In this document: positions 1-64,000 of the stretch, one piece after another
Layout: every line of letters begins with the position of its first letter
Position numbering within the stretch: the first letter of the stretch is position 1
NCBI GenBank assembly: GCA_964602775.1
Contig: CAZRRY010000001.1
Coordinates: 75,585 to 139,584, forward strand
Reading direction: 5' to 3'
DNA: 64,000 nt
Origin: an uncultured Candidatus Saccharibacteria bacterium
GTDB lineage: Bacteria > Patescibacteriota > Saccharimonadia > Saccharimonadales > Saccharimonadaceae
Made by a program: the position numbers and the translations under genes
Notes under the pieces: generated by a model
Told to the model about the DNA's origin: nothing
The model's database searches: none
Seen by the model: the letters and a program-made list of their open reading frames with translations, nothing else

Positions 1-392
1 ATGCCATGACCCACACCTGGCCGCTTCTTAGAACTCAGAACGTAGAACTTAAAACTCCCCTAGCAGTCGTCGCCGAAACCTACCTCGGCCAGCCCTTCTC
101 TGCTCCACCCTCCCCTGCCAAGCTGCGTGAAGTCGTCGGCAATTGCAATCATATCATCGGTGAATTCCTCCGCAATCTCCACCCGCAGCTACCGGCAGGC
201 ACTTCACTCTGTCTTGCCGTCCCCGCCTGGCGAGACGCCCAAGGCCGGTTTACTCACCTACCACTGACGACTACTCTCGAAAAGTTTGGCTACGCGCGCG
301 TCGAGCTCGCCACCGTCCGCCCCGAGCAACTTCTCTACTACCGCGAAACACAAGTGGTAGCCCGCGAACTCCTCATACTCAAAAGCACTTGA
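1..392 (+). CDS. C-terminal part of a probable TRM11-like SAM-dependent methyltransferase (5' truncated by the window)
   Basis: ORF is open from the window edge; the ETYLGQP and LCLAVPAW segments resemble the CPR methyltransferase usually found upstream of rpmA (recalled, not searched). Confidence 0.55.
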   Translation, partial: AMTHTWPLLRTQNVELKTPLAVVAETYLGQPFSAPPSPAKLREVVGNCNHIIGEFLRNLHPQLPAGTSLCLAVPAWRDAQGRFTHLPLTTTLEKFGYARVELATVRPEQLLYYRETQVVARELLILKST

Positions 393-453
393 CGATTGCC
401 CCCTGTTGGCGTACAATAGTACGGATTGTTTATACAAAGTTTAAAGGAGTCTT

Positions 454-726
454 ATGTCACACGTTAAAGCAGGTGGTTCAAGCAAAAACGTCCACAACAA
501 CGCCGGTGCTCGCCTTGGCGTCAAGCGTTTTGGCGGCCAGAAAGTCGCTGCTGGCGAAGTTCTCGTACGCCAAACAGGCAGCACCAAAGTCGCTGGTCCT
601 GGCACTTATATCAGCCGCAATTTCACGATCCATGCCAAAAAAGCTGGCACGGTAGTGTTCAAAAAGATCAAAAAAGCCTCATTTACCGGCCGCACCCACC
701 CTCGCGTGCAGGTTGTTGTTGAGTAG
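454..726 (+). CDS. rpmA: 50S ribosomal protein L27
   Basis: MSHVKAGGSSKN, RLGVKRFGGQ and VRQTG are L27 motifs. Confidence 0.97.
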   Translation: MSHVKAGGSSKNVHNNAGARLGVKRFGGQKVAAGEVLVRQTGSTKVAGPGTYISRNFTIHAKKAGTVVFKKIKKASFTGRTHPRVQVVVE

Positions 727-752
727 CACAGAAGCCTAGCTCTCCACTAAGC

Positions 753-782
753 AAAATACCCTCGATTGACGAGGGTATTTTT
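753..782. terminator. Bidirectional intrinsic terminator
   Basis: AAAATACCCTCG-attga-CGAGGGTATTTT between convergent genes. Confidence 0.85.
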
Positions 783-796
783 GGTTGATGCAACGG

Positions 797-1660
797 CTAC
801 GACGGCAACTGAACCCAGAGCGTCTGGTATTGACTGGCGATAGCCTGTGCCTCTGGTGCCATGCGACGATATTCCTGACCAGCATACTGACCAGAGCTTT
901 CAGAGCCTCTCCCGTCACCTTTGACCTGTGCCTGTGCTTTATCTCTTTGATACCTCGCATAGTTCGCAAGGCGGCCCTTATCCGCTTCACTTACGCCTTG
1001 TGTCAGCTGTTCGATCCGAGCTAAAATAGTGGCCCTTCTTTCTTCAACTGACTCAACCTTCGGAGCAGGCGCTGGCTCTTGCCGTGTCGTCACCCAGTCT
1101 GGAATACGGTCGATAAACTCGGGCGAAGCAGGAGGCTGGGCGCTCCGCAACTCTCGCTGAAACGCTGCGTGCTCATCGGGGGTGAGGGCCCATGTCTGTG
1201 GATCGTTATCGACAGGTGGCACACTATCAGGCGTTCGTGATAGCACTGCTGCTGGATCACCCTGCACAAGGGCTGTTGCATCTTTCCCCATAGCCCTGCG
1301 TCGTGCGTTTTCTTGTTCCACTGTCTCCATTGTCTTCTGCAGCTCCTGAAGTTGGTCAGTTGGAATATCTTTGGTAAGTGTATTGAACGTCCTGGTTCTT
1401 GGGTCCCATTCGTTTCTTTGAACGCGAGTATACTCGACACCGCCCTCCGATCCTGCCCCGATAGGAAACCAGCCGGCTTCGGGTGTAGTGACAGGTCGGC
1501 CTTCGGAATCACGCCGTGGCTTGCCGTCAGCTCCATAGACATTGCGTGGTACGTAGAGGTTTGGCGCAGCGTAGTCAGGTGAGTATGGACTAAAGGGACG
1601 ATCCTGAGATAGAGTATTATGTATATCTATGGTAGTGGCTGGGCGTTCGTGGTGACTCAT
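797..1660 (-). CDS. Hypothetical protein (287 aa)
   Basis: Long ORF with its own sigma70 promoter and a terminator; no recognisable domain. Confidence 0.7.
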   Translation of the reverse strand: MSHHERPATTIDIHNTLSQDRPFSPYSPDYAAPNLYVPRNVYGADGKPRRDSEGRPVTTPEAGWFPIGAGSEGGVEYTRVQRNEWDPRTRTFNTLTKDIPTDQLQELQKTMETVEQENARRRAMGKDATALVQGDPAAVLSRTPDSVPPVDNDPQTWALTPDEHAAFQRELRSAQPPASPEFIDRIPDWVTTRQEPAPAPKVESVEERRATILARIEQLTQGVSEADKGRLANYARYQRDKAQAQVKGDGRGSESSGQYAGQEYRRMAPEAQAIASQYQTLWVQLPS

Positions 1661-1696
1661 GTGTGAATATTTTTTGTTTTGTTAACCTTTAGCTTG

Positions 1697-1740
1697 ACTA
1701 TAGCAAAAAATTGACCAAAAGTCAATAGGCTTATGCTTAT
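1697..1740 (-). promoter_or_regulatory. Sigma70 promoter with an upstream ATAAGC tandem repeat
   Basis: TTGACT (1720-1725), 17 bp, TATAGT (1697-1702); ATAAGCATAAGC at 1729-1740. Confidence 0.65.
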
Positions 1741-1753
1741 ACCCCTACCCTAC

Positions 1754-2170
1754 CTAGGCGCGTGGAAGGTCTGGCGCAGGTGCGACGGTGTCCATACCAA
1801 GGTGGTGCTTGACACGAGCCACGACATCTCCGATAACCACTTGTGACTTGACGAGGTAATCGTCGACACCAAGCTGCTCGGCACGCTCTTTGTCTTTGGG
1901 CTGGCTGAGGGCCGTCAGCATAATGACGCGCATGTTGGTAGTCTCTGGGGTATTGCGCAGGATGTCGAGTACGTCAAACCCGCTAATTTTTGGCATCATA
2001 GCATCGAGGAGAATGAGATCTGGCTTGTATGATATGGCGGCCGAGAGGGCATCTTCGCCGTTATGAACTTCGTGTGTTTCAAATCCCTCGAGTTCAAGTC
2101 GAGAGCGGTAGACAGACGCCAGTGCGACATCGTCTTCTACCAAAAGGATCTTTTTCTTTATATCATCCAT
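1754..2170 (-). CDS. Single-domain response regulator (receiver only)
   Basis: LLVEDD, DLILLDAMMP phospho-Asp, LTA and K motifs; no output domain. Confidence 0.92.
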   Translation of the reverse strand: MDDIKKKILLVEDDVALASVYRSRLELEGFETHEVHNGEDALSAAISYKPDLILLDAMMPKISGFDVLDILRNTPETTNMRVIMLTALSQPKDKERAEQLGVDDYLVKSQVVIGDVVARVKHHLGMDTVAPAPDLPRA

Positions 2171-2208
2171 ATACGTCTATACTACCTCAAGCCTGAGAGA
2201 AGCACAAG

Positions 2209-3441
2209 CTAGTTGATGCCGAGCGTTTTTTTGGCGGCGTCGAGTTGCGGGTCGCGATTTGCATTGCGATCGTCGGATGTCAGGGCAACAGTGGTGTCGG
2301 GGGCGATGCCTTCTTTGGTGATATTGCGCCCACTTGGTGTGTACCAGCGTGCGATTGTGACTTTGAGCTGGCGACCGCCTGGCAGATCAATCAGACGTTG
2401 GACACTGCCCTTTCCAAAGGTTTTTTCACCGACAAGCGTCGCTGCGTGGTGCTCCTGCAGGGCCCCAGCGACGATCTCACTGGCGCTGGCGCTACTGCCA
2501 TTGACAAGGACGACTGTCTTGACGCCACTGAGGACAGCGCTTCCTTTTGTTTTGATCGTGTCGGTGACTTTGTCGTCGGTTTTTTCGGTGACGATCACTT
2601 TGTCGCTTAGCCAAAGACTGGCGACATCTTGCGCGGCATCGAGATAGCCGCCACCATCATCGCGTAAGTCTAAGATAACAGTTGTCACCCCTTGCTTCTT
2701 GAAACCTTGAGCCGCTTCGCGAGCAAGTCGACCGGTGTCGCTGTCAAATCTTGAGATCGTCAGTACACCCAGCGTCCCTTCGACGCGTGAACGTACGCTG
2801 GGGTCGTTGAGCTTGGCGCGTGTGATCGAGTAAGTTTTGGTCTCTTTGGCCCTGAGCACAGCCACTTTGACGGTCGTGCCTTCTTTGCCGCGGATTTTTG
2901 AAGCCACCGTCGAAGAATCAGCGTCCGCAACTTCTTCATCGTTGACTGCCATAAAAATATCGCCAGCCAAAAGTCCGGCCTGTTCGGCTGGTGAATCCTT
3001 GAGGACGCGTAGGATTGTCGGTCGGTCGCCTCGCATACCGAGCTCGCACCCAATACCAGTGACTTCGCCGCTGAGGTCTTTTGCGAAGTTTTCAGCCTCT
3101 TGTTTGTCCATAAATACGGTGTAGCGGTCGCCTGCTGCCTGTACCATACCACGCGCTGCACCATCGGCAAGCGCAGCGCTATCGAGTTTGCCGTCGTAAT
3201 TAGCCTTGAGCTCACGGTAGGTTTTTTGGACGATACTCAGCTCTAGAGACTCGCTCGAGGCTTTGATGCCAAAAAGTGGCGCGACTGCAGCGTACAGCTC
3301 GGCTTGTCGTGTGCCTGCTATAAATGACACCAAGGCGACCAGGGTGAGGCTCACAAAAAAAATGTACTTCGAGACTCCTGTCTGCTGGGCAATCGCCACA
3401 CGACGCCCACTTTCTTGTGGCTCATATTCAGTCACACTCAT
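2209..3441 (-). CDS. S41 family C-terminal processing peptidase (CtpA/Prc-like, PDZ)
   Basis: N-terminal TM, PDZ, DLRDDGGG, SASASE catalytic Ser, TFGKG Lys. Confidence 0.93.
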   Translation of the reverse strand: MSVTEYEPQESGRRVAIAQQTGVSKYIFFVSLTLVALVSFIAGTRQAELYAAVAPLFGIKASSESLELSIVQKTYRELKANYDGKLDSAALADGAARGMVQAAGDRYTVFMDKQEAENFAKDLSGEVTGIGCELGMRGDRPTILRVLKDSPAEQAGLLAGDIFMAVNDEEVADADSSTVASKIRGKEGTTVKVAVLRAKETKTYSITRAKLNDPSVRSRVEGTLGVLTISRFDSDTGRLAREAAQGFKKQGVTTVILDLRDDGGGYLDAAQDVASLWLSDKVIVTEKTDDKVTDTIKTKGSAVLSGVKTVVLVNGSSASASEIVAGALQEHHAATLVGEKTFGKGSVQRLIDLPGGRQLKVTIARWYTPSGRNITKEGIAPDTTVALTSDDRNANRDPQLDAAKKTLGIN

Positions 3442-3520
3442 TCCTCTCTTTATTGCTTATAGTTAAGTATAGCGCACCTGGTGAGTGGCGCGCTATAGTT
3501 TTGGTGTTGCAAAAATTATC

Positions 3521-4672
3521 TTAAAAGTAGATATAGGTCAGCCCGGCAGCTGAGCGATTGTAGATGTGGTAACGACCCCACCCACCACCATCGGCATTGT
3601 TGTTGTAGTCACTGACAAGAATCGTCCCGTCACCGTTGACACGCTCAACATACATGGCATGGCCGTAGATACCGACATACCAGATGGCAACTGAGCCTTC
3701 TTGTGGGGTTGAGCCGCTTGCGATACCGTACCGAGCCGCAGTCGATGGCCACTGATTTGCGTTGCCATAGCCACCAAAATGAGGCACGAATCGTCCGGTG
3801 CTCGCGACTTTCCAGGCGGTGTAGCTGACACATTCGCGGTTGTAGAGTCCCCATGAGTCAACCAGTGTGTCTTGTTCAGCATAAGCCCAGACGCCAGGGT
3901 ATCCCCCGCCGCCGACTGATCCGCCACCAATATTGCTGGCGCCACTGGCTGCTGCAGCCGCAGCCATGGCAGCTGCCTGCTCAGAACGAAGCTGAGACAC
4001 TTGTGCGTTGCGCTGTGAAGACAGCTGCTGATATGACGCTTCTTGGCCCTGCGTATCTGCTAGTAGTTTTGCTTGCTCGGCTTCTTTGCTCGCTAACAGG
4101 TCGCGTTGCGATTTTTGGTCGGCAAGGACGCGCTCGACATCGACTTTCTGACTCTCGAGTTGCTTTTTGAGGGCATTGATTTCGTCGATTGTCTGGCTAA
4201 GACTGTTTTGGATTGACGAGCGGTACTCTTGCTGGTCGACATAGTCGCTGATGTCGTTGGAGCTGGCAAGCATTTCAAGCGGCGTGATTGAGCCGTCAAT
4301 ATACATATCGGCAATAATCTGCCCGAGCGCTTCTTTGTTGTCGGCGATTTTTTGTTCGGTCTCTTTAATGTCGTTGACAAGTTTGTCGTATTTTGCCTGG
4401 CTCAGATCGATTTGACCCTGAATCGTTGCTTTTTGGGTGGCGAGACTCGACAACTCGTTTTGGAGTGTTTTTGCCTGCGCACTGAGCGCCGCAGCTTGTT
4501 GCTGGTAACCACTGATCTCCGCTTCAATTGCTTTGATTTGGTCGTCGTATTTGTCAGCAAAAACGTGCTGCCCAAGAGATAGTGGACCACTGACTGCCAT
4601 CAATACAGCGGTAGCCACCAAGGCCGATTTGGTGACTAACCCTCTTGAAAGCGATGTGGTGGACCGTTTCAT
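3521..4672 (-). CDS. PcsB/CwlO-like coiled-coil peptidoglycan hydrolase with CHAP domain
   Basis: Signal peptide, long coiled coil, RECVSY (Cys) and GHAMYVE (His); start moved to the ATG at 4672; follows ftsEX. Confidence 0.9.
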   Translation of the reverse strand: MKRSTTSLSRGLVTKSALVATAVLMAVSGPLSLGQHVFADKYDDQIKAIEAEISGYQQQAAALSAQAKTLQNELSSLATQKATIQGQIDLSQAKYDKLVNDIKETEQKIADNKEALGQIIADMYIDGSITPLEMLASSNDISDYVDQQEYRSSIQNSLSQTIDEINALKKQLESQKVDVERVLADQKSQRDLLASKEAEQAKLLADTQGQEASYQQLSSQRNAQVSQLRSEQAAAMAAAAAASGASNIGGGSVGGGGYPGVWAYAEQDTLVDSWGLYNRECVSYTAWKVASTGRFVPHFGGYGNANQWPSTAARYGIASGSTPQEGSVAIWYVGIYGHAMYVERVNGDGTILVSDYNNNADGGGWGRYHIYNRSAAGLTYIYF

Positions 4673-4679
4673 TAGTTTC

Positions 4680-4708
4680 AATTTAGCATAAGCAGTGTGC
4701 TGTGTCAA
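4680..4708 (-). promoter_or_regulatory. Promoter of the CHAP hydrolase gene
   Basis: TTGACA, 17 bp spacer ending GCTTATGC, TAAATT; 7 nt before the ATG. Confidence 0.6.
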
Positions 4709-4722
4709 GACTTTTTGCTCCT

Positions 4723-5703
4723 TTATAGCCGCAAGTAGCGTCGTGTTGCGAGCAGCGATGAGATTGTGCCGATAATCGCACCCAGAGCGACCATGGCGAG
4801 AAGCACAAACCCTATATAAGTCATGACGAGGGCGATAGTCTGTTCGATTGGCAGCCCCCACGACACCAGGCCCTGCTTCATGCAAAGCAAAATGCCGACG
4901 CCGGCTGCGGTGGCGAGCACTGCGGCAATAAACCCATACACGATGGCTTCAACCACGAACGGCCCCCGGATAAAACTGCGGTCGGCGCCGATCAGCTTCA
5001 TCATCTGAATCTCTTCTTTGCGGTTGAAAATTGCCATACGGATGGTGTTGAAAATGATAAGCATAGAGATGCTTGTAAAGAGAATACTTGCGCCGATCCC
5101 CACCTCTTGTGCGGTGCGGGCCCAGCCAGCGATAGTGTCGGTAGCGACTTTGCGGCTGCTCATAAATGACGGTTTGCGTGACGGTTCGATGTATTCTTTG
5201 AGGTCTTTGCTAGAGTTAACAAAATCGATCAACTGACTTGTGTCGTTAGGGTCTTTGAGAGAGATGCGGATGATGGCAGGGATTTTGTTGGTGGCGATAT
5301 TGATCGCGCTGAGTGTGCTACTGCTGGTTTTGTTTTTTTCGGCAAAATCTGCTCGGCCTTGCTCGGTAGTGATGAAGGTTACTGATTCGGTGTTTGACAG
5401 TCCTTCGATGCTTTTGATGATCTTTGAGGCCTGCTGCTCGGTAGTCATTGGCTTGAGGTATATCGAGCGCTCGAGTCGCCGACCAAGCTGGTCGGTCGTA
5501 TCAGACAAGACGTTTTGAGCTACGACCGTCAGAAAAATAATAAGCAGCGTGATGGTCATAACAGCAGTCGCTGCCACCGTCAGCCAAGCGTTGCGCGTAA
5601 AGTTGTTGACGCCGTAGCGACACATACGAATAAACGTGATCCATTGGCGTCTGTGACGTTTCTGACCGATAAGAGCTTTGGCATTGTTGGTTTTTTTGGC
5701 CAT
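4723..5703 (-). CDS. ftsX: Cell division permease FtsX
   Basis: RNAWLTVAA, EIQMMKLIGA..FIRGPFVVEA; downstream of ftsE. Confidence 0.93.
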   Translation of the reverse strand: MAKKTNNAKALIGQKRHRRQWITFIRMCRYGVNNFTRNAWLTVAATAVMTITLLIIFLTVVAQNVLSDTTDQLGRRLERSIYLKPMTTEQQASKIIKSIEGLSNTESVTFITTEQGRADFAEKNKTSSSTLSAINIATNKIPAIIRISLKDPNDTSQLIDFVNSSKDLKEYIEPSRKPSFMSSRKVATDTIAGWARTAQEVGIGASILFTSISMLIIFNTIRMAIFNRKEEIQMMKLIGADRSFIRGPFVVEAIVYGFIAAVLATAAGVGILLCMKQGLVSWGLPIEQTIALVMTYIGFVLLAMVALGAIIGTISSLLATRRYLRL

Positions 5704-6386
5704 TATTGTCGATAACTCCCCTGCGCTTGGTCTGACGTGATCTTGCCGTGGTCGATCACGATGACGCGGCGCTTTAGTTTGTTGACGATCTCAACATTGT
5801 GCGTGGTCAGCAGAACGGTGGTGCCGTATTTGTTGATCTTTTCTAGCAAACGCACGATATCCCAGCTATGTTTTGGGTCAAGGTTGCCAGTTGGCTCGTC
5901 GGCGATGAGAATTTTTGGCTGGCGCACTACCGCACGGGCGATGGCCACACGCTGTCGTTCACCACCAGAAAGCTGGTGCGGAAAGTTTTTTTCCTTGCCG
6001 GTGAGGCCGACAAGATCGATGACCTTGGGGACGGTGTTTTTGATCTCACGGTTGGTCATGCCGGCAATCTCGAGGGCAAACGCGATGTTTTCAAACACGG
6101 TGCGCTGCGGGAGAAGTTTGAAGTCCTGAAACACGACGCCGATTTTGCGGCGCAGCAATGGAATATGCTTGTCTTTGAGCGTGTCGTAATCGATCCCGCC
6201 GACGACGATCTTGCCACTTGTGGGTTTTTCTTCGCGTGTCAGGAGTTTGAGGAGTGTTGATTTGCCGGCACCAGAAGTGCCCACAAGAATCACAAATTCA
6301 TTGGGCTGGATATGCAAACTCACCCGATTGAGCGCGGGCGATGCATCTTTGCCGTATGCTTTTGTTACCCTATCTAACAGAATCAT
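5703..6386 (-). CDS. ftsE: Cell division ATP-binding protein FtsE
   Basis: [31 protein letters not shown]. Confidence 0.95.
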
Positions 6387-6427
6387 CTCGTACCATTATA
6401 CCATAAGCGCACTCGAGCTTCCTCAAG

Positions 6428-7348
6428 CTACCAGCTACCGCTGCTGCCGCCGCCCGAGAATCCACCGCCGCCAAAGCCGCCGCCACCACCAGATGACCAA
6501 CCGCCGCCGCCGATAGAACCGCCACCTGCCCACCAGGATGGCAGTGTTCCGTTTTCTTTGTGAGAAGCGTAGTTTTTGGAAACGAAATAGTCAAACAAAA
6601 AACCTCCCAGCGTGACGCCAAGCGCCACAACAAATGCCCATAGTGCCCAGGAAAACATCACCAGCAGGGCAACGCCGATCATAAGGCCAATCACCCCTCC
6701 TGCCCACCAACTTTTGCTGCGTGCGAGCATAGAGCCTACCCACGAAAAGATAAACGCACCGAAGATTAGCGCTGTCACAAGCAGGTCCCACCAGTTGGAC
6801 GGTGCCGAAGACGAACTGGCCGCAAGTGTTGGATCGGCCTGCTTGGAGACGGCTTTTTGAATACTGGTGATAGCCCCGCTAAGACCACCGGCAAAGTCCT
6901 GTTGCTTAAACGCCGGTGCCATGACGCCACGCACGATTCGTGATGCACGTGCGTCTGTCAGGTCACCCTGCAGGCCATCGCCGACTTCGATTCTCATCTT
7001 TCGATCGTCCTTGACGACCACGATGAGCACGCCGTTGCTGCTTGATTTTTCACCGATTCCCCACTGCCGTGCGACCTTGATCGAGTAACCTTCGAGATAT
7101 TCGTCATTGCCAAGCGTAGAAATCATGAGGATGCCGATTTGATAGGATTTTTCTTGTCGAGAGGCGGCAATTTGCGAGGTGAGGCGCTGGATATCTTGGT
7201 CGGACAATGTCTTTGTCTGGTCGACAATCGGCACAGCTAGACTTGGTGCCGGGGGTATCGCGAGTGCATGTGTCGGCGTTGTACTGAGCAGACAGTACGT
7301 GAGCGTACCGATCACTCCCCCGAGCAAACTACCCCAGATACCTTTCAT
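6428..7348 (-). CDS. TPM domain protein (YgcG-like) with Gly-rich tail
   Basis: IVDQTKTL, RKMRIEVG.GL, GGGFGGGGFSGGGSSGSW; paired with lemA. Confidence 0.9.
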   Translation of the reverse strand: MKGIWGSLLGGVIGTLTYCLLSTTPTHALAIPPAPSLAVPIVDQTKTLSDQDIQRLTSQIAASRQEKSYQIGILMISTLGNDEYLEGYSIKVARQWGIGEKSSSNGVLIVVVKDDRKMRIEVGDGLQGDLTDARASRIVRGVMAPAFKQQDFAGGLSGAITSIQKAVSKQADPTLAASSSSAPSNWWDLLVTALIFGAFIFSWVGSMLARSKSWWAGGVIGLMIGVALLVMFSWALWAFVVALGVTLGGFLFDYFVSKNYASHKENGTLPSWWAGGGSIGGGGWSSGGGGGFGGGGFSGGGSSGSW

Positions 7349-7357
7349 TGCAGTGCC

Positions 7358-7966
7358 TTATTGGGCTACTTTATTGCCGAAATCAACTGTTGGCGCGTTT
7401 TGAGCTCCTGCTTCAGCTTGGAAGTATGGTCGCTGCGAAAACCCAAACATCGACGCAATGAGTGCGGTGGGAAACGACTGAACACGTGTGTTGTATGGCC
7501 GTGCAACATTGTTGTAATCTGCACGCGCTACCTGGATACGGTTCTCGGTGCCTTCGAGTTGAGACATCAGGTCTTGGTAGGCAGCGGTTGATTTGAGGTC
7601 TGGATAATTCTCAACAACCGCGAGCAGCTTACTCAGTGAGCTGGTGACACCATTTTGAGCATCGATATAGCTCTGCATCTGCTCTGGTGTCGCTTTGCTG
7701 GCATCGACTGTGATACCAGTAGCTTTGGCACGAGCCGAAACGACTTGATTGAGTGTTTCTTGCTCGAAGTTAGACGAGCCTTTGACGGTATTGACAAGAT
7801 TTGGAATAAGGTCAGCACGACGCTGATACTGTGTCTGGACATTGCCAAACGAAGCCACGACTTTTTCGCGATCTGAGACGAGGCTATTGTATGTGCCCCC
7901 TACCCACATGCCGATTACGAGCAGTACCGCAAGAATCACCCCCGGAATAAGCCATTTACTCTTCAT
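7358..7966 (-). CDS. lemA: LemA family protein
   Basis: YQRRADLIPNLVNTVKG, ENYPDLKS, LEGTENRI. Confidence 0.95.
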   Translation of the reverse strand: MKSKWLIPGVILAVLLVIGMWVGGTYNSLVSDREKVVASFGNVQTQYQRRADLIPNLVNTVKGSSNFEQETLNQVVSARAKATGITVDASKATPEQMQSYIDAQNGVTSSLSKLLAVVENYPDLKSTAAYQDLMSQLEGTENRIQVARADYNNVARPYNTRVQSFPTALIASMFGFSQRPYFQAEAGAQNAPTVDFGNKVAQ

Positions 7967-8024
7967 ATGATGTTCACCTCCAATTACTTTTCTTTATTAT
8001 AGCAAATTGCAAGCCCGCAAGTAG

Positions 8025-9101
8025 CTATTTGCCGCTCAATAAAAATGCTTCGATAAACGGATCGATGTTGCCATCGAGCACGCCCTGCGCGTTGCGGTCT
8101 TCGTGTTTTGTCCGAGTGTCTTTGACAAGCGTATAGGGGTGGAGGACATAATTGCGAATCTGTGCTCCCCAGCTGGCTGACTCGCCCGTGCGAAGATCGG
8201 CAATACTTTCGGCATGCTGCTCAAGCTGTAGCTGAACGAGCTTGCTACGCAAAATCTTGAGCGCAGTCTCTTTGTTTTGCAGTTGTGAACGTTCGTTTTG
8301 GATTGCGACCACAATCCCACTTGGCAAGTGCGTGACACGCACTGCCGAATCTGTCGTGTTGACACTCTGTCCGCCATGCCCACCAGCACGGTAGACATCA
8401 ATTTTGAGATCGTTATCTTCAAGCGCCACTTCGTCGGGCGCATCAATTTCTGGCATGACTTCGACCAGCGCAAAACTCGTTTGTCGCAAACTATCGGCGT
8501 TGAAGGGGCTGAGGCGCACCAGACGATGCACACCGTGCTCACTTCTAAGTTTGCCGTATGCAAATGGCCCACTGATGCTATACGTCACGCTCTTAATACC
8601 AGCCTCTTCGCCTGCAGAGCGTTCGATCAACTGTGTTTTCATCGTGCTTCGCTCTGCCCAGCGCAGATACATACGTTCGAGCATTTCTGTCCAGTCTTGG
8701 GCGTCAGTCCCACCCGCGCCAGCACTGAGCTTGATGATCGCCGCATGGTCATCAAATTCACCGCGGAACAGCAGGTCTTGTTGCTTTGCGGCAAATTGTT
8801 GCTCGAGAGTATCAAGCTGAGCCTCAAGCTCTGTCTGTAAACTAGCATCATCCATGCTCGCAAATGCCAGCACGTCGTCTGCCTGCGCCTGGAGCTGCTG
8901 CCATGGCTCGACAATCGCCCGAACTGCAGCTGCTTCTCTGGAGAGCTGCTCTGCAGCAGCGGCATCGGACCATATATCTGGCTGTGCCAGCTTGGCATCA
9001 AGCTGACTGAGGTGTAAGGCTTTTTGTTCAATAGCAAGCTGCATCGATGCATCGGTAACGTGCTGACGCAGTAGTTGGGCGCGCTTTTGGGTAGGCTGCA
9101 T
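8025..9101 (-). CDS. prfB: Peptide chain release factor 2 (single reading frame)
   Basis: SPF tripeptide, GGQ, AGAGGTDAQDW; likely start is the ATG at 9101. Confidence 0.95.
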   Translation of the reverse strand: MQPTQKRAQLLRQHVTDASMQLAIEQKALHLSQLDAKLAQPDIWSDAAAAEQLSREAAAVRAIVEPWQQLQAQADDVLAFASMDDASLQTELEAQLDTLEQQFAAKQQDLLFRGEFDDHAAIIKLSAGAGGTDAQDWTEMLERMYLRWAERSTMKTQLIERSAGEEAGIKSVTYSISGPFAYGKLRSEHGVHRLVRLSPFNADSLRQTSFALVEVMPEIDAPDEVALEDNDLKIDVYRAGGHGGQSVNTTDSAVRVTHLPSGIVVAIQNERSQLQNKETALKILRSKLVQLQLEQHAESIADLRTGESASWGAQIRNYVLHPYTLVKDTRTKHEDRNAQGVLDGNIDPFIEAFLLSGK

Positions 9102-9109
9102 ATCACCTA

Positions 9110-10021
9110 TTATACGGTATGGCCATGGTGGCTCGACGAAGGCTGCTTGTGTGCAGCTGGTTGGAGCGCAGTTTTCCACGTATCAATATGACGAAGACGA
9201 CGCACGAGAAACGGATGACTACTGAACGTCTGAGCAAAGCGGTTCATCGGACGCTCAGCATTGTACTGCAGCCATTGCCTTGCAGTTTCATTCATGGACT
9301 TTGCGACATCTGGACCGACATGTACTTTGATAAGCGCTTCTTTGACAAGTTCTGGGTCTTCGAGGTACATGAGCGCCAAGCGATCTGCCGTGAGCTCGGC
9401 ACGGCGCGACCAAAAGCCCGCCACCCAGCCGCCAAAGATATTGATAAGTGGTAGCGACAAAAATGGATTGAGATAAACACTGGCATCGGTATGTTTGTAT
9501 TTGATGTGCGCCATTTCGTGTACCACAATTGCTTTGATTTCACGCTGTGTCATGTACCGAATTGTGCCAGAATTGAGCACGATAATATACGGGCGCGCAA
9601 ACCCGAGCGCATAGGCATTCATCACTGGGTCTTGCGTCACAAATACTTCAACTCGCGGCATTGCGAGATCTGCCGAAACGGTATTGACCCAATCTCTCAG
9701 CCATGCATAGCCGCTGTACTCGATCTGTAGCGAGTTGCCGAGTACTCTCTGGCGCTGCATGCGCACCATAAACATACCAAGCCCAAGAATTGCACCAAAC
9801 AAGATGACACTCCCCACTATTGTGCCAAGCAGCCCAAAGATGATTTCGATTGGCTGGCCTTGGACTGCGCTAAATTCTGCACTCGTAAAATACCCAATCA
9901 CAAAATACAGACTCGACGCCACAAAAAAAGCAAAAAATGTCGCCCCCAGCACGACCAAATCACTCGACGAAAACGCTCGCTTTACTGCTTGTTGTCCTTT
10001 TGTCATAGCTCGCGGCTGCAT
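9110..10021 (-). CDS. M48 family (HtpX-like) membrane zinc metalloprotease
   Basis: MNAYA, HEMAH (HExxH), WSRRAELTAD, SHP; start 10021 or 10006. Confidence 0.88.
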   Translation of the reverse strand: MQPRAMTKGQQAVKRAFSSSDLVVLGATFFAFFVASSLYFVIGYFTSAEFSAVQGQPIEIIFGLLGTIVGSVILFGAILGLGMFMVRMQRQRVLGNSLQIEYSGYAWLRDWVNTVSADLAMPRVEVFVTQDPVMNAYALGFARPYIIVLNSGTIRYMTQREIKAIVVHEMAHIKYKHTDASVYLNPFLSLPLINIFGGWVAGFWSRRAELTADRLALMYLEDPELVKEALIKVHVGPDVAKSMNETARQWLQYNAERPMNRFAQTFSSHPFLVRRLRHIDTWKTALQPAAHKQPSSSHHGHTV

Positions 10022-10040
10022 TGGGGTTCTCCTACTACCA

Positions 10041-11270
10041 TTAGTATTCTTTGCGGTAATCAAATGTGCTCGCTGGCACTTCAAACTCTACTGTACCATA
10101 GCCGTCATGCTGCTGCGCCATATGGTACGCGCACCGAAGCTCATCGATCTCACCAACACATTCAAATGGCTTCATGACACCGTCAACACCCAGCAGCCCT
10201 TTGAACGTTTCCTGGAGCGCTGGTTCCGAGTATAAATCCTTGCCACCAAATAACGCCTGCAACTCACGCGCCTCGACAAATGGCGAAAAAAGCAGATATG
10301 AGTTGGCGCACTTTGGGCAGTTGCCACACCACTGGAGCTGCTGGTTGTTGGCTCCCTGCTGATAATTTGCTACGTTGCAAGAACTAAATTCACTTCCAAA
10401 TCGCTCCCAGGCGTACTTGGCGAATAACTCGGCTACTCGTAGTTCAGAGTAGTGACGAAGCGGTGAATAGACGCGTATATCCGGGCTAATGTAGCGCTCC
10501 ACGTACTCCGTGAAGAGCTGGCCAGCCGAGGCAGTTTTTGACCATTGATGATTGACCGGAAGATCACCAACCCAGGCGTGCGGCTCCTCGCCCTCGCGTG
10601 CAATCCCTAGCAGCACTTCATTGTCACCGAGCAAGATTGCCTGAACCAGCGCAAGTGCGCTAATGATATAGGTCACAGGCACATGGCCGTTGAGAGCCCC
10701 CTGCTCTGCTGCGCGCGCCAAGCTCGCTCGGTCGATCGAGCGCGTCGCAACAATTAGCTTATGCGACAGGCCGTCAAGAAGCGCGGGATACGCTGTGCTG
10801 CTCGAGCAATACCATGGATGATATTGCACTACATCTCGCTCAAGCATCGCCGCCACAAGCAGCGAATCTTTTCCGCCACTTTGTAGTACCAGCTTGCCAC
10901 GTTGAGCATAGCTGACAGCTGACGAGCTCGCGCCCGTTGCCTCAAACTGCGCGAGCTGCCGGCGAGATAGTTGGTTTTCGAACGCAAACTGGCTTAGGCC
11001 TTCTTGGTATACCTTGTTGAGAAAGACTGCCTGCCAATCGTCGATTTGTCCTGTCTCAAATACCACAGCGGGGGTCGGAAAACATTTGTAATAAGATGTG
11101 CCGACCAGCAAAAATGCCAAATATAGTGCCCGCTCGAGCGCATCGTTGTCATACTCCTCGTGGGGCATCTCAAACTGCACACGCTCGACAAACTCAATCC
11201 CGCCCGACTCATACACAAAGCGTGCAACTCCCGCCTCAAACCCAAATGAGCGAAAAACGAATCGACTCAT
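10041..11270 (-). CDS. murL: UDP-MurNAc-L-Ala-L-Glu epimerase MurL
   Basis: GTSYYK, SGGKDS PP-loop, LNGHVPVT, VNHQWSK, FSSCN, WCGNCPKC, KPFECVGE; overlaps the murD stop. Confidence 0.85.
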   Translation of the reverse strand: MSRFVFRSFGFEAGVARFVYESGGIEFVERVQFEMPHEEYDNDALERALYLAFLLVGTSYYKCFPTPAVVFETGQIDDWQAVFLNKVYQEGLSQFAFENQLSRRQLAQFEATGASSSAVSYAQRGKLVLQSGGKDSLLVAAMLERDVVQYHPWYCSSSTAYPALLDGLSHKLIVATRSIDRASLARAAEQGALNGHVPVTYIISALALVQAILLGDNEVLLGIAREGEEPHAWVGDLPVNHQWSKTASAGQLFTEYVERYISPDIRVYSPLRHYSELRVAELFAKYAWERFGSEFSSCNVANYQQGANNQQLQWCGNCPKCANSYLLFSPFVEARELQALFGGKDLYSEPALQETFKGLLGVDGVMKPFECVGEIDELRCAYHMAQQHDGYGTVEFEVPASTFDYRKEY

Positions 11271-12559
11271 AGCGCCTCCACCACTTCTATAAATTGATTG
11301 CCGCGGTCAGTAAAGTTTGCAAACATATCAAAACTCGCGCACCCCGGGCTCATCACTACGACATCTCCAGGCTGGGCGTGCGCTCGTGCAGCCGCAACAA
11401 TCTCTTGCATGGTCACATCGGTCAACTGACGAAATGCCGTATATCCGAGCGCACTGAGCTCTGTCGCGATAGTCCCAGCTGTTTCCCCGATCAAAAGCAC
11501 ATGCTTCACCCTGTACTGCACGATCGCTTCAGCCAGCGGCCGATAATCAATGCCCCGATCATACCCACCGGCAATCAGAATCACTGGCCTATCTCGAAAC
11601 GAAGCAATCGCAGCAATTGTGGCTGCATATTGTGAAGAGTAGTTGTCGTCGTAATAGTCGACACCGTCGACAGCACGCACCAACTTGAGTCGGTGTGGTA
11701 GTCCTGTAAAATCACGCAACCCTTGCTCGACTGCTGCTACGTCATCAGTGTACTGGAGCGCAGCACTAATCGCAGCGCAGGCATTCTCTAAGTTGAAGGC
11801 TCCCTGCAAGGTCACCGCGTCAGTCGTGCAAATCCGCTCGTCGTCACGCCAAAAAGCGCCATCACGAATGTATACCTCACCCTCACCACTGTCGGCGTAG
11901 TGGCGCACAGTGCCGGGAGATTGGCGCGCGACCGCATTTGACGCTTTGTTGAGCGGGTGACAAAACACAATATCGTCGGGTGTCTGATATCGCACGATAT
12001 TTGCTTTGGCAGCGACATACTCTTCCATGTCTCGATGCACGTCGAGATGGTCTGGTTCGATCAACAGCACCACTGCCACATGAGGGCTCTTCGTTAGGTC
12101 CCACAGCTGAAAACTGCTGAGTTCAAAGACGACGATATCAGTCGACTGAATCACTGACAGCACGTCGAGCGGCGGCACACCGATATTGCCAACGAGGTGA
12201 ACTGTTTTGCCAGCAGCACGCAGGATACTCGCGATAAAACTTGCGGTCGTGCCCTTGCCTTTTGTGCCCGTCACGCCAATGATGGGTGCGGGGCACTGCG
12301 CAAAAAACTCATTTGTGCTCGACCAAATCATACCATCTGTCACGAGCGCATCTGGACGTACACCCGAACTTCGAAGCACAAGATCAAATCCTTTGAGATG
12401 AGCGAGCGCGTCCTCGCCAGTGATCGACTGGGCACCTTGGGGCAACGGGAATTCCTCACCAATTTTTGGCGTCACAATCGTCACGTCGTCGCCCTTCGCC
12501 GTGTAGTAGCGATAACTCGATTGCCCCTCTGCCCCATACCATGCAATCGCGACTTTCAT
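11267..12559 (-). CDS. murD: UDP-MurNAc-L-Ala:glutamate ligase (MurD; probably L-Glu-specific MurD2)
   Basis: GVTGTKGKGTT, ELSSFQL, GLPHRL, SPGCASFDMF. Confidence 0.93.
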   Translation of the reverse strand: MKVAIAWYGAEGQSSYRYYTAKGDDVTIVTPKIGEEFPLPQGAQSITGEDALAHLKGFDLVLRSSGVRPDALVTDGMIWSSTNEFFAQCPAPIIGVTGTKGKGTTASFIASILRAAGKTVHLVGNIGVPPLDVLSVIQSTDIVVFELSSFQLWDLTKSPHVAVVLLIEPDHLDVHRDMEEYVAAKANIVRYQTPDDIVFCHPLNKASNAVARQSPGTVRHYADSGEGEVYIRDGAFWRDDERICTTDAVTLQGAFNLENACAAISAALQYTDDVAAVEQGLRDFTGLPHRLKLVRAVDGVDYYDDNYSSQYAATIAAIASFRDRPVILIAGGYDRGIDYRPLAEAIVQYRVKHVLLIGETAGTIATELSALGYTAFRQLTDVTMQEIVAAARAHAQPGDVVVMSPGCASFDMFANFTDRGNQFIEVVEAL

Positions 12560-12563
12560 ACGC

Positions 12564-13853
12564 TTACCTCTTGCTTGCAAAAATTGATTCTAGTTTGCTA
12601 TTGAGCGCGACGATTTCTTCTTTTTCACCGCTGCTGACACCGGCCAGCACCCACGTATTGTGAGCAATAAACTCTCTAGCTGTCGCCAGCATCCGCTCGA
12701 GCGTGATACTGCGAATCGCATCGGGCACTTTGTCGTACTCTTTGACAAATCCATCACCAAAATAACGATTACAGTAGAAGCTACTGATTTGCGAAACGGT
12801 CTGAGCGCCCATTTGGTGCCGACCGAGCGCGTATGATTTCGCGGCGTCGAGCTCAGCTTCGGTAATCTTGCCGGCCACGACTGCTTTTAGCTCTCGGACG
12901 ATGATATCAAACAACCCTTCGGACGTCTCAAGGTTGACCTGGCCACCAAAGTCCCACGACGAATCATGGAATCCGACACTTGTATCGCTGAACATCCCGT
13001 AGGCCAAGCCTTTTTTGCGTGCCGCACCATAGATCCTGGAATGCATTGTACCGGTCAGAATTTGATCGAGACAAGCCATTGCTTCTGCTTCATCGTCGCT
13101 CAGCTCGCGAGGCAGTGTCATGCTCCAGCCAAATGTCAGGTTACTGGCTTCTTTGCGGCGGATCAATGTCGGGTTGCCGCTACGCAGCTCGTCACGCGGC
13201 ACATCAAATCGCTCACCTCGCGGCAGCTCCCATTCACCCAGTATGCGTTGGATTTGCGCCTTGCGACCGTCGAGTTTACCTGCAATCACAAACCGCATAT
13301 TGTCAGTGGTGTGCGTGCGTTTGTGATGCTCACGAATGTCTTTGAGCGTGACATTGCTAATCGTTTGCAAGCGCTGCCAAAACGTATAGACATCTTCACC
13401 GAGCAGTTGCTGAATTTTTGGCCAAAGGACTCGGTTGTGATTGTTAAGATAGCCGGTCAGTTCGCTTTTCACGTTGCCCTTCTCGGCATCAAGTTCTGTC
13501 TGGTTAAAGCGAGGCTGGCAAATCGCCACTTGCTGCAAGCGCAAAATCCGTTCCCATTCAAAATCAGCGCAATCAGCCACATATACCATTGAGAGGTCGC
13601 TGGTATACGCATTGTGGTAGGCGCCGTTTTTGGTAAACTCCGCCTCGTAGGCGTGCTCGTCTTTGAAATCAGCATTGGCACCAAACGCCATATGCTCCAT
13701 GACATGTGCTGTCTCATAGATATCTTTGTGCTTGACGTAGCGATTGCCAGCACGAAACTGAAACTGAAAACTCATGACAGTAGCGCCGGGGATATCTATC
13801 AATAGTCCTTTGGCACCGTTTTTGAGTCGAACTTCGGTGGTGGTGTGTTTCAT
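12564..13853 (-). CDS. M16 (insulinase-like) peptidase
   Basis: HVMEH inverted zinc motif, NAYTS, GLAYG. Confidence 0.9.
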   Translation of the reverse strand: MKHTTTEVRLKNGAKGLLIDIPGATVMSFQFQFRAGNRYVKHKDIYETAHVMEHMAFGANADFKDEHAYEAEFTKNGAYHNAYTSDLSMVYVADCADFEWERILRLQQVAICQPRFNQTELDAEKGNVKSELTGYLNNHNRVLWPKIQQLLGEDVYTFWQRLQTISNVTLKDIREHHKRTHTTDNMRFVIAGKLDGRKAQIQRILGEWELPRGERFDVPRDELRSGNPTLIRRKEASNLTFGWSMTLPRELSDDEAEAMACLDQILTGTMHSRIYGAARKKGLAYGMFSDTSVGFHDSSWDFGGQVNLETSEGLFDIIVRELKAVVAGKITEAELDAAKSYALGRHQMGAQTVSQISSFYCNRYFGDGFVKEYDKVPDAIRSITLERMLATAREFIAHNTWVLAGVSSGEKEEIVALNSKLESIFASKR

Positions 13854-13856
13854 AGA

Positions 13857-16487
13857 CTAGCGTTTTTTCTTGCGATTTTTTCGCTCAGCTTTTTTCTTCT
13901 TGCGGGCAACATTGCGCTGGTGATTTACCTCTGAAGTTGTCTTGGCATGTTTGACCGAGCCATCGAAATCGTGGTCGCGGTTGAGTTCTCCGCCAGTCAC
14001 TTCGTTGACACCGCGTTCAACCGCAGATTCAGCCAATCGTGTCAGTTCTGTTTCACGCTCTTCCTCAGCTGCAGCGTCGACAATCGCGTCGGTACGGCGA
14101 ATATGATAGATCAACCGAAGCACTTCGTCGCGCAGGTTTTGCTGTACGCCATCAAATAACTTTTGCGATTCGCTACGGTATTCTACCAATGGGTCGCGCT
14201 GGCCAACACTACGCCAGTGAATCCCCTCGCGGAGGTGTTGCATATTTTCGAGGTGCTCCATCCAGAGGCTATCTAGTACCTGAAGATACACCTGTCGCTC
14301 AACATTACGCATATCGTCTTCGCCAAGCTCTTTTTCTTTGGCAGCGTAGAGTTTTTGTGCTGCTTCAAGTGCTTTTATGCGACGTTGCTTGTCTTTTTTC
14401 TCGGCGCCAATTGCTTCGATCTCTTTGTCATCTAGCGGGATTGCCACATTAAATTCATCTCGAAATTTCGGATTGTTTTTGGCGGGGACCGCTGTCAGCT
14501 CGTGTACTTTCTCAGCAAGCAAGCGCTGAATCTCAGGCTTGATGTTGTCGCCGTCAAGAATCTTGCGGCGCATCGTATAGACCACTTTGCGGTGGCGGTT
14601 GATAACATTGTCGTACTGAACAACATTTTTACGCGTGTCAAAGTTGTAGCCCTCGACACGCTTCTGGGCGGCTTCGAGTGTTTTGCTGACGGCTTTGTTT
14701 TGGATCGCCGTTTCTTCGTCGACTCCCAGCCTGTCCATCAGTGTCGCGATGCGTTCGCCCTGGAAAATGCGCATCAAGTCATCTTCGGTCGAGACATAAA
14801 ACTGTGTGTCGCCCGGATCACCCTGACGACCGCCACGACCACGCAACTGATTATCAATACGTCGAGATTCATGCCGCTCAGACCCAATCACTACCAGGCC
14901 GCCAAGCTCGCGCACACCCTCACCCAGCTTGATGTCAGTACCACGACCGGCGATGTTGGTGGCAAGTGTGATTGCGCCCTTTTGCCCAGCGCGTTCGATA
15001 ATAGCCGCTTCATGCTCATTGTTTTTGGCATTCAAGATCTCGTATTTGATACCTTCTTTGTCGAGCCAACCAGCGATCATCTCGTTTTTGGCGATCGAAC
15101 CAGAGCCAACCAGCACCGGGCGGCCTTCTTGGTGGTATTCTTTGATCGCCTGCGCAATTGCTTTGAGCTTGCCTTTTTCGGTCTTATAGATAAGATCTTC
15201 GTGATCTTTACGGACAAGCGATTTGTTCGGCGGCACCACCACAACCTCGAGTGAATAAATCTGCTGGAACTCTTCGGCCTCTGTAAATGCGGTACCGGTC
15301 ATACCAGAGAGTTTTTTGTAGAGACGGAAATAATTCTGGAACGAAATCGTCGCGAGCGTCATACTTTCTTGGAGGACCGGCACGCCTTCTTTGGCTTCGA
15401 TTGCCTGGTGAAGGCCCTCGTTGTAGCGGTTGCCCTGCTTGAGGCGACCGGTGTGCTCATCAACAATAATCACTTCGCCCGAACCCGTGACAACATAGTC
15501 CTTGTCGCGGTGAAAAAGCGTTTGCGCCCTGAGCGCTTGATCCATATGGTACACACTGCGCACATAATCCGGCGTGTAGAGATTCTTAATACCGAGCATT
15601 TTTTGGACTTTTTCAACCCCAATATCGCTGAGCGCGACACTGCGGCGTTTTTCATCGAGCACATAGTCTTCAGGCACGAGTTTGGCAGCAATTTTTGCAA
15701 ACTGATAGTACGACTCAGGGTTCTCGGCAGCAGGAGCAGAGATAATAAGCGGCGTCCTTGCCTCGTCGATCAAGATAGAGTCAACCTCGTCAACGATGGC
15801 AAAATGTAGGTCACGCTGACGCACCAGCTCGACATCATTCACCATGTTGTCGCGCAAATAATCAAACCCGAACTCGTTGTTGGTACCATAAGTAATATCA
15901 GCCGCATAGGCCTCTTTGCGCGATACCGGGCGAAGCTTTTTCATGCGTGGATCGGTGTGGTGCTCGTTGTCGTACCCGTGATCGTAGACGAAGGACGCCT
16001 CGTTGATAATCACCCCTGTCTGCAAGCCAAGTGCTGCGTAGATTTCACCCATCCAGCCAGCGTCGCGCTGCGCCAAGTAGTCGTTGACCGTCACAATATG
16101 CACGCCTTTGCCTTCAAGTGCGTTGAGGTACGCAGCCAGCGTCGACATGAGTGTCTTGCCTTCGCCTGTTTTGAGCTCGGCGACATTGCCCTCGTGAAGC
16201 ACCATCGACCCCATGAGTTGCACGTCATAGTGACGCTCACCGAGCACGCGCGTAGCCATTTCGCGTACTACCGCAAATGCGTCTGGCAGTAGATCGTCAA
16301 GCGTGACGCCTTTTTTGCTGAGGCGTTTTTTGAGTAACCCAGTCTGAGCTGCCAGCTCTTTTTTGGTCATTTTTTTGTACTTTGGCGCCAGCGCGTTGAC
16401 TTGATCGACTTTTTTTTGCAGACGCTTCAAAATCCGCTTCTGCGGGTCACCGAAAATTTTTGTGAGTGCTTTATCACGACTTACCAT
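13857..16487 (-). CDS. secA: Preprotein translocase ATPase SecA
   Basis: AELKTGEGKT, VTVNDYLA, DEVDSILIDEARTPLIIS, GRGTDI; no C-terminal SEC-C motif. Confidence 0.98.
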   Translation of the reverse strand: MVSRDKALTKIFGDPQKRILKRLQKKVDQVNALAPKYKKMTKKELAAQTGLLKKRLSKKGVTLDDLLPDAFAVVREMATRVLGERHYDVQLMGSMVLHEGNVAELKTGEGKTLMSTLAAYLNALEGKGVHIVTVNDYLAQRDAGWMGEIYAALGLQTGVIINEASFVYDHGYDNEHHTDPRMKKLRPVSRKEAYAADITYGTNNEFGFDYLRDNMVNDVELVRQRDLHFAIVDEVDSILIDEARTPLIISAPAAENPESYYQFAKIAAKLVPEDYVLDEKRRSVALSDIGVEKVQKMLGIKNLYTPDYVRSVYHMDQALRAQTLFHRDKDYVVTGSGEVIIVDEHTGRLKQGNRYNEGLHQAIEAKEGVPVLQESMTLATISFQNYFRLYKKLSGMTGTAFTEAEEFQQIYSLEVVVVPPNKSLVRKDHEDLIYKTEKGKLKAIAQAIKEYHQEGRPVLVGSGSIAKNEMIAGWLDKEGIKYEILNAKNNEHEAAIIERAGQKGAITLATNIAGRGTDIKLGEGVRELGGLVVIGSERHESRRIDNQLRGRGGRQGDPGDTQFYVSTEDDLMRIFQGERIATLMDRLGVDEETAIQNKAVSKTLEAAQKRVEGYNFDTRKNVVQYDNVINRHRKVVYTMRRKILDGDNIKPEIQRLLAEKVHELTAVPAKNNPKFRDEFNVAIPLDDKEIEAIGAEKKDKQRRIKALEAAQKLYAAKEKELGEDDMRNVERQVYLQVLDSLWMEHLENMQHLREGIHWRSVGQRDPLVEYRSESQKLFDGVQQNLRDEVLRLIYHIRRTDAIVDAAAEEERETELTRLAESAVERGVNEVTGGELNRDHDFDGSVKHAKTTSEVNHQRNVARKKKKAERKNRKKKR

Positions 16488-16600
16488 ATGTACCCCTCTG
16501 TCTCCTCAGGTATTTTTCAATCAAAACTACTCTGTATTATACCCTGTTTGAGGGGCAGTTAAAAGAGGATGTATCTACTTTACAACCAAAATTCAAGAGA

Positions 16601-18102
16601 TTAGCGCTGAGCCTTGCGAGATAGACGAAATACAGCGAGACCGATGACACTGAGACCATCCGCCAAAGCAGCAGCGAGGCCAACGCTCATACCAGTTGCG
16701 GCCAAGCCGCCGTTTGTACCAGTGGCGCCTCCCGCAGCAGGCTGCGTGTAGACAAAGGTCGCCACAGCCCCACTGTCAAGAATCGTGACTTGTTGACCAG
16801 GAATCACATAACCATTGATTGTCAGCGGCGCAAGTGTCACGGTCTGACCGTAGCGATAGTAGTTGGTAGGATCAAATACATCGGCTTTGTTGTCCATCAC
16901 CAAGAAACGATTGATGTTATTGCCCGCATGTGTCTCCCCCACGATAAATGCCGATGGCGCGAGATGATTGCCGCTCTGGTCAACATACTAAACAGTCAGT
17001 GGTGTTGGGTCGATGATCTGCCCTCCGATACTGACTGAATCATTGATGCCGTCGCCATTGAAGTCAAGGGTTGTGATCGCATTTGCTTCGTCTACTAGCC
17101 CTTTAGGATTCGTATGATTGACAGTCATCAGCTGTGCATACCAAAGCTTGTTGACTTCAGCCAGAAACGTCGCGTTGTCTTGCGGATCACCGTTCTGACC
17201 AAGCAATGTTTCGGTCCACATAATCGCCGCTAATCGTGAGCCCTGAAACGAAAATGCGTCAGGCTCAATGGTAGTCACCGAAGCGGGGACCTGTACTTCG
17301 TTGAGGAAGTTGCCCGCAAAGGCGGAGGCAGGGATAGTTGTGAGAGAGTTTGAGAGTGTTAGGCTGGCGAGGTTGTTGACAAAGAACGCACCTTCGCCGA
17401 TTGTGGTGACTGAGTTTGGTAGCGTAAGACTCGTCAGTTTGTTGTCGTAAAACGCCCGTATGCCGACGTCTGTCAGTGTTGAAGGGAGCGAGACTGACGT
17501 CAGCCGGTTGTGCGCAAATAGATATACCGGAAGTGTCGTTACACCATTCTGGATATCAACACTTGTAATATTATTTTGCTGGAATGTACCCTCATCGTAG
17601 GTCACCCCTTGGTATAGGGTAACCGTGGTTAGCTTGTTATCGGCAAATGCCCCCGCCCCAATCGTTGTCGTACTCGGAGTAATCGAAAGTGATGAGATCT
17701 GATTTGACCCAAATGCGTTCAACTCAATATTTGTGACCGATGATGGAATTGTAATCGATGTGAGTTGGTTGTTCGCGAAGGCATTAGCCCCGATAAAGGT
17801 CACCGTACTTGGAATAACGACAGACGTGAGCGATTTACTTCTGAAACCGCCGTTGAAACTATTGGCAATTTCGATGGTGGTTGAGCCACCCAGGCTGCTC
17901 GGTATATCGACATCTCTCGGGCAGGCAGGGTTTGCCGGATTGTTACCTTCGTTGTCATAGTAGTTGCCTATCTGAGCAGCAGAGCCGTTGACTACATATA
18001 AAAACAGCTTTCCGCAGTCGCCGCATACGCCTTGTCGCCGGCAACCAGACCGATCAGCGCCCATGCCCCAACCACTACGCCCACAATCAATTGTTTTCTC
18101 AC
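16601..18102 (-). pseudogene. BspA/TpLRR (LRR_5) surface protein, disrupted by a 1-nt deletion and an in-frame TAG
   Basis: GTG start at 18102 with SD and signal peptide; frameshift at the T5 run 18000-18004; about nine 22-aa LRRs; in-frame TAG at 16988-16990; C-terminal LAATG, TM and basic tail. Confidence 0.85.
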
Positions 18103-18202
18103 CTGTTTGTCTCCTTTGTCATCTGATACAACCCTTACTCTACTGTTCGTACTTCAGTATACAGCAAAGCATAAGTGTTATTCAAGGGCAGCTGGATGAG
18201 TC

Positions 18203-18583
18203 TTATTGCTCCCTAGCGTAACTTCGTTTGAACCGGCTCAAGATACCCCGCTTGCCAATATGGGGCACGCTCTCTGTCTTGTACTTGCGAAGCTGCGCCG
18301 CAAGTTTGGCCTCGACAATATCGACGGCGGCCAAGACGTTCATCGTTGAATCCTTGGCGGTGATAGTTCTATCTGGGACATATATCAGCACCTCTACCTC
18401 GTATTTGTTGCCCTTGTCACGGTTGACTTCGGCAATCTTGACTTCTGCGCGCATCGACTTGCGGGCATGACGCGGAGCCAGGCGCTCAAGTGCACCGATC
18501 TTCTTGGTGATGTATTTTTTGGTAGGCTCGTCAGGACTATATGTTCCAAATCCTGAGATATCGACATTTGCTATCATGGGCAA
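18203..18583 (-). CDS. raiA: Ribosome hibernation factor HPF/RaiA
   Basis: YITKKIGAL, AAVDIVEAKLAAQLRKYK (S30AE fold). Confidence 0.88.
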   Translation of the reverse strand: MPMIANVDISGFGTYSPDEPTKKYITKKIGALERLAPRHARKSMRAEVKIAEVNRDKGNKYEVEVLIYVPDRTITAKDSTMNVLAAVDIVEAKLAAQLRKYKTESVPHIGKRGILSRFKRSYAREQ

Positions 18584-18616
18584 CCCCTTTCGTGCTTAGC
18601 CGTATTTGTGTCTTTA

Positions 18617-19759
18617 TTATACGCTTTTTTTCAAAATATCGCTACCAATCGCTTGTGAGATATGGTAAAACTTATCTTTCTTGAGAAGCGCCTCAAGGCC
18701 ATGGTTGATCTCCCCGACAAGCTGCGGGCCTTCAAAAATCATACCGGTGATGAGCGCCACGAGACTGGCGCCAGCTTTGATTTTTTCGTATGCATCATCG
18801 GCACTAAACACTCCACCAACGCCAATAATCACCAACTGCTCGCCGTAGTGGCGGTATGTGTGGCGAATCAGCTGCGTGCTCAGTCGCTGTGTCGGCAGAC
18901 CACTGAGGCCGCCCTTTATATGTTCAGGAATAGGCTCTTTGAGTGCAGCATTTTCTCTGTCTTTCGCGAGATTGCCGATTGTGACACCCTGAACGTTGTG
19001 CCGCACTATCACCTCGAGAAGCAGACGAAACTCCTGCCAAGCTACGTCGATCGGCATTTTGACAAACACTGGCTTTGTAAGCCCGAGCTCGTCCACTGCA
19101 GAAAGCAGTCTATCGAGCCTGGCGGGTGTCGTAAACGGCTCTCCACCAAACGTGTTTGGGCACGATATATTGATTTCGTACAACTGACACAGCCCGCCTT
19201 GCTCCAAGATAGCGAGGCTTTGGCAATAGTCGTAGATCGCTTCTGCGTCGTCTGCACATTCGGCAGTGTTGGTTTTTGCAACAGAGATACTGAGTGGAAA
19301 ATCACGAAATACCGCTTCTGGTACCCTCTCAAGCCGGCGGGCTATATTCTCTACCCCTTGGTTCGGCAGGCCCGCGTGAACCACAAGTGCCCTCGACTTC
19401 GGGAGGCGATGAAACCACGGCTTGGGGTTGCCGTCGCACGGGCACGCTGTGATCGACCCGCCAATCATAAATCCAAAGCCGACATTGCGCAGCACGCTCG
19501 ACATATCAATATTTTTGTCAAATCCTGCCGACAGGCCGATCGGGTTTTGAAATGTCAGGCCAAACAACTCCTGCTCAAGGCGTGGAGAGCGGTGCGACCA
19601 GAGCCGAGGTAGCGCCCTCATGCCTGGCATATGGCTTACAATTTTTGCACTACGCACTAGCCGGTGGTGCACGTCGTCTGGGTGCATTCGAAACAACAAT
19701 GGCTTCGCAATATGCTTATACCCAGCCCGAGTCGCGCGCCTCACGCCGCGTCGCAACAT
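18617..19759 (-). CDS. pyrD: Quinone-dependent (class 2) dihydroorotate dehydrogenase
   Basis: GLSAGFDKN, NISCPNT, VKMP, GGLSG, IIGVGGV, GASLV; N-terminal helical extension. Confidence 0.9.
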   Translation of the reverse strand: MLRRGVRRATRAGYKHIAKPLLFRMHPDDVHHRLVRSAKIVSHMPGMRALPRLWSHRSPRLEQELFGLTFQNPIGLSAGFDKNIDMSSVLRNVGFGFMIGGSITACPCDGNPKPWFHRLPKSRALVVHAGLPNQGVENIARRLERVPEAVFRDFPLSISVAKTNTAECADDAEAIYDYCQSLAILEQGGLCQLYEINISCPNTFGGEPFTTPARLDRLLSAVDELGLTKPVFVKMPIDVAWQEFRLLLEVIVRHNVQGVTIGNLAKDRENAALKEPIPEHIKGGLSGLPTQRLSTQLIRHTYRHYGEQLVIIGVGGVFSADDAYEKIKAGASLVALITGMIFEGPQLVGEINHGLEALLKKDKFYHISQAIGSDILKKSV

Positions 19760-21055
19760 TTACAATATCTCACGACCAGCAAGATATGGTCGTAATACCT
19801 CTGGAACTCGCACATCACCAGTAGTTGTCTGGTAGTTCTCAATAATTGCCACCATGCAGCGACCAAGCGCAAATGCTGTGGCGTCATTGGTGTGGATGAG
19901 CTGTACGCCATCGTCTGTCCGTACACGTGTCTGCAGTCGCCGCGCCTGATAGTCGGTCATGTAGTCGGCGGTATGTGTCTCGCGGTATTTGCCCTGGCCT
20001 GGTAGCCATACTTCCATATCGACGCCACGAGCATTTGGCTTACCGATGTCAGCCGTGCATTTCATGAGTACATGGTATGGCAATTTGAGCTGCTGCAATA
20101 ACCACTCCTGGATCGCAATGAAGAGCAGGTGCTCATTGTAGCTATCTTTCGCCTCCGTAAAGCTCTCCATCTCAAGCTTGTCGAACTGGTGCATGCGGAT
20201 CAGGCCTTCCATATCTTTGCCGTAGGTCCCCGCTTCTTTGCGGAAGCTGGTGGCAAACCCAAGATAGCGCAGTGGCAACTGCTTGGCTTCAAAAATTTCA
20301 CCAGCATGCATACTGCCGAGCACATGCTCAGCACTCCCCTGTAGCCATAATTCTTCACCCTCAATCTTGTAGCGATCGTCGCTCGGCTGCAGTCGATCCA
20401 TTTGGTCATATGGCTCCGTGCGGATCATTAGTGGCGGCAAGACGGGCACAAAGCCTTTCGTGCTGACCTCGAGACCCGCACTCTCTGCAATCTGCTTGAT
20501 AATCTCGGGGTTGGTCAGCGAGCTCATGACAAATTGAATCACCGCCTGCTGGAGTAGGACGAGATCGCCCATAATGTAAGCAAACCGACTCCCGGCAACT
20601 TTTGCAGCCCGCTCTTTGTCGAGCCAACCTTTTGACTCGGCGATTTCGTAGTGATTTTTAGGTGCGAAATCAAAGGTTGGCTTCTCGCCCACTACCTTCA
20701 CCTCGACATTCTCATCCTCGCATGCCCCCACAGGCACATCATCCCAGGACATATTCGGAACGGCTTTGAGAAGTGTAGTATACGTTTCGTCGGCGACCCT
20801 TAAATGATCCTCGACTTCAGCCAGTTCCGTCTTGATCGTTCTTCCCTGCTCAACGAGCTCAGGAGCTGGCTTGCCACCCTTCATCAGTGAAGAAATCTCG
20901 TTTCGGCGTGCTCGAAGTTCATCGGCTTTGAGCTGCAGCTCGCGCCGTGACTCATCAGCACGCAGTAGCTCCTGAATATCGACATCGTACCCTTTTTGGG
21001 TCGAAGCGGTTTGAACAAGATCAGGGTGTTCCCGTATAAATCGGATATCTAGCAT
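19760..21055 (-). CDS. serS: Serine--tRNA ligase
   Basis: MLDIRFIRE, FRKEAG, RMHQFDKLE, HTNDATAFA. Confidence 0.97.
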   Translation of the reverse strand: MLDIRFIREHPDLVQTASTQKGYDVDIQELLRADESRRELQLKADELRARRNEISSLMKGGKPAPELVEQGRTIKTELAEVEDHLRVADETYTTLLKAVPNMSWDDVPVGACEDENVEVKVVGEKPTFDFAPKNHYEIAESKGWLDKERAAKVAGSRFAYIMGDLVLLQQAVIQFVMSSLTNPEIIKQIAESAGLEVSTKGFVPVLPPLMIRTEPYDQMDRLQPSDDRYKIEGEELWLQGSAEHVLGSMHAGEIFEAKQLPLRYLGFATSFRKEAGTYGKDMEGLIRMHQFDKLEMESFTEAKDSYNEHLLFIAIQEWLLQQLKLPYHVLMKCTADIGKPNARGVDMEVWLPGQGKYRETHTADYMTDYQARRLQTRVRTDDGVQLIHTNDATAFALGRCMVAIIENYQTTTGDVRVPEVLRPYLAGREIL

Positions 21056-21102
21056 ACTAGTTATTATACGTGACGCTAGAGAGAAGAGCCAGTGCTTTGA
21101 GC

Positions 21103-23208
21103 TTATTGCCGCAAAGTGGATCGTTTTTTTGTGAGAACAAAGATACTGAGTCCTATGAAAGCTGCCGTCAATGTATACCCAAAGAGTGCTGCCACATTAA
21201 TACCTGTCGATGCAAGCGGCTCTGCTACAACTCCAATGTAGATTGGATCAACAATCACGCCATTGGCAACCCCATCCTCGTCATATATACCACCATCAAC
21301 AAGCGTGTAGTCTAGCGTAGTTGAGAAAACTCCATTGACAGTTGTGTTTTTTATGAGAATCTGGCCTGTAATATCTCTGAGTGTACCAGTTGAGTCCTTC
21401 TTGTAGGCGCGTAACTTTGATACATCTTGGTAGCTTGACCCTAGTGTGAGAGTCAGTGGCGCAGATCCACCATCAGCAACACAGTTGAGATTAAAAGACA
21501 GTCCACCTACGATAGACACGTTTGCGCTTGGTGACTGCACACCTGTGTTATCCAGAAGTGTAATTGAGTTTGAGTCAATAGTGTAACAAGTCGAAGAAGT
21601 CACTGATAACGTTGCCTTGCTAATCGCCTGGTTGACAGTGGTAGCGGGGGCAACAGTACTAATATCAACTGTCGTGGTAGCGGCGCCTTCGATACCCGCG
21701 AGGTAAAGTCTTCCGCCTGATACTGACCCCACGACCCGAGTCCCATCACTGTTCGATACGACAGCGCTCCAGTATCGCTCAGCAGGTGTCGACTCTGTCT
21801 TCCACGATACTCCTGCATCTCGCGAGGTATAGAGATATCCGTCGCCTGTGCCCGCTATAATTCTGCTTCCATCCGCGCTGGAGGCGAGCGCCGTCCAAAT
21901 ACGGCTGCCGGCTGCTGTGCGCTCCACCCAGGTAGCGCCACTGTCAGCTGAGGTATAGATATACCCACTGCTCACCGATGCGGCCAGTCTTGTACCATCA
22001 CTACTTGATGCTACGCCCGTCCAGTTTCTCTGGCCAGCGCTCGACTGCACCGTCCACGAAACACCTGCATCGGCTGAAGTATAGACGCGAGCAGAATATT
22101 CGGTGGCACCGACAAGTTTCGTCCCATCGCTATTCGTCGCGAGCGCTCTCCATGCGCCTGATTCGATTACTGTACGCGCAGTCCACGTAGCGCCTGAGTC
22201 GACAGATATATAGATCGGCTTACCTGTAGCTGCTACTACCAATTTTGCAAAATCTGACGAAACTGCCATTGCACAGCCACTCGCATTGCATCTTGAACCA
22301 AGATCATTTTGCATCCATGTTGCACCCGCATCGGATGAGATATACAGCACAGTTCCGCTTATTGCAGCAATACCTGCCGCATTGTTAGTCATCGAAATAG
22401 CACTCCAGCTTCGTGCGCCAGAGGCTGTTTGCCCAGTCCAGTTCACCCCCGAGTCGCTCGAGGTGTAGATGTTGTCGTTGTATGTTGTTGCGGCTAACCG
22501 AGTGCTATCACCCGCAGCAAACACAATTCGCTGCCAATAGTGCGACCCCGACCCCAGTTACTGTGTCCATGTTACGCCAGAATCTGTAGATGTATAGACA
22601 TAATCATATGGTGCGGCAATCGCCAGTGTCGAACCGTTAGAATTACTTGCAAAACTACTTGCGCCGATTGGCAATGTACGCTGATTCCAAGTTGCTCCCA
22701 TATCTGTAGATACGTATAGCGAAGATCCTGCCTGTGCATACAGTTTGGTGCCGTCACCACTCACGGTGACCGATTGCCATAGCTGCTGACCAGTGCCGGT
22801 GCGTTCACTCCACGTAACACCTGAATCGCTTGACGTGTAAATATAGCTACTGTTGCCGGTGTAATTACTTGCGCTTGCACCATAGGCAGCAAGCTTCGTA
22901 CCATCACTACTCATTGCAATTGCCTGCCAGTAGCGCAATCCTGGACTGGTTCGTTCGGCCCATGTAGCACCCGAGTCTGATGACGTGTAGATATAGCCAT
23001 CATCTACGACTGCCGCCAATTTCACTCCATTGCTACTTGAGGCAATCGCCTTCCAGCTCATGACATCACCTGTGATTCCTGCGCTTGAGCTCTGCCACGC
23101 GTAGTCACCAGGCAGCGCAAATACTGCCATCGACACATACGGAGATACCACCAAACTTACTGCAACGACAATTGCTGCAACAGTCGTCCTTAGTTTTCCC
23201 ACGCTCAA
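21103..23208 (-). pseudogene. Asp-box/BNR beta-propeller surface protein with choice-of-anchor-U-like domain, interrupted by an in-frame TAA
   Basis: The two ORFs share a frame (22557-22524=33); about 11 repeats of the type ASSSDGTKL..YTSSDSGATW; TAA at 22558-22560; DGGIYDEDGVANGVIVDP; LASTG, TM and basic tail. Confidence 0.85.
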
Positions 23209-23411
23209 TAATGTCTGATACCGACTCCTACAACTCCGAACCGTGCCAGTCCCCTTCTTTTCTCACCCTAATGCACCTTTTTCTGTTGATATAATGAACT
23301 TGTACAAGCATCACTATAGCCCTGCCACCAAAAAAGCACAAGTGCTATTGTCCTATTCCAGAATCAGCTGTGATTTCCGACAAAGCGCTGATGTGCATCA
23401 CCGAAAAAACT

Positions 23412-23750
23412 CTATGGCAGCCGCAGTGCTACCCTCGCCATCCTTTTTGAAGTGAGGTCGATCAAAAGTAGCAACTCGTCGCGCTCTTTGGTCAATCGAT
23501 CGATCTCATAGCCGTGAATATCTATTTCTATTTTGTCGGCATTACGTTTTTGACGCATATCCACTCCTTGCATATCACCAGCGTGCCCCGCACGATCACT
23601 ACAGACCAACTGGCTTAAACGCAGTTCTCGAATCTTTGCCTGTATCGCAGCGAGTCGTTCGTTGGCCTGCGAGAAAGTTACTTGTGGATTATTTTTTAGG
23701 TCGTATCGCTGCGCGAGTTTTGCTTCCTTGAATCTACTACGAATTGTCAT
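23412..23750 (-). CDS. Hypothetical protein (112 aa, helical)
   Basis: ORF fills the intergenic gap on the same strand as its neighbours; no motif. Confidence 0.55.
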   Translation of the reverse strand: MTIRSRFKEAKLAQRYDLKNNPQVTFSQANERLAAIQAKIRELRLSQLVCSDRAGHAGDMQGVDMRQKRNADKIEIDIHGYEIDRLTKERDELLLLIDLTSKRMARVALRLP

Positions 23751-23792
23751 TGTTCTTGTCTCGCGTCTTTTTGGTACAGCATTGTTTGCGCT

Positions 23793-25157
23793 CTACTCAG
23801 TTCTTAGCGCTTCGATTGGGTCGAGGCGGGCGGCTTTGCGAGCTGGGAACCAGCCAGCAACGACGGCTATGATGACGAGGACGCCGATAAGTGCTGCAAT
23901 CTGCCACCAGACAAAATTAAGGATCCGCGTGTCTCCGATATCCAGCCACTTCGAAATCTGCGGATTCATAAGCGTACCTACCACGTAGGCTACTAGCGAC
24001 CCGAGCATGCCGCCCAAGAATCCAATCCACGCTGCCTCGTAACGAAAGAGCTTTGCAATCGCTCGCCTGGGCATGCCGAGTGCTTTCATGAGCCCGATCT
24101 GGCTAGTGCGTTCGAGCACGCTGATATACTGCGTGTTGATAATCCCAAATACACTCGCAAATAGTGTCAATAGGCCAAAGCCAATCACAATCCCCTGCAA
24201 CGTATTGACGATCGTAAACAACATACCTTGAGCATCTTTGGCGGTTTGGGCGACATAGCCTTTTTGCTCGAGCTCGGCCTTGATCGTGGCTGGTTCTCTG
24301 CCAGGCTTGGCGAGTGCTGATACGCCCATGTACTTACCTGCTACACTTGTCCCCGCACTAGCAAATTCATTGATCTGCTTGGCGCTATTGGCAGAAACGA
24401 GCAGCTTTGGCGCCGCTCCAAGCGACATGTTGCTCTTTTTTTGGACTGCTCTCACGGTATAGTGGTAGTCTTGCTCGACCGGCTGCAGTAGCTTCTGTAC
24501 TGCTTCTGTGCCACCCGACAAAAACGCTGCCTGAATCTGCTCTTCGCTAGCCGACGTTTTTTGCTGCACAAACGCAATTGTGACGCGTGTTCCGACAAGA
24601 CTCTCTGCCGTCAGCCCCAGCTTTTCGACATAGGCTTGCGGCACTACAATCTCATTATCGGCAATCTGCTTGCCAAGCTCAGGCAGCGATCCAGCACTCG
24701 CCTCGTTCAAAATCGTCACATCATAAAAATCAACCGCTCCGATGTATTTTTTGTCAGAACCAACGAAGCTCACCCATTTTGGACTCAGCTGATAAATCGG
24801 TACGATCGTGGTCAAATCTCCCCGCGATTCAAGATACGCAAGATCGGCATCATTGAGCTGCTTCATCGTCGCGCCTGGACGACCACTTGAGGCCATCGTC
24901 ACATCGGGGTCATATTCTCTCAGCCCGACATCGCCACCTTCGCCAAACAGTGTCTTGTCTTTGACGACAAATACTGCTCGTGGGTCGACGTTGTTTTGGA
25001 GAAGTTTGTCGGCATAATCTCTCGTGCCCTGCCCGGCTGCCAGCGCCATAGTGAGTGTAAACGCACCGACACCGATCGCCAGGCTCGTCAAAATCGTACG
25101 CCCTTTCGCTTGCTGCAAATTGCGGCCAGCTCTTCGTAAAATATCAATCCGCTTCAT
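23793..25157 (-). CDS. ABC transporter permease (MacB/FtsX-like)
   Basis: RTILTSLAIGVG, SVLERTSQIGLMKALG, PARKAARLDPIEALRTE; start at MKRID. Confidence 0.92.
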   Translation of the reverse strand: MKRIDILRRAGRNLQQAKGRTILTSLAIGVGAFTLTMALAAGQGTRDYADKLLQNNVDPRAVFVVKDKTLFGEGGDVGLREYDPDVTMASSGRPGATMKQLNDADLAYLESRGDLTTIVPIYQLSPKWVSFVGSDKKYIGAVDFYDVTILNEASAGSLPELGKQIADNEIVVPQAYVEKLGLTAESLVGTRVTIAFVQQKTSASEEQIQAAFLSGGTEAVQKLLQPVEQDYHYTVRAVQKKSNMSLGAAPKLLVSANSAKQINEFASAGTSVAGKYMGVSALAKPGREPATIKAELEQKGYVAQTAKDAQGMLFTIVNTLQGIVIGFGLLTLFASVFGIINTQYISVLERTSQIGLMKALGMPRRAIAKLFRYEAAWIGFLGGMLGSLVAYVVGTLMNPQISKWLDIGDTRILNFVWWQIAALIGVLVIIAVVAGWFPARKAARLDPIEALRTE

Positions 25158-25158
25158 A

Positions 25159-25839
25159 CTACCTCCCTCCCACGACTCGCACAAGTTTGCCGTCTTTGAT
25201 ATACACCTGCATATCGCATTTTTTGGCGAGATCAAGGTCGTGCGTCACCACAATCAGAGTCGTCCCCCGCTGTTTGTTGTAGCTAAATAGTAAGTCTTCG
25301 ATTTGTTCACCGGTCGTGCTATCGAGATTTCCTGTTGGCTCATCGGCAAACAAAATCGCCGGGTCGTTGACAATTGCTCGCGCTATTGCGAGCCGCTGCT
25401 TCTGTCCACCAGACAAATCGCGAGCGCGTGATTTTACTTTGTCGTCGAGACCAACAGCTTTGAGAGCCTTGAGCACTTTGGCTTTACGTCGACTAGCTGG
25501 CACTCGCGCAATCTCAAGTGGCAAGCTCACATTGTTGTAGCAACTCTCGTTGCCCTGCACAAAAAAACTCTGAAAAATAAACGCCATTTTTTGACTGCGA
25601 AAGATATCGACAGCTTTTTGTTTAAACGTCAAAATATCTTCACCGTCGATCACAATCTTGCCAGTCTCTGGCCGATCAAGCCCACTCATGGCATGCATCA
25701 GCGTGCTCTTGCCGCTCCCGCTCTTGCCCACAATTGCCACGCTGGCGCCTTCGGGAATCGTGAAAGAAACGTCATCGAGCGCCGTGAAAAGGTTTTTCTT
25801 TTTGCCGTAGGTTTTTGTGAGCGACGAAACTTCAATCAT
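25159..25839 (-). CDS. ABC transporter ATP-binding protein (LolD/MacB-like)
   Basis: [25 protein letters not shown]. Confidence 0.94.
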   Translation of the reverse strand: MIEVSSLTKTYGKKKNLFTALDDVSFTIPEGASVAIVGKSGSGKSTLMHAMSGLDRPETGKIVIDGEDILTFKQKAVDIFRSQKMAFIFQSFFVQGNESCYNNVSLPLEIARVPASRRKAKVLKALKAVGLDDKVKSRARDLSGGQKQRLAIARAIVNDPAILFADEPTGNLDSTTGEQIEDLLFSYNKQRGTTLIVVTHDLDLAKKCDMQVYIKDGKLVRVVGGR

Positions 25840-25842
25840 ACA

Positions 25843-26316
25843 TTACCACTCGCCCCGCTTACGCGCCCCCCATATTGAGAAAACGAAGACCGCGATTGCG
25901 CCTCCAAAGGCGATAAATTGGACGCAGTAGTACATGACTTGCATCAGAGCCACTTGCTGATGTGCCGTCTGCAGATCGGCTGCCCCTCCTCCAAACCAAT
26001 CGGTAGGAATATAATTAAGCACTCCACTAATTGCGACGAGCAGTAAGATAATAGCAAAAGCAGCCACCGATGTTTCGAATAGCGTTGCAAGGCTGAGATC
26101 GCGCCGTTTGCGTGTGAAATACACGATGACAAATGCAACAAGCGGCGCAAAAAGTATCAACATTTGTGGAAAGAACACATCCCACCCTCCGCCATTTGAT
26201 CGCATTGCTTGTATAGCCATGTCAAGCAGCGTCATCGCATACCATGCGCCGAGGCCGATAAAAAATAGTTTCTGTAGACTCCGTGGTGTCGTATATTTCG
26301 ATTTAGTAGTACTCAT
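25843..26316 (-). CDS. Hypothetical 4-TM membrane protein
   Basis: Four hydrophobic segments; ATG at 26316 lies 6 nt after a TATACT. Confidence 0.7.
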   Translation of the reverse strand: MSTTKSKYTTPRSLQKLFFIGLGAWYAMTLLDMAIQAMRSNGGGWDVFFPQMLILFAPLVAFVIVYFTRKRRDLSLATLFETSVAAFAIILLLVAISGVLNYIPTDWFGGGAADLQTAHQQVALMQVMYYCVQFIAFGGAIAVFVFSIWGARKRGEW

Positions 26317-26427
26317 GCTAGTAGTATAGCCCCGATTCGACATAAGCGAAAGTGGTAATTTCAAGCCACCACCACTAAAAGGGACTGTAGTGGCAACCGT
26401 TGTCTTGTTTTCGTATTGTGGCCCTAC

Positions 26428-26456
26428 TTGTCGAGCTATCATGCTTATGATACGAT
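26428..26456 (+). promoter_or_regulatory. Promoter of the coiled-coil gene
   Basis: TTGTCG, 17 bp spacer ending GCTTATGA, TACGAT. Confidence 0.5.
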
Positions 26457-26483
26457 GCAAGCAAACACTAAAAGGAACAAACA

Positions 26484-27737
26484 ATGTCAGAGACACGCCG
26501 AGCAACAAGACCCGTCATGACGATCGAAGGCCCACGGCCTGATGAACCATCAGTGTCGGAAGCACCAGATATACCACCAGATGAGATCCCAGGGCCTGAA
26601 ACACAAGAAGAGCCCACCTTTGCAGAAACAGCCGAAGCACCCCAGGACACGGTAGCTGAGCAGCAAGAATCTCCTCAAGACACCGAACTTCGATACACCG
26701 ATGCAGAGATCCTCGGCAAGCGCTACCCTGTGCGCAGAGCCATCCGCGAAGCAGGCAATCAACGCATTGCCGCCATCGAATCAGCCAAGGCGCGCTGGCA
26801 AAACGCACGCGATACACCAGCCAAGCTACGACTGGGACTTTCTCAGTCTGTCACCAAGGGATTACTTGACCGCCAATTGAGAAAATTCGAAGAAGTAAAG
26901 GACTTGCCTGCCAATAGTCGCCTGAGAAGGCGTCGGGAGAAAAAGCTGTTAAATGCACAAGCGCGGCATACCAAGGCCAAAAATGCGTACGACACTCATA
27001 CTGGCACTATGAAAGATCGAGTCGACGCAGTCGGAAGAAACAAAGAAGCCCGCCGCGACACCTATATCGCCGAACTTCGCCTGCGACGAGAAAAAGCGCT
27101 CGCCCGCAAAACAATGCGTCATGAGTTACGCAGTCAAGGCGCATCATGGCTCGAAACGCGTGCGATCATTAAAGATATTCCCAAAGAGCATCTCGACCGT
27201 GTCGGTGCTATCGCTGCAATCGCTGCCACTAGCACACGCCTTGCCCGACAGGCAGAACGCCACGTCTCACAGTCAGCCAGACAAGAAACGAAGCTCGCCC
27301 AGTCGCTCGAAACCAACCGGGCACAAGCCCAGCAGTACGCCGGTGAGGCTCGTGCGGCGAGCGACACACTTCAGGAAATCCAAGACATTCATCTGCCCGC
27401 GGCCGAGCAACGTGTCGGTGAACTGAGAGCGCAGATCAGCGAGCTCGCAGACGACGACAACATTGGTCTCCTTTCGCTCACTTCACAACTCCAAGAGGCC
27501 GAGCAGCAAGTCAAGATCTACCAAGAGCGCGAGATACCATACTGGCACAGTGTCGCTGAAGAGAGCCGTCGCAAAGTTGCCGAGCTCGATAGCCAACACG
27601 ACGCAGGCCAAGAACAGCTTCGCACTCAAAAAGCTGCTACCGCACAGACTTCTGAGACTGCCGACAGCTACCTCGCTCGTGCAAGCCGAGAAGCTGCCGC
27701 GCGAGACGCAGCCGCCCAAGAAGCATCAAATGAATAA
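26484..27737 (+). CDS. Hypothetical coiled-coil protein with Pro/Glu-rich N-terminus
   Basis: 417-aa ORF, highly charged and helical, with an SD-like AAGGA. Confidence 0.75.
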   Translation: MSETRRATRPVMTIEGPRPDEPSVSEAPDIPPDEIPGPETQEEPTFAETAEAPQDTVAEQQESPQDTELRYTDAEILGKRYPVRRAIREAGNQRIAAIESAKARWQNARDTPAKLRLGLSQSVTKGLLDRQLRKFEEVKDLPANSRLRRRREKKLLNAQARHTKAKNAYDTHTGTMKDRVDAVGRNKEARRDTYIAELRLRREKALARKTMRHELRSQGASWLETRAIIKDIPKEHLDRVGAIAAIAATSTRLARQAERHVSQSARQETKLAQSLETNRAQAQQYAGEARAASDTLQEIQDIHLPAAEQRVGELRAQISELADDDNIGLLSLTSQLQEAEQQVKIYQEREIPYWHSVAEESRRKVAELDSQHDAGQEQLRTQKAATAQTSETADSYLARASREAAARDAAAQEASNE

Positions 27738-27755
27738 TACTGAAAGGATTTCTCT

Positions 27756-28052
27756 ATGCCACTACTAACCCGTACCCTACTCGAAGATCTAGGCCTCAAT
27801 CTCAGTGAAGCAGATTTCACGTCACTCTCCGAGCACTTCGAATCAACACTCGATCACCGAGTCATCAACGAAATCGTCATGGAACTCGAACCAGATCAAG
27901 CCAAACAGCTCGCTACCATGCAACAGTCGAGCGACGAAGAGCTCCTCGCCTGGCTGCAAGCCAATGTCCCGAGTTTCGCTGATATCGTCTCAGATGAAGT
28001 CGACATTCTCCTCGGCGAGCTTGCCGACAGTAGTGCAGCGCTTGACGCCTAG
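27756..28052 (+). CDS. DUF5663-like small acidic protein
   Basis: LLEDLGL..HFESTLDHRV..EI..ELEPDQ..L..WL..NVP.F..IV.DE pattern typical of Saccharibacteria (recalled). Confidence 0.7.
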   Translation: MPLLTRTLLEDLGLNLSEADFTSLSEHFESTLDHRVINEIVMELEPDQAKQLATMQQSSDEELLAWLQANVPSFADIVSDEVDILLGELADSSAALDA

Positions 28053-28064
28053 AGTAGCCGTCTA

Positions 28065-29573
28065 CTAGAGCCTTGCTTCAGGGTAAAGTTCCCTTGTCGT
28101 AGCATCAACTTCGGCACGTAGCTGCGGAAATGGCACGCCTTCTCGCGCTGTCACGCCTTCAAAAATCCAGAACACTCGCTCGCTAAACCCAAGCCCACAG
28201 GCAGGCGGCATGCCGTACTCGAGCATCTCAACAAAATCGATATCCAGCATCATGGCTTCCTCGTCCCCGGCGTCGCGCATACTTTGCTGCTCGACGAAGC
28301 GCTGGTACTGTTCTTGTGGGTCATTCAGCTCACTAAACATGTTGCAGAGTTCGCTGCCAGCGATGACGACTTGCGCGCGCTGGGTAATTTCCGGGCGGTC
28401 AGGATGTGCTTTTGATAGTGGTGAAATAAATGTCGGCGTGTTGATGAGCCAAATCGGTCCAGCGACATCTTTACGAATATGCTTCCACAACTTATCGATA
28501 CCCCGTGCTTTGTTGTCGATTTTCTCGACCTCGAGTTTGTTATCTTTGAGCGCCTGCTGCACTTGCTCAAGTGTACAGTCAAACGGATCGATGCCGTACC
28601 GCTTTTCGATCGTCTCGGCATAATCCCAGCGCTCCCACTCACCCTCTAGATTGATCTCAAAATCACCCAGCTTGAACTGTAATGTCCCAAATGTCTCTTG
28701 TAGTACGAATTTGAACATCTCTTCCTGAAAGGCGATGCCGTCCTGCCAATCTGCATAGGCCCAATACCACTCCATCGCCACATGCTCTGGCAGGTGCTCA
28801 TCGCTATAGTTTTCATTGCGGAATCGCGGCCCAACGTCATATACTTTTTCAAACCCTGCACCAAGCAGGCGCTTCAGCGGCAATTCATGGCTAATACGCA
28901 GATAGAAATCTTGGTCGAGCGCGTCCATGTGCGTCACGAACGGATTGGCATCCGCCCCACCTGTGGTGTGCTCCAGTACCGGAATGTTCACCTCAACAAA
29001 CCCCCGTGCATCAAGGAAGTTCCTTGTGGCACTCCAGAATTTTGCCCGGCGCACGAAACGCTCGCGCACGTCACGGTTGACGTTCATATCGACATAGCGA
29101 CGCCTGAAGCGCTCTTCTTTGTCAGTAAAGCCTTCCTGATCGGTCGGCATGGGGCGTAGGCTCTTGGTCAAAAGTCGTAAACGACGCACATCGATACTGA
29201 CTTCACCTGTTTTTGTTCGTATCACAGGGCCAGTTGCTTCGATAAAATCACCAGGGTCAAGTAAATTTAATTGCTCCATACCGAGCTGAGAGGTCGCTGC
29301 GTTCAGCGGCTCAACCGTATCACTTTTCAAAAACAACTGCACTTGCCCGCTCATATCGCGCAGTACCAAAAACGCTAATTTGCCAAATTTTCGCGTGGCA
29401 GCAATCCGACCAGCCACCGTCACAACTTCACCTTCAAGTTCATCAAACCGTTGCACAACTTCGGCAATCGCATGGGTCCGCGTCACCTCTGCTGGGTATG
29501 GATTGACACCCAGGCCCTGCAAATCATTCAATTTTCTGAGGCGCTCATCGCGCAGTTCTTTTAGTGTCGCCAT
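28065..29573 (-). CDS. lysS: Lysine--tRNA ligase (class II)
   Basis: RFRRRYVD, GGADANPF, YLRISHEL, FRNE, GMPPACGLG. Confidence 0.97.
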   Translation of the reverse strand: MATLKELRDERLRKLNDLQGLGVNPYPAEVTRTHAIAEVVQRFDELEGEVVTVAGRIAATRKFGKLAFLVLRDMSGQVQLFLKSDTVEPLNAATSQLGMEQLNLLDPGDFIEATGPVIRTKTGEVSIDVRRLRLLTKSLRPMPTDQEGFTDKEERFRRRYVDMNVNRDVRERFVRRAKFWSATRNFLDARGFVEVNIPVLEHTTGGADANPFVTHMDALDQDFYLRISHELPLKRLLGAGFEKVYDVGPRFRNENYSDEHLPEHVAMEWYWAYADWQDGIAFQEEMFKFVLQETFGTLQFKLGDFEINLEGEWERWDYAETIEKRYGIDPFDCTLEQVQQALKDNKLEVEKIDNKARGIDKLWKHIRKDVAGPIWLINTPTFISPLSKAHPDRPEITQRAQVVIAGSELCNMFSELNDPQEQYQRFVEQQSMRDAGDEEAMMLDIDFVEMLEYGMPPACGLGFSERVFWIFEGVTAREGVPFPQLRAEVDATTRELYPEARL

Positions 29574-29626
29574 TGTCCGTTGTTCCGCTAGGTTGTTTAC
29601 TAGAGATTAGTATAGCATACGAAAGA

Positions 29627-29658
29627 CCAAAAGACCCCGCTGCTGCGAGGTCTTTTGG
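29627..29658 (-). terminator. Intrinsic terminator after greA
   Basis: CCAAAAGACC...GGTCTTTTGG hairpin. Confidence 0.75.
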
Positions 29659-29673
29659 GCGGACTGTTGTTGC

Positions 29674-30126
29674 CTACGAGATGCTGATGATAGTGTAGGT
29701 TGTTTCGCCTTTTGGCGTTGTGATCGTGGCATGATCGCCGACAGCTTTATCGAGTAGCGCGACACCAAGCGGTGACTCATTACTGATTTTGCCATTGAGC
29801 GGATCGGCTTCGACGGGACCGACGATATGATAGACGACTGTCTTGCCGTTTTTGATCTCGACCGTACTGCCAAGCTGTACTTTGTTCGATTTCTTGGCCT
29901 TGATCTCTTCGGCATTCATCAAAATATCTTCGATCTCTGCAATTCTGGTCTCGACGAGCCCCTGCTCTTCGCGGGCGCTATCATACTCTGCGTTCTCTGT
30001 CAGATCACCATAATCTCGTGCTTCTGCAATCTTCTCGGCAATATCGCCGCGGCGACCTTTCAATTCAGCAAGCTCCGCTTCGAGCTCGGCGCGGCCTTGT
30101 GCTGTGATTTGGTATGCTTTTTTCAT
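29674..30126 (-). CDS. greA: Transcription elongation factor GreA
   Basis: AEARDYGDLTENAEY, ISNESPLG. Confidence 0.97.
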   Translation of the reverse strand: MKKAYQITAQGRAELEAELAELKGRRGDIAEKIAEARDYGDLTENAEYDSAREEQGLVETRIAEIEDILMNAEEIKAKKSNKVQLGSTVEIKNGKTVVYHIVGPVEADPLNGKISNESPLGVALLDKAVGDHATITTPKGETTYTIISIS

Positions 30127-30214
30127 AGTTGTTACCTCTTTTCAAATCGAGCCCCGCGGAAGGACCTAGCTTACTTTGCAACTAGTGTTTCTAACCCCTC
30201 CAAGACTGCTCAAG

Positions 30215-31453
30215 TTAGCTCAGTTTAGCAAGTAATTCGTCGTGCGTCAAGAGTACCGTTTCGCCTGTATTTCTTGGGGTCAATTCATACTTCTGCTCTT
30301 GTATCAACCGGTCACTCACCGTCACTCGATACGGGATTCCTAGCAGCTCTGCGTCGGCAAATTTTGTCCCTGGACGCTCATCACGGTCATCGTAGAGCAC
30401 TTCCACGCCCTTGTCTTGCAGGGCTTTATACAGTTGCTCTGCTGTCTCGACAGACGCTTTGCCAATCTGCACCAGGTACACCTTGTATGGCGCAATCGCT
30501 TCCGGCCAAACGATACCTTTTTCGTCAGAAAATTTCTCGACAATCACACCCATAGCACGCGTAATACCAATCCCATACGATCCAAGGTAGACCGGCTTCT
30601 CAGTGCCATCTTTGTCAGTAAAATACAACCCCATTTCCTCACCCTTTTGGGAACCAAAGTTAAAGATATTGCCAGACTCAGCCGACTTGATATGCTCCAT
30701 CTCCTCTTTGGCAACTCCCAGTTCTTGCACGGCATCATCGAGCACCTCTTCGTTGACACCTAGGTTTTTGTCTCGATGCAAATAAATATAGTCTTCTCCC
30801 GCATCGCAAATTGTTTGAAACTCATGGCTAAATTTGGTAAACGCTCCCCCGCTCGCAAACGTCACATAGGTCTCATCACCAATCCCCAGTCGCCCATAGA
30901 CCTTCTTGTAGGCCTCAATCGTCTTTTCGTAGTAGTCAGCTAAATCCTCAGCCGATGCATGAAACGAATACATGTCTTTCATTACAAATTCACGCCCACG
31001 CATGACGCCACTTTTGGCACGTAGCTCATTGCGCATCTTTGTCTGGAACTGGTAGAGACTCACTGGCAGATCTTTGTAGCTCTGGATATACTGCTGCATC
31101 ATATCAACAATCGGCTCTTCGTGCGTCCACCCAAACCCTACTTCGGTACCGTCTTGGAGGGCAGATTTAAACCACACGTCGACTTTATCGTCACTCCACC
31201 GCCCAGATTTCTCCCAGACAGCTTTGTTTTGAAGGCTGGTCATGATGAGTTCCTGGCTATCGATTGCGTCCATCTCTTCGCGAACAATTTGTTTGATCTT
31301 TTCAAGCACCCGTAGTCCCAGCGGCAAGTACGAATATGCCCCCGCCATCTCTTTGTAGACATACCCGGCACGGATCAATAACTGGGCGTTTTTTGCCACC
31401 TCATCGGCTGGCGCTTGTTTGCTTGTTTTGGTGAATAACTTTGATACTCGCAT
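30215..31453 (-). CDS. proS: Proline--tRNA ligase (short form without editing insertion)
   Basis: LLIRAGY, QFQTKMRNELR, MRGREFVMKDMYSF, GSYGIGITR. Confidence 0.95.
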   Translation of the reverse strand: MRVSKLFTKTSKQAPADEVAKNAQLLIRAGYVYKEMAGAYSYLPLGLRVLEKIKQIVREEMDAIDSQELIMTSLQNKAVWEKSGRWSDDKVDVWFKSALQDGTEVGFGWTHEEPIVDMMQQYIQSYKDLPVSLYQFQTKMRNELRAKSGVMRGREFVMKDMYSFHASAEDLADYYEKTIEAYKKVYGRLGIGDETYVTFASGGAFTKFSHEFQTICDAGEDYIYLHRDKNLGVNEEVLDDAVQELGVAKEEMEHIKSAESGNIFNFGSQKGEEMGLYFTDKDGTEKPVYLGSYGIGITRAMGVIVEKFSDEKGIVWPEAIAPYKVYLVQIGKASVETAEQLYKALQDKGVEVLYDDRDERPGTKFADAELLGIPYRVTVSDRLIQEQKYELTPRNTGETVLLTHDELLAKLS

Positions 31454-31484
31454 AATCCTCCTAGTATACAGGGCCTGGGCTGCG

Positions 31485-32225
31485 TTAGCCAGTCATCGAC
31501 TGCGCGGCGATAAACACAAACCAAAACGCCACCGCATTTTTGAGGATATGAAGTACGATACCTGGCCAAATCGTCCCAGTCATCTCGCGCAAGTAGCAGG
31601 CCACCATCGACAGGCAAAATACGTCCATCCCGACATTCCATTGTCCATGCGCCGCGCCAAACAGCACACTGACCACTACTGCAACCACCCACTGGTTCAT
31701 GCGACTCTTGCGAAGTTCTGCGTAGAGCATGCCGCGAAAAAGTAGTTCTTCAAATATCGGCGTCAGGATTACCAGCACGACATACGCCATTAGTAATTCA
31801 CTACCGTACAGTCGAGTTGAAATGCCCAGATTTTGCGTCTCGGAACCATTAAATCCAGGCACAAACTGCAGTCCATACTGTGTCACTAGTGTGATAAGCA
31901 GGTAGACGACCACGCCAGCCAGCGCCAGGCCAATATCACTAAAGCCAAGCACGCGGCCCAGACCCATCTGTTCAAGTGTCAGTATCTTCCGTTTGAGTAG
32001 CAAAAACGGTACACCAACAAACAGTCCAGCCATACACACATACATCACCAGCCGAAAGATAAGATTGCCGACCGTCGTCTCTACCGACCATGCCACGCCA
32101 GCTGACTGCAGCGCCACGAGCAGCCCACTTGCGAGCAGCGCGCCCAGCACAAAACACAGCACAAAGCAAACGACCCACAGCAGCCAGATCACCCATCGTT
32201 GCTTGAGGTGCACTCCCACCATCAT
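31485..32225 (-). CDS. CPBP (Abi/CAAX) intramembrane metalloprotease
   Basis: PIFEELLFRG, LFGAAH, GIVLHILKN. Confidence 0.9.
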   Translation of the reverse strand: MMVGVHLKQRWVIWLLWVVCFVLCFVLGALLASGLLVALQSAGVAWSVETTVGNLIFRLVMYVCMAGLFVGVPFLLLKRKILTLEQMGLGRVLGFSDIGLALAGVVVYLLITLVTQYGLQFVPGFNGSETQNLGISTRLYGSELLMAYVVLVILTPIFEELLFRGMLYAELRKSRMNQWVVAVVVSVLFGAAHGQWNVGMDVFCLSMVACYLREMTGTIWPGIVLHILKNAVAFWFVFIAAQSMTG

Positions 32226-32233
32226 AATGTCGC

Positions 32234-33394
32234 CTAGCGGAACTTCCCGATATCAGCAATCGTAATCAGCACCACAAGACCCATTAGCACCATAAAGCCC
32301 GTGCCATGAATCTTCTCTTCGAGTTCTTTTGTCAGTGGCTTTTTGAGCACACGAAACAGCGCAGTCACAAACCAGCGACCACCATCGAGCGCGGGAATAG
32401 GCAGGATATTCATGACGGCGAGCGTCAGCGAAATGATTGCTGCCAACATCAACACATGGGTCGGCCCCGCTTTTTCGGCTGCAGGGAAAATCACTCCAAA
32501 AATACCGACTGGCCCCGCCACGTTGTCGCCAATCGCAGCCAGTTTTTTGTCAGCCTCAGCACGCTGTGACTGTGAGCCGACGACTTTCGTCACAAGTCCC
32601 GTCACTGTGTCGCCCACCATGCCACCGAGACTCTCGACCGTCACCCACGACAACTGGGCAGTTGTCGCGACACCTACAATCGGTGCCGACCAGGTCGAAC
32701 GCAGCAACTCTTGCTGGGCCGGGCGAGCACCCATATAGCCCTTGTGGTCATCGTTGTTTGCACGCATTGCTACTGTTGCTGTGTGCTCGACGTCTGCTCT
32801 TGAGTAAATGATTTCCACACTCTTGCCTTTGTTATCGGCGGCGATGCGCGAGAGGTCGCTCGGACTGCGCAGGGGCGCACCGTTGACGCGCAGTATTTTG
32901 TCGCCTTGTTGCAAGCCAGCTTTTGCAGCCGGCATATCTGGTGAGACACCGACGAGCTCGACAGGTTGCTGTACCTGTCTGGTATCTCCGGGCATCGTAA
33001 ACTGATCTGGGAGAATCTTTGGCATACCAACTGCCGCCAAGATACTCAGCAGCACTGCTGCAGTGAGCCAGTTCATCGCCACACCCGCTAGCAAGATCTG
33101 CGTCTTCTGCCAAAACGTCACCGCACCGTAGTCGCCTTTTTTGTGGGCAGCATCATTTTCACCCTGCAACTTGACAAAGCCACCGAGTGGTAGCCAGTTG
33201 ATACTAAAGAGGACGTTGTTGCCGAGTATGCTGTGCGCGACTTTTTTACCCCACGCTTTTGGTGGAAACCCTACGCCAAACTCTTCGACCACTACCCCAT
33301 ACCGTTTTGCCACCAGTGCGTGCCCAAGCTCGTGCACTACCACCAAAATCGTCAGCACAATTACCCCTATCACAATCCCCGCGATCAGTTCCAT
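32234..33394 (-). CDS. rseP: RseP-like site-2 protease (M50, PDZ)
   Basis: HELGH, PLGGFV, NILPIPALDGG. Confidence 0.92.
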   Translation of the reverse strand: MELIAGIVIGVIVLTILVVVHELGHALVAKRYGVVVEEFGVGFPPKAWGKKVAHSILGNNVLFSINWLPLGGFVKLQGENDAAHKKGDYGAVTFWQKTQILLAGVAMNWLTAAVLLSILAAVGMPKILPDQFTMPGDTRQVQQPVELVGVSPDMPAAKAGLQQGDKILRVNGAPLRSPSDLSRIAADNKGKSVEIIYSRADVEHTATVAMRANNDDHKGYMGARPAQQELLRSTWSAPIVGVATTAQLSWVTVESLGGMVGDTVTGLVTKVVGSQSQRAEADKKLAAIGDNVAGPVGIFGVIFPAAEKAGPTHVLMLAAIISLTLAVMNILPIPALDGGRWFVTALFRVLKKPLTKELEEKIHGTGFMVLMGLVVLITIADIGKFR

Positions 33395-34081
33395 CTATCC
33401 TCCAAATCGACGCCCACGTCGTTTATATTCATTTAGTATATCTTCTACGTCCTGCTTTGTCATGTCTGGCCAAAATTTGTCGAGAAACAATAGTTCGCTA
33501 TAGGCACTTCGCCACAACATAAAATTACTCAACCTCTGTTCGCCACCAGTGCGGACGATAAGATCACAGGGCGGAAGTGCCTCCTCGTAAAGATTCGACT
33601 GTATCAACTCAGGAGTGACCTCGCTTTCTGAAACGCCACTTTGAACAATTTTTTTGCACGCATCTGCCAGCTCTTGCTGGCCACCATAGTTCAGGCACAG
33701 TGCCAACGTCCCGCCAGTATTACCAGCTGTTTCGGTCGTTGCATGGTCGATCGCTGCCAGTACTTTATCGCTCAGTCGATCGCGATTGCCGAGCACCACG
33801 ATGCGAATATTCTCATCTTGAAATCTCTTTAGTTTGGTTTTCAGTATTCGCACCAGAAGCGTCATGAGCTTTGAGACTTCTTGCTTGCTTCGTTTCCAGT
33901 TCTCGGTGCTAAACACGTAGGCGCTCACATACGGTACACCCGCACTTACCGTCTCGAGCAAGACAGTCTCGAGTGCTTTTTCTCCTGCATAGTGCCCCTC
34001 CCATGGTTTCAGGCCTCGCTGTTCAGCCCAGCGCCGATTACCGTCAACGATGTAGCCGATATGCTGTGGTAGGTCACTCAT
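33395..34081 (-). CDS. uppS: Undecaprenyl diphosphate synthase
   Basis: HIGYIVDGNRRWA, FSTENWKRS, NYGGQ, RTGGEQRLSNF. Confidence 0.96.
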   Translation of the reverse strand: MSDLPQHIGYIVDGNRRWAEQRGLKPWEGHYAGEKALETVLLETVSAGVPYVSAYVFSTENWKRSKQEVSKLMTLLVRILKTKLKRFQDENIRIVVLGNRDRLSDKVLAAIDHATTETAGNTGGTLALCLNYGGQQELADACKKIVQSGVSESEVTPELIQSNLYEEALPPCDLIVRTGGEQRLSNFMLWRSAYSELLFLDKFWPDMTKQDVEDILNEYKRRGRRFGG

Positions 34082-34467
34082 GGGCGCGCTCCGCGCGTAG
34101 AGCTTGGATCTTGGAGCTTAGATCTTAGAGCACGACCAAGGGCTGTCAGCATTCTCGCAACCACCTCAGTATCTTGACGTATATTGCTTGTATTGATTGC
34201 ATAGATTCGTTCAACAAGCTCTAATTGTGTTTCTAGCTCAGCAATCGATCCCTGTGCTATAGAAGTAAAGTGCACTGTCTCCGCGCGGCTAGTCCTCTTT
34301 TGACCTTCGGCGATATTGGATGGCACAGAAACCGCAGCACGTCGTAGCTGGTCAGCCAATCCAAACTGCTCATATTTCGGAAGCTGACTGCAAATGGAAT
34401 ACACGCCGACAGCTACATCCATCGCACGCTGCCAGACTTGTAAATCTTTGTATGAATTCGTTGCCAT
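34078..34467 (-). CDS. Four helix bundle protein (23S rRNA IVS family, Avd-related fold)
   Basis: YKDLQVWQRAM, QLRRAAVSVPSNIAEG, GSIAELETQL. Confidence 0.95.
   Translation of the reverse strand: MATNSYKDLQVWQRAMDVAVGVYSICSQLPKYEQFGLADQLRRAAVSVPSNIAEGQKRTSRAETVHFTSIAQGSIAELETQLELVERIYAINTSNIRQDTEVVARMLTALGRALRSKLQDPSSTRGARP
34105..34129. repeat. Left arm of the heptamer-periodic inverted repeat around the four-helix gene
   Basis: TGGATCTTGGAGCTTAGATCTTAGA; matches the reverse complement of 34478-34502 at 24/25 positions. Confidence 0.9.
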
Positions 34468-34470
34468 AAT

Positions 34471-34502
34471 TCCAAGATCTAAGATCTAAGCTCCAAGATC
34501 TA
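34471..34502. repeat. Right arm of the heptamer-periodic inverted repeat
   Basis: TCCAAGA TCTAAGA TCTAAGC TCCAAGA TCTA. Confidence 0.9.
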
Positions 34503-34511
34503 TTCTGACGC

Positions 34512-35066
34512 TTACAGCGTCAAAATATCCCTCTCCTTACCCTTGAATGCCTCTTCGATCTTGCCCTGGTACTCGCCCATTAGCCGATCAAATTCTTTCT
34601 CTACCATCTTCAGCTCGTCTTCGGATAGCTCTTTGGCTTCTTTCTTGCCCTTGGCGTCCTTGAGTCCATCTTGGCGGATTGTGCGCATCGCAATCCGTGC
34701 TTCTTCGCCCTTATCACTTGCCTGCCTGACGAGTTGTTTGCGCCGCTCCTCTGTGAGTGCGGGGATCGGAATGCGCACCACTCGGCCGTCATCGCTCGGG
34801 TTGAGACCCAAACTCTGGTCGTTGCGAATCGCCGCCGCAATTTTCTGGATATTACTTGGGTCAAATGGCGTGATTTGCAGTAGTTGTGCTTCTGGAGCTG
34901 TAATATTCGCCACTTGGTTGAGCGGCGTCTCTACCCCATAGGCCTCTACTTTAATCCCGTCCAACATACCAGGGTGTGCACGCCCCGTACGGATTTTGCC
35001 CAGCTCGCCCTCAAAGTGCTCGAGCACACCTGACATTCGTAATTCGTAATTATCTGTATCAAACAT
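34512..35066 (-). CDS. frr: Ribosome recycling factor
   Basis: IRTGRAHP, IPALTEERRK, ARIAMRTIR. Confidence 0.97.
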   Translation of the reverse strand: MFDTDNYELRMSGVLEHFEGELGKIRTGRAHPGMLDGIKVEAYGVETPLNQVANITAPEAQLLQITPFDPSNIQKIAAAIRNDQSLGLNPSDDGRVVRIPIPALTEERRKQLVRQASDKGEEARIAMRTIRQDGLKDAKGKKEAKELSEDELKMVEKEFDRLMGEYQGKIEEAFKGKERDILTL

Positions 35067-35186
35067 ATATCACCTCTTTCTTTATGACTTATTATACAGT
35101 TTCTCTCAGGATATAACGATATTGTATTAGTTTTTGCCTGCAAGGGCAGCTGAGAATTTCGTCGTTGTTTCGCGTATACTAATACT

Positions 35187-36263
35187 ATGTCTGTCAAGGA
35201 AATTCGGGTGCACGGGGTGCGCCCGTACGAGTTGTTTCGTGTGGTGCTCGATGAGCATATAACACTTGTATTGGGTCTGAACGGTAGCGGCAAAACCACC
35301 CTGCTTGAAGCGCTCTACTACATGGCGCAGGGCACGAGTTTTCGTGGCCGCGACCGAGATATGATTGCACATACGAGTAGTCGTGCCGATATTCTCCAGA
35401 TCGAAACAAGTGGCGACGAGCGCCGTGCATCGCTTCAGGAACAAGCCGATGACAAAGTAAAAAAATCATTTACCATCGACGGCAAAACCACCCTTCGCAT
35501 GCCGGCAAAGCACCGCCAACCGGTGGTACTGTTTGAGCCGGACGAGCTTCGTCTCATCAGTAGCTCCCCTGAGCGGCGGCGTAAGTTTTTTGATGGAATC
35601 TTGACTCGTCTCTATCCACACTACGCATCGGTACTGTCGCGCTACCAGCGCGTACTGATGCAGCGCAACGAGCTCCTCAAGCAACGAGAATCGATCGACA
35701 CTATGACCTGGGAATCACAACTCTTTGTCTGGGATATCAAGCTGGCCGAGCTTGCCGCGACGATTACAACCATGCGGCGCGAATTTATCGTCACCAGCAA
35801 CACCCACCTGGGCAAACTGTACTCTGGGCTAGCCAGTAGCACCCACCATGTAACCGTCAACTATGTCTCGAGCGTGCCAGCAGACAACTACCGCCAGGCG
35901 CTCATCACTCGCCTCTCAGCCCACCGACTCAGCGACAGCTACAAGGGGTACACCAGCAGCGGTCCTCACCGCGATGATTTTTCCGTGCAACTCGATGGCT
36001 ATCCTGCCAGCGAAACCGCCAGTCGTGGCGAAATGCGCAGCATCATGCTCGCCTATAAATTGCTCGAGATCGAGCTTCAAAAAGAAGTCTACGGTCAGCC
36101 ACCGCTTATCCTCATGGACGATGTCTTTAGCGAGCTCGATGTCACCCGAGAACAGCAACTTATGCAAGCGCTCTCTGAGTACCAGACAGTCATTACTGCT
36201 ACCGATCTGCGCGACGAGCTAACGATCAACGCCCGTGTCATTACGCTCGATAATCGAACTTAG
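35187..36263 (+). CDS. recF: DNA replication and repair protein RecF
   Basis: GLNGSGKTTLLEA, VLFEP, GPHRDD, SRGEMRS, MDDVFSELD. Confidence 0.93.
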   Translation: MSVKEIRVHGVRPYELFRVVLDEHITLVLGLNGSGKTTLLEALYYMAQGTSFRGRDRDMIAHTSSRADILQIETSGDERRASLQEQADDKVKKSFTIDGKTTLRMPAKHRQPVVLFEPDELRLISSSPERRRKFFDGILTRLYPHYASVLSRYQRVLMQRNELLKQRESIDTMTWESQLFVWDIKLAELAATITTMRREFIVTSNTHLGKLYSGLASSTHHVTVNYVSSVPADNYRQALITRLSAHRLSDSYKGYTSSGPHRDDFSVQLDGYPASETASRGEMRSIMLAYKLLEIELQKEVYGQPPLILMDDVFSELDVTREQQLMQALSEYQTVITATDLRDELTINARVITLDNRT

Positions 36264-36931
36264 TTTATCTGTGCAACTCCGAGCAGCGACGCACGTCGGT
36301 CATAGCCAGCTTTGAGCCGAAATACGTTACGAAAGTCCCGCGCCATATCAGGCACCTCTTCGTAGGCATGTGCATCAAAAATCATCCACACGTCGACTGG
36401 GTAATGCGGTAGTTGCTCAGAATACGGCTGCAGCGTATGATACAGGCGGAACACCGCCGCCGTGCTGTGATAGTTGATAAACGGCAAAAACTCCAGTGCT
36501 CGTATGACCGGCTCTTCTCGGGTATCACCCCGTATTGGCAGCCCACCAGTGTCGCGAATATGTTTCACAAATGCCGCCCGACCAGATTCATCGACATGTT
36601 CTCGTGACCGCACGCCATACACCAAAATCTCTTGGTATATGTAGCGGTGCAAAAACACGACATCTAGGTAGCGCGAGATCTCATAGGTTTTGACAACCTT
36701 TGGCCCCATACCAACAAACGGATTACTGCCGAAATCATACTGATACGCCGGGATGTTCAGACGGATAATTCCATCACCGTCCTCCGCTAATGTATCCCTC
36801 AGCTGAGCGAGCTCGTCTTCGACATCTTTTTTGTTATCGATACGTTCATGGTCTGCAAACACTTCACTCTCGTACCGCAAATCAACATCTTTGATGTCGG
36901 GATTTTTCTCAAATGCAGGTATCTCTGCCAT
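36260..36931 (-). CDS. Hypothetical protein (223 aa), probably co-transcribed with the deaminase
   Basis: Starts 6 nt after the deaminase stop; no recognised domain. Confidence 0.7.
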   Translation of the reverse strand: MAEIPAFEKNPDIKDVDLRYESEVFADHERIDNKKDVEDELAQLRDTLAEDGDGIIRLNIPAYQYDFGSNPFVGMGPKVVKTYEISRYLDVVFLHRYIYQEILVYGVRSREHVDESGRAAFVKHIRDTGGLPIRGDTREEPVIRALEFLPFINYHSTAAVFRLYHTLQPYSEQLPHYPVDVWMIFDAHAYEEVPDMARDFRNVFRLKAGYDRRASLLGVAQIN

Positions 36932-36937
36932 ATCTCC

Positions 36938-37963
36938 CTATGATACCAGAGCCTGTAGCCGTCCGCGATCTGAGAGGTGCAGCACCTTCAGGCCATTGGT
37001 GCTTGCCATTGCGGCTAGTGTATCAAAGTCAAAATCGGCCGAGCCAAACAAATGGTTCGCCTCAATCGCAAGCCACAGCTCCTTCTCCATATCGCCATCA
37101 CTATAAGGCTTGTAGATATCCTGAATGTTATCTGTCCCAAGCGCCACTGGCACGCCCGCACGAAGCAGCTCATCGACAGGCGCCATAGCATTGTGGGTAG
37201 GCGCCAGCACCTCACTTCGCCGGCTATCGATCCAGGCTGACGGGCAGACAATCACCGACGCATCGACTTCTCGCATACGCTCATAGATCATAGAGCGATA
37301 TGCCTGCGGCTGAGCAGCCAGCGAAATCGAATGGATGAGGCTTAATCTACCGATTAGCCCAGCATCTTTCACTTTGCGAAGTATCATCTCGGTGTCGCGC
37401 TGATTTGGGTCATTCATCTGGTCAGCATGAACGTGCAGTGGCTTGTCGTGCTCGAGTACGAGCTCAATCAGTCGATCGACATGCTCCTCACCCCTGCCAT
37501 GATCTCGCTCGTCACGCTCTGGTAGCCCACCGATAATATCGACAAACTCTGCAGAACGTTTGAACCAGGTATACTCGACAGGATCGATCACACCCTTCAG
37601 CGGTTGGCTCGCGTAGACAATCTCGATGTCACCCTTGTACTCTTCTCGAATCCTATCGGCTGCCACCAGCGCCCTATCCTCTACGACACTGTCACAGTCG
37701 ATGAATGAGCACAGTGCCTGTGCGCCCTGAGCCAGCTGACTCTCAACCGCCAAACGCATGCGCCGCTCGATGTCTTTGACCGTTGCACCGCGCTTCATTG
37801 CATCGACAAAATCCCATTTTTCCTGAAGCGTGGCGTTCGTCAGCCGCCAATTCTCGGGCGTAACAGTAAACGCACGGTCGATATGCATATGAGTATTCAC
37901 CCAACCGCCTCGTTGCTTCACTGCCGCCAGCAGTTGCTTCTTTGGCCAGCCTGGTTCTGCCAT
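36938..37963 (-). CDS. Amidohydrolase-superfamily deaminase (CodA-like)
   Basis: HMHIDRAF metal motif, HVHADQ, IHSISL, LGTDNIQD; AGGAGG SD 6 nt before the ATG at 37963. Confidence 0.85.
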   Translation of the reverse strand: MAEPGWPKKQLLAAVKQRGGWVNTHMHIDRAFTVTPENWRLTNATLQEKWDFVDAMKRGATVKDIERRMRLAVESQLAQGAQALCSFIDCDSVVEDRALVAADRIREEYKGDIEIVYASQPLKGVIDPVEYTWFKRSAEFVDIIGGLPERDERDHGRGEEHVDRLIELVLEHDKPLHVHADQMNDPNQRDTEMILRKVKDAGLIGRLSLIHSISLAAQPQAYRSMIYERMREVDASVIVCPSAWIDSRRSEVLAPTHNAMAPVDELLRAGVPVALGTDNIQDIYKPYSDGDMEKELWLAIEANHLFGSADFDFDTLAAMASTNGLKVLHLSDRGRLQALVS

Positions 37964-37986
37964 CTTCATCCTCCTTTTTGCCACAT

Positions 37987-38015
37987 AAAAAAACAACCCG
38001 TCAGGCGGGTTGTTT
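37987..38015 (-). terminator. Intrinsic terminator in the 5' leader of the deaminase
   Basis: AAACAACCCG-cctga-CGGGTTG followed by T7, ending about 24 nt before the start codon. Confidence 0.85.
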
Positions 38016-38047
38016 CATAGGGCAATGATTTCTCTTAGTTTTTGCAT
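38015..38047 (-). other. Putative leader ORF MQKLREIIAL*
   Basis: ATG at 38047, 8 nt after the -10 box; the TGA overlaps the terminator 5' arm. Confidence 0.45.
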
Positions 38048-38055
38048 CGTTTGTT

Positions 38056-38085
38056 AGTGTAGCAAAGCATGAGTGGTTTGTGCAA
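38056..38085 (-). promoter_or_regulatory. Extended -10 promoter upstream of the leader/deaminase
   Basis: TTGCAC, 18 bp, TACACT with TG at the extended -10 position. Confidence 0.6.
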
Positions 38086-38125
38086 GCAGTTGTCACCAAA
38101 ACCCCTCACTGCGGGTGACGAACCA

Positions 38126-38863
38126 TTACGAATACGCAAATGCGCGCAATCGATCGAGATCGACACTGTAGCGCATATCGCGAAACACCAGCTCTACCTC
38201 AAAATCATGCCGGCTGCTATGCCAGACATTGATATGAAATGACTCAGTGTAGTCAATCGACCCACCGATACTATCGAGAAACTCAGCCGGCTTACTCGGC
38301 GCAAAATCATTCAGAAAGTAATACAAAAAACCCATAATCACCGGCTCATGCGTGCCGTTCACTGCCTGGACTTTGTGCTGTATGTCCGTCATATTTGCAA
38401 ACCGTACCTGGATACCGATCATCTTGGCAACATGCTGCGCCATTTGTCTGGCGCCATAGCCGTATTCGGGGTCAGGATTGTCAACACTGAGAAACTCTAT
38501 CATCCGGCGACGGATGTTTTCTTCGGTCAACTCAATATCATCCCAGTGCGCAAAGTATTCACCTTTTTTGGCAGGGTCGATCAGATAGTGCAAATCTGGC
38601 ACGACATAGTCAACGATGTGTTCACCCAGCTCATACGAGCCTTGCTCTTCCATGCTCAAATGCAGGTTTGCGGCCATCGTACGCACCGTGTCCTTGACCC
38701 GCCCTACCCCGCTGTGAAACAGCAGCAAGTCACTACCGGTTAGATGAGTCGTCGCGAGCCCAGCTCGCCGTGCTTGGTCAAATCCTGTGTCTGTGAGCGC
38801 GCCCTCCTCACTTTTTTCGCCGTGGCGCATAAATGTAATCTGTGCGGTCTGCTGTTGTGTCAT
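38126..38863 (-). CDS. Histidine phosphatase superfamily protein
   Basis: FMRHGE, LTDTG..QA, HS..R...T, GTHE. Confidence 0.75.
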   Translation of the reverse strand: MTQQQTAQITFMRHGEKSEEGALTDTGFDQARRAGLATTHLTGSDLLLFHSGVGRVKDTVRTMAANLHLSMEEQGSYELGEHIVDYVVPDLHYLIDPAKKGEYFAHWDDIELTEENIRRRMIEFLSVDNPDPEYGYGARQMAQHVAKMIGIQVRFANMTDIQHKVQAVNGTHEPVIMGFLYYFLNDFAPSKPAEFLDSIGGSIDYTESFHINVWHSSRHDFEVELVFRDMRYSVDLDRLRAFAYS

Positions 38864-38941
38864 ATCTCCAGTATACTCGCCTCATCTGCACAAAAAATAC
38901 TCAACCCGAAAGTTGAGTATTTTGTTGGCAACCCGTATGAC

Positions 38942-39538
38942 TTATTCAGTGACGCCAAGTTCAATACGCTTGAATTGGCTGACGCGAATATTCTCGCCAC
39001 TTTTTGCAATCTGCTCTTTCATGTGGTCAGCGACAGTTTTGCTGTCATCGAGGATGTATGTCTGCTCAGTGAGCACCTGCTCTGCAAAGTGCTTTTTCAG
39101 CTGACCCTCGACGATTTGCTCGCGCATGTTCTCTGGCTTGCTCTTGAGCGAATCGCTCTCTAGCAGTTCCTGCTTTTTGGCCTCGAGTACATCAGCTGGA
39201 ATATCTTCCATCGTGACGTAGACCGGGCTCATCGCTGCGATCTGCATCGCGATTTGGTGAGCAAATTCCTTAAATTCAGGAAGACGCGCCACAAAATCAG
39301 TCTCACAGTTCACTTCGACAACCACGCCGATACGGTTGCTATGGACATAGCTTTCGATCAAACCTTCTCGCGTCTCGCGGTCGCCTTTCTTCTCAGCCTT
39401 TGTCAGGCCTTTTTTGCGCATCGCTTCGAGTGCTTTGTCAAAGTCTCCTTCGGCCTCTACCAGCGCAGTCTTGGCATCGGTCAGACCAACACCGGTTAGT
39501 TCTTTTAGTTTTTTGATATCTTCGATTGAAATAGCCAT
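38942..39538 (-). CDS. tsf: Elongation factor Ts (short form)
   Basis: IKKLKELTGVG, EVNCETDFVA. Confidence 0.97.
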   Translation of the reverse strand: MAISIEDIKKLKELTGVGLTDAKTALVEAEGDFDKALEAMRKKGLTKAEKKGDRETREGLIESYVHSNRIGVVVEVNCETDFVARLPEFKEFAHQIAMQIAAMSPVYVTMEDIPADVLEAKKQELLESDSLKSKPENMREQIVEGQLKKHFAEQVLTEQTYILDDSKTVADHMKEQIAKSGENIRVSQFKRIELGVTE

Positions 39539-39559
39539 AAATCTTCTCCAAAATTTATG

Positions 39560-39686
39560 CAGTTTTCAGTTTTCAGTTTTCAATTGTCAGTGAGTTTTCA
39601 AGTAACAGTTTTCAATGAAATCGTGTATGTGATTCGTTTGTAAACTGTAAACTGATCATTCATTGTAACTTGTAAACTGTAAACTG
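39560..39686. repeat. Heptamer-periodic imperfect inverted repeat between rpsB and tsf
   Basis: mRNA strand: (CAGTTTA)n ... (T/CTGAAAA)n; pairs with an A-A mismatch at every 7th position. Confidence 0.85.
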
Positions 39687-39697
39687 TTATCCTGCGC

Positions 39698-40390
39698 TTA
39701 CTCTTTACTCTTACCCTCTCCCACTGCGGCGACAAAGTAGTCGATCATCAGTTGGAGGCCTTTGATTGCATCATCATTGCCTGGGATTGCATAGTCAACC
39801 AGACTTGGGTTGGCGTTGGTGTCGACAAGACCAACGACGGGGACATTCAGATTCTTGGCTTCGCGAATCGCGTTTGCATCGACAATCGTGTCAAATACGA
39901 TCACGAGTCCGGGCTTGCCATTGAGGTCTTTGATCCCGGCATATTTCGTATTGAGGCTATCGATCTCTTCCTGAAACCGCTGGACTTCCAGCTTGTTGTA
40001 GCGCTTCTCTAGGTCACCATTTGCCATGCGCTTTTCGAGATCTTTGAGCTTCTTGATCTGAGTGCTGGTTGTTGCAACATTCGTCAGCATCCCGCCAATC
40101 CATCGCTCGGTCACGTACGGCTGGCCAGCTTTTTCGGCTGCAGCTTTGACAATGTCTTTAGCTTGCTTTTTGGTGCCAACAAACAACACTTGTTTGCCGC
40201 TTGCAGCTACTTTTGTGACGACCGGCAGCGCTTTTTGCAGCGCTTCGACAGTCTTTGTGAGATCAATCACATGCGCATCTTGACGCTTGCTGTGAATGTA
40301 TGGTGCCATCTTTGGATGCCACCTGCTTGTGTTGTGTCCAAAATGAACACCGGCTTCATACAAAGCCTTGATATCAACCTCTACGGCCAT
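39698..40390 (-). CDS. rpsB: 30S ribosomal protein S2
   Basis: AGVHFGH, WHPKM, LFVGTKKQA, RWIGGMLTN, PGNDD. Confidence 0.98.
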   Translation of the reverse strand: MAVEVDIKALYEAGVHFGHNTSRWHPKMAPYIHSKRQDAHVIDLTKTVEALQKALPVVTKVAASGKQVLFVGTKKQAKDIVKAAAEKAGQPYVTERWIGGMLTNVATTSTQIKKLKDLEKRMANGDLEKRYNKLEVQRFQEEIDSLNTKYAGIKDLNGKPGLVIVFDTIVDANAIREAKNLNVPVVGLVDTNANPSLVDYAIPGNDDAIKGLQLMIDYFVAAVGEGKSKE

Positions 40391-40513
40391 GATATCCTTC
40401 TCCCTTCGCGCGCACCCCTGTACCAGGATATCCGTGCGCGTTGCTTTATTATTGTTGATTACAGATAGTCATTATACCAGAATCTCCTACAAGTTCAATA
40501 ACACGCTCTGTGA

Positions 40514-41791
40514 CTACCTTAGAATGCCTGCACTGGGAACGAGATGCTGTCGCTGCCTGCTTAGGAGATAGTCTACGTACCCCGTGCTTAATTGTCGACC
40601 ATTGCTTGGTAGCACTTCGAGTTTCGCAAGGAGATTTAGTGCCGTCTGTGTTCGTGGTGAAGTAAAGTTGCGCACACGATGCGGATCAAGCGTAACTCCC
40701 CCGCTCAGCACTTCCATCATGTATTCAGCACTATTTTCTGCAAGTGACTGCTCGCCATACTCACTGATACTTGAGGGCGTGTCCCAAAATGCTGATTTCA
40801 TACCGTCAACCGCCTGCTCCGACCATGATCGGTTTACGCTTGCGTCGGTCACCCAAATAGATGAGTGTTCTAGCCCGTGCCCAAGCTCGTGGAAGAGAAC
40901 TTTTGCCGGTGCCTTGGTATCGACGCTGATGTAGATTTTTTCCGTCTTCATGATGCCTTGTGGGTTATTGTTTGAAGAATTGGCAATGCCATCTGTATTT
41001 TTATACCCCCTTTGGTCAAGCGTCTTTTGATCTGTAAATATAAGACTGCGATACCCAGCAAGTCTAGATATGCTGGTCGGCACAACATCATACCCATCGA
41101 CGATGCCGAGCGCTGTACGACGCAAATTATCGACTGATATTGCATTATTGCCGCCGCTCAACTGTATCGATATGCCATATTTTACACCGTACGGCTTCAT
41201 CGCAGCCAGCATCGCCTCAGCTGTTGCCGCGTCACGTAATTGCTGTTTGACAGTTTCCTTTGTGGCACTATCGACAAATTGGTCGGCGTGTAGTCGGTAA
41301 AATTCAGCAGCACGCGCGTCAATAGCGGCATCATTATGCTCATAGATATCCTGCATTGTCTGTGCTACTGCCCGAGATCCGTTTGGATTCGCATGGTTTG
41401 TTGCTTCCGCAACGTAGCGCGAGACGCTGAAATCTCTCCCGAGATATTCATCTACACTTCCTCCCGGCCGCGTGACATATTTTCCCGCACCAAGCACAGT
41501 AGTCATCGCCAATATGCCTGCCCCGAAGCGAATAGCGAGTCTTTTACAATGCTGCCTCTTGTCCGCTCGCTCTTCTAAGTCACGAATGGTCTTCGCTTCT
41601 TGATCTGCTTTTGCTCGAGCTACCTCATGCTCCGTGTGCTCCGCCCAGTAGGCCTTCCATGCTGGCGAATCAGGACCACCTCGTAACTCCTCTGGTGTCG
41701 GCTTGCGAAAATCACGCCCCATCACCGCTCCCGTTTGAGGGTCGAGCCCTGCGCCCGTGTGATGATCTCGCCAGTTTTTGTTATCTGTCAT
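40514..41791 (-). CDS. Membrane-anchored zincin-like metallopeptidase (hypothetical)
   Basis: One TM; LFHELGH (HExxH) followed by SEYG...AENSAEY. Confidence 0.6.
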   Translation of the reverse strand: MTDNKNWRDHHTGAGLDPQTGAVMGRDFRKPTPEELRGGPDSPAWKAYWAEHTEHEVARAKADQEAKTIRDLEERADKRQHCKRLAIRFGAGILAMTTVLGAGKYVTRPGGSVDEYLGRDFSVSRYVAEATNHANPNGSRAVAQTMQDIYEHNDAAIDARAAEFYRLHADQFVDSATKETVKQQLRDAATAEAMLAAMKPYGVKYGISIQLSGGNNAISVDNLRRTALGIVDGYDVVPTSISRLAGYRSLIFTDQKTLDQRGYKNTDGIANSSNNNPQGIMKTEKIYISVDTKAPAKVLFHELGHGLEHSSIWVTDASVNRSWSEQAVDGMKSAFWDTPSSISEYGEQSLAENSAEYMMEVLSGGVTLDPHRVRNFTSPRTQTALNLLAKLEVLPSNGRQLSTGYVDYLLSRQRQHLVPSAGILR

Positions 41792-41881
41792 GTTTGTTCA
41801 CTGTGTTAGATAGTGACTCTTACTATACTGCGCAAACCTCCCTTTGACAACCTCCCCTCCATCTGTTACACTCGGAAGGTT

Positions 41882-42202
41882 ATGAAAAGCAGTATTCACC
41901 CACAAACCTACCGCCTGGTCGTATTTAGCGACGAACAAGCAGGCTTTAGCTTTCTGACCAAATCGACCGCTCAGAGTGATGAGACGATCAAATGGGAAGA
42001 CGGCAACGAGTACCCTCTCGTAAAAGTACATATTTCATCAAAGTCTCACCCGTTCTTTACTGGTGAAGAAAAGATTATCGACACCGAAGGTCGTGTCGAT
42101 CGCTTCGCAGCCAAGATGAAGGCCGCACAGGAGCGCCGCGAGGCTCTAGCCGCCAAAGCCAAAAAAGCCAACGCCAAAAAAGCTGCAAAAACAGCCATCT
42201 AA
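41882..42202 (+). CDS. rpmE: 50S ribosomal protein L31 type B (no Zn ligands)
   Basis: [27 protein letters not shown]; no CxxC. Confidence 0.95.
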
Positions 42203-42210
42203 CAACTTTC

Positions 42211-42240
42211 AAAAGAGACTACTACCTTGCAGTCTCTTTT
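42211..42240 (+). terminator. Terminator/attenuator hairpin after rpmE
   Basis: AAAAGAGACT...AGTCTCTTTT. Confidence 0.7.
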
Positions 42241-42265
42241 GTATGCAATAATAACTAAAGACATC

Positions 42266-43339
<1,074 letters not shown>

Positions 43340-43392
43340 AAGAGCTCCTGCAGCATAACTTGCAGAAGCTCTCAGCAATTCTAGCAGCTACG

Positions 43393-43704
43393 TTAGGTAG
43401 TCCAGTTACGACTTGCTGCCTTACGCTTCCGGCGCTCAGCGCGTCTTGTCACAATCAAGCCTCGCGCGATCTCATTGTCTAGCTCTCTTTCTGTCCTCGT
43501 TGTCCCTCGAGCACTAGTAACCAAAACCTCGCCCAAATAATCACGGGGAACGTCTGGTTGTGATGCTAGTACAATTCTTTCGCCAATCTTTGCATCTCTG
43601 CGAGTAATTTTTTCTTGAAGAGCAGCTTCTTTAGCTGTGAGCCCGTCACTATCAAGATTACGATAAACGAAAGGTTTGCCGTCTCGATATACTGTCTGTT
43701 TCAT
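43393..43704 (-). CDS. Small hypothetical protein inserted antisense between prfA and prmC
   Basis: 103-aa ORF, AT-rich, own upstream TATGC-TACATT. Confidence 0.5.
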   Translation of the reverse strand: MKQTVYRDGKPFVYRNLDSDGLTAKEAALQEKITRRDAKIGERIVLASQPDVPRDYLGEVLVTSARGTTRTERELDNEIARGLIVTRRAERRKRKAASRNWTT

Positions 43705-43767
43705 TATTGCTGTATTCCTTTTTATTTGTTTTTGATTAGTATTGTATGATGTACAATGTAGCATAGA

Positions 43768-44604
43768 ATGATAAAAAAGTCAAGCCCTACCCTCATCCGC
43801 ATCTGGCTGCGAGATGCAGCGGAGATGCTCGCACAGGCCGGTATCCCGAGTGCACTGCTCGACGCGGAGATTATATTGGCGCATACCCTACGAAAGAGTC
43901 GCACCTGGCTGCATGCTCATGGCGACGACGGTATTTCGGCTCGTGAAAAAGATATCGCAAATGCACGGCTTGACTTACGGCTTGACCGCACACCAATCGC
44001 CTATATCATTGGCCACAAAGAGTTCTACGGGCGGCTTTTTAAAGTATCACCAAGCGTACTGATCCCCCGACCAGAATCAGAAACGATGATCGAGCTCCTA
44101 GGGCCACTCTGCGATGGTTCACGACAAGTACTGATCGATGTTGGAACTGGCAGCGGATGTTTGGGTATCACCGCCAAACTCGAGCACCCAGAACTTGATG
44201 TCATACTGACTGACATTAGCCGCCATGCGCTAGTAGTCGCTCAAAAAAATGCCGAAAGTTTGCGGGCTGATGTAGAGATTATTACCAACGACCTTCTCGC
44301 ACCCCACCCTGCTCTGCCGACTCATGCCGACATTGTGGTCGCTAATCTCCCCTATGTTGACCGCGATTGGGACCGCTCACCAGAGACGCGTCATGAACCA
44401 AGTGTCGCGCTGTTTGCAGCAAAAAACGGTCTCGCACTCATCGAGCGACTCCTCCAGCAGACAGCAAGCTATCTATCACCAGCTGGACACTTGCTGCTCG
44501 AAGCCGACCCAGAACAGCACGCGCGTATCATCGAAAAAGCAGGGTTATTTGGCTATGAACACCGCGCAACTGACGGCTACTGTGTCGTGCTGCGCTACCA
44601 CTAG
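43768..44604 (+). CDS. prmC: Release factor glutamine methyltransferase
   Basis: PIAYIIG.KEFYG, VLIPRPESE, DVGTGSG, NLPY. Confidence 0.95.
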   Translation: MIKKSSPTLIRIWLRDAAEMLAQAGIPSALLDAEIILAHTLRKSRTWLHAHGDDGISAREKDIANARLDLRLDRTPIAYIIGHKEFYGRLFKVSPSVLIPRPESETMIELLGPLCDGSRQVLIDVGTGSGCLGITAKLEHPELDVILTDISRHALVVAQKNAESLRADVEIITNDLLAPHPALPTHADIVVANLPYVDRDWDRSPETRHEPSVALFAAKNGLALIERLLQQTASYLSPAGHLLLEADPEQHARIIEKAGLFGYEHRATDGYCVVLRYH

Positions 44605-45758
44605 TCACTCATAAACACACCGAGTGTCACTTTGAGAGTCACCGTACGACCGTCACGCACGATCGTCAGTTCCACTGTATCACCTGGGGCATACTCACCG
44701 ATTAGACTCGAAACGCCGCCTTGCTGACCGACCGTCAGGCCATTGATTTTGGTGATGATATCCTTGTTTTTGACGCCTGCTTTTTCTGCTGGACCACCTG
44801 CGATGATGCTCGAGCTGCCTCGCTCGTCTTCAACCACATAGGCGCCTTGTGTCGCACTGAGGTTGTATTGTTTGGCGACTGCAGGCGTCAATGTCACATA
44901 GCGTAGCCCGAGGTAGGCGCGCTGCACGCCCTTGCCAGCCAAGACAAGTTTGAGTGTTCCTTTTGTCGCATTGATTGGAATCGCAAAGCCAATCCCTTGT
45001 GCATTGGCGGCCACCGCAGTATTCATGCCGATGACTTGCCCGCTAGTGTTGAGTAGCGGCCCTCCAGAATTACCAGGATTAATTGCAGCATCTGTCTGCA
45101 ACAAGTCAGTGAGCGACTCAGCGCCATTGCCATACTCATCGGCCGCAGAGACTGGACGACCTTTCCCAGAGATAATTCCGCTCGTAACGGTGTTTTGATA
45201 CTGACCTAGCGAGTTTCCGATTGCGATGACGTGCTGGCCGATGTGGACTGTCGAAGAGTCGCCGAGCGTGGCCGGTGTCAGCTCTTTTGCGCCGTTGATT
45301 TTGAGATATGCGACATCGTTGAGCGGATCTGCACCAACTACTGTTACGTTATCGTATGTTGTGCCGTCGGCGATCACTACAGTCACTTTGCTGGCACTAG
45401 CCACCACATGGCGATTTGTGAGAACATAGCCGTCTTTGCTGACAATGATCCCTGTGCCTGCCGCCTGCTGTGTGGCAGCGCCAAAGATTGTCTGCGTTGT
45501 GACGTTTGTCAGGATAGAAACCACGCTGGGAGAAACTTTTTCGGCGACAGTCGCAATTACATCTTCTTGGGTAGTTGTTGCGAGATTGCCATCATGCGCT
45601 AGTGGCGTACGTGCCGTGATCGCAGCACGGTTGGTCGTAAAAAAGCCGTATACCATAAACGACACGATGCCGATTGTAATACCGATACCCAACACGAAAA
45701 ATCCTATCAGCCAGAAACGAAGTTTGGCCATCATACCAATTTTTTTGTTCTCTTTCAT
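44601..45758 (-). CDS. htrA: HtrA/DegP-like serine protease with PDZ
   Basis: TNRHVV, DVA, TDAAINPGNSGGPL, C-terminal PDZ. Confidence 0.92.
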   Translation of the reverse strand: MKENKKIGMMAKLRFWLIGFFVLGIGITIGIVSFMVYGFFTTNRAAITARTPLAHDGNLATTTQEDVIATVAEKVSPSVVSILTNVTTQTIFGAATQQAAGTGIIVSKDGYVLTNRHVVASASKVTVVIADGTTYDNVTVVGADPLNDVAYLKINGAKELTPATLGDSSTVHIGQHVIAIGNSLGQYQNTVTSGIISGKGRPVSAADEYGNGAESLTDLLQTDAAINPGNSGGPLLNTSGQVIGMNTAVAANAQGIGFAIPINATKGTLKLVLAGKGVQRAYLGLRYVTLTPAVAKQYNLSATQGAYVVEDERGSSSIIAGGPAEKAGVKNKDIITKINGLTVGQQGGVSSLIGEYAPGDTVELTIVRDGRTVTLKVTLGVFMSD

Positions 45759-45772
45759 ACTCTCCCCTTTCC

Positions 45773-46552
45773 CTACAGCGCACTTGTGCCGTTAATAAGC
45801 GCCAGCACATAGAGTGTCACCAAAATTCCTATCGTGAGCAGCACAGCAGGCAAAATATCTTGCCGTCTAACTATCGAATGCTTGTGATAGCTTGCATATG
45901 CACGCTCAGCCGTAAAACAAAACAGCGTCGCGACCAGGGCCAGTTGTGAAATCTGCAACGTGCTAAAACCAGGCAAACTATACGCTACCATCCAGTGAAA
46001 CCCGATCCAACCATACTCGGCAAACAGCGCACCCCCCACCAAACTATAGATAGTGGTCAGCGGCTCGTCATAACTCCCTAGTACATGACGCACCGACACA
46101 TAGCCGATCAGCCACATACACATCACAAAAAACGCAACATCCCAGCCAAATGACAACATACAGAGCGCCGTAATACCTGCAAACACTGCCGTCCCCGCCT
46201 GCAATGCAACCATACTGCGTCGTGAGCGAGGCTTGACAAAGAGAAGCCAGACGATATAGAGCACGGTAATTGCAATCTGTAGCCACAGCACACCACTGGC
46301 GTCATAGAGCAACACCACTGTACTGACGCCGACAATGATATCAATCATGTTAGCAATCAAGTTTGCAAACCAGAACCGTGGCCTGACGGCTAGCGCTCGC
46401 CATTTGCTGAGCAGCATCACGCCTATCGCGAGCCAGGGAGACTGCCCAACCAGAACGATCACAAGCAACGCAGCAGCTAACCCGACATTCAGGGTAATAT
46501 AGGCGGCTTCGCTCACCTTCGATCGACGCTTATGTGCTTTGAGAAAATCCAT
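45773..46552 (-). CDS. Conserved hypothetical polytopic membrane protein
   Basis: About 8 hydrophobic segments; SKWR..AVRPRFW pattern seen in Saccharibacteria (recalled). Confidence 0.75.
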   Translation of the reverse strand: MDFLKAHKRRSKVSEAAYITLNVGLAAALLVIVLVGQSPWLAIGVMLLSKWRALAVRPRFWFANLIANMIDIIVGVSTVVLLYDASGVLWLQIAITVLYIVWLLFVKPRSRRSMVALQAGTAVFAGITALCMLSFGWDVAFFVMCMWLIGYVSVRHVLGSYDEPLTTIYSLVGGALFAEYGWIGFHWMVAYSLPGFSTLQISQLALVATLFCFTAERAYASYHKHSIVRRQDILPAVLLTIGILVTLYVLALINGTSAL

Positions 46553-46571
46553 AGTGTTACAATTATACCAT

Positions 46572-48221
46572 CTACTGAGTAGCTGAGTCGGCTTGCCCGA
46601 CTACAATCACAAACTCAACATCATCTGCAACAGAAAACTGATCGAGTCCGATTGTCGGCTTGCCGTACAGTGCAACGAGTTTTGCGCGAGTAGCTGGAGA
46701 CGAGGACTCGTCACGGGCATAAAACGATCGTCGTTCGTAGGTCCCTGCTGGAGCATTGGCGACACTATCGATGGTATAGCCCTCATCTGACAGCTTATCA
46801 GCCGCAATTTTTGCAGCACCCACGACGCCCGAGCCATTCAGTACCGCTATCTTTGCACCTTCTCTTGTGGCTGCGTCGGCGCTCATCTGTTTTTTGATAT
46901 ACTGGGTCACATCCGAATAATCCATAAGTCCAGCTATCGGACGCACGATACTGATGCCGTCAAGATTGCCCGTCGTCATCACTGGCTCTTTCTCGTCAAT
47001 CAAACTAATCGATGTGATCGCTGATGCCTGCACGCTATTGCCTAGCGACATAAGGGTGCGTATTTCGCTGGTTTCAAAGTTTGTATTAAGGTTGTTGCCG
47101 AGCGCATCGATAAGACTCGCGACTTTTGATGGGTTGGCGAGTGTACCGGCGCTCAATGATTTTTGGCGTAGCGCGAGAAGTACTTTTTGTTGGTTTTTCT
47201 CTCTATCGAAGTTGCCGTTTGGCAACCCGTAACCGCCCTGCGCATTGCGTGCTCGCATAAAAGCCAACGCATGCTCGCCGTCCATATGTGCTAGCTCATT
47301 TTGCTTGTATTTCACGTAGTAGCACTGGTAGTTACACTTCCAGTCAAAGTTACGGTCGAGAATGCCATTTGGATCAGGTGTCTCGACTTTCACATCCACT
47401 CCTCCGACCGCATCGACAGCTTGTCGTACAACGGTATAGTTGACGTGCGCGCGGTACTGAATCGCGAGACCGGTCACTTCACCAACCTTTTTGGCAAGCG
47501 CCAGCTCGCCTGCCGGTTGGTCTTCCCCGTTATTAGAGAAACAGCCAAACAATTCATTGATCTTGCCTTTGTAGCCTTGATTGCAGGCCGTACCGAAATC
47601 AACCCAAAGATCCCTCGGTATGCTCACCATAAACGCGTCTTTTTTTGTCTGATCGACACTCAGCACCATGATCGAGTCAGTCAAAAATGCACCCGGATGT
47701 TCTCCGCCTTCGTCATCTTCCGATGTGCCGAAGATCAAAATATTTGTTCGGCCTGCTGTGTCTTGGGCGAGTTTTTTCTGCTGGACTAGGCCGAAGATGT
47801 CACCTTTGAATATAGAGTTACTCGCCAGCACAGCACGAAGCCCCACCCACCCTGTGATGCCTGCACCGACAAGCAGCAAGAGGATGACAGAGAACAAAAT
47901 AATTCGCTTACGGCGTTTGCCGCTACCGTGTTTGCGACTGGCGACTTGTGCTTCAGACTGTTGTTCATCGATATCACGGAGCGATTCGTCGATATCGCTA
48001 CGACTCACCCCACTTTCGTGTCGAGACAGTCCATGCTCAGACACTGTCACGCCGCGTTTCCCCGCGGTATGCTCACTGTCACCACTTGGCGCCCCCTGAC
48101 GCTTGATACCATACGGCGAAACGGTAGTGGGGGCTGGCTGGCTATCATGAAGCCGGCCACCAACCATGCCAGTTGATCGCCTCGGTACAAAGCCGTCGAC
48201 CTGAGATTTTTTTGCCATCAC
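46572..48221 (-). CDS. LCP (LytR-CpsA-Psr) family protein with LytR_C domain
   Basis: TDSIMV, SIPRDLWV, AFMRAR, DFDREKNQQ, VLNGSG. Confidence 0.92.
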   Translation of the reverse strand: MMAKKSQVDGFVPRRSTGMVGGRLHDSQPAPTTVSPYGIKRQGAPSGDSEHTAGKRGVTVSEHGLSRHESGVSRSDIDESLRDIDEQQSEAQVASRKHGSGKRRKRIILFSVILLLLVGAGITGWVGLRAVLASNSIFKGDIFGLVQQKKLAQDTAGRTNILIFGTSEDDEGGEHPGAFLTDSIMVLSVDQTKKDAFMVSIPRDLWVDFGTACNQGYKGKINELFGCFSNNGEDQPAGELALAKKVGEVTGLAIQYRAHVNYTVVRQAVDAVGGVDVKVETPDPNGILDRNFDWKCNYQCYYVKYKQNELAHMDGEHALAFMRARNAQGGYGLPNGNFDREKNQQKVLLALRQKSLSAGTLANPSKVASLIDALGNNLNTNFETSEIRTLMSLGNSVQASAITSISLIDEKEPVMTTGNLDGISIVRPIAGLMDYSDVTQYIKKQMSADAATREGAKIAVLNGSGVVGAAKIAADKLSDEGYTIDSVANAPAGTYERRSFYARDESSSPATRAKLVALYGKPTIGLDQFSVADDVEFVIVVGQADSATQ

Positions 48222-48317
48222 TTCCTCTTACTATAGCGAAAAAACCTCGTCTTGAAAACGCCAAAACTGCTCTCGCTTTATTGGAAATTTGTTTCGACCT
48301 CCTGTATAGTGTGGTGA

Positions 48318-48929
48318 GTGGAAGCTAGTTTTCTCGATCGTAACCCGAAAATCAAAGATGCGCTCAGTTTTGGCGCGTTTATTGGTATAGTGCTGCTTGG
48401 CACTATTCTCATCAATACCTTTATCTTCCGCAGTTTCTCAGTTTCTGGACACAGCATGGACAATACGCTCGCCGACGGAGACCGGTTGATCGTCAATCGT
48501 CTCCCTATCACAGCTGCTCAGCTAAAAAATCAGTCCTATACACCTGCACGCGGGCAGATTATCGTTTTCAAAAATCCACTCTACAAGGAAGGTGCTCCCG
48601 ACGAGTACATCGTCAAACGTGTGATTGCGTTTCCTGGCGAACGAGTCACGATCAAAAACGGCGTACTCACCGTATACAACACCGAGCATCCAGGTGGGTT
48701 TGTGCCAGATGACGAATACCGTAAAAACGGCAAGGGGCCTCAATCACCAAGCAGCGGCGAGGGGCTCGATGCCACCGTGCCAGATGGTACCATCTTTGTA
48801 TGCGGCGACAATCGTATCGGTGGCCACTCCAACGATTCACGCAGTGGTCTCGGGATGATTCCTACGTTTGACGTGATTGGTCCAGTTTCACTTCGTATTT
48901 GGCCGATTACAAGCCTTAGCGGCTTTTAG
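48318..48929 (+). CDS. lepB: Signal peptidase I
   Basis: GHSM (Ser), IVKRVI (Lys), GDNR..SNDSR. Confidence 0.94.
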   Translation: MEASFLDRNPKIKDALSFGAFIGIVLLGTILINTFIFRSFSVSGHSMDNTLADGDRLIVNRLPITAAQLKNQSYTPARGQIIVFKNPLYKEGAPDEYIVKRVIAFPGERVTIKNGVLTVYNTEHPGGFVPDDEYRKNGKGPQSPSSGEGLDATVPDGTIFVCGDNRIGGHSNDSRSGLGMIPTFDVIGPVSLRIWPITSLSGF

Positions 48930-48934
48930 TTTGC

Positions 48935-49834
48935 TTATCTCTCAAGTAGTTTGCTGATGCGAGCTAGTTCTTGCGCGCTTTTAAAGCGAATCACGATCTG
49001 ACCAGCGCCTTTTTCGTTTGCTTTGACAGCCACCGGTGTGCCAAAACGTTTGACGAGCCGCTCGGCTGTCTGCTGATACCCTACCTGCGCTTTTGTGGGA
49101 GCCGCACCGCCTGATATATAGCGTTTATTGCCTGCTCGTATCTGCGAAACATGCTGCTCAATCATGCGAGCACTCCAGTCCTCTTTCAAAATACGAGGTA
49201 GTAGTATTTCGATAGTTTTCGGATCAAGCCCGATCAAGGGACGAGCCTGCCCTTCCCGTAGCTTCCCGTCGACGATTGCCGTGCGCACACTTGGCGGCAG
49301 GCGCAGTAAACGTAGCGTATTGCTAATCGCCGCAACTGATTTGCCGCCAACGCGATGCCCGATTTGGTCGAGCGTGAGATTGAACTGATCGCGAAGTTTC
49401 AGGTACGCCGTAGCTGTCTCGAGCGGGTTGAGGTCTTTGCGTTGGAGGTTTTCGATGAGTGACAGCTCGAGCTTGTGCTGATTGGTCAGGGTACGCACAA
49501 GCGCTGGGATTTTGTCGAGCCCGACTCGCTCGGCAGCCCGAAAGCGTCGTTCACCTGCCACGATCATGTAGCCCTGTCCGTGCGGGGTCACAACAATTGG
49601 CTGCAGTAATCCGTGCGCGCGAATCGACTCAGCAAGTTCATCGAGCGCAACATCATCAAACACACGACGAGGCTGGTCCGGATCGGCGACAATTTCCGTC
49701 AGTTTGATGTGCCTCAAGTCACTCACATGCTCGTCTTGTTCGGCAGTGGGGTCAAACGACTCGTCGAGCACATCAGTAGGAATCAGCGAGGCAAACCCAC
49801 GCCCTAGTGCAGATTTTTTAGCCGACACGTTCAA
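48935..49834 (-). CDS. parB: Chromosome partitioning protein ParB
   Basis: ALGRG, QPRR, IVAGERRFRA, ENLQRKDLNP. Confidence 0.95.
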   Translation of the reverse strand: MNVSAKKSALGRGFASLIPTDVLDESFDPTAEQDEHVSDLRHIKLTEIVADPDQPRRVFDDVALDELAESIRAHGLLQPIVVTPHGQGYMIVAGERRFRAAERVGLDKIPALVRTLTNQHKLELSLIENLQRKDLNPLETATAYLKLRDQFNLTLDQIGHRVGGKSVAAISNTLRLLRLPPSVRTAIVDGKLREGQARPLIGLDPKTIEILLPRILKEDWSARMIEQHVSQIRAGNKRYISGGAAPTKAQVGYQQTAERLVKRFGTPVAVKANEKGAGQIVIRFKSAQELARISKLLER

Positions 49835-50582
49835 TCACCTCCTTTGTTACTGCTTTGTATGCCCTCGCGCCTTTACTCCATCTGTCATAGGCGCCTATTG
49901 GCACGCCGTGACTCGGCGCTTCTGCCAGCCGGACATTGCGTGGAATCGTCGTTTTGAAGACCTTGGCTGGGAAATGCTTGGCAATCTCAGCCAAGACCTG
50001 ACCAGAAAGCGAGGTGCGGCTATCGACCATCGTTGGGAGCACTCCAATCAAATCGAGCGTCGGGTTGAGGTTTTTGCGGATCAATTTCATCGTTTCGAGC
50101 AGTTGCCCTAAGCCTTCAAGGGCATAGAACTCCGCCTGCACGGGCAGCAGCACGTATCGAGCCGCTATCAGGCCATTGACAGTCAGGAGACTAAGGCTCG
50201 GTGGGCAATCAATAATAATAAACTCGTATGACTCTTGTACGGATTGGAGTGCGGTTTTGAGCCGGCTAAAACGGTGCTCTGCCTGAGCTAGCTCAATTTC
50301 GGTATTGGCAAGTGTTGGTGTTGCTGGCGCCAAAAACAACTGCTTATGATTGGTAGAACGCACAATATGCTCAAGAGCGACGCTGCGCATAATCACATCT
50401 GCCATCGTGGCCTCGAGCTGAGTTTTATCGACACCAAGCCCGCTTGTTGCATTACCTTGTGGGTCAAAATCAATCAACAGCGTCGAATGGCCCATTTTTG
50501 CCAAATAATACGCCACATTGATAGAAGTAGTCGTCTTGCCTACTCCGCCTTTTTGATTTGTGACTGCAATAATTGTTGACAC
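49818..50582 (-). CDS. parA: Chromosome partitioning ATPase ParA/Soj
   Basis: NQKGGVGKTT, DCPPSL, IPRNVRLAEAPSHG. Confidence 0.96.
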   Translation of the reverse strand: MSTIIAVTNQKGGVGKTTTSINVAYYLAKMGHSTLLIDFDPQGNATSGLGVDKTQLEATMADVIMRSVALEHIVRSTNHKQLFLAPATPTLANTEIELAQAEHRFSRLKTALQSVQESYEFIIIDCPPSLSLLTVNGLIAARYVLLPVQAEFYALEGLGQLLETMKLIRKNLNPTLDLIGVLPTMVDSRTSLSGQVLAEIAKHFPAKVFKTTIPRNVRLAEAPSHGVPIGAYDRWSKGARAYKAVTKEVIERVG

Positions 50583-50669
50583 GTGGTTTGTTTCCCTCTT
50601 TTGTTCAGAACTTATTATACCACGAGCGGTTCACGACGAAGAGACAATAGCCCAACAACCTTAGACAAC

Positions 50670-50699
50670 AAAATAGCGCCCCGTGCTGGAGCGCTATTT
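50670..50699 (-). terminator. Terminator after rplU
   Basis: AAATAGCGC...GCGCTATTT hairpin. Confidence 0.75.
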
Positions 50700-50700
50700 G

Positions 50701-51006
50701 CTATTTGATACTCGTGATTTCGAGTTTTGAGTATTTCTGGCGGTGGCCAGTTTGGGTGTTGACGCGCTTTTTGCTCTTGTAGCGAATCACGCGGATTTTG
50801 TCGCCAGCGACACGTTCGTCGATGACCTTAGCTTTTACTTTCACACCCTTGACTAGTGGCGCGCCGACCGTGGTCTTGCCGCCATCTATTACGAGAAGTG
50901 CGTCGAGATCGAGCTCTTTTGTGCCTTCAGGGAGGAGGTCCACCATGAGGGTCTCTTTTTCGCTGACAAGATATTGCTTGCCACCGACTTTCACGACTGC
51001 TTTCAT
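50701..51006 (-). CDS. rplU: 50S ribosomal protein L21
   Basis: GGKQYLV, GHRQKYS. Confidence 0.97.
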   Translation of the reverse strand: MKAVVKVGGKQYLVSEKETLMVDLLPEGTKELDLDALLVIDGGKTTVGAPLVKGVKVKAKVIDERVAGDKIRVIRYKSKKRVNTQTGHRQKYSKLEITSIK

Positions 51007-51065
51007 AACTATTCCTTTAGAATTATTGATTCAGATACTGATTGTAACAGAGATAGCTCGTTTTT

Positions 51066-51881
51066 TCAAGCACTTCCCAGCACAACATTATTGGCGTGCA
51101 GCCAGCCTTCGGTGGTCCCGCCATCGAGGTATTCACCCACTGCCGCTACGACTTTCACCTTGCCTCCTGCAGCTACATGATCATTAATTGCATCTGGGAG
51201 CTGGTATTCACCGTTGTGAGCTGGTGGCAAATGGGCCGCACGATCAATCACCTCTTTTGTCAGAATATATTTACTGATGTTGATTAAGTTACTCGGGGCA
51301 TCTTCTGGCGCTGGTTGATCGACAATACGTATATAGTTCTGGTTGTCGTCCTGTTCGACAACACCGTATCTACCTACTTGTTCTTGTGAGATTCGTGCAG
51401 CCAGTAAGCCACACTGACCCGGCGGCGTTGCATCAATCAATCGTCGCACTTCACTCGAACCATCAGCATTATAGATAAAATCATCGCCCATGAGCACAAC
51501 TACAGACTCGCCCTCTTCAACAAAATCCGCAGCCAGTTCTACCGGTACTGCTGTGCCATATTTGCCATAACTCGGCTGCGTGATGAAATGCAGGGTTACA
51601 CCCTGTAACGGAGAGACAAGTGGAAGCATCTCTGCTTTGCCGTTACGTTTTAGGTAGTCGTTCAGCTTGATATTGCTACGATAATAGTCTTGTAACTGGT
51701 CGCTGTCTTCGCCCACGACAAAGATCAGCTCAGTAATACCCGCGGCTAGGCAGTCCTGCACAACATAGTCGACGAGCGGCCTGTTGCCAATGGGTAGCAT
51801 GCATTTTTCGATTGTTTTCGTAATAGGAAGGCGCCTAGTTCCCCAGCCAGCCACTGGTATGATTGCTTTTGTGATCGTCAT
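51066..51881 (-). CDS. galU: UTP--glucose-1-phosphate uridylyltransferase-like sugar nucleotidyltransferase
   Basis: KAIIPVAGWGTRRLPITK..KCMLP, EYQLPDAI. Confidence 0.75.
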   Translation of the reverse strand: MTITKAIIPVAGWGTRRLPITKTIEKCMLPIGNRPLVDYVVQDCLAAGITELIFVVGEDSDQLQDYYRSNIKLNDYLKRNGKAEMLPLVSPLQGVTLHFITQPSYGKYGTAVPVELAADFVEEGESVVVLMGDDFIYNADGSSEVRRLIDATPPGQCGLLAARISQEQVGRYGVVEQDDNQNYIRIVDQPAPEDAPSNLINISKYILTKEVIDRAAHLPPAHNGEYQLPDAINDHVAAGGKVKVVAAVGEYLDGGTTEGWLHANNVVLGSA

Positions 51882-51896
51882 ACTTCCCAGTATGAA

Positions 51897-52139
51897 CTAC
51901 TCGTTGGCAAAATCAAACCACGTTGGGTCTTTTTTGAGATCTTCTTCGACGCCATTCCAAAACGTATCAAGCGCTTGAACATTTGGTACATCTTCAAGAA
52001 CCAGTGTGTCTTCTTCGTGATCTGTCGCAAGCGACTGCAAAATCTCGTCATCGTCATCGACAACAGGACTGAGCTGCAGCGTGCGCAGTGAAGGCATATG
52101 CGGGAGGTGGAAGTGGTGGGAAGATTTGAGGTGAAGCAT
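51897..52139 (-). CDS. Small acidic hypothetical protein with His-rich N-terminus
   Basis: 80-aa ORF between ileS and the galU-like gene with an upstream TTGACT promoter. Confidence 0.6.
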   Translation of the reverse strand: MLHLKSSHHFHLPHMPSLRTLQLSPVVDDDDEILQSLATDHEEDTLVLEDVPNVQALDTFWNGVEEDLKKDPTWFDFANE

Positions 52140-52246
52140 TGGTGTTTGTTTCGTTTTCTTTCATATTTATATAAGCACAAACTGTATAGAAAGTCAAGCT
52201 CATCTCGCTGCACCTCATGGTGAACTATTGCTGGTCACAAGAAAAA

Positions 52247-55200
52247 CTATGTTTCGCTCTTTTTGAGGGCAATCGACAGCGCTTTGCCATCGACATGTAC
52301 TTGCTCGGTATGTCCCTCACTGACATCCCCAAGTGACTTTGCAAGCGTCTCTGATTTAATGATCTTAGCGTGCTCGTCGATCGCAGTTTGCAAGTCTTTG
52401 TCGTCGGTCTTCAACTGCAGTTCGATCCGATCATCGACATTGAGCCCAGCTTGCTTGCGGGCAGCCTGCACGTGACGGATCACCTCGCGCATGAAACCTT
52501 CGCGTTGCAGCTTAGGAGTAATTGTGGTATCAAGTTGAACTTCAAGATTTTGTTGCTTATCTTGTGGACCACGCACAGTAGCGCGTAATTCTTTCACGTT
52601 TAGCTCTTCTGTGATAATCGGTTCATAGAACCTTTCTTTTGCGTCGACTTTGCGTTCTGCTTCAAGCACTGAAAGCAATGCCGGCACCGGATTGTAGAGA
52701 GTTGCTTTTTGGAGTGGTTGTCGTACTTTTATGCCCTCTTTCGCACGAAGGCTCAACCCGTCATTTACTACTTTCCTTACCCCTTCCATGCGAGCAACAA
52801 CAAGCTCATCAATATTGCCAGCCGGCAGCCAGTCCTTGAGGTGGATTGATTCTTTGTCGCCAGTCAAATTGTGATACAACTCTTCAGCCAAAAACGGCGT
52901 AAACGGTGCGAGCACATAGGCCAGCCGCACCAGCACGTAGTGGAGCGTGCGATAGGCGTCGTTTTTGTCAGCGTCGTCTTCGGAGCCTTCGGCACCTTTT
53001 GATGATCTCCAGAACCGTCGGCGTGAGCGCCGCACGTACCAGTTGCTGGCGTCGTCGAGAAACGGCAAGATCGGGCTCATCGCGTCTGGCAGATTGTAGC
53101 CGTCCATATGCTTTTCAACTTCCGCGACAAGTTGGTGCAAGCGACTAATGATCCAGATATCGAGCGGGTTGCTGCAATCTGCCAAAGGGTCAGCAAGCTG
53201 TCCGTCGTACTCCCAGCCATCAACTTCGGCATACATCGTAAAGAAATCGTACATATTCCAGATCATGCTCAGTTTGCGCGCTACGTCACCAACCTCTTTG
53301 TCTTGGAGCGAGAAGTCTTCGCCGCTCAGCAGTGGACTCGAGAGCAGCAAGTAGCGCAAACTATCGGCACTAAATTTGTCCATGAGTTCATTGGGGTCGG
53401 TGTAGTTACCATAGCTTTTACTCATTTTGCGACCATCATTGCCTGCGACGTTACCGGTCACGATGACGTTTTTAAACGCATGCGTGCCAAACAGCGCCAC
53501 GTTGACAGCATGCACATAGTAAAACCACGCACGCACCTGTCCGACGTACTCGACGATAAAATCACCCGGGAAATTCGACTCAAATTTAGCTTTGTTTTCA
53601 AACGGATAGTGAAACTGTGCGAACGGCATAGAACCGCTCTCAAACCAACAGTCGATGACTTTGTCGATGCGCGTATACATTTCGCCGTCGATTGCAAACG
53701 TGACGTCGTCGACCCACGGTCGGTGGTAATCCTCAAGTTCGACTCCTGAGAGTTCTTTGAGCTCAGCGTAACTACCGATGACTTTTATCTTGCCCGACTC
53801 GCTTTTCCAGACCGGCATGGCTGTGGCCCAAAATCGGTCACGGCTGAGGTTCCAGTCTGGTGCTGATTCAATCGTCTTGGCGAATCGACCATTTTTGACA
53901 TGTGGTGGAAACCAGTTGATCGGGCCGTTTTCTTCGAGCATCTGCTCGCGCTGGCCAGCGACATCCATAAACCAGCTCGGGTGGGCGCGGTACATCAGCT
54001 TGGTGCCACAGCGGTGACAATGCGGGTAACTGTGGCGAATATAGTCGATTTTCCAGACAATCCCCCGCTCTTTGAGGTCTTTGGCAATCTGTTTATTGGT
54101 TTCCCAAACATTCTGCCCCGTCCAATCACCTTCGGTGAAATTACCATTCTCGTCGATGGTATGCACAACAGGTATGCCTTTTTGCTGCGCTAGCACAAAG
54201 TCTTCCTCACCGTACGCTGGTGCCAGGTGCACGATGCCCGTACCGTCCTCGGCACTCACATAGTCTGCCGCCCATACTTTATGCGCACCCTCACCACGGT
54301 AGCCAAAGAGAGGTTCATATCTTAGGTCTACGAGCTCTGCACCCTTCATCTCCCGCAGAATTTCATACTGGAGGGGCTTATGTTTTTCGTCTTGCAACAC
54401 CTTCTCTACTAATTCTTTAGCAAGAATAAACTGATCGCTACCAACCTTCACCTCAACATAATCGAGCTTCGCGTTAACTGCCAGAGCAGTATTAGCAGGT
54501 AATGTCCACGGCGTTGTCGTCCACGCCAGTAAATACACCGGCTTAGCATCTGGCTTATTGACAAAATTCATTGGGAGGAAACCTATTTCTTTCAGAAGAC
54601 GTGCCGTCGTCGGCGAAAACTCCTCAAGTAAAAGCTCCTCTTTTGTATACCAACGAGCATGCTCGAGATCATCCTCGCAGAAAATTTTTACATCGACTGC
54701 TTTTTGAGCAAGCTGTATGGAATAATTATGAAACTCCATCTCTACAAATACTTCCTCACCTGTCTCGTGCAACGTCTTCTCGCTTGAACCATTCATCACA
54801 AGGTTGATCTTTTGCACTTTAGCAGATGTAATATCAATACCAACCTCTTCAAGCACTTCTTTGTGAAGAGCGCTTTCTTTCGTCTCACCTTCCTCAACAC
54901 CACCAGCAGGGGCTACTAAACATCCCTCAAAAACCCCACCTTTGCAATTATTACCAAGTAAGATCTTACCATCATCAGAGATGATATTACCGCCAACTAT
55001 TGTGCGCTTGATCACTCGTAATTTTTTACTATTCGGCTGCTTTTCTTCGATCTTAAACTTCACAAACACACTCGGATCAGTTACATCCTGATACGCCCCA
55101 GCGTCCATTGTCACCTCGGCTTTACTTAGTGGTGTGGCATCGAGCGTACAATACATCAGGACTTTTTCACCCTCGTAAATTTTGCCGGCATCATAGAGCG

Positions 55201-55693
55201 TCTTAAATGCCCACCAGACGCTTTCCATGTATTCTTTGTCCATAGTTTTGTAGGCATTGTCCATGTCTACCCAGCGGCCGATGCGTGCCACGACATCATT
55301 CCATTCACTACTCGTCTGCACCATATTGTTGCGGCACGCGATGATGTATTTTTCGATACCATAGTCGAGCACTTCTTCGCGGCTATTGATACCGAGTTTT
55401 TTCTCTGTAAATCGCTCTGCTGGCAGTCCGTGACAGTCCCAGCCCCATACGCGCTCAACGCGCTTGCCTTTCATCGTTTGATAGCGAGGAATTGCGTCCT
55501 TGACGATGCTGCTGAGCAAGGTTCCGTGGTGAGGGTTGCCAGAAATAAACGGCGGCCCGTCATAAAACACATATGAATTATCTTTCGGGCGGTTTTCGAC
55601 TGATTTTTCAAACGTCTTGTCGGCCTTCCACCGCTGCACCCAATCTTTTTCATACTCTAGCGCCCGCCGACGTGTACCAGATTTAAATTTCAT
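52247..55693 (-). CDS. ileS: Isoleucine--tRNA ligase type 2 with an inserted Nudix domain
   Basis: YDGPPF, GWDCHGLP, WTTTPWTLP, DQ/GQVRAWFY, KMSKS, type-2 C-terminus (REVIRHVQ..RK). Confidence 0.97.
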   Translation of the reverse strand: MKFKSGTRRRALEYEKDWVQRWKADKTFEKSVENRPKDNSYVFYDGPPFISGNPHHGTLLSSIVKDAIPRYQTMKGKRVERVWGWDCHGLPAERFTEKKLGINSREEVLDYGIEKYIIACRNNMVQTSSEWNDVVARIGRWVDMDNAYKTMDKEYMESVWWAFKTLYDAGKIYEGEKVLMYCTLDATPLSKAEVTMDAGAYQDVTDPSVFVKFKIEEKQPNSKKLRVIKRTIVGGNIISDDGKILLGNNCKGGVFEGCLVAPAGGVEEGETKESALHKEVLEEVGIDITSAKVQKINLVMNGSSEKTLHETGEEVFVEMEFHNYSIQLAQKAVDVKIFCEDDLEHARWYTKEELLLEEFSPTTARLLKEIGFLPMNFVNKPDAKPVYLLAWTTTPWTLPANTALAVNAKLDYVEVKVGSDQFILAKELVEKVLQDEKHKPLQYEILREMKGAELVDLRYEPLFGYRGEGAHKVWAADYVSAEDGTGIVHLAPAYGEEDFVLAQQKGIPVVHTIDENGNFTEGDWTGQNVWETNKQIAKDLKERGIVWKIDYIRHSYPHCHRCGTKLMYRAHPSWFMDVAGQREQMLEENGPINWFPPHVKNGRFAKTIESAPDWNLSRDRFWATAMPVWKSESGKIKVIGSYAELKELSGVELEDYHRPWVDDVTFAIDGEMYTRIDKVIDCWFESGSMPFAQFHYPFENKAKFESNFPGDFIVEYVGQVRAWFYYVHAVNVALFGTHAFKNVIVTGNVAGNDGRKMSKSYGNYTDPNELMDKFSADSLRYLLLSSPLLSGEDFSLQDKEVGDVARKLSMIWNMYDFFTMYAEVDGWEYDGQLADPLADCSNPLDIWIISRLHQLVAEVEKHMDGYNLPDAMSPILPFLDDASNWYVRRSRRRFWRSSKGAEGSEDDADKNDAYRTLHYVLVRLAYVLAPFTPFLAEELYHNLTGDKESIHLKDWLPAGNIDELVVARMEGVRKVVNDGLSLRAKEGIKVRQPLQKATLYNPVPALLSVLEAERKVDAKERFYEPIITEELNVKELRATVRGPQDKQQNLEVQLDTTITPKLQREGFMREVIRHVQAARKQAGLNVDDRIELQLKTDDKDLQTAIDEHAKIIKSETLAKSLGDVSEGHTEQVHVDGKALSIALKKSET
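54540..55050 (-). other. In-frame Nudix hydrolase domain inside IleRS (about aa 215-385)
   Basis: GGVEEGETKESALHKEVLEEVGI fits the Nudix box with Arg replaced by Lys; visibly AT-richer than its flanks. Confidence 0.85.
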
Positions 55694-55743
55694 AGTTCCT
55701 CCTTGCTTGATTTTTCTTTAGAATAGCGATATAATGAAGGTAT

Positions 55744-55792
55744 AGAAAACCTAGCCAGTGTTGGATTACACAGACTAGGTTTTCTCTTTTTT
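55744..55792. terminator. Bidirectional terminator-like hairpin between the nuclease gene and ileS
   Basis: AGAAAACCTAG...CTAGGTTTTCT plus a T-tract. Confidence 0.7.
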
Positions 55793-55805
55793 ATACGTGT
55801 TTTCA

Positions 55806-56186
55806 TCATTTTATCCGAACCACCTTCCCTGTTTTTTCGATCAACAGTACTTGTTTTGTGCTCTTCGCTAAGCTTGCTTGATAAGCCACTTCTCGACGCA
55901 CACGAGCAATATGAATCTTAATTCGACGCGCATCGATAATGACGTTGTGCGACTGCTTCGCGGCTCGCTGGAACTGCCTCTGAATCGTGTATTTACTTCC
56001 GCCAACAGGACTTTTGATCTCCCATTTTTCACCACTAACTTCAATATCAGGCGTACTCATAGAAGCGACTGGCAAAAATTGAATATCGGCCTGAAAAAAC
56101 TCTAGCAACAGACTGGCGGCACTCAGCTCAAATCGCGCAGGCACAGGATGGACGGCTTGCGGTATGATAACTCGGTATTTTTTCAT
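55806..56186 (-). CDS. Stand-alone CdiA-C-like PD-(D/E)xK endonuclease
   Basis: TPDIEVSGEKWEIKSP, AAKQSHNVIIDARR resembles the CdiA_C tRNase family (recalled). Confidence 0.65.
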   Translation of the reverse strand: MKKYRVIIPQAVHPVPARFELSAASLLLEFFQADIQFLPVASMSTPDIEVSGEKWEIKSPVGGSKYTIQRQFQRAAKQSHNVIIDARRIKIHIARVRREVAYQASLAKSTKQVLLIEKTGKVVRIK

Positions 56187-56241
56187 AGCAGTCCCACAAC
56201 CTCACGCTCCGACGCAAGGCAGCTTAAATATAACTTACATT

Positions 56242-56751
56242 TCATAATATCTCCACAATCTTTTGTAATGTTTCCTCTGGCGATAAATGCGTCGAGTCAA
56301 TAACGTGTGCGAGAGAAGTTTGCATTAAGAGGCTAGTGTAATGGTATGTTATGCGATTGATTTCCCATTCATTTAATTCGGGTCTGCTCGCCGAACCAGC
56401 TAAGACCTTTTCCATGCTCGGCTTCAGCAAAAACCACTTCGCTTCAAACGTGACGCCCTCGAGCGCCTTCGTAATTTGCTCGCGCACTGTATCAGTAAAT
56501 GGATAGTCTACTATCACGTCCAGCCCATCTTTGAGAGGATGTTCAATGAACTCAATGATACGCTCGTGAACCTCTGGTAACATGTCGTCCATGGTGGCGT
56601 CTTTTGGATAATTCTTGCTAACCCACGACGAGATCAAATCACCATCGACATACATGGCATTTGGCATTTGAGCAGCAAGCATCCTAGAAATTGTCGTTTT
56701 GCCCGAGTGTACTGAGCCACTGATAGAAATCAGCCTTGGCATAAAACTCAT
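56242..56751 (-). CDS. P-loop (AAA_33-like) small-molecule kinase
   Basis: ISGSVHSGKTT, YVDGD, VIVDY, IDST. Confidence 0.8.
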   Translation of the reverse strand: MSFMPRLISISGSVHSGKTTISRMLAAQMPNAMYVDGDLISSWVSKNYPKDATMDDMLPEVHERIIEFIEHPLKDGLDVIVDYPFTDTVREQITKALEGVTFEAKWFLLKPSMEKVLAGSASRPELNEWEINRITYHYTSLLMQTSLAHVIDSTHLSPEETLQKIVEIL

Positions 56752-57305
56752 TGCTTATCTCCTTTTCGCACCATCGTTATCTCCGGAAGCATGTTATCAT
56801 GCAGCCTTTCAGAGCCCTTTACAGGCTCAAAGCCCCATTTTTTGTAGAACGCTATCGCCCGTTCATTATACGCAACCACTTCTAGTTGTATTGGCTTCGT
56901 TGGGTCAAAAAAATCGATCACTTTCTGCATCAGCTGACCACCAACTACTTTGCCGTGCCATACTTTGTCGACATACAGTGAGCCAACATGCTGCACGCCA
57001 TCTTCGTCTGCAAATGGTGACGTGACGCCTATGACATGTCCTTCGCTGTCTTTTGCCACCCAAGCTGCAAAACGAGGGTCTTCGAGAGTAGCCAACCGTG
57101 CATCAACTCGCTCGGGCTCATTGAAACGTTTTGTGCGTTCATGCACCCATTCATGCGACACGCCGGCTGCTAGGTTCGGGTAGGTATCGAGCCACGATTG
57201 TGCACGCATCTCATTTGCCGCCACAAGATCATCTCGGGACAGAAGTCGCTCTATGACAAACTGCCTTTCAGTATACTGCTCGCTGTTTGATTGCTGCTCG
57301 CTCAT
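56748..57305 (-). CDS. GNAT family N-acetyltransferase
   Basis: LYVDKVWHGKVVGGQLM motif A, VVAYNERAIAFYKKWGF. Confidence 0.88.
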   Translation of the reverse strand: MSEQQSNSEQYTERQFVIERLLSRDDLVAANEMRAQSWLDTYPNLAAGVSHEWVHERTKRFNEPERVDARLATLEDPRFAAWVAKDSEGHVIGVTSPFADEDGVQHVGSLYVDKVWHGKVVGGQLMQKVIDFFDPTKPIQLEVVAYNERAIAFYKKWGFEPVKGSERLHDNMLPEITMVRKGDKQ

Positions 57306-57345
57306 AGAATCCCTTTAGATACATTAAAAAACACCTATTTTGACT

Positions 57346-57515
57346 ACGAGAATCCGATCGCTCGGACGGTACCATCTCGTTTCCAAAAGAAGTGTTCTTT
57401 TAGCGCTTAATCTGCTCACTTTGTCGCAGTGAATCACGGCGGGTTCTAGTTTCTTTCATAGATTTCTTCCCGCTGACGTATATCTCTATTTGCAGCTGAT
57501 AACCACTCAAACGTC
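57346..57515 (-). ncRNA. T-box riboswitch, Ile (AUC) specifier, ultrashort stem I type
   Basis: Short stem I with ATCA in the loop (57498-57500); stem II GCGGGAAGAA...TAGAACCCGC; antiterminator ACGAGA-TGGTACC-GTCCGA-gcga-TCGGA-TTCTCGT; TGC-TATAAT promoter at 57524-57529. Confidence 0.85.
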
Positions 57516-57531
57516 TTGACGTTATTATAGC

Positions 57532-57563
57532 AAAAAGGCAGAGTTTTTCCACCCCTGCCTTTT
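57532..57563 (-). terminator. Terminator after the DoxX gene
   Basis: AAAAGGCAG...CTGCCTTTTT. Confidence 0.75.
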
Positions 57564-57593
57564 CTTAGAGCTCAGAACTTAGATCTTAGAACT
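57563..57593. repeat. Solo heptamer array of the same family as the four-helix flanks
   Basis: Minus strand: AGTTCTA AGATCTA AGTTCTG AGCTCTA AGA. Confidence 0.75.
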
Positions 57594-57601
57594 TTCCGGA
57601 A

Positions 57602-58108
57602 CTACCAGATCCAAGGATTTTTCTTGGCGTAGCTATTCTGCATCCACTGGTTGAACAGGCTCCATTTGCGTGGCGCAAACGCAGCTACCCACAAGAGGAC
57701 GCTGTATACCATATGCTCGTCAACGATTGGATTGTTTTTGAGAGGCATTTCTGCAGCCCACATCATCATGAGTAATGCCGTACCAGTCGCCGCTGCGACA
57801 CGTAGACCGATGCCAAACACGAGTGCAAGCCCAATCCCAAGGAGACCAAGCATGAACAGCCAGTCAACCAAGACATTGCCTGCAAGCCCGTGGAAGAAAT
57901 CTGCCATCGGACTCTGTGGATTGACCCCCATTTTGAGGAATCCAGTTGTTGGCGAGACGCCATCAAGCCACGCTTTGCCATGTGGGGTTGCAAACCCTAG
58001 CCCCATTGTTTTGTCGAGGAATGCCCATACGAAGACAAATCCCACCATAATTCGTGCAACCGCGAGTGCGTACCATGCTTTCTCGTAGTTTACTGTTTTT
58101 TTGACCAT
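57602..58108 (-). CDS. DoxX/DoxD family membrane protein
   Basis: ARIMVGFVFVWAFLDK, VDWLF.LG..GIG, NPIVDEH. Confidence 0.85.
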   Translation of the reverse strand: MVKKTVNYEKAWYALAVARIMVGFVFVWAFLDKTMGLGFATPHGKAWLDGVSPTTGFLKMGVNPQSPMADFFHGLAGNVLVDWLFMLGLLGIGLALVFGIGLRVAAATGTALLMMMWAAEMPLKNNPIVDEHMVYSVLLWVAAFAPRKWSLFNQWMQNSYAKKNPWIW

Positions 58109-58327
58109 TGTACCCTTTCCCTCCTAAATAATGGATATGCTTATACTGTACATTGATTGGAGAGAAAAGAAAAGACTTTTTGACAACAAACCAAGAAAGA
58201 GTAACATTTTGCTGACGGCCGTCAACGAAATGTTACAGTTTTGAGAAAATAGGGCGGGTTCTGTCGTCGTACTGCGTTATAATTCTACCGCCTACAGGTT
58301 AGCGGTAAGTACGTGCCTGCGCCCGGC

Positions 58328-58957
58328 CTAAAATAGTGCGTTGCCGTACTTGATGATAATTGCAGCCGTCATAAATGTGACGACACTAAACAATACGACT
58401 TTGTCATAGCTCTTATCGACATAGTTTTTGAGTGCTATTTGTAGGCCACGAGGCAAATAAAGGTTGTTTTCTCGGATATTATAGCGTGTGATAGCAAACC
58501 AAACGAATGTTGTCGTGGCAGTGACGAGCAGACACCATGGACATAGCGCACCGATGACAAAATAGCTCATACCAAACAACCAAAACGCAAAGATAAGCCC
58601 TAGAGTATAGCAGATTTGCGCGACAAACATGAAGCCCCTCGGAAACTTCACGCCCGAAAGCCCAGCGATTGCCACTGTTATCACCACTGGTTCGGCTACC
58701 ATGCCGAGAAAGCTGTTTGGAAAGCCAAAAAGACTCGCCGAAGGATGTAGCCCGACTGTCGCGCAGTTGACGATAATGTTGATACTGCAGCTCAACACCG
58801 CCTCAGGGTTGCGCGCCAGCTCAATTGCCTCAGCCGACAATACAAACGACGCCACTAAACTCGCGATCGCTCCCACCAACATACTTGCAAAAATCCATCG
58901 GTCATCACGAATCCGTTTCTCTTCGTGGGTGAAATAGGCTTTAATTTTGCGTAGCAT
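58328..58957 (-). CDS. Vitamin K epoxide reductase (VKOR) family protein
   Basis: CSINIIVNC, LFGFPNSFLG, CPWC. Confidence 0.92.
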   Translation of the reverse strand: MLRKIKAYFTHEEKRIRDDRWIFASMLVGAIASLVASFVLSAEAIELARNPEAVLSCSINIIVNCATVGLHPSASLFGFPNSFLGMVAEPVVITVAIAGLSGVKFPRGFMFVAQICYTLGLIFAFWLFGMSYFVIGALCPWCLLVTATTTFVWFAITRYNIRENNLYLPRGLQIALKNYVDKSYDKVVLFSVVTFMTAAIIIKYGNALF

Positions 58958-59207
58958 AGTAGCTTACCTCACTAATCGTTGGCATGACACTGCCACGCCA
59001 TATGTTTTGGATCTGCCCATCTGTACTCAGGGCGATAATCGTCGGATACTCGACAATATCGTAGGCGCGACAAAACATTGCGCCATCACTCGTGTCGGGA
59101 TCGAGTGTCTCGAGCACTTTGCCTGTCTGCCTCGCCATGTCACCCAAAAACGTTTCAACAGCACGCGAGTATTCCGTGTTATCTTTTGTTACGACGACGA
59201 CACGCAT
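58941..59207 (-). CDS. Conserved small protein, possible thioredoxin-like fold without CxxC
   Basis: FCRAYDIVEYPTIIAL; overlaps the VKOR start. Confidence 0.65.
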   Translation of the reverse strand: MRVVVVTKDNTEYSRAVETFLGDMARQTGKVLETLDPDTSDGAMFCRAYDIVEYPTIIALSTDGQIQNIWRGSVMPTISEVSYYATQN

Positions 59208-59214
59208 TAATAAA

Positions 59215-59670
59215 CTACTCCTCGCTGCCTTTTCGCTGCTTTAAAATATTGACAAAATCATCGAGTGTCTCAAACTTATGAAAAACACTCGCAAATCGCA
59301 CATAGGCAACTTCGTTGCAGGCGGCCAGTTCGTCAAGGACAAATTCGCCAATCTGGCTCGACATGATCTCACTCTCACCAAGCTCATAAAGACGCTCTTC
59401 AACTTTGTCGATAATCTTCTCTACCTCGACTTCAGAGCTAAAAAACTTACCGACCGAACGACGAATTGCTGTCGCTAGTTTTTCGCGGTCAAACAATTCC
59501 CTCGAGCCATCTTTTTTGATAACCGCAAGATGCGGGTGCTCGATTCGCTCGTAGGTCGTGAAGCGGTGCTTGCCGTCCATTGTCTCTCGCCGCCGACGAA
59601 TAGTGATGCCATCGGCTGATTCACGTGACTCGAGTACGCGACTGTCGCCTATTTTATAACTTTGTGCCAT
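59215..59670 (-). CDS. nrdR: Transcriptional repressor NrdR lacking the Zn-ribbon cysteines
   Basis: SRVLESR, IRRRRE, RFTTYERIE, ATP-cone, EVAYVRFASV. Confidence 0.92.
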   Translation of the reverse strand: MAQSYKIGDSRVLESRESADGITIRRRRETMDGKHRFTTYERIEHPHLAVIKKDGSRELFDREKLATAIRRSVGKFFSSEVEVEKIIDKVEERLYELGESEIMSSQIGEFVLDELAACNEVAYVRFASVFHKFETLDDFVNILKQRKGSEE

Positions 59671-59687
59671 GGGTACCACACTCTTTC

Positions 59688-60881
59688 TTAGGATTCTTCA
59701 GACTGCTTCTTTTTGCGACGCCTCAGAAACGCTGGCGTGTCATCGTCGTCATCGTCTTGCGTGTTTGCCTGCGCCCAAATATCGGCTGCTGGCTCACTGG
59801 CGAAATGCTGTGCTGCATCGGTGCTCGAAAGATCCATATCGATCGCATCAACGGCCTGATCGACAGTGCTTTTCTGCGTGAGACTGGCTGGCTTGTCGAG
59901 CTCGACTGCCTGTTCGTGGAAATAAGCGCTATCAAAACCTGTTGCGATGACGGTGATGATGAGCTCGTCTTCAAGATCTGGCTTGAGAGTTGCACCAAAG
60001 ATAATATTAGCATCTGGACTGACAGCGCTGGTAATGATTTCAGCAGCTTCTTGAATCTCGCTCATGCTCATATCGTAGCCACCAGTGACGTTAAACAGCA
60101 CACCTTTGGCGCCATCGATCGACACTTCGATAAGCGGCGACTCAATCGCCTGTTGCGCAGCCTGTGCGGCACGATTGTCACCGCTCGCGCGACCAATACC
60201 CATTAACGCAGAGCCTGCATTGCTCATGATTGCTTTGACGTCCGCAAAGTCGAGGTTGATAAGCCCATGCTCGGTAATAAGTTCTGAAATACCCTGCACA
60301 CCCTGCCTCAATACATCGTCAGCAATCTTGAATGTTTCGAGGAGTGGCGTCCGACGATCAATCGTCTGAAGTAAGCGATCATTTGGAATAGTAATCAATG
60401 TATCGACTTGACGCCCGAGCTGCGCGATCGCCCACTCTGCATTAGTACGACGTTTTTCGCCCTCAAAACTAAATGGTTTTGTCGCAACACCGACTGTCAG
60501 AATACCAAGCTCACGAGCAGTTTCGGCCACCACATGTCCAGCACCAGAACCAGTACCACCACCTGCGCCGATAGTGACGAACACCATGTCAGCACCAGTC
60601 AAAGCGTCGCGGATTTCGTCGATTGATTCGCGAGCGGCGGCTTCGCCGACCGATGGGTCAGCACCAGCACCGAGACCATTGGTAGTATTGTGTCCGAGAT
60701 GGATTTTGATATCTGCCTTGGAGTTGTGGAGCGCCTGCGCGTCAGTGTTCATCGCAATAAACTGCACACCGACAAGTCCCGCGTCTTTCATGCGGTTCAC
60801 GGCACTGCCTCCAGCGCCACCGACTCCCACAACCTTGATACTGGCAAAGGTTTGGATTTCGCTAGGTTTTACCTCAGGCAT
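59688..60881 (-). CDS. ftsZ: Cell division protein FtsZ
   Basis: [23 protein letters not shown]-terminal TPAFLRR. Confidence 0.98.
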
Positions 60882-60964
60882 AATTCGTTTTCGCTCCCCT
60901 TCGTATAGAATGAATACTAATCTTGTTCTAGTATATCATTTTTGTTCAGGCTGCAACAGAGTCA

Positions 60965-62206
60965 CTATGCTTTAAATCTACCAAAAATATTCTTGAGTAA
61001 ACTTCCTGCTTGTTTGATGGAGCTTTTGCCAGCTTTCTTTGTCCGCGGACCAGCCACATGGTGCGTAGTACCTTCTGTATCGATGAGCATGAGACCAACT
61101 GCCGTCGCAAACTCTGGCGTATCGACACCATCTGCGACACCACCAAATCCACCTGGTTTACCGACGCGCACCGCGAGTCCCAGCTTTTCTTTAGCGTATT
61201 CAGCGATATGTTTGATATTCGCAGAGCCGCCCGTCAGTATAACTCCGCTCGGTAGCTGTCCAGCACGACCAGCTTTTTTCAATTCATGCTGCACTGCTTC
61301 AAAGATCTCTTCGAGCCGCGCTTCGACGATCTCGTCAATTTCTTGTGTACTAAACGAGTAGATTTCTCCCTCGTACTTGACGCTGATTCCTTCGGCTTCT
61401 TTGCGAACAAGCGCCGAGGCATGTGAAAGTTTCACTTTTTCGGCAATCGCTGGATCAGTCTTGAGACCAATCGCTAAGTCGTTGGTGATTGCAGCTCCAC
61501 CAACTGGGATCACGCCGACATACTGGAGGTCACCTTCTTCAAATACGGCCACACCGGTCGTCGCACCCCCCATATCGACGACTGCGACACCACTCTCTAT
61601 TTGGCTTTCTTGCACCACTGCTTTGGCACTCGCCATGACCGCTGGCACGAGACCATTTGGTGAAACGGTCGCCATCTCGGTGGCTTTTTGCAGACTCGCT
61701 ACATACGGCGCCATCGCCGAAACGACATTTGCAGTAATCTCGAGCCGAGTGCCTGTCATACCCAGCGCATCTTTGATGCCGCCTTGGCCGTCAAGCGTAT
61801 AACTAAATGGTACGACTTCCAGAATTTCACGGTTGGCAGGAATTTTTCCCACAGTGGCCACTTCTTCGATCCGCGCGAGGTCTTCTTCGACAATCTCGTG
61901 ATCGGCCATGCCGACCGCAATCATGCCATCCGCTTTTGTGCTCACAATATGTGAACCGTTGATACTCACCGTCGCAGCATTGACCTCATAGCCGCTCATA
62001 CGCTCTGCCTCACCGAGCGCCTCATCGATTGCATGGGCTGGGCCCGCGAGATTGACGACAGTGCCTTTGCGCATACCAGTATTTAGTGCTTTGCCGACAC
62101 CCACAATCGTGGGAGTGCCAGTCGCCGGGTCAACATGTCCAACCACCGTACGAACTGTGGTGGTACCAATATCTATACCGACTGCGTATCGAGATTGTTC
62201 CTGCAT
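60965..62206 (-). CDS. ftsA: Cell division protein FtsA
   Basis: GIDIGTT, VDMGGATT, GVILTGG, ATAVGL. Confidence 0.96.
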   Translation of the reverse strand: MQEQSRYAVGIDIGTTTVRTVVGHVDPATGTPTIVGVGKALNTGMRKGTVVNLAGPAHAIDEALGEAERMSGYEVNAATVSINGSHIVSTKADGMIAVGMADHEIVEEDLARIEEVATVGKIPANREILEVVPFSYTLDGQGGIKDALGMTGTRLEITANVVSAMAPYVASLQKATEMATVSPNGLVPAVMASAKAVVQESQIESGVAVVDMGGATTGVAVFEEGDLQYVGVIPVGGAAITNDLAIGLKTDPAIAEKVKLSHASALVRKEAEGISVKYEGEIYSFSTQEIDEIVEARLEEIFEAVQHELKKAGRAGQLPSGVILTGGSANIKHIAEYAKEKLGLAVRVGKPGGFGGVADGVDTPEFATAVGLMLIDTEGTTHHVAGPRTKKAGKSSIKQAGSLLKNIFGRFKA

Positions 62207-62252
62207 ATGGTGAACAGTATAGCATATCGCTTACGCAAACGACAGAAGTGCC

Positions 62253-62771
62253 CTACCTTGTTGTTGGCTTGTTATGTCGGTATCGAGTAAGTGCTACCAT
62301 CAGCGAAACTGCCACGATACACTCGTCGAGTACCCCAGCGTATGAACCAAACAAGACACTAAACACAAGCCATAGTGGCACTGTCGTAAGCAGAAGTCTA
62401 CGCATTGCGTTTTCGTCACGCTGCCACAATGCCACGCTAGAAATGACCATCGCAGTCATTGGCAAGAAACTTATCCAACCCCGAAACGTCACCACACTTA
62501 CCACCACAACTGCAGCAATCACGACCCAGAGTGGCCACAGCGGGCGACGACGGTTGCTGTAGTGACCAAATATCACTGCTCGACCCGCCGAAACAAGATT
62601 GAGCAACGCACCTGTCCCAGCACCAAGCAACATAAAGTGAATGGCAAACAACAAGGCTGAGGCCATATAGACGGCCAGTATCATATGGCGCTTCTTGAAC
62701 TGCACCGATGCAATCTCACAGCCAAGCGCCACGAATCCGATCGCTTGTATCGCGATTTCCACCCTATTCAT
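62253..62771 (-). CDS. YgjV-family inner membrane protein
   Basis: QAIGFVA..QFKKR, HFMLLGA.TGA. Confidence 0.75.
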   Translation of the reverse strand: MNRVEIAIQAIGFVALGCEIASVQFKKRHMILAVYMASALLFAIHFMLLGAGTGALLNLVSAGRAVIFGHYSNRRRPLWPLWVVIAAVVVVSVVTFRGWISFLPMTAMVISSVALWQRDENAMRRLLLTTVPLWLVFSVLFGSYAGVLDECIVAVSLMVALTRYRHNKPTTR

Positions 62772-62777
62772 CTGTCA

Positions 62778-63542
62778 TTAACCTGCTGTCAGTATCTCGG
62801 CACCAGTCTCAGTAATCAGCACTGTGTGTTCAAAATGCGCCGCCAAGCTGCCGTCGCGGGTAGCAAAAGTCCAGCCGTCGTCGAGCTCAACCACTTTTTC
62901 ACTGCCGAGTGTTGCCATTGGCTCGATTGCGATTGTTTCACCTGGATTGAGTAGCACACCACTGCCTCTGCGACCATAATTTGGGATATCTGGCGGCATA
63001 TGCATTTTGAGCCCTACCCCATGTCCTACTAATTCACGAATAATACCAAGTTTTCCGTCGCTCAATACTTTTTCGATTGCAGCAGAAATATCACCCGTAT
63101 AGACTGGCCCTTTGATCGCATCAATCCCCGCATACAAACTTCGCTCAGTAGCAGCAAGCAGATGCTTGACTGCGCCCCGCGGCTCCTCGCCCACAACCAT
63201 AGTAAATGCAGCATCGGTTTTCATGCCTTTGTAGGTAATCACAAGGTCGAAACTGACAATGTCACCTTGTCGCAGCGTATAGTCTGTCGGTATGCCATGC
63301 ACTACCTCGTCGTTGGTGCTGATGCAGATCACGCCAGGAAAATTCACCTCCGTCGTTTTGTAGGTTGCTTCAGCACCGTATTCTTTGATTTTTGCTGCTG
63401 TAAATGTATCGATCTGCCGCTCTGTCATACCGGGCTGTACAAATGCCCGAATATCCTGCAAAATCCGCGCCAATATCTTGCCGCCTTCACGCATCGCCTG
63501 AAGCTGTTCGGGAGTCTTGAGACCAGTGATTAGCTCTGTCAT
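62778..63542 (-). CDS. map: Methionine aminopeptidase type I
   Basis: STNDEVVHGIP, GHGVG..MH, AIEPM, AAHFEHT. Confidence 0.96.
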   Translation of the reverse strand: MTELITGLKTPEQLQAMREGGKILARILQDIRAFVQPGMTERQIDTFTAAKIKEYGAEATYKTTEVNFPGVICISTNDEVVHGIPTDYTLRQGDIVSFDLVITYKGMKTDAAFTMVVGEEPRGAVKHLLAATERSLYAGIDAIKGPVYTGDISAAIEKVLSDGKLGIIRELVGHGVGLKMHMPPDIPNYGRRGSGVLLNPGETIAIEPMATLGSEKVVELDDGWTFATRDGSLAAHFEHTVLITETGAEILTAG

Positions 63543-64000
63543 ACTTTTGTGACTTCGTCGTAGATACGGTCATGCACTTCGCCGGCTGTCCCCGTGCCAT
63601 CGAGGTGAATAATCTTGACACCTGCTTCAGCAAAAATACCCAAAACAGGGTACATTTTTTGGCGATAAATCGTCATGCGCTTGGCAATCGTTTCTGGGGT
63701 GTCTTCCATGCGATGTCGCTTTTCGAGGCGCTGCATAATTTCTGCTTCTGGCACTTCAAGAACCACAACAATATCGATCTTCTCGCCCATTTTTGCGAGA
63801 TAGTCATCAAGCCACGCTGCTTGCTCAGCAGTCCTTGGAAACCCGTCAACGATGATATTGCCATACTTTTTCTCGCGCGCATCTTGCACAGCCTGCTCAA
63901 ACACCTCGTAGGTCAGGGCGTCATTTATGAGCTCGCCTTTTTTGAGCAGATCAATCACTTCTGGATCAGTGCTCTGGCGCAGCATCTCGCCAGTTGACAG
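63539..64000 (-). CDS. adk: Adenylate kinase, short LID (5' truncated by the window)
   Basis: STGEMLR, GELIND, DGFPRT; upstream of map. Confidence 0.88.
   Translation of the reverse strand: MSTGEMLRQSTDPEVIDLLKKGELINDALTYEVFEQAVQDAREKKYGNIIVDGFPRTAEQAAWLDDYLAKMGEKIDIVVVLEVPEAEIMQRLEKRHRMEDTPETIAKRMTIYRQKMYPVLGIFAEAGVKIIHLDGTGTAGEVHDRIYDEVTKV

Follow-up and report, generated by a model that had tools for sequence, protein, structure and literature searches.

A four-helix-bundle gene packaged by inverted heptamer repeats between frr and uppS of a Saccharibacteria genome, and its likeness to 23S rRNA intervening sequences

What is a gene of the '23S rRNA IVS protein' family doing between two protein-coding genes, and what are the inverted repeats that enclose it? 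The PF05635/S23p family is named for open reading frames (ORFs) found within 23S rRNA intervening sequences (IVSs). The member considered here lies on the minus strand of the window, the whole stretch of 64,000 nucleotides from an uncultured Candidatus Saccharibacteria bacterium that was analyzed. Its upstream host gene is frr, encoding ribosome recycling factor (34512-35066, minus strand; PF01765, E = 1.7e-57), and its downstream host gene is uppS, encoding undecaprenyl-diphosphate synthase (33395-34081, minus strand; PF01255, E = 8e-77). The gene between them (34078-34467) has profile matches to PF05635/TIGR02436 and a predicted product of 129 amino acids. Its TGA stop codon (34078-34080) overlaps the uppS ATG (34079-34081) to form ATGA, and a G+C-rich mini-palindrome, CGCGCGGAGCGCGCCC (34082-34097, minus strand), read from the sequence and paired in the MFE fold, places a GGAG 7 nt ahead of the same ATG. 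Directly 5' of the cassette, a small hairpin with 12-nt arms and a 3-nt loop lies over the frr stop codon (34501-34527, minus strand); it was recognized as an inverted repeat and is also present in the MFE fold. A promoter and terminator scan from frr to uppS gave no excess over chance between the three genes, and an Rfam scan of positions 33000-36000 found no family. Transposase, reverse transcriptase (RT) and integrase had no Pfam match among the called contig genes, which cover the window except for about 2 kb, in agreement with an earlier statement that the window holds neither transposase nor RT. The frr-cassette-uppS locus itself is present in activated-sludge and wastewater metagenomes.

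Two heptamer arrays enclose the gene. On the sense strand, the 5' arm lies upstream of the ORF (34471-34502, minus strand; perfect core 34478-34500), and the complementary 3' arm lies within the last ORF codons (34098-34129, minus strand; perfect core 34107-34129). The cores are 23 nt long and 100% complementary, while extension to 34105-34129 and 34478-34502 gives 24 complementary positions of 25 and a second register pairs the full 32 nt of both arms at 84% complementarity. TRF returned a period of 7 on both sides, with 4.9 copies at 34098-34131 and 4.1 copies at 34474-34502. Written on the plus strand of the 3' arm, the unit is RGAKCTT. The 5' arm reads, on the sense strand, AGATCTT, GGAGCTT, AGATCTT, AGATCTT and a final GGA; it ends 3 nt ahead of the ATG and contains TAG twice together with GGAG/GGA motifs. 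The 3' arm, TCTAAGATCTAAGCTCCAAGATCCAAGCTCTA on the sense strand, codes for LRSKLQDPSS and falls within the last ~17 codons of the ORF, the arm and the spacer after it being given as residues ~119-129. A preliminary description of the locus had reported an IVS-family gene between frr and uppS, 25-bp arms with 24 of 25 positions complementary, 7-nt units, one arm in the last codons and a stop codon over the uppS start, and each of these points was reproduced. Its proposal that the RNA folds into a stem looping out the ORF agrees with the predicted MFE fold of the sense-strand RNA, in which the arm stem closes around the ORF (dG -162 kcal/mol, z -4.5). A chance repeat was rejected: 200 shuffles of the window gave no 4-unit array of RGAKCTT-type units, and by our own arithmetic about 5e-7 perfect 23-nt inverted pairs within 500 nt are expected per 64 kb. 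A heptamer-armed cassette between frr and uppS is therefore confirmed and far from chance.

By its profile matches and modeled fold, the 129-aa protein is a member of the PF05635/TIGR02436 family with a four-helix-bundle structure. It scores E = 5e-34 and 117 bits against PF05635 (cutoff 33.8) and E = 1e-33 and 115.8 bits against TIGR02436 (cutoff 24), and its sequence matches PDB entry 2GSC (XCC0516) with E = 3e-21. The AF2 model (pLDDT 90) comprises four long helices and a low-confidence tail, with TM-scores of 0.77-0.91 to 2GSC and 0.70-0.85 to 2RLD (BT_0352). Residues R43, S47, N51, E54 and G55 are invariant in the homolog alignment and make up RxxxSxxxNxxE(G), the conserved motif of the PF05635 family (PMC3936711). 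Nearly all scored candidates (7,950/8,000) were significant matches to the protein, and homologs from different phyla are 45-50% identical to it. Neither PADLOC, run on the gene, nor a search of phage genomes gave a match. A relationship to the fold of Avd, a protein of diversity-generating retroelements (DGRs), had been suggested earlier and is consistent with TM-scores of 0.7-0.84 between the model and 4DWL. Identity as a DGR Avd was rejected since the Avd model NF033474 returned E = 4.6e-7 and 30.1 bits, under its cutoff of 80, and no RT occurs among the called genes. Thus the protein shares with Avd a four-helix-bundle fold and distant sequence similarity, but the cassette differs from a DGR in that there is no RT among called genes and no TR/VR pair nearby; flanking heptamer arrays are, to our knowledge, not a described DGR feature.

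Turning to the history of the locus, comparison of frr-uppS junctions in relatives had been put forward as a check, and both filled and empty junctions were found among related Saccharibacteria. A scan for Frr relatives yielded about 25 Saccharibacteria contigs, in which the identity of Frr is 60-81%. In about 20 Saccharibacteria contigs without the cassette, the frr stop codon overlaps or abuts the uppS start (TAATG, or gaps of 3-36 nt). Because frr abuts uppS in these relatives, the unit of about 430 bp (34082-34511, minus strand) is an insertion relative to them. The same slot holds an unrelated ORF of ~135 aa in four contigs (L095-L097 and L114) and a four-helix-bundle gene in two others, L169 (protein P0002, 57% identical) and L172 (protein P0058, 48% identical). 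Both of these carry AGTTCTG upstream and CAGAACT downstream, unlike the units of the window cassette. The arms of L172 pair weakly, while those of L169 are 88% complementary over 33 nt; since they remain complementary with a different unit, both arms have changed together. In L169 the frr stop codon (TAG) comes from the first array unit, and the old TAATG is where the cassette ORF ends. On a simple and crude neighbor-joining tree of Frr and UppS, cassette-bearing lineages are interleaved with empty ones, which implies that the cassette was gained two or more times or else cleanly lost several times.

Among close strains, the identical 129-aa protein occurs on 12 contigs, and gene order is the same in all 8 contigs listed. 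Two contigs (L003 and L005) have exactly one AGATCTT unit fewer in the 5' arm, three in place of four, and a wastewater metatranscriptome contig across the frr-cassette junction likewise has a 5' arm 7 nt shorter, within a sparse coverage of the locus that amounts to a few contigs from two wastewater runs. The one-unit difference between strains shows that the arm slips by whole units. For the earlier suggestion that the unit may be a mobile cassette, the one argument is its patchy presence in relatives; no strain-level empty site was found in four DNA metagenomes and no mechanism of movement is visible. The same four metagenomes contain, at similar depth, nearly identical arm sequences at further loci. 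Neither the filled nor the empty frr-uppS junctions show a target-site duplication. The window cassette is like MITEs, REP elements and integron gene cassettes in being small, in having hairpin-forming ends, in lying between genes and in having ORF-less versions, but it lacks conserved ends, a target-site duplication and any associated transposase, RAYT or integrase; moreover, an integron attC is a single 3' site and the window cassette has a bracketing pair. Because its ends are not shared and both a target-site duplication and a transposase are missing, a classical transposon or MITE was rejected.

Is the packaging a peculiarity of this locus or a property of the gene family? A survey was made of 80 genome loci of homologs from many phyla, among them Planctomycetota, Verrucomicrobiota, Bacteroidota, Clostridia, Acidobacteriota, Gemmatimonadota, Proteobacteria and several CPR groups, chosen by similarity to close relatives, so that they may represent one subfamily. 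Each locus was scored for an ungapped inverted repeat between the upstream and downstream flanks with a threshold of at least 12, and 75 loci were testable; simple rules defined the ORF starts and the control ORFs, and complementarity was judged per locus, arms from different phyla not being alignable by column. The threshold was reached by 51/75 homolog loci against 11/266 neighbor ORFs (Mann-Whitney p = 1.5e-27), and 5 of the 11 control matches are themselves further four-helix-bundle paralogs. The association of arrays with the family, which the preliminary description had named as a check, was accordingly found across phyla. By TRF, arrays stand on both flanks in 52/80 loci, and the flanking arrays are mostly of period 7 (104/144), followed by period 8 (19) and period 9 (7), at a density of 3.9 per kb beside the four-helix-bundle gene and 0.75 per kb elsewhere. 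In the homolog loci the units of the two flanks are reverse complements of each other, and the unit sequence varies from locus to locus and even between two cassettes of one genome. About one third of the loci are without clear arms.

The arms of the family are also arranged in a constant manner. The G-rich arm is upstream, with G exceeding C in the 5' arm of 46/50 loci. The median arm is 32 nt long, the distance from the end of the 5' arm to the ATG has a median of 22 nt, and the 3' arm begins near the stop codon and often overlaps the ORF end. Stop codons in all three frames are found in 24/52 5' arms and 9/52 3' arms, while Shine-Dalgarno-like motifs occur at 8 per 100 nt in 5' arms and at 0 in 3' arms. 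More than half of the consensus units (26/46) contain a stop codon, 15 of them TAG. Both neighbors are co-directional with the cassette in 51/74 loci, at median gaps of 70 and 49 nt. No rRNA context was seen in the 40 homolog loci examined for it (0/40), where Rfam gave only tRNAs and a riboswitch. Inverted heptamer packaging is thereby shown to be polar, to go specifically with this gene family and to be typical of positions within operons. Arm mismatches across loci are divided almost evenly between G:U (60) and A:C (58), a balance that gives no sign of selection on the sense RNA over the DNA. The distances between proteins and those between units are correlated with a Mantel r of 0.125 (p = 0.0035).

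The closest known parallel is the IVS itself. ORF-bearing IVSs of 23S rRNA are known from Leptospira, Coxiella burnetii, Haemophilus and Brucella. That such IVSs carry S23p ORFs and are excised by RNase III, as the preliminary description had stated, is borne out by Coxiella, in which the 23S IVS has an S23p ORF and a 28-bp stem of terminal inverted repeats with an RNase III cut in the stem (PMC4990558). Upstream of that ORF are three tandem GACAGAT heptamers whose number varies with the strain, and the authors' conclusion was that Coxiella probably does not produce S23p (PMC4990558). The window cassette resembles the 23S rRNA IVS in carrying an S23p/PF05635 ORF in the loop of a terminal-inverted-repeat stem, and resembles the Coxiella IVS in having heptamers upstream of the ORF in a strain-variable number (four or three in the window lineage). 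It differs in its host, which is the frr-uppS protein-coding operon rather than an rRNA helix (9, 25 or 45), in that both arms are heptamers throughout with a translated 3' arm, and in that translation of the ORF is presumably coupled to that of uppS. RNase III processing, in turn, is demonstrated for the IVS and inferred for the cassette. The family of the window protein is also strongly conserved, in contrast to a Coxiella S23p that is probably not made. Members of PF05635 have been noted inside cas operons (PMC3936711), and likewise in CPR rRNA insertions and as relatives of Avd. Beyond the Coxiella IVS, full-text searches of the open literature turned up no paper that connects the PF05635 family with flanking heptamer arrays. 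Taken as an acquired cassette of IVS type, the frr-uppS element is very probably interpreted correctly. The new element is such a cassette in an mRNA operon, the IVS anatomy in 23S rRNA being known already.

How would such a guest work within an mRNA? By analogy with 23S IVSs that carry S23p genes, the promoterless cassette would be co-transcribed with frr and uppS, riding on the host transcript, and its arms would pair in the RNA as a duplex of at least 23 bp with the ORF looped out. This duplex may serve as an RNase III substrate, and a cut would excise the guest RNA or separate it from the host transcript. The G-rich 5' arm could end stray translation through stops in several frames and offer Shine-Dalgarno-like motifs, while the ORF would be read through the 3' arm to end on the uppS start. 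Since it ends there, uppS would keep the coupled translation that frr gave it in the empty site (TAATG). Tandem units may also allow the stem to re-form in other registers after slippage. The stem is probably processed; the mechanism as a whole, an IVS-type guest cassette in the frr-uppS mRNA operon with its arm stem cut by RNase III, is judged to have a little better than an even chance of being right. Several features set bounds on it. The weak arm pairing of L172 and the third of loci without clear arms count against a stem mechanism, and the constant polarity, with the G-rich arm upstream, is not explained by a stem alone. In addition, the 3' arm is coding: cleavage of the stem would cost the ORF its stop codon and part it from uppS, so that processing and translation would have to compete.

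Heptamer arrays are not confined to this cassette, and the preliminary description had named two further places, 39560 and 57563, with heptamer stems that the protein might bind. In the rpsB-tsf spacer, an ORF-less heptamer hairpin at 39567-39686 has 56-nt arms that are 71% complementary, an 8-nt loop and a fold z of -3.1, its unit being unrelated to that of the cassette. A solo array at 57564-57594 belongs to the unit family of the cassette arms and has no inverted partner nearby, and another array of that family at 27-56 lies in frame inside a gene for a 434-aa methyltransferase-like protein. These three arrays show that heptamer arrays and stems occur without a four-helix-bundle gene. ORF-less heptamer hairpins are frequent both in the homolog loci and in control loci free of the gene, and even in such controls no other short tandem repeat is as common as heptamer arrays.

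These observations admit readings other than RNA processing, and the RNA-stem mechanism and its rivals are not mutually exclusive. One is that the arms act as DNA: they would be the ends of a small mobile element, forming a hairpin or cruciform acted on by an enzyme in trans or by the four-helix-bundle protein, with RNA pairing incidental. The filled and empty junctions and the patchy distribution on the host tree are what such an element would leave, and 45-50% protein identity across phyla suggests horizontal spread. The equal numbers of G:U and A:C mismatches fit as well, as do the near-identical arm copies at other loci of similar depth in the same metagenomes, and the common ORF-less hairpins could be its non-autonomous derivatives. 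Against this, units differ widely even within one genome, which leaves no common recognition site, and the junctions are without a visible target-site duplication. The four metagenomes likewise lack a strain-level empty allele, and no transposase, integrase or RT lies nearby, although an enzyme encoded elsewhere in the genome may act in trans. As for the protein acting on its own arms, we know of no nuclease or recombinase motif in the four-helix-bundle fold. On balance the DNA reading is unlikely, if by no means negligible.

A second possibility is that the arrays are binding platforms, in RNA or DNA, offering multiple sites to the protein, which is taken as a pentamer; binding might serve autoregulation or protection of the message, or, as the preliminary description had suggested, action on other arrays in the genome. 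Gene and arrays co-occur almost universally, and Avd, the nearest characterized relative, belongs to a nucleic-acid-handling complex (4DWL, 8UBE). Arrays of the cassette unit family elsewhere in the window (57564-57594 and 27-56) would be candidate targets. The weak but significant Mantel correlation is in keeping with binding, but co-inheritance predicts it equally. Sequence-specific reading is opposed by the invariance of R43, S47, N51 and E54 in the face of very diverse units, and heptamer arrays and hairpins are also found in loci and contigs with no four-helix-bundle gene in view. The platform reading is for these reasons regarded as distinctly improbable. That the arrays are functionless, slippage-prone junk beside a small gene is scarcely credible: heptamer arrays are indeed the commonest short tandem repeat in control loci and the arm copy number does slip, but the two sides are complementary in inverted orientation, their polarity is constant, as is their placement with respect to the start and stop codons, and the arrays are specific to the four-helix-bundle family over 266 neighbor ORFs, all of which speaks against it.

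Returning to the IVS-type guest cassette, its wider meaning depends on how general the packaging is, and the packaging rule seen across the family is a more interesting result than the single locus. Most phyla have members of the '23S rRNA IVS protein' family, a very large one that has escaped functional assignment since 1993, and its members have repeatedly been read as functional partners of host operons, for example cas operons. If the packaging is general, these genes would be guests complete in themselves, bringing their own RNA stem, stop codons and ribosome-binding motifs and so able to live in essential operons and rRNA alike. Their annotation would then change, the family would be tied to unexplained bacterial heptamer repeats, and a simple, testable system would be at hand for an uncharacterized gene family.

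Heptamer repeats have a history of their own in bacteria. The STRR sequences of cyanobacteria, reportedly treated by Vioque in 1997, are intergenic heptamer tandem repeats. Related cases are the TAACTGA repeats of Beggiatoaceae, cyanobacteria and Bacteroidetes (PMC4679880), and the G-rich heptamers of Xanthomonas and Nostoc (PMC4692102). These intergenic repeats resemble the cassette arms in their tandem 7-nt units within short intergenic spacers, in often lying just upstream of start codons, in often containing stop codons and in their variable copy number. They differ in being direct and without a link to a gene family, whereas the cassette arrays are inverted pairs around one family; in a Beggiatoa-family genome, only one inverted set was counted among 170 heptamer repeat sets (PMC4679880). 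A bolder and rather doubtful extension is that four-helix-bundle genes with inverted heptamer arrays form a widespread, unrecognized class of operon-dwelling guest elements. Under it, ORF-less hairpins and solo arrays, such as the rpsB-tsf hairpin, cyanobacterial STRR and heptamer stems in structural RNAs, would be their non-autonomous or decayed derivatives, and the protein would make, maintain or move the stems. Were this true, it would account for the long-noted excess of heptamers in prokaryotes and give a family of many thousands of members a function. Many copies of the four-helix-bundle gene are located on cyanobacterial plasmids, and the copy on pNPUN01 of Nostoc punctiforme has GGGTGTG / ACACCCT arms of 36 nt that are 83% complementary.

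In four DNA metagenome runs containing the cassette locus (X5, X6, X13 and X15), the arm sequence alone (window 34471-34503 and 34097-34129) recurs near-identically on other contigs with unrelated flanks. One flank beside these copies, CTTACTCAACCGCTTACCGG..., was found again in three runs, and in X5 the depth of one arm-copy contig was similar to that of the window's own contig (27.8 vs 30.2). Since the near-identical copies have unrelated flanks and one such contig lies at similar depth, the arm sequence is multi-copy, possibly with several copies inside one genome.

Heptamer arrays are also found elsewhere in the window. A solo array at 57564-57594 (AGAGCTC AGAACTT AGATCTT AGAACTT), directly 3' of a 168-aa ORF on the minus strand (57602-58108), shares its unit family with the cassette arms; no inverted counterpart lies within 300 nt of it. 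Another, at 27-56 (CTTAGAA CTCAGAA CGTAGAA CTTAAAA; equivalent to L177 3574-3603), lies in frame within a 434-aa methyltransferase-like gene. Its translation, LLRTQNVELKT, is similar to the arm-encoded C-terminal tails of homologues of the four-helix-bundle (4HB) protein, such as LRTQNSELRT in P0058. In the rpsB-tsf spacer, a heptamer-array hairpin lacking an ORF (39567-39686, sense on the minus strand) consists in the sense direction of CAGTTTA repeats followed by TGAAAAC repeats, a repeat unit unlike that of the cassette; its 56-nt arms are 71% complementary around an 8-nt loop, and the fold z-score is -3.1.

Inverted heptamer-array hairpins without an ORF, having loops of 6-30 nt, are frequent in the comparison loci, where they are present near 4HB genes and also in control loci with no visible 4HB gene. 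Examples are located in L140 (753-820, 1520-1613 and 2375-2454), L041 (2250-2319 and 5272-5343), L026 (4049-4160) and L010 (3763-3833).

Turning to the insertion site, some related Saccharibacteria carry another small ORF of about 135 aa in the frr-uppS slot (3055-3478 in L095-L097 and 3055-3466 in L114). This ORF is not a 4HB gene and is without arrays, and stop and start codons overlap there. The frr-uppS junction seems to be a repeated acceptor of guest genes. Immediately upstream of the cassette, a 12-bp hairpin (34501-34527, core GACGCTGTAAGCGTC) surrounds the frr stop codon and may be a transcript-end or ribosome-pausing structure.

4HB genes are abundant on cyanobacterial plasmids, with matches in 33 plasmid records, mainly from Nostoc and Calothrix. 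The copy on pNPUN01 of N. punctiforme (L180 1402-1951) has full inverted arms of GGGTGTG/ACACCCT, while that on pCC7120alpha of Nostoc PCC 7120 (L179 1498-1907) has a 3' array only (TCTGCCC, 4.9 copies) and is flanked by transposase genes.

Follow-up and report, generated by a model that had tools for sequence, protein, structure and literature searches.

When several genes lie between a regulatory leader and the gene that it usually serves, it must be asked what the leader reads, how it acts and which of the genes are under its control. Such a case is found in a 64,000-nucleotide stretch of DNA from an uncultured Candidatus Saccharibacteria bacterium (contig CAZRRY010000001.1, positions 75,585 to 139,584), hereafter the window, in which a T-box leader, genes for a GNAT acetyltransferase, a P-loop kinase and a CdiA_C-like nuclease, a hairpin and, last, ileS follow one another, all on the minus strand. 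This order, with the kinase coupled to the GNAT, had been read in an initial annotation of the sequence, and gene calls and Pfam agree with it. An independent metagenome contig spans 55602-57640 with zero differences, which excludes misassembly as the source of this gene order. The GNAT and kinase genes overlap by 4 nt, the native start of the kinase is probably its second ATG (56742), and the remaining intergenic gaps are short. The locus is probably a modular GNAT-kinase-nuclease-ileS operon driven by a transcriptional Ile T-box (Table 1).

Table 1. Features of the T-box-to-ileS locus, in window coordinates
Feature	Position	Strand	Description or basis
Leader promoter	57524..57551	-	TGGAAA-16-TG-TATAAT; 10/12 matches, extended -10
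Ultrashort Stem I	57492..57506	-	4-bp hairpin GUGG/CUGC, 7-nt loop UUAUCAG
Stem II with S-turn	57439..57473	-	GCGGG-AAGAA ... CUAGAA-CCCGC
Stem IIA/B pseudoknot	57416..57438	-	IIA CGU/GCG; IIB UCACU/AGUGA
AAGCG purine string and Stem III	57385..57408	-	Stem III AAAAGAA-CAC-UUCUUUU
Discriminator	57346..57380	-	A1 ACGAGA/UCUCGU; bulge UGGUACC 57368-57374 (UGGU 57371-57374); A2
Intrinsic terminator	57326..57400	-	Basal helix 57383-57397 with 57330-57343, then U6 57326-57331
GNAT acetyltransferase, operon gene 1	56748..57305	-	Pfam
P-loop kinase-like protein (AAA_33)	56242..56751	-	Pfam; ATGA overlap couples translation to GNAT
Stand-alone CdiA-CT-like PD-(D/E)XK nuclease	55806..56186	-	PF18451, 45.2 bits (gathering score 26.6)
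Conserved hairpin 3' of nuclease stop	55745..55784	.	6/13 pairs compensatory in 7 sequences
Antisense promoter-like site	55707..55735	+	TTGATT-17-TATAAT
ileS, type 2 IleRS, 1148 aa, last operon gene	52247..55693	-	Pfam; no T-box or sense promoter directly upstream
NUDIX domain, 168 aa, inserted after IleRS residue 217	54539..55042	-	Pfam, blastn break points

When considered on its own, the leader (57310-57521, minus strand) is a genuine Ile T-box, as the initial annotation had observed. It matches a profile built from the leaders of relatives (nhmmer E 3.6e-41), and this is the only match in the window, so that the sole T-box lies 5' of the GNAT gene and none directly 5' of ileS. Across Saccharibacteria the profile occurs in exactly one copy, on the same strand and 5' of ileS, in 75 of the 80 species loci, and together with the covariation of the leader helices this bears out the earlier reading that all core T-box parts and an AUC specifier are present. 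The Rfam T-box model (RF00230) recognizes the isolated 271-nt leader, but with 24.6 bits (E 8.7e-4), far under its gathering score of 93, and it gave no match in the entire window or in the loci of 10 relatives. A search for tRNA genes found none in the window or in the loci of 43 relatives, so that the match of the bulge to an A73 discriminator base of tRNA-Ile, as annotated, is a presumed one. The leader promoter, which overlaps the terminator hairpin of an upstream DoxX-like gene, lies at an equivalent position in the leaders of relatives, and transcription probably starts near 57517.

The individual parts of the leader are supported to differing degrees. The AUC specifier (57498-57500), followed by A (AUC-A, 57497-57500), sits in the terminal loop of Stem I and is unvarying across a 32-sequence leader alignment, and the hairpin that presents it is 100% paired with compensatory changes at three of its four pairs. 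Neither a long Stem I nor its K-turn, internal loop for the specifier or distal T-loop platform was found; in their place the leader has this 4-bp hairpin. The base helix of Stem II is 93% paired (5/5 pairs compensatory), with near-invariant AAGAA and AGUAGA; IIA is 93% paired across leaders, and IIB has 5 bp in the window and 59% pairing in the MAFFT alignment, where its lengths vary. Stem III, which is indispensable to binding of the tRNA 3' end (review PMC7583486), is 84-95% paired and shows compensatory changes; the RRRxG-Stem III-AA motif defined in the same review is present as AAGCG ... Stem III ... GGAA, positions A119, A120, G121, G123 and C124 of the leader alignment being invariant or nearly so. 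In the discriminator, compensatory changes are numerous in A1 (100% paired) and A2 (96%), UGGU is the bulge sequence of 91 of 94 leaders, and A2 is closed by a G-U pair (G57367-U57352). In Saccharibacteria this is thus the standard leader of ileS: its Stem I is ultrashort, it would sense tRNA-Ile, and as a T-box it is of an unusual kind that had not been annotated before.

The closest known counterparts, as had been suggested, are the ileS T-boxes of actinobacteria, which share the short Stem I with the specifier in its terminal loop. The ultrashort-Stem-I ileS T-boxes of Mycobacterium and Nocardia are translational and act by means of a Shine-Dalgarno (SD) sequestrator (Sherwood et al. 2015, via bioRxiv 10.1101/2023.02.28.530422; PMC7583486). 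They have in common with the present leader AUC in the terminal loop without a distal tRNA-elbow platform, the Stem II S-turn, IIA/B pseudoknot, Stem III and UGGN, as well as ileS control and the reading of tRNA-Ile, which for the present leader are predicted from sequence. Judged by the definition of the ultrashort class (bioRxiv 10.1101/2023.02.28.530422), the leader has a short Stem I whose terminal loop holds the specifier, a Stem II domain and ileS as its putative target; however, its output domain contains no SD sequestrator/antisequestrator but a conserved helix and U-run 5' of the SD. It differs from the actinobacterial leaders by a U-tailed terminator, an SD that lies in no conserved helix, several genes before ileS, and a host from another phylum, the Saccharibacteria (CPR).

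The genes that separate leader and ileS belong to a layout that recurs across the group: about 35% of species (26 of 75 loci with ORFs in the gap) carry one to seven genes at this site. These ORFs group into families, drawn from a recurring pool and arranged colinearly downstream of the T-box with mosaic identities: GNAT first, then cupin, CYTH, His-phosphatase, NUDIX, esterases and kinase, and the nuclease usually last, directly 5' of ileS. Further members are CAP, Tag glycosylase, TfoX_N, small acidic proteins and nucleases, and one locus (L093) has a PemK/MazF-like gene. The GNAT family, with 197 homologues among Saccharibacteria, is 50-73% identical as gene 1 of ileS operons; wherever it is present in the slot it comes first (L016, L017, L018, L020, L035, L041, L051, L068, L081-85, L090 and L093), and in L081-85 it directly precedes ileS. 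Its ATG in the window lies 71 nt after GAUGG, which is the spacing of the ileS start in relatives lacking an array. In the nearest GNAT-bearing relatives (L081/L082) the GNAT is 73% identical and its stop overlaps the ileS start; therefore, kinase and nuclease are the extra unit of the window, and they lie exactly at the GNAT-ileS junction, which is duplicated. Both recur elsewhere in the slot, the kinase in L095 and L097 and the nuclease, directly 5' of ileS, in L086, L089, L090, L093 and L095, and the nuclease-hairpin-ileS layout is kept in at least five lineages, always downstream of the sole T-box. A cassette inserted between T-box and ileS had been proposed, but a random insertion of three genes does not fit these observations. 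Against the initial annotation's own criterion of refutation, random cargo in relatives, the result is intermediate: the contents of the site do vary among relatives, yet they are recurrent and ordered. The slot is modular and holds zero to seven genes, the intervening genes of the window being one local form of it.

As regards the GNAT, it had been suggested that it might be a toxin of the AtaT/TacT/ItaT kind. The link is tempting because ItaT acts on Ile-tRNA-Ile, and these type II toxin-antitoxin proteins are, like the window protein, small GNAT-fold acetyltransferases of about 175-185 aa. However, the searches lend this no support: a phmmer search against the PDB at E<=1 gave no match to AtaT, TacT or ItaT, none of them is among the best 50 structural matches in Foldseek, and these 50 place the model closest to acetyltransferases of small molecules or amino-acid analogues (PaiA, SpeG, PA4866, phosphinothricin or nourseothricin acetyltransferases). 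In contrast to the toxins, it is conserved as gene 1 of the ileS operon and has no antitoxin gene beside it, its neighbours being the T-box leader upstream and the kinase downstream, with no small ORF as a partner.

The claim of a CdiA-like nuclease fared better, and the AF2 model of the protein (pLDDT 93) shows true structural homology to a CdiA-CT tRNase. The 126-aa protein has invariant P46-D47 and E56-x-K58, and its only significant PDB match in Foldseek is 4g6v_A (E 1e-5, TM 0.65), the CdiA-CT(II) of Burkholderia pseudomallei 1026b (PF18451), with which it shares the fold over its full length and the PD-(D/E)XK residues. In contrast to that domain, which forms the tip of a large secreted CdiA and belongs to a class with an adjacent CdiI immunity gene, the window protein is stand-alone, cytoplasmic, 16% identical, located inside an aminoacyl-tRNA synthetase operon and without a CdiI-like neighbour; in the contexts examined, no protein-coding gene other than ileS is a conserved neighbour. 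Its best 150 relatives in 1300 clusters are likewise stand-alone proteins of about 125-135 aa, and a distant subfamily sits among ParE-type toxin genes. Next to the hairpin that follows the nuclease gene, the ileS strand has an A-run, corresponding to a T-run (55785-55792) on the plus strand; on the minus strand the hairpin is followed by UUUUCUAU, and some transcripts could end there without reaching ileS. Between the end of the antisense promoter-like site and the hairpin stem lie about 10 nt, or 7 nt in those relatives that were checked; equivalent sites were read by eye in L086, L089, L090, L093 and L103, and site and hairpin together would give a predicted RNA some 50 nt long and convergent with the nuclease gene.

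These genes could be thought of as a starvation-triggered RNA-targeting module, in which uncharged tRNA-Ile induces a tRNase-like toxin (elsewhere a MazF-like RNase) and modifying enzymes, growth is slowed, co-expressed IleRS permits recovery and the antisense RNA restrains the nuclease. The full-length homology to the CdiA-CT(Bp1026b) tRNase with its PD-ExK intact, the PemK/MazF-like gene of L093, the conserved convergent promoter and hairpin unit that accompanies the nuclease, and the ParE-type surroundings of the distant subfamily would all be in keeping with such a role. It is nevertheless unlikely, as the best 150 nuclease relatives, stand-alone and of some 130 aa, give no sign of being toxins, a protein immunity gene is lacking, the GNAT does not resemble AtaT and the majority of slot genes encode ordinary hydrolases; in addition, the PADLOC defence models found no system in the three proteins, the only match being a P-loop-only one to VakA (16.9 bits).

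A related possibility is that the slot enzymes (acetyltransferase, kinase, esterases, NUDIX, CYTH/phosphatases) inactivate inhibitors of IleRS or isoleucine antimetabolites coming from hosts or neighbours, and the T-box would be a natural sensor for these because a blocked IleRS raises uncharged tRNA-Ile. The structural neighbourhood of the GNAT model argues for this, as does the fact that the GNAT enzymes MccE and RimL acetylate aminoacyl-adenylate mimics. Moreover, NUDIX and Ser-hydrolase are found in two settings, as genes of the slot and as insertions within IleRS itself; the NUDIX insert of the window IleRS, with its NUDIX box GGVEEGETKESALHKEVLEEVGI intact, is missing from the IleRS of 74 of 77 scoreable relatives. 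These inserts and the GNAT-ileS pair have a parallel in the family NF040702 ('ileS_w_GNAT'), in which a GNAT is physically joined to IleRS; the window IleRS is no member of it, since its 282 bits fall short of the cut-off of 1999, and the window GNAT has no match to that model at E<=0.01. However, the case for inhibitor defence is drawn from context, CAP, Tag glycosylase, TfoX_N, the small acidic proteins and the nucleases fit it poorly, and we regard it as improbable.

A different view would be that a mobile or recombined kinase and nuclease cassette between GNAT and ileS has uncoupled the two, with the hairpin ending the T-box transcript and ileS on its own expression, and that the T-box therefore regulates passenger genes only. 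The pair is indeed missing in the closest relatives (L001, L002 and L081), the junction is duplicated, the mosaic identities point to recombination, the hairpin 5' of ileS has flanking A- and U-runs, and a promoter-like site (56227-56255) 5' of the nuclease could allow nuclease and ileS to be expressed independently. However, in a promoter scan the sense strand from the hairpin to ileS gave no promoter, and a promoterless essential gene is unlikely; relatives with a second hairpin type have no sense-strand U-run after it, and the retention of nuclease, hairpin and ileS downstream of a sole T-box in at least five lineages also speaks against uncoupling, which we consider a rather poor prospect. 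The RNA-seq material bearing on co-transcription comprised a single run with just four 151-nt contigs.

How the leader would act on these genes depends on the sequence after the discriminator, where the initial annotation had seen no good terminator. In fact, a stable hairpin (57332-57397) lies 5' of the putatively regulated gene with a U-tract directly after it, as is typical of intrinsic terminators; a simple terminator scanner overlooks it because its loop is long. Its 13-bp basal helix, formed by the 3' half of Stem III and downstream sequence, is 92% paired with compensatory changes at 12 of the 13 pairs (slid controls reach at most 57%), and the U-run is conserved (T92-T94). Stem III and this helix are mutually exclusive, covariation backs both, and the OFF fold is calculated at -23.2 versus -16.4 kcal/mol for the ON fold. 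Like the transcriptional T-boxes of Firmicutes (RF00230; for instance, B. subtilis tyrS and glyQS), the leader has a T-box sequence with its bulge, the RRRxG-Stem III-AA motif and a terminator with a U-run that would decide the outcome. In canonical terminators, the 3' strands of A1 and A2 serve as the 5' strand (PMC7583486), and the antiterminator is therefore destroyed; in contrast, the terminator of the window takes the 3' half of Stem III and encloses A1 and A2 intact, leaving the discriminator undisturbed, and the ultrashort Stem I and the Rfam score (24.6 versus 93) set the leader further apart. We infer the logic of the switch, since a terminator sparing A1 and A2 is non-canonical and a long Stem I is the norm for transcriptional T-boxes (PMC7583486), but transcription attenuation is most likely the mode of action.

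The translational T-box proposed earlier as one of two options, in which, without tRNA, CUCGUAG (57344-57350) pairs with CUAUGAG over the start codon of the GNAT and prevents initiation, in the manner of actinobacterial ileS leaders, is very improbable. The 7-bp pairing is real (-7.8 kcal/mol, equalled by 5% of shuffles), and an ultrashort Stem I is otherwise reported only in translational T-boxes (PMC7583486; bioRxiv 10.1101/2023.02.28.530422), but none of 8 further GNAT-first leaders has the pairing, which would enclose a loop of about 37 nt in competition with a far more stable helix. The SD lies in no conserved helix, and every leader has a covarying helix and U-run, the signature of a terminator, 10-25 nt 5' of the SD.

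Under transcription attenuation, the transcript would begin near 57517, the anticodon of tRNA-Ile would be captured by the AUC loop together with the S-turn of Stem II, and the UGGU bulge would pair with the 3' end of the tRNA if it is uncharged. Without uncharged tRNA, strand 57330-57343 is expected to invade Stem III and to extend A1 downwards, and the resulting long hairpin with its U6 would halt transcription 5' of the GNAT. When uncharged tRNA is bound, the compact fold of Stem III and discriminator would keep hold of the 5' strand of the terminator helix, so that polymerase would continue into a single operon of GNAT, kinase, CdiA-CT-like nuclease and ileS; with one read-through transcript for the four genes, all four would respond to the charging of tRNA-Ile. 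The initial annotation thus retains its Ile T-box, its nuclease homology and, as a matter of placement and of the expected co-transcription, its control of GNAT and kinase, while translational control, a random cassette and a GNAT toxin find no support. What follows for the Saccharibacteria is that the T-box would control a variable set of enzyme genes as well as ileS, in a layout that recurs across the group.

The leader upstream of ileS represents a T-box design that is clade-wide and hitherto unannotated, and it drives a modular ileS operon, in which the interval between leader and ileS (the slot) may hold further genes. All relevant genes in the window lie on the minus strand, and an independent wastewater-metagenome contig spans 55602-57640 with zero differences, so that the gene order is not an assembly artefact.

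Features of the ileS T-box operon (window coordinates)
Feature	Position	Strand	Remark
DoxX-like gene, followed by its terminator	57602-58108	-	upstream of the leader promoter
Promoter TGGAAA-16-TG-TATAAT	57524-57551	-	promoter scan
Leader (Ile T-box)	57310-57521	-	~210 nt, between promoter and GNAT
GNAT	56748-57305	-	Pfam/NCBIfam
P-loop AAA_33 kinase-like gene	56242-56751	-	overlaps the GNAT stop in ATGA; Pfam/NCBIfam
PF18451 CdiA_C-like nuclease gene	55806-56186	-	126 aa; Pfam/NCBIfam
Antisense unit	55707-55792	+	promoter-like TTGATT-17-TATAAT
Hairpin	55745-55784		after nuclease, before ileS
ileS	52247-55693	-	Pfam/NCBIfam
IleRS insert	54539-55042	-	residues 218-385, 168-aa NUDIX

Rfam gave no match on the whole window at the curated threshold or on the loci of 10 relatives at the gathering threshold, and nothing at E<=10 on a 2.1-kb stretch. 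The T-box model did match the isolated 271-nt leader, at 24.6 bits (E 8.7e-4; gathering score 93), with the 3' half aligning well and Stem I deleted. Its identity was settled by comparative data across the loci of relatives (numbered L001-L103). A search with the window IleRS N-terminus gave 80 loci, virtually all of them in Saccharibacteria MAGs, and about 30 of these loci have the motif GAUGGUACCG 62-104 nt upstream of the start of ileS. A profile built from 32 leaders (alignment A1) detects exactly one copy, on the same strand and upstream of ileS, in 75 of the 80 loci, as well as the single copy in the window (E 3.6e-41). The AUC specifier is invariant in this alignment, and 91 of 94 leaders have UGGU as the T-box bulge. 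Rare bulge variants are UGGA (L002 6931) and UGGC (L043 6927), which would mismatch an A73 discriminator base, together with UGGUAUC (L010 6933) and UGGUAAC (the L017 leader); neither the window nor 43 loci contained a tRNA gene from which to read the discriminator base of tRNA-Ile. L001 (JBLMYZ010000017.1), at 94% identity the nearest relative in the ileS region, was submitted as an Acidobacteriota MAG, probably through mis-binning of the contig, since both its leader and its IleRS have the features usual in Saccharibacteria.

The specifier hairpin (57492-57506) consists of 4 bp and carries the specifier in a 7-nt terminal loop; it is 100% paired across the sequences, with compensatory changes in three of the four pairs. 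The base of Stem II, which bears an AAGAA/AGUAGA S-turn, is 93% paired and shows compensatory changes in all five pairs. Helix IIA is likewise 93% paired. UCACU/AGUGA can pair as the IIB pseudoknot in the window, but a MAFFT alignment, with only 59% pairing, does not confirm it. The discriminator comprises an RRRxG-Stem III-AA motif, helices A1 (100% paired) and A2 (96%) and a G-U closing pair, all in agreement with a T-box review (PMC7583486). The initial annotation of an Ile T-box, here of the short-Stem-I kind, is upheld by the distribution of the profile, the invariant specifier and the covarying helices. T-boxes that present the specifier in the terminal loop of a short Stem I make up the ultrashort class, described so far for translational ileS T-boxes of Actinobacteria (bioRxiv 10.1101/2023.02.28.530422), and the TBDB search for this class was confined to Actinobacteria.

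At minimum free energy the leader folds into a long hairpin with U6 after it. In the basal helix of this hairpin, 57383-57397 (the 3' half and loop of Stem III) pairs with 57330-57343, prolonging helix A1 downwards and enclosing the entire discriminator. Scored on 57 leaders (alignment A2), this helix shows compensatory changes in 12 of 13 pairs, with 92% of cells paired against at most 57% when the partner is slid by 1-3 columns as a control, and the U-run that follows is conserved. The initial annotation had overlooked this terminator and considered a translational output, with CUCGUAG sequestering the GNAT start codon. That pairing (-7.8 kcal/mol in the window) is absent from eight other GNAT-first leaders and was rejected since it is not conserved, and the comparison of leaders points instead to transcriptional output.

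Stem III, itself 84-95% paired, shares its 3' strand with the basal helix; for the window sequence, the energies are -16.4 kcal/mol with Stem III, A1 and A2 formed and -23.2 kcal/mol for the nested terminator. In canonical T-boxes the terminator uses up the 3' strands of A1 and A2 (PMC7583486), whereas here it competes with Stem III and not with the antiterminator. Stem III is reportedly something that the capture of the 3' end of the tRNA cannot do without (PMC7583486). Stem III stabilised by tRNA and the base of the terminator would then exclude each other, and this mutual exclusion would make a workable switch. Seven leaders upstream of ileS form a subclass without Stem III (L036, L042, L057, L062, L065, L067 and L072), in which GGGGCUU, with a U-run behind it, is the direct pairing partner of the purine string AAGUCCC around the discriminator. 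For L036, the GGGGCUU strand could instead pair with the 3' strand of A1, like a canonical terminator.

When considered across relatives, the slot is empty in 49 of 75 species, where the leader adjoins ileS directly, including the close relatives L001 (94% identity over the IleRS N-terminus) and L002. The remaining 26 carry one to five ORFs that group into recurring families. One is the family of the window's GNAT, present in L016 (48% identity), L020 (46%), L035, L018, L051, L017 and L068, and in L041 as a HAD-GNAT fusion; others are cupin, CYTH, CAP, SGNH esterase, small acidic proteins, His-phosphatase, Ser-hydrolase and NUDIX. The cargo is thus variable, yet not random: families recur and their order is colinear, with GNAT first and the nuclease last or last but one. 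For the window's kinase and nuclease, which may have been gained here or lost in relatives, colinearity speaks for differential loss and mosaic identities to the window (L086: nuclease 87%, IleRS 70%; L090: IleRS 94%, nuclease 60%) speak for recombination; both fit a modular operon shaped by loss and recombination between conserved flanks. In L093, a PemK/MazF-like toxin-family gene (8170-8655, Pfam 40.9 bits) lies between GNAT and cupin, with no obvious MazE-like partner called.

Gene order in seven slots of relatives
Locus	Order
L086	T-box>cupin>CYTH>nuclease>ileS
L089	T-box>HXXEE>208 aa>CBU_0592>nuclease>ileS
L090	T-box>GNAT>Tag>cupin>MazG-like>201 aa>His-phosphatase>nuclease>ileS
L093	T-box>GNAT>MazF-like>cupin>nuclease>ileS
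L095	T-box>kinase>nuclease>ileS
L097	T-box>TfoX_N>kinase>ileS
L103	T-box>His-phosphatase>nuclease>Ser-hydrolase>ileS

Insertion of all three accessory genes as one cassette, one of the initial alternatives, has given way to a resident GNAT with an extra kinase and nuclease. Among Saccharibacteria, 197 members of the GNAT family are detectable. Contigs with the closest ones (L081/L082, 73% identity, and genomes like Ca. Saccharimonas aalborgensis) have VKOR, leader, GNAT and ileS in this order, and the stop codon of GNAT overlaps the start of ileS; GNAT directly precedes ileS throughout L081-85. GNAT is therefore the resident first gene of the operon, and its ATG in the window lies 71 nt past GAUGG, exactly the ileS start spacing elsewhere. 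The suggestion that it is a toxin of the AtaT/TacT/ItaT kind was rejected on the grounds of sequence, fold ranking and a missing antitoxin: these toxins are absent from the sequence matches at E<=1 and from the top 50 folds. The AF2 model (pLDDT 94) is nearest to small-molecule acetyltransferases, such as PaiA, SpeG, PA1377, PA4866, phosphinothricin/nourseothricin acetyltransferases and RimI.

Relative to L081, the window has an extra segment (~55694-56747) precisely at the GNAT stop/ileS start junction, and this junction is duplicated, L081 5801-5823 matching both 56742-56764 and 55682-55704. One copy of the duplicated SD/ATGA junction thus stands before the kinase and the other before ileS; the kinase ORF starts with three extra codons, MSF, which are similar to the MKF at the start of IleRS, followed by MPRL..., where a kinase homologue starts with MPQL... 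The kinase and nuclease families are small and confined to Saccharibacteria (26 and 32 matches), and no homologue of either occurs in the 80 species loci. The nearest structure to the kinase is the uncharacterised BH3686 (2bdt). A homologue 52% identical is found outside any ileS operon (L099/L100 5001-6076), directly followed by a different GNAT (Acetyltransf_3), a context which hints at a kinase-GNAT functional pairing independent of ileS. The nuclease (AF2 model, pLDDT 93) significantly matches just one PDB entry, the CdiA-CT tRNase of B. pseudomallei 1026b (4g6v_A, E 1e-5, TM 0.65); P46-D47 and E56-x-K58 are invariant, and the protein is stand-alone, as are the best 150 of 1300 related clusters. 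A distant CdiA_C-like branch (L101 5001-5378, 44% identity) lies away from ileS and T-box, near a ParE-toxin pair and other small ORFs. PADLOC returned no defence-system match for GNAT, kinase or nuclease.

As regards expression of ileS itself, a profile search found no second T-box in the window and a scan found no sense-strand promoter between nuclease and ileS. The hairpin there is conserved and shows compensatory changes in 6 of 13 pairs (seven sequences), and its sense-strand U-run is missing in half of the relatives. A lone T-box, no sense promoter and this missing U-run favour read-through into ileS. The accessory genes are probably under T-box control, as the initial annotation had supposed for GNAT and kinase. 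Partial termination at the hairpin may occur, and a promoter-like site at 56227-56255 may contribute to ileS expression; metatranscriptome data (four short contigs from a single RNA run) are too sparse to judge co-transcription. On the opposite strand, the promoter-like sequence of the antisense unit lies ~10 nt before the hairpin, which is followed by a T-run; the two would yield a ~50-nt RNA convergent with the nuclease gene. Like antisense promoters stand 7 nt before the hairpin in L086, L089, L090, L093 and L103 (TTGACA/TTGATT, 17-18-nt spacer, TAnnnT), and in L103 the unit stays with the nuclease though a Ser-hydrolase gene comes next. The role of this unit could lie in antisense regulation of the nuclease or in bidirectional termination or insulation.

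IleRS carries a NUDIX domain (residues 233-368, Pfam/NCBIfam) within an insert whose NUDIX box is intact and which lies just before the editing-domain motif LLAWTTTPWT. Large inserts at this site occur in few of 77 scorable relatives: L020 (148 aa, NUDIX-like by eye), L074 (339 aa, NUDIX and Ser-hydrolase-like by eye), L058, L078 and L095 (Ser_hydrolase by Pfam). The insert families double as separate slot genes, NUDIX in L078 and Ser_hydrolase in L018 and L103.

The accessory genes may serve starvation-induced RNase and housekeeping programmes or the detoxification of IleRS inhibitors, and the data are compatible with either. A broader reading, which we consider unlikely as a whole, would make the T-box a cis-wired starvation switch through which uncharged tRNA-Ile induces IleRS together with a lineage-variable programme. 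Such a programme would combine RNases, either a MazF-like enzyme or a CdiA-CT-like tRNase restrained by a tiny, convergently transcribed antisense RNA, with nucleotide- or metabolite-modifying enzymes (GNAT, kinase, NUDIX, MazG, CYTH), some of them built into IleRS as inserted domains, under a new T-box design setting the terminator against Stem III and not against the antiterminator.

T-boxes are thought to fall into a transcriptional class with long Stem I and a translational, actinobacterial class with short Stem I. An ultrashort Stem I joined to a discriminator-enclosing, Stem III-competing terminator would be a third design, and one that would directly test the role of Stem III in switching. 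Literature searches gave no paper on IleRS in Saccharibacteria or on an IleRS-Nudix fusion, and none that connects T-boxes with Saccharibacteria or Patescibacteria; since the leader also scores below the Rfam threshold, it probably goes unnoticed when genomes of this large uncultured group are annotated. The recurrent, ordered slot and the matching NUDIX and Ser-hydrolase inserts point to unknown enzymes working with IleRS or under tRNA-Ile control. Saccharibacteria are unable to make their own amino acids, and the slot genes are concrete candidates for their response to starvation or inhibitors.
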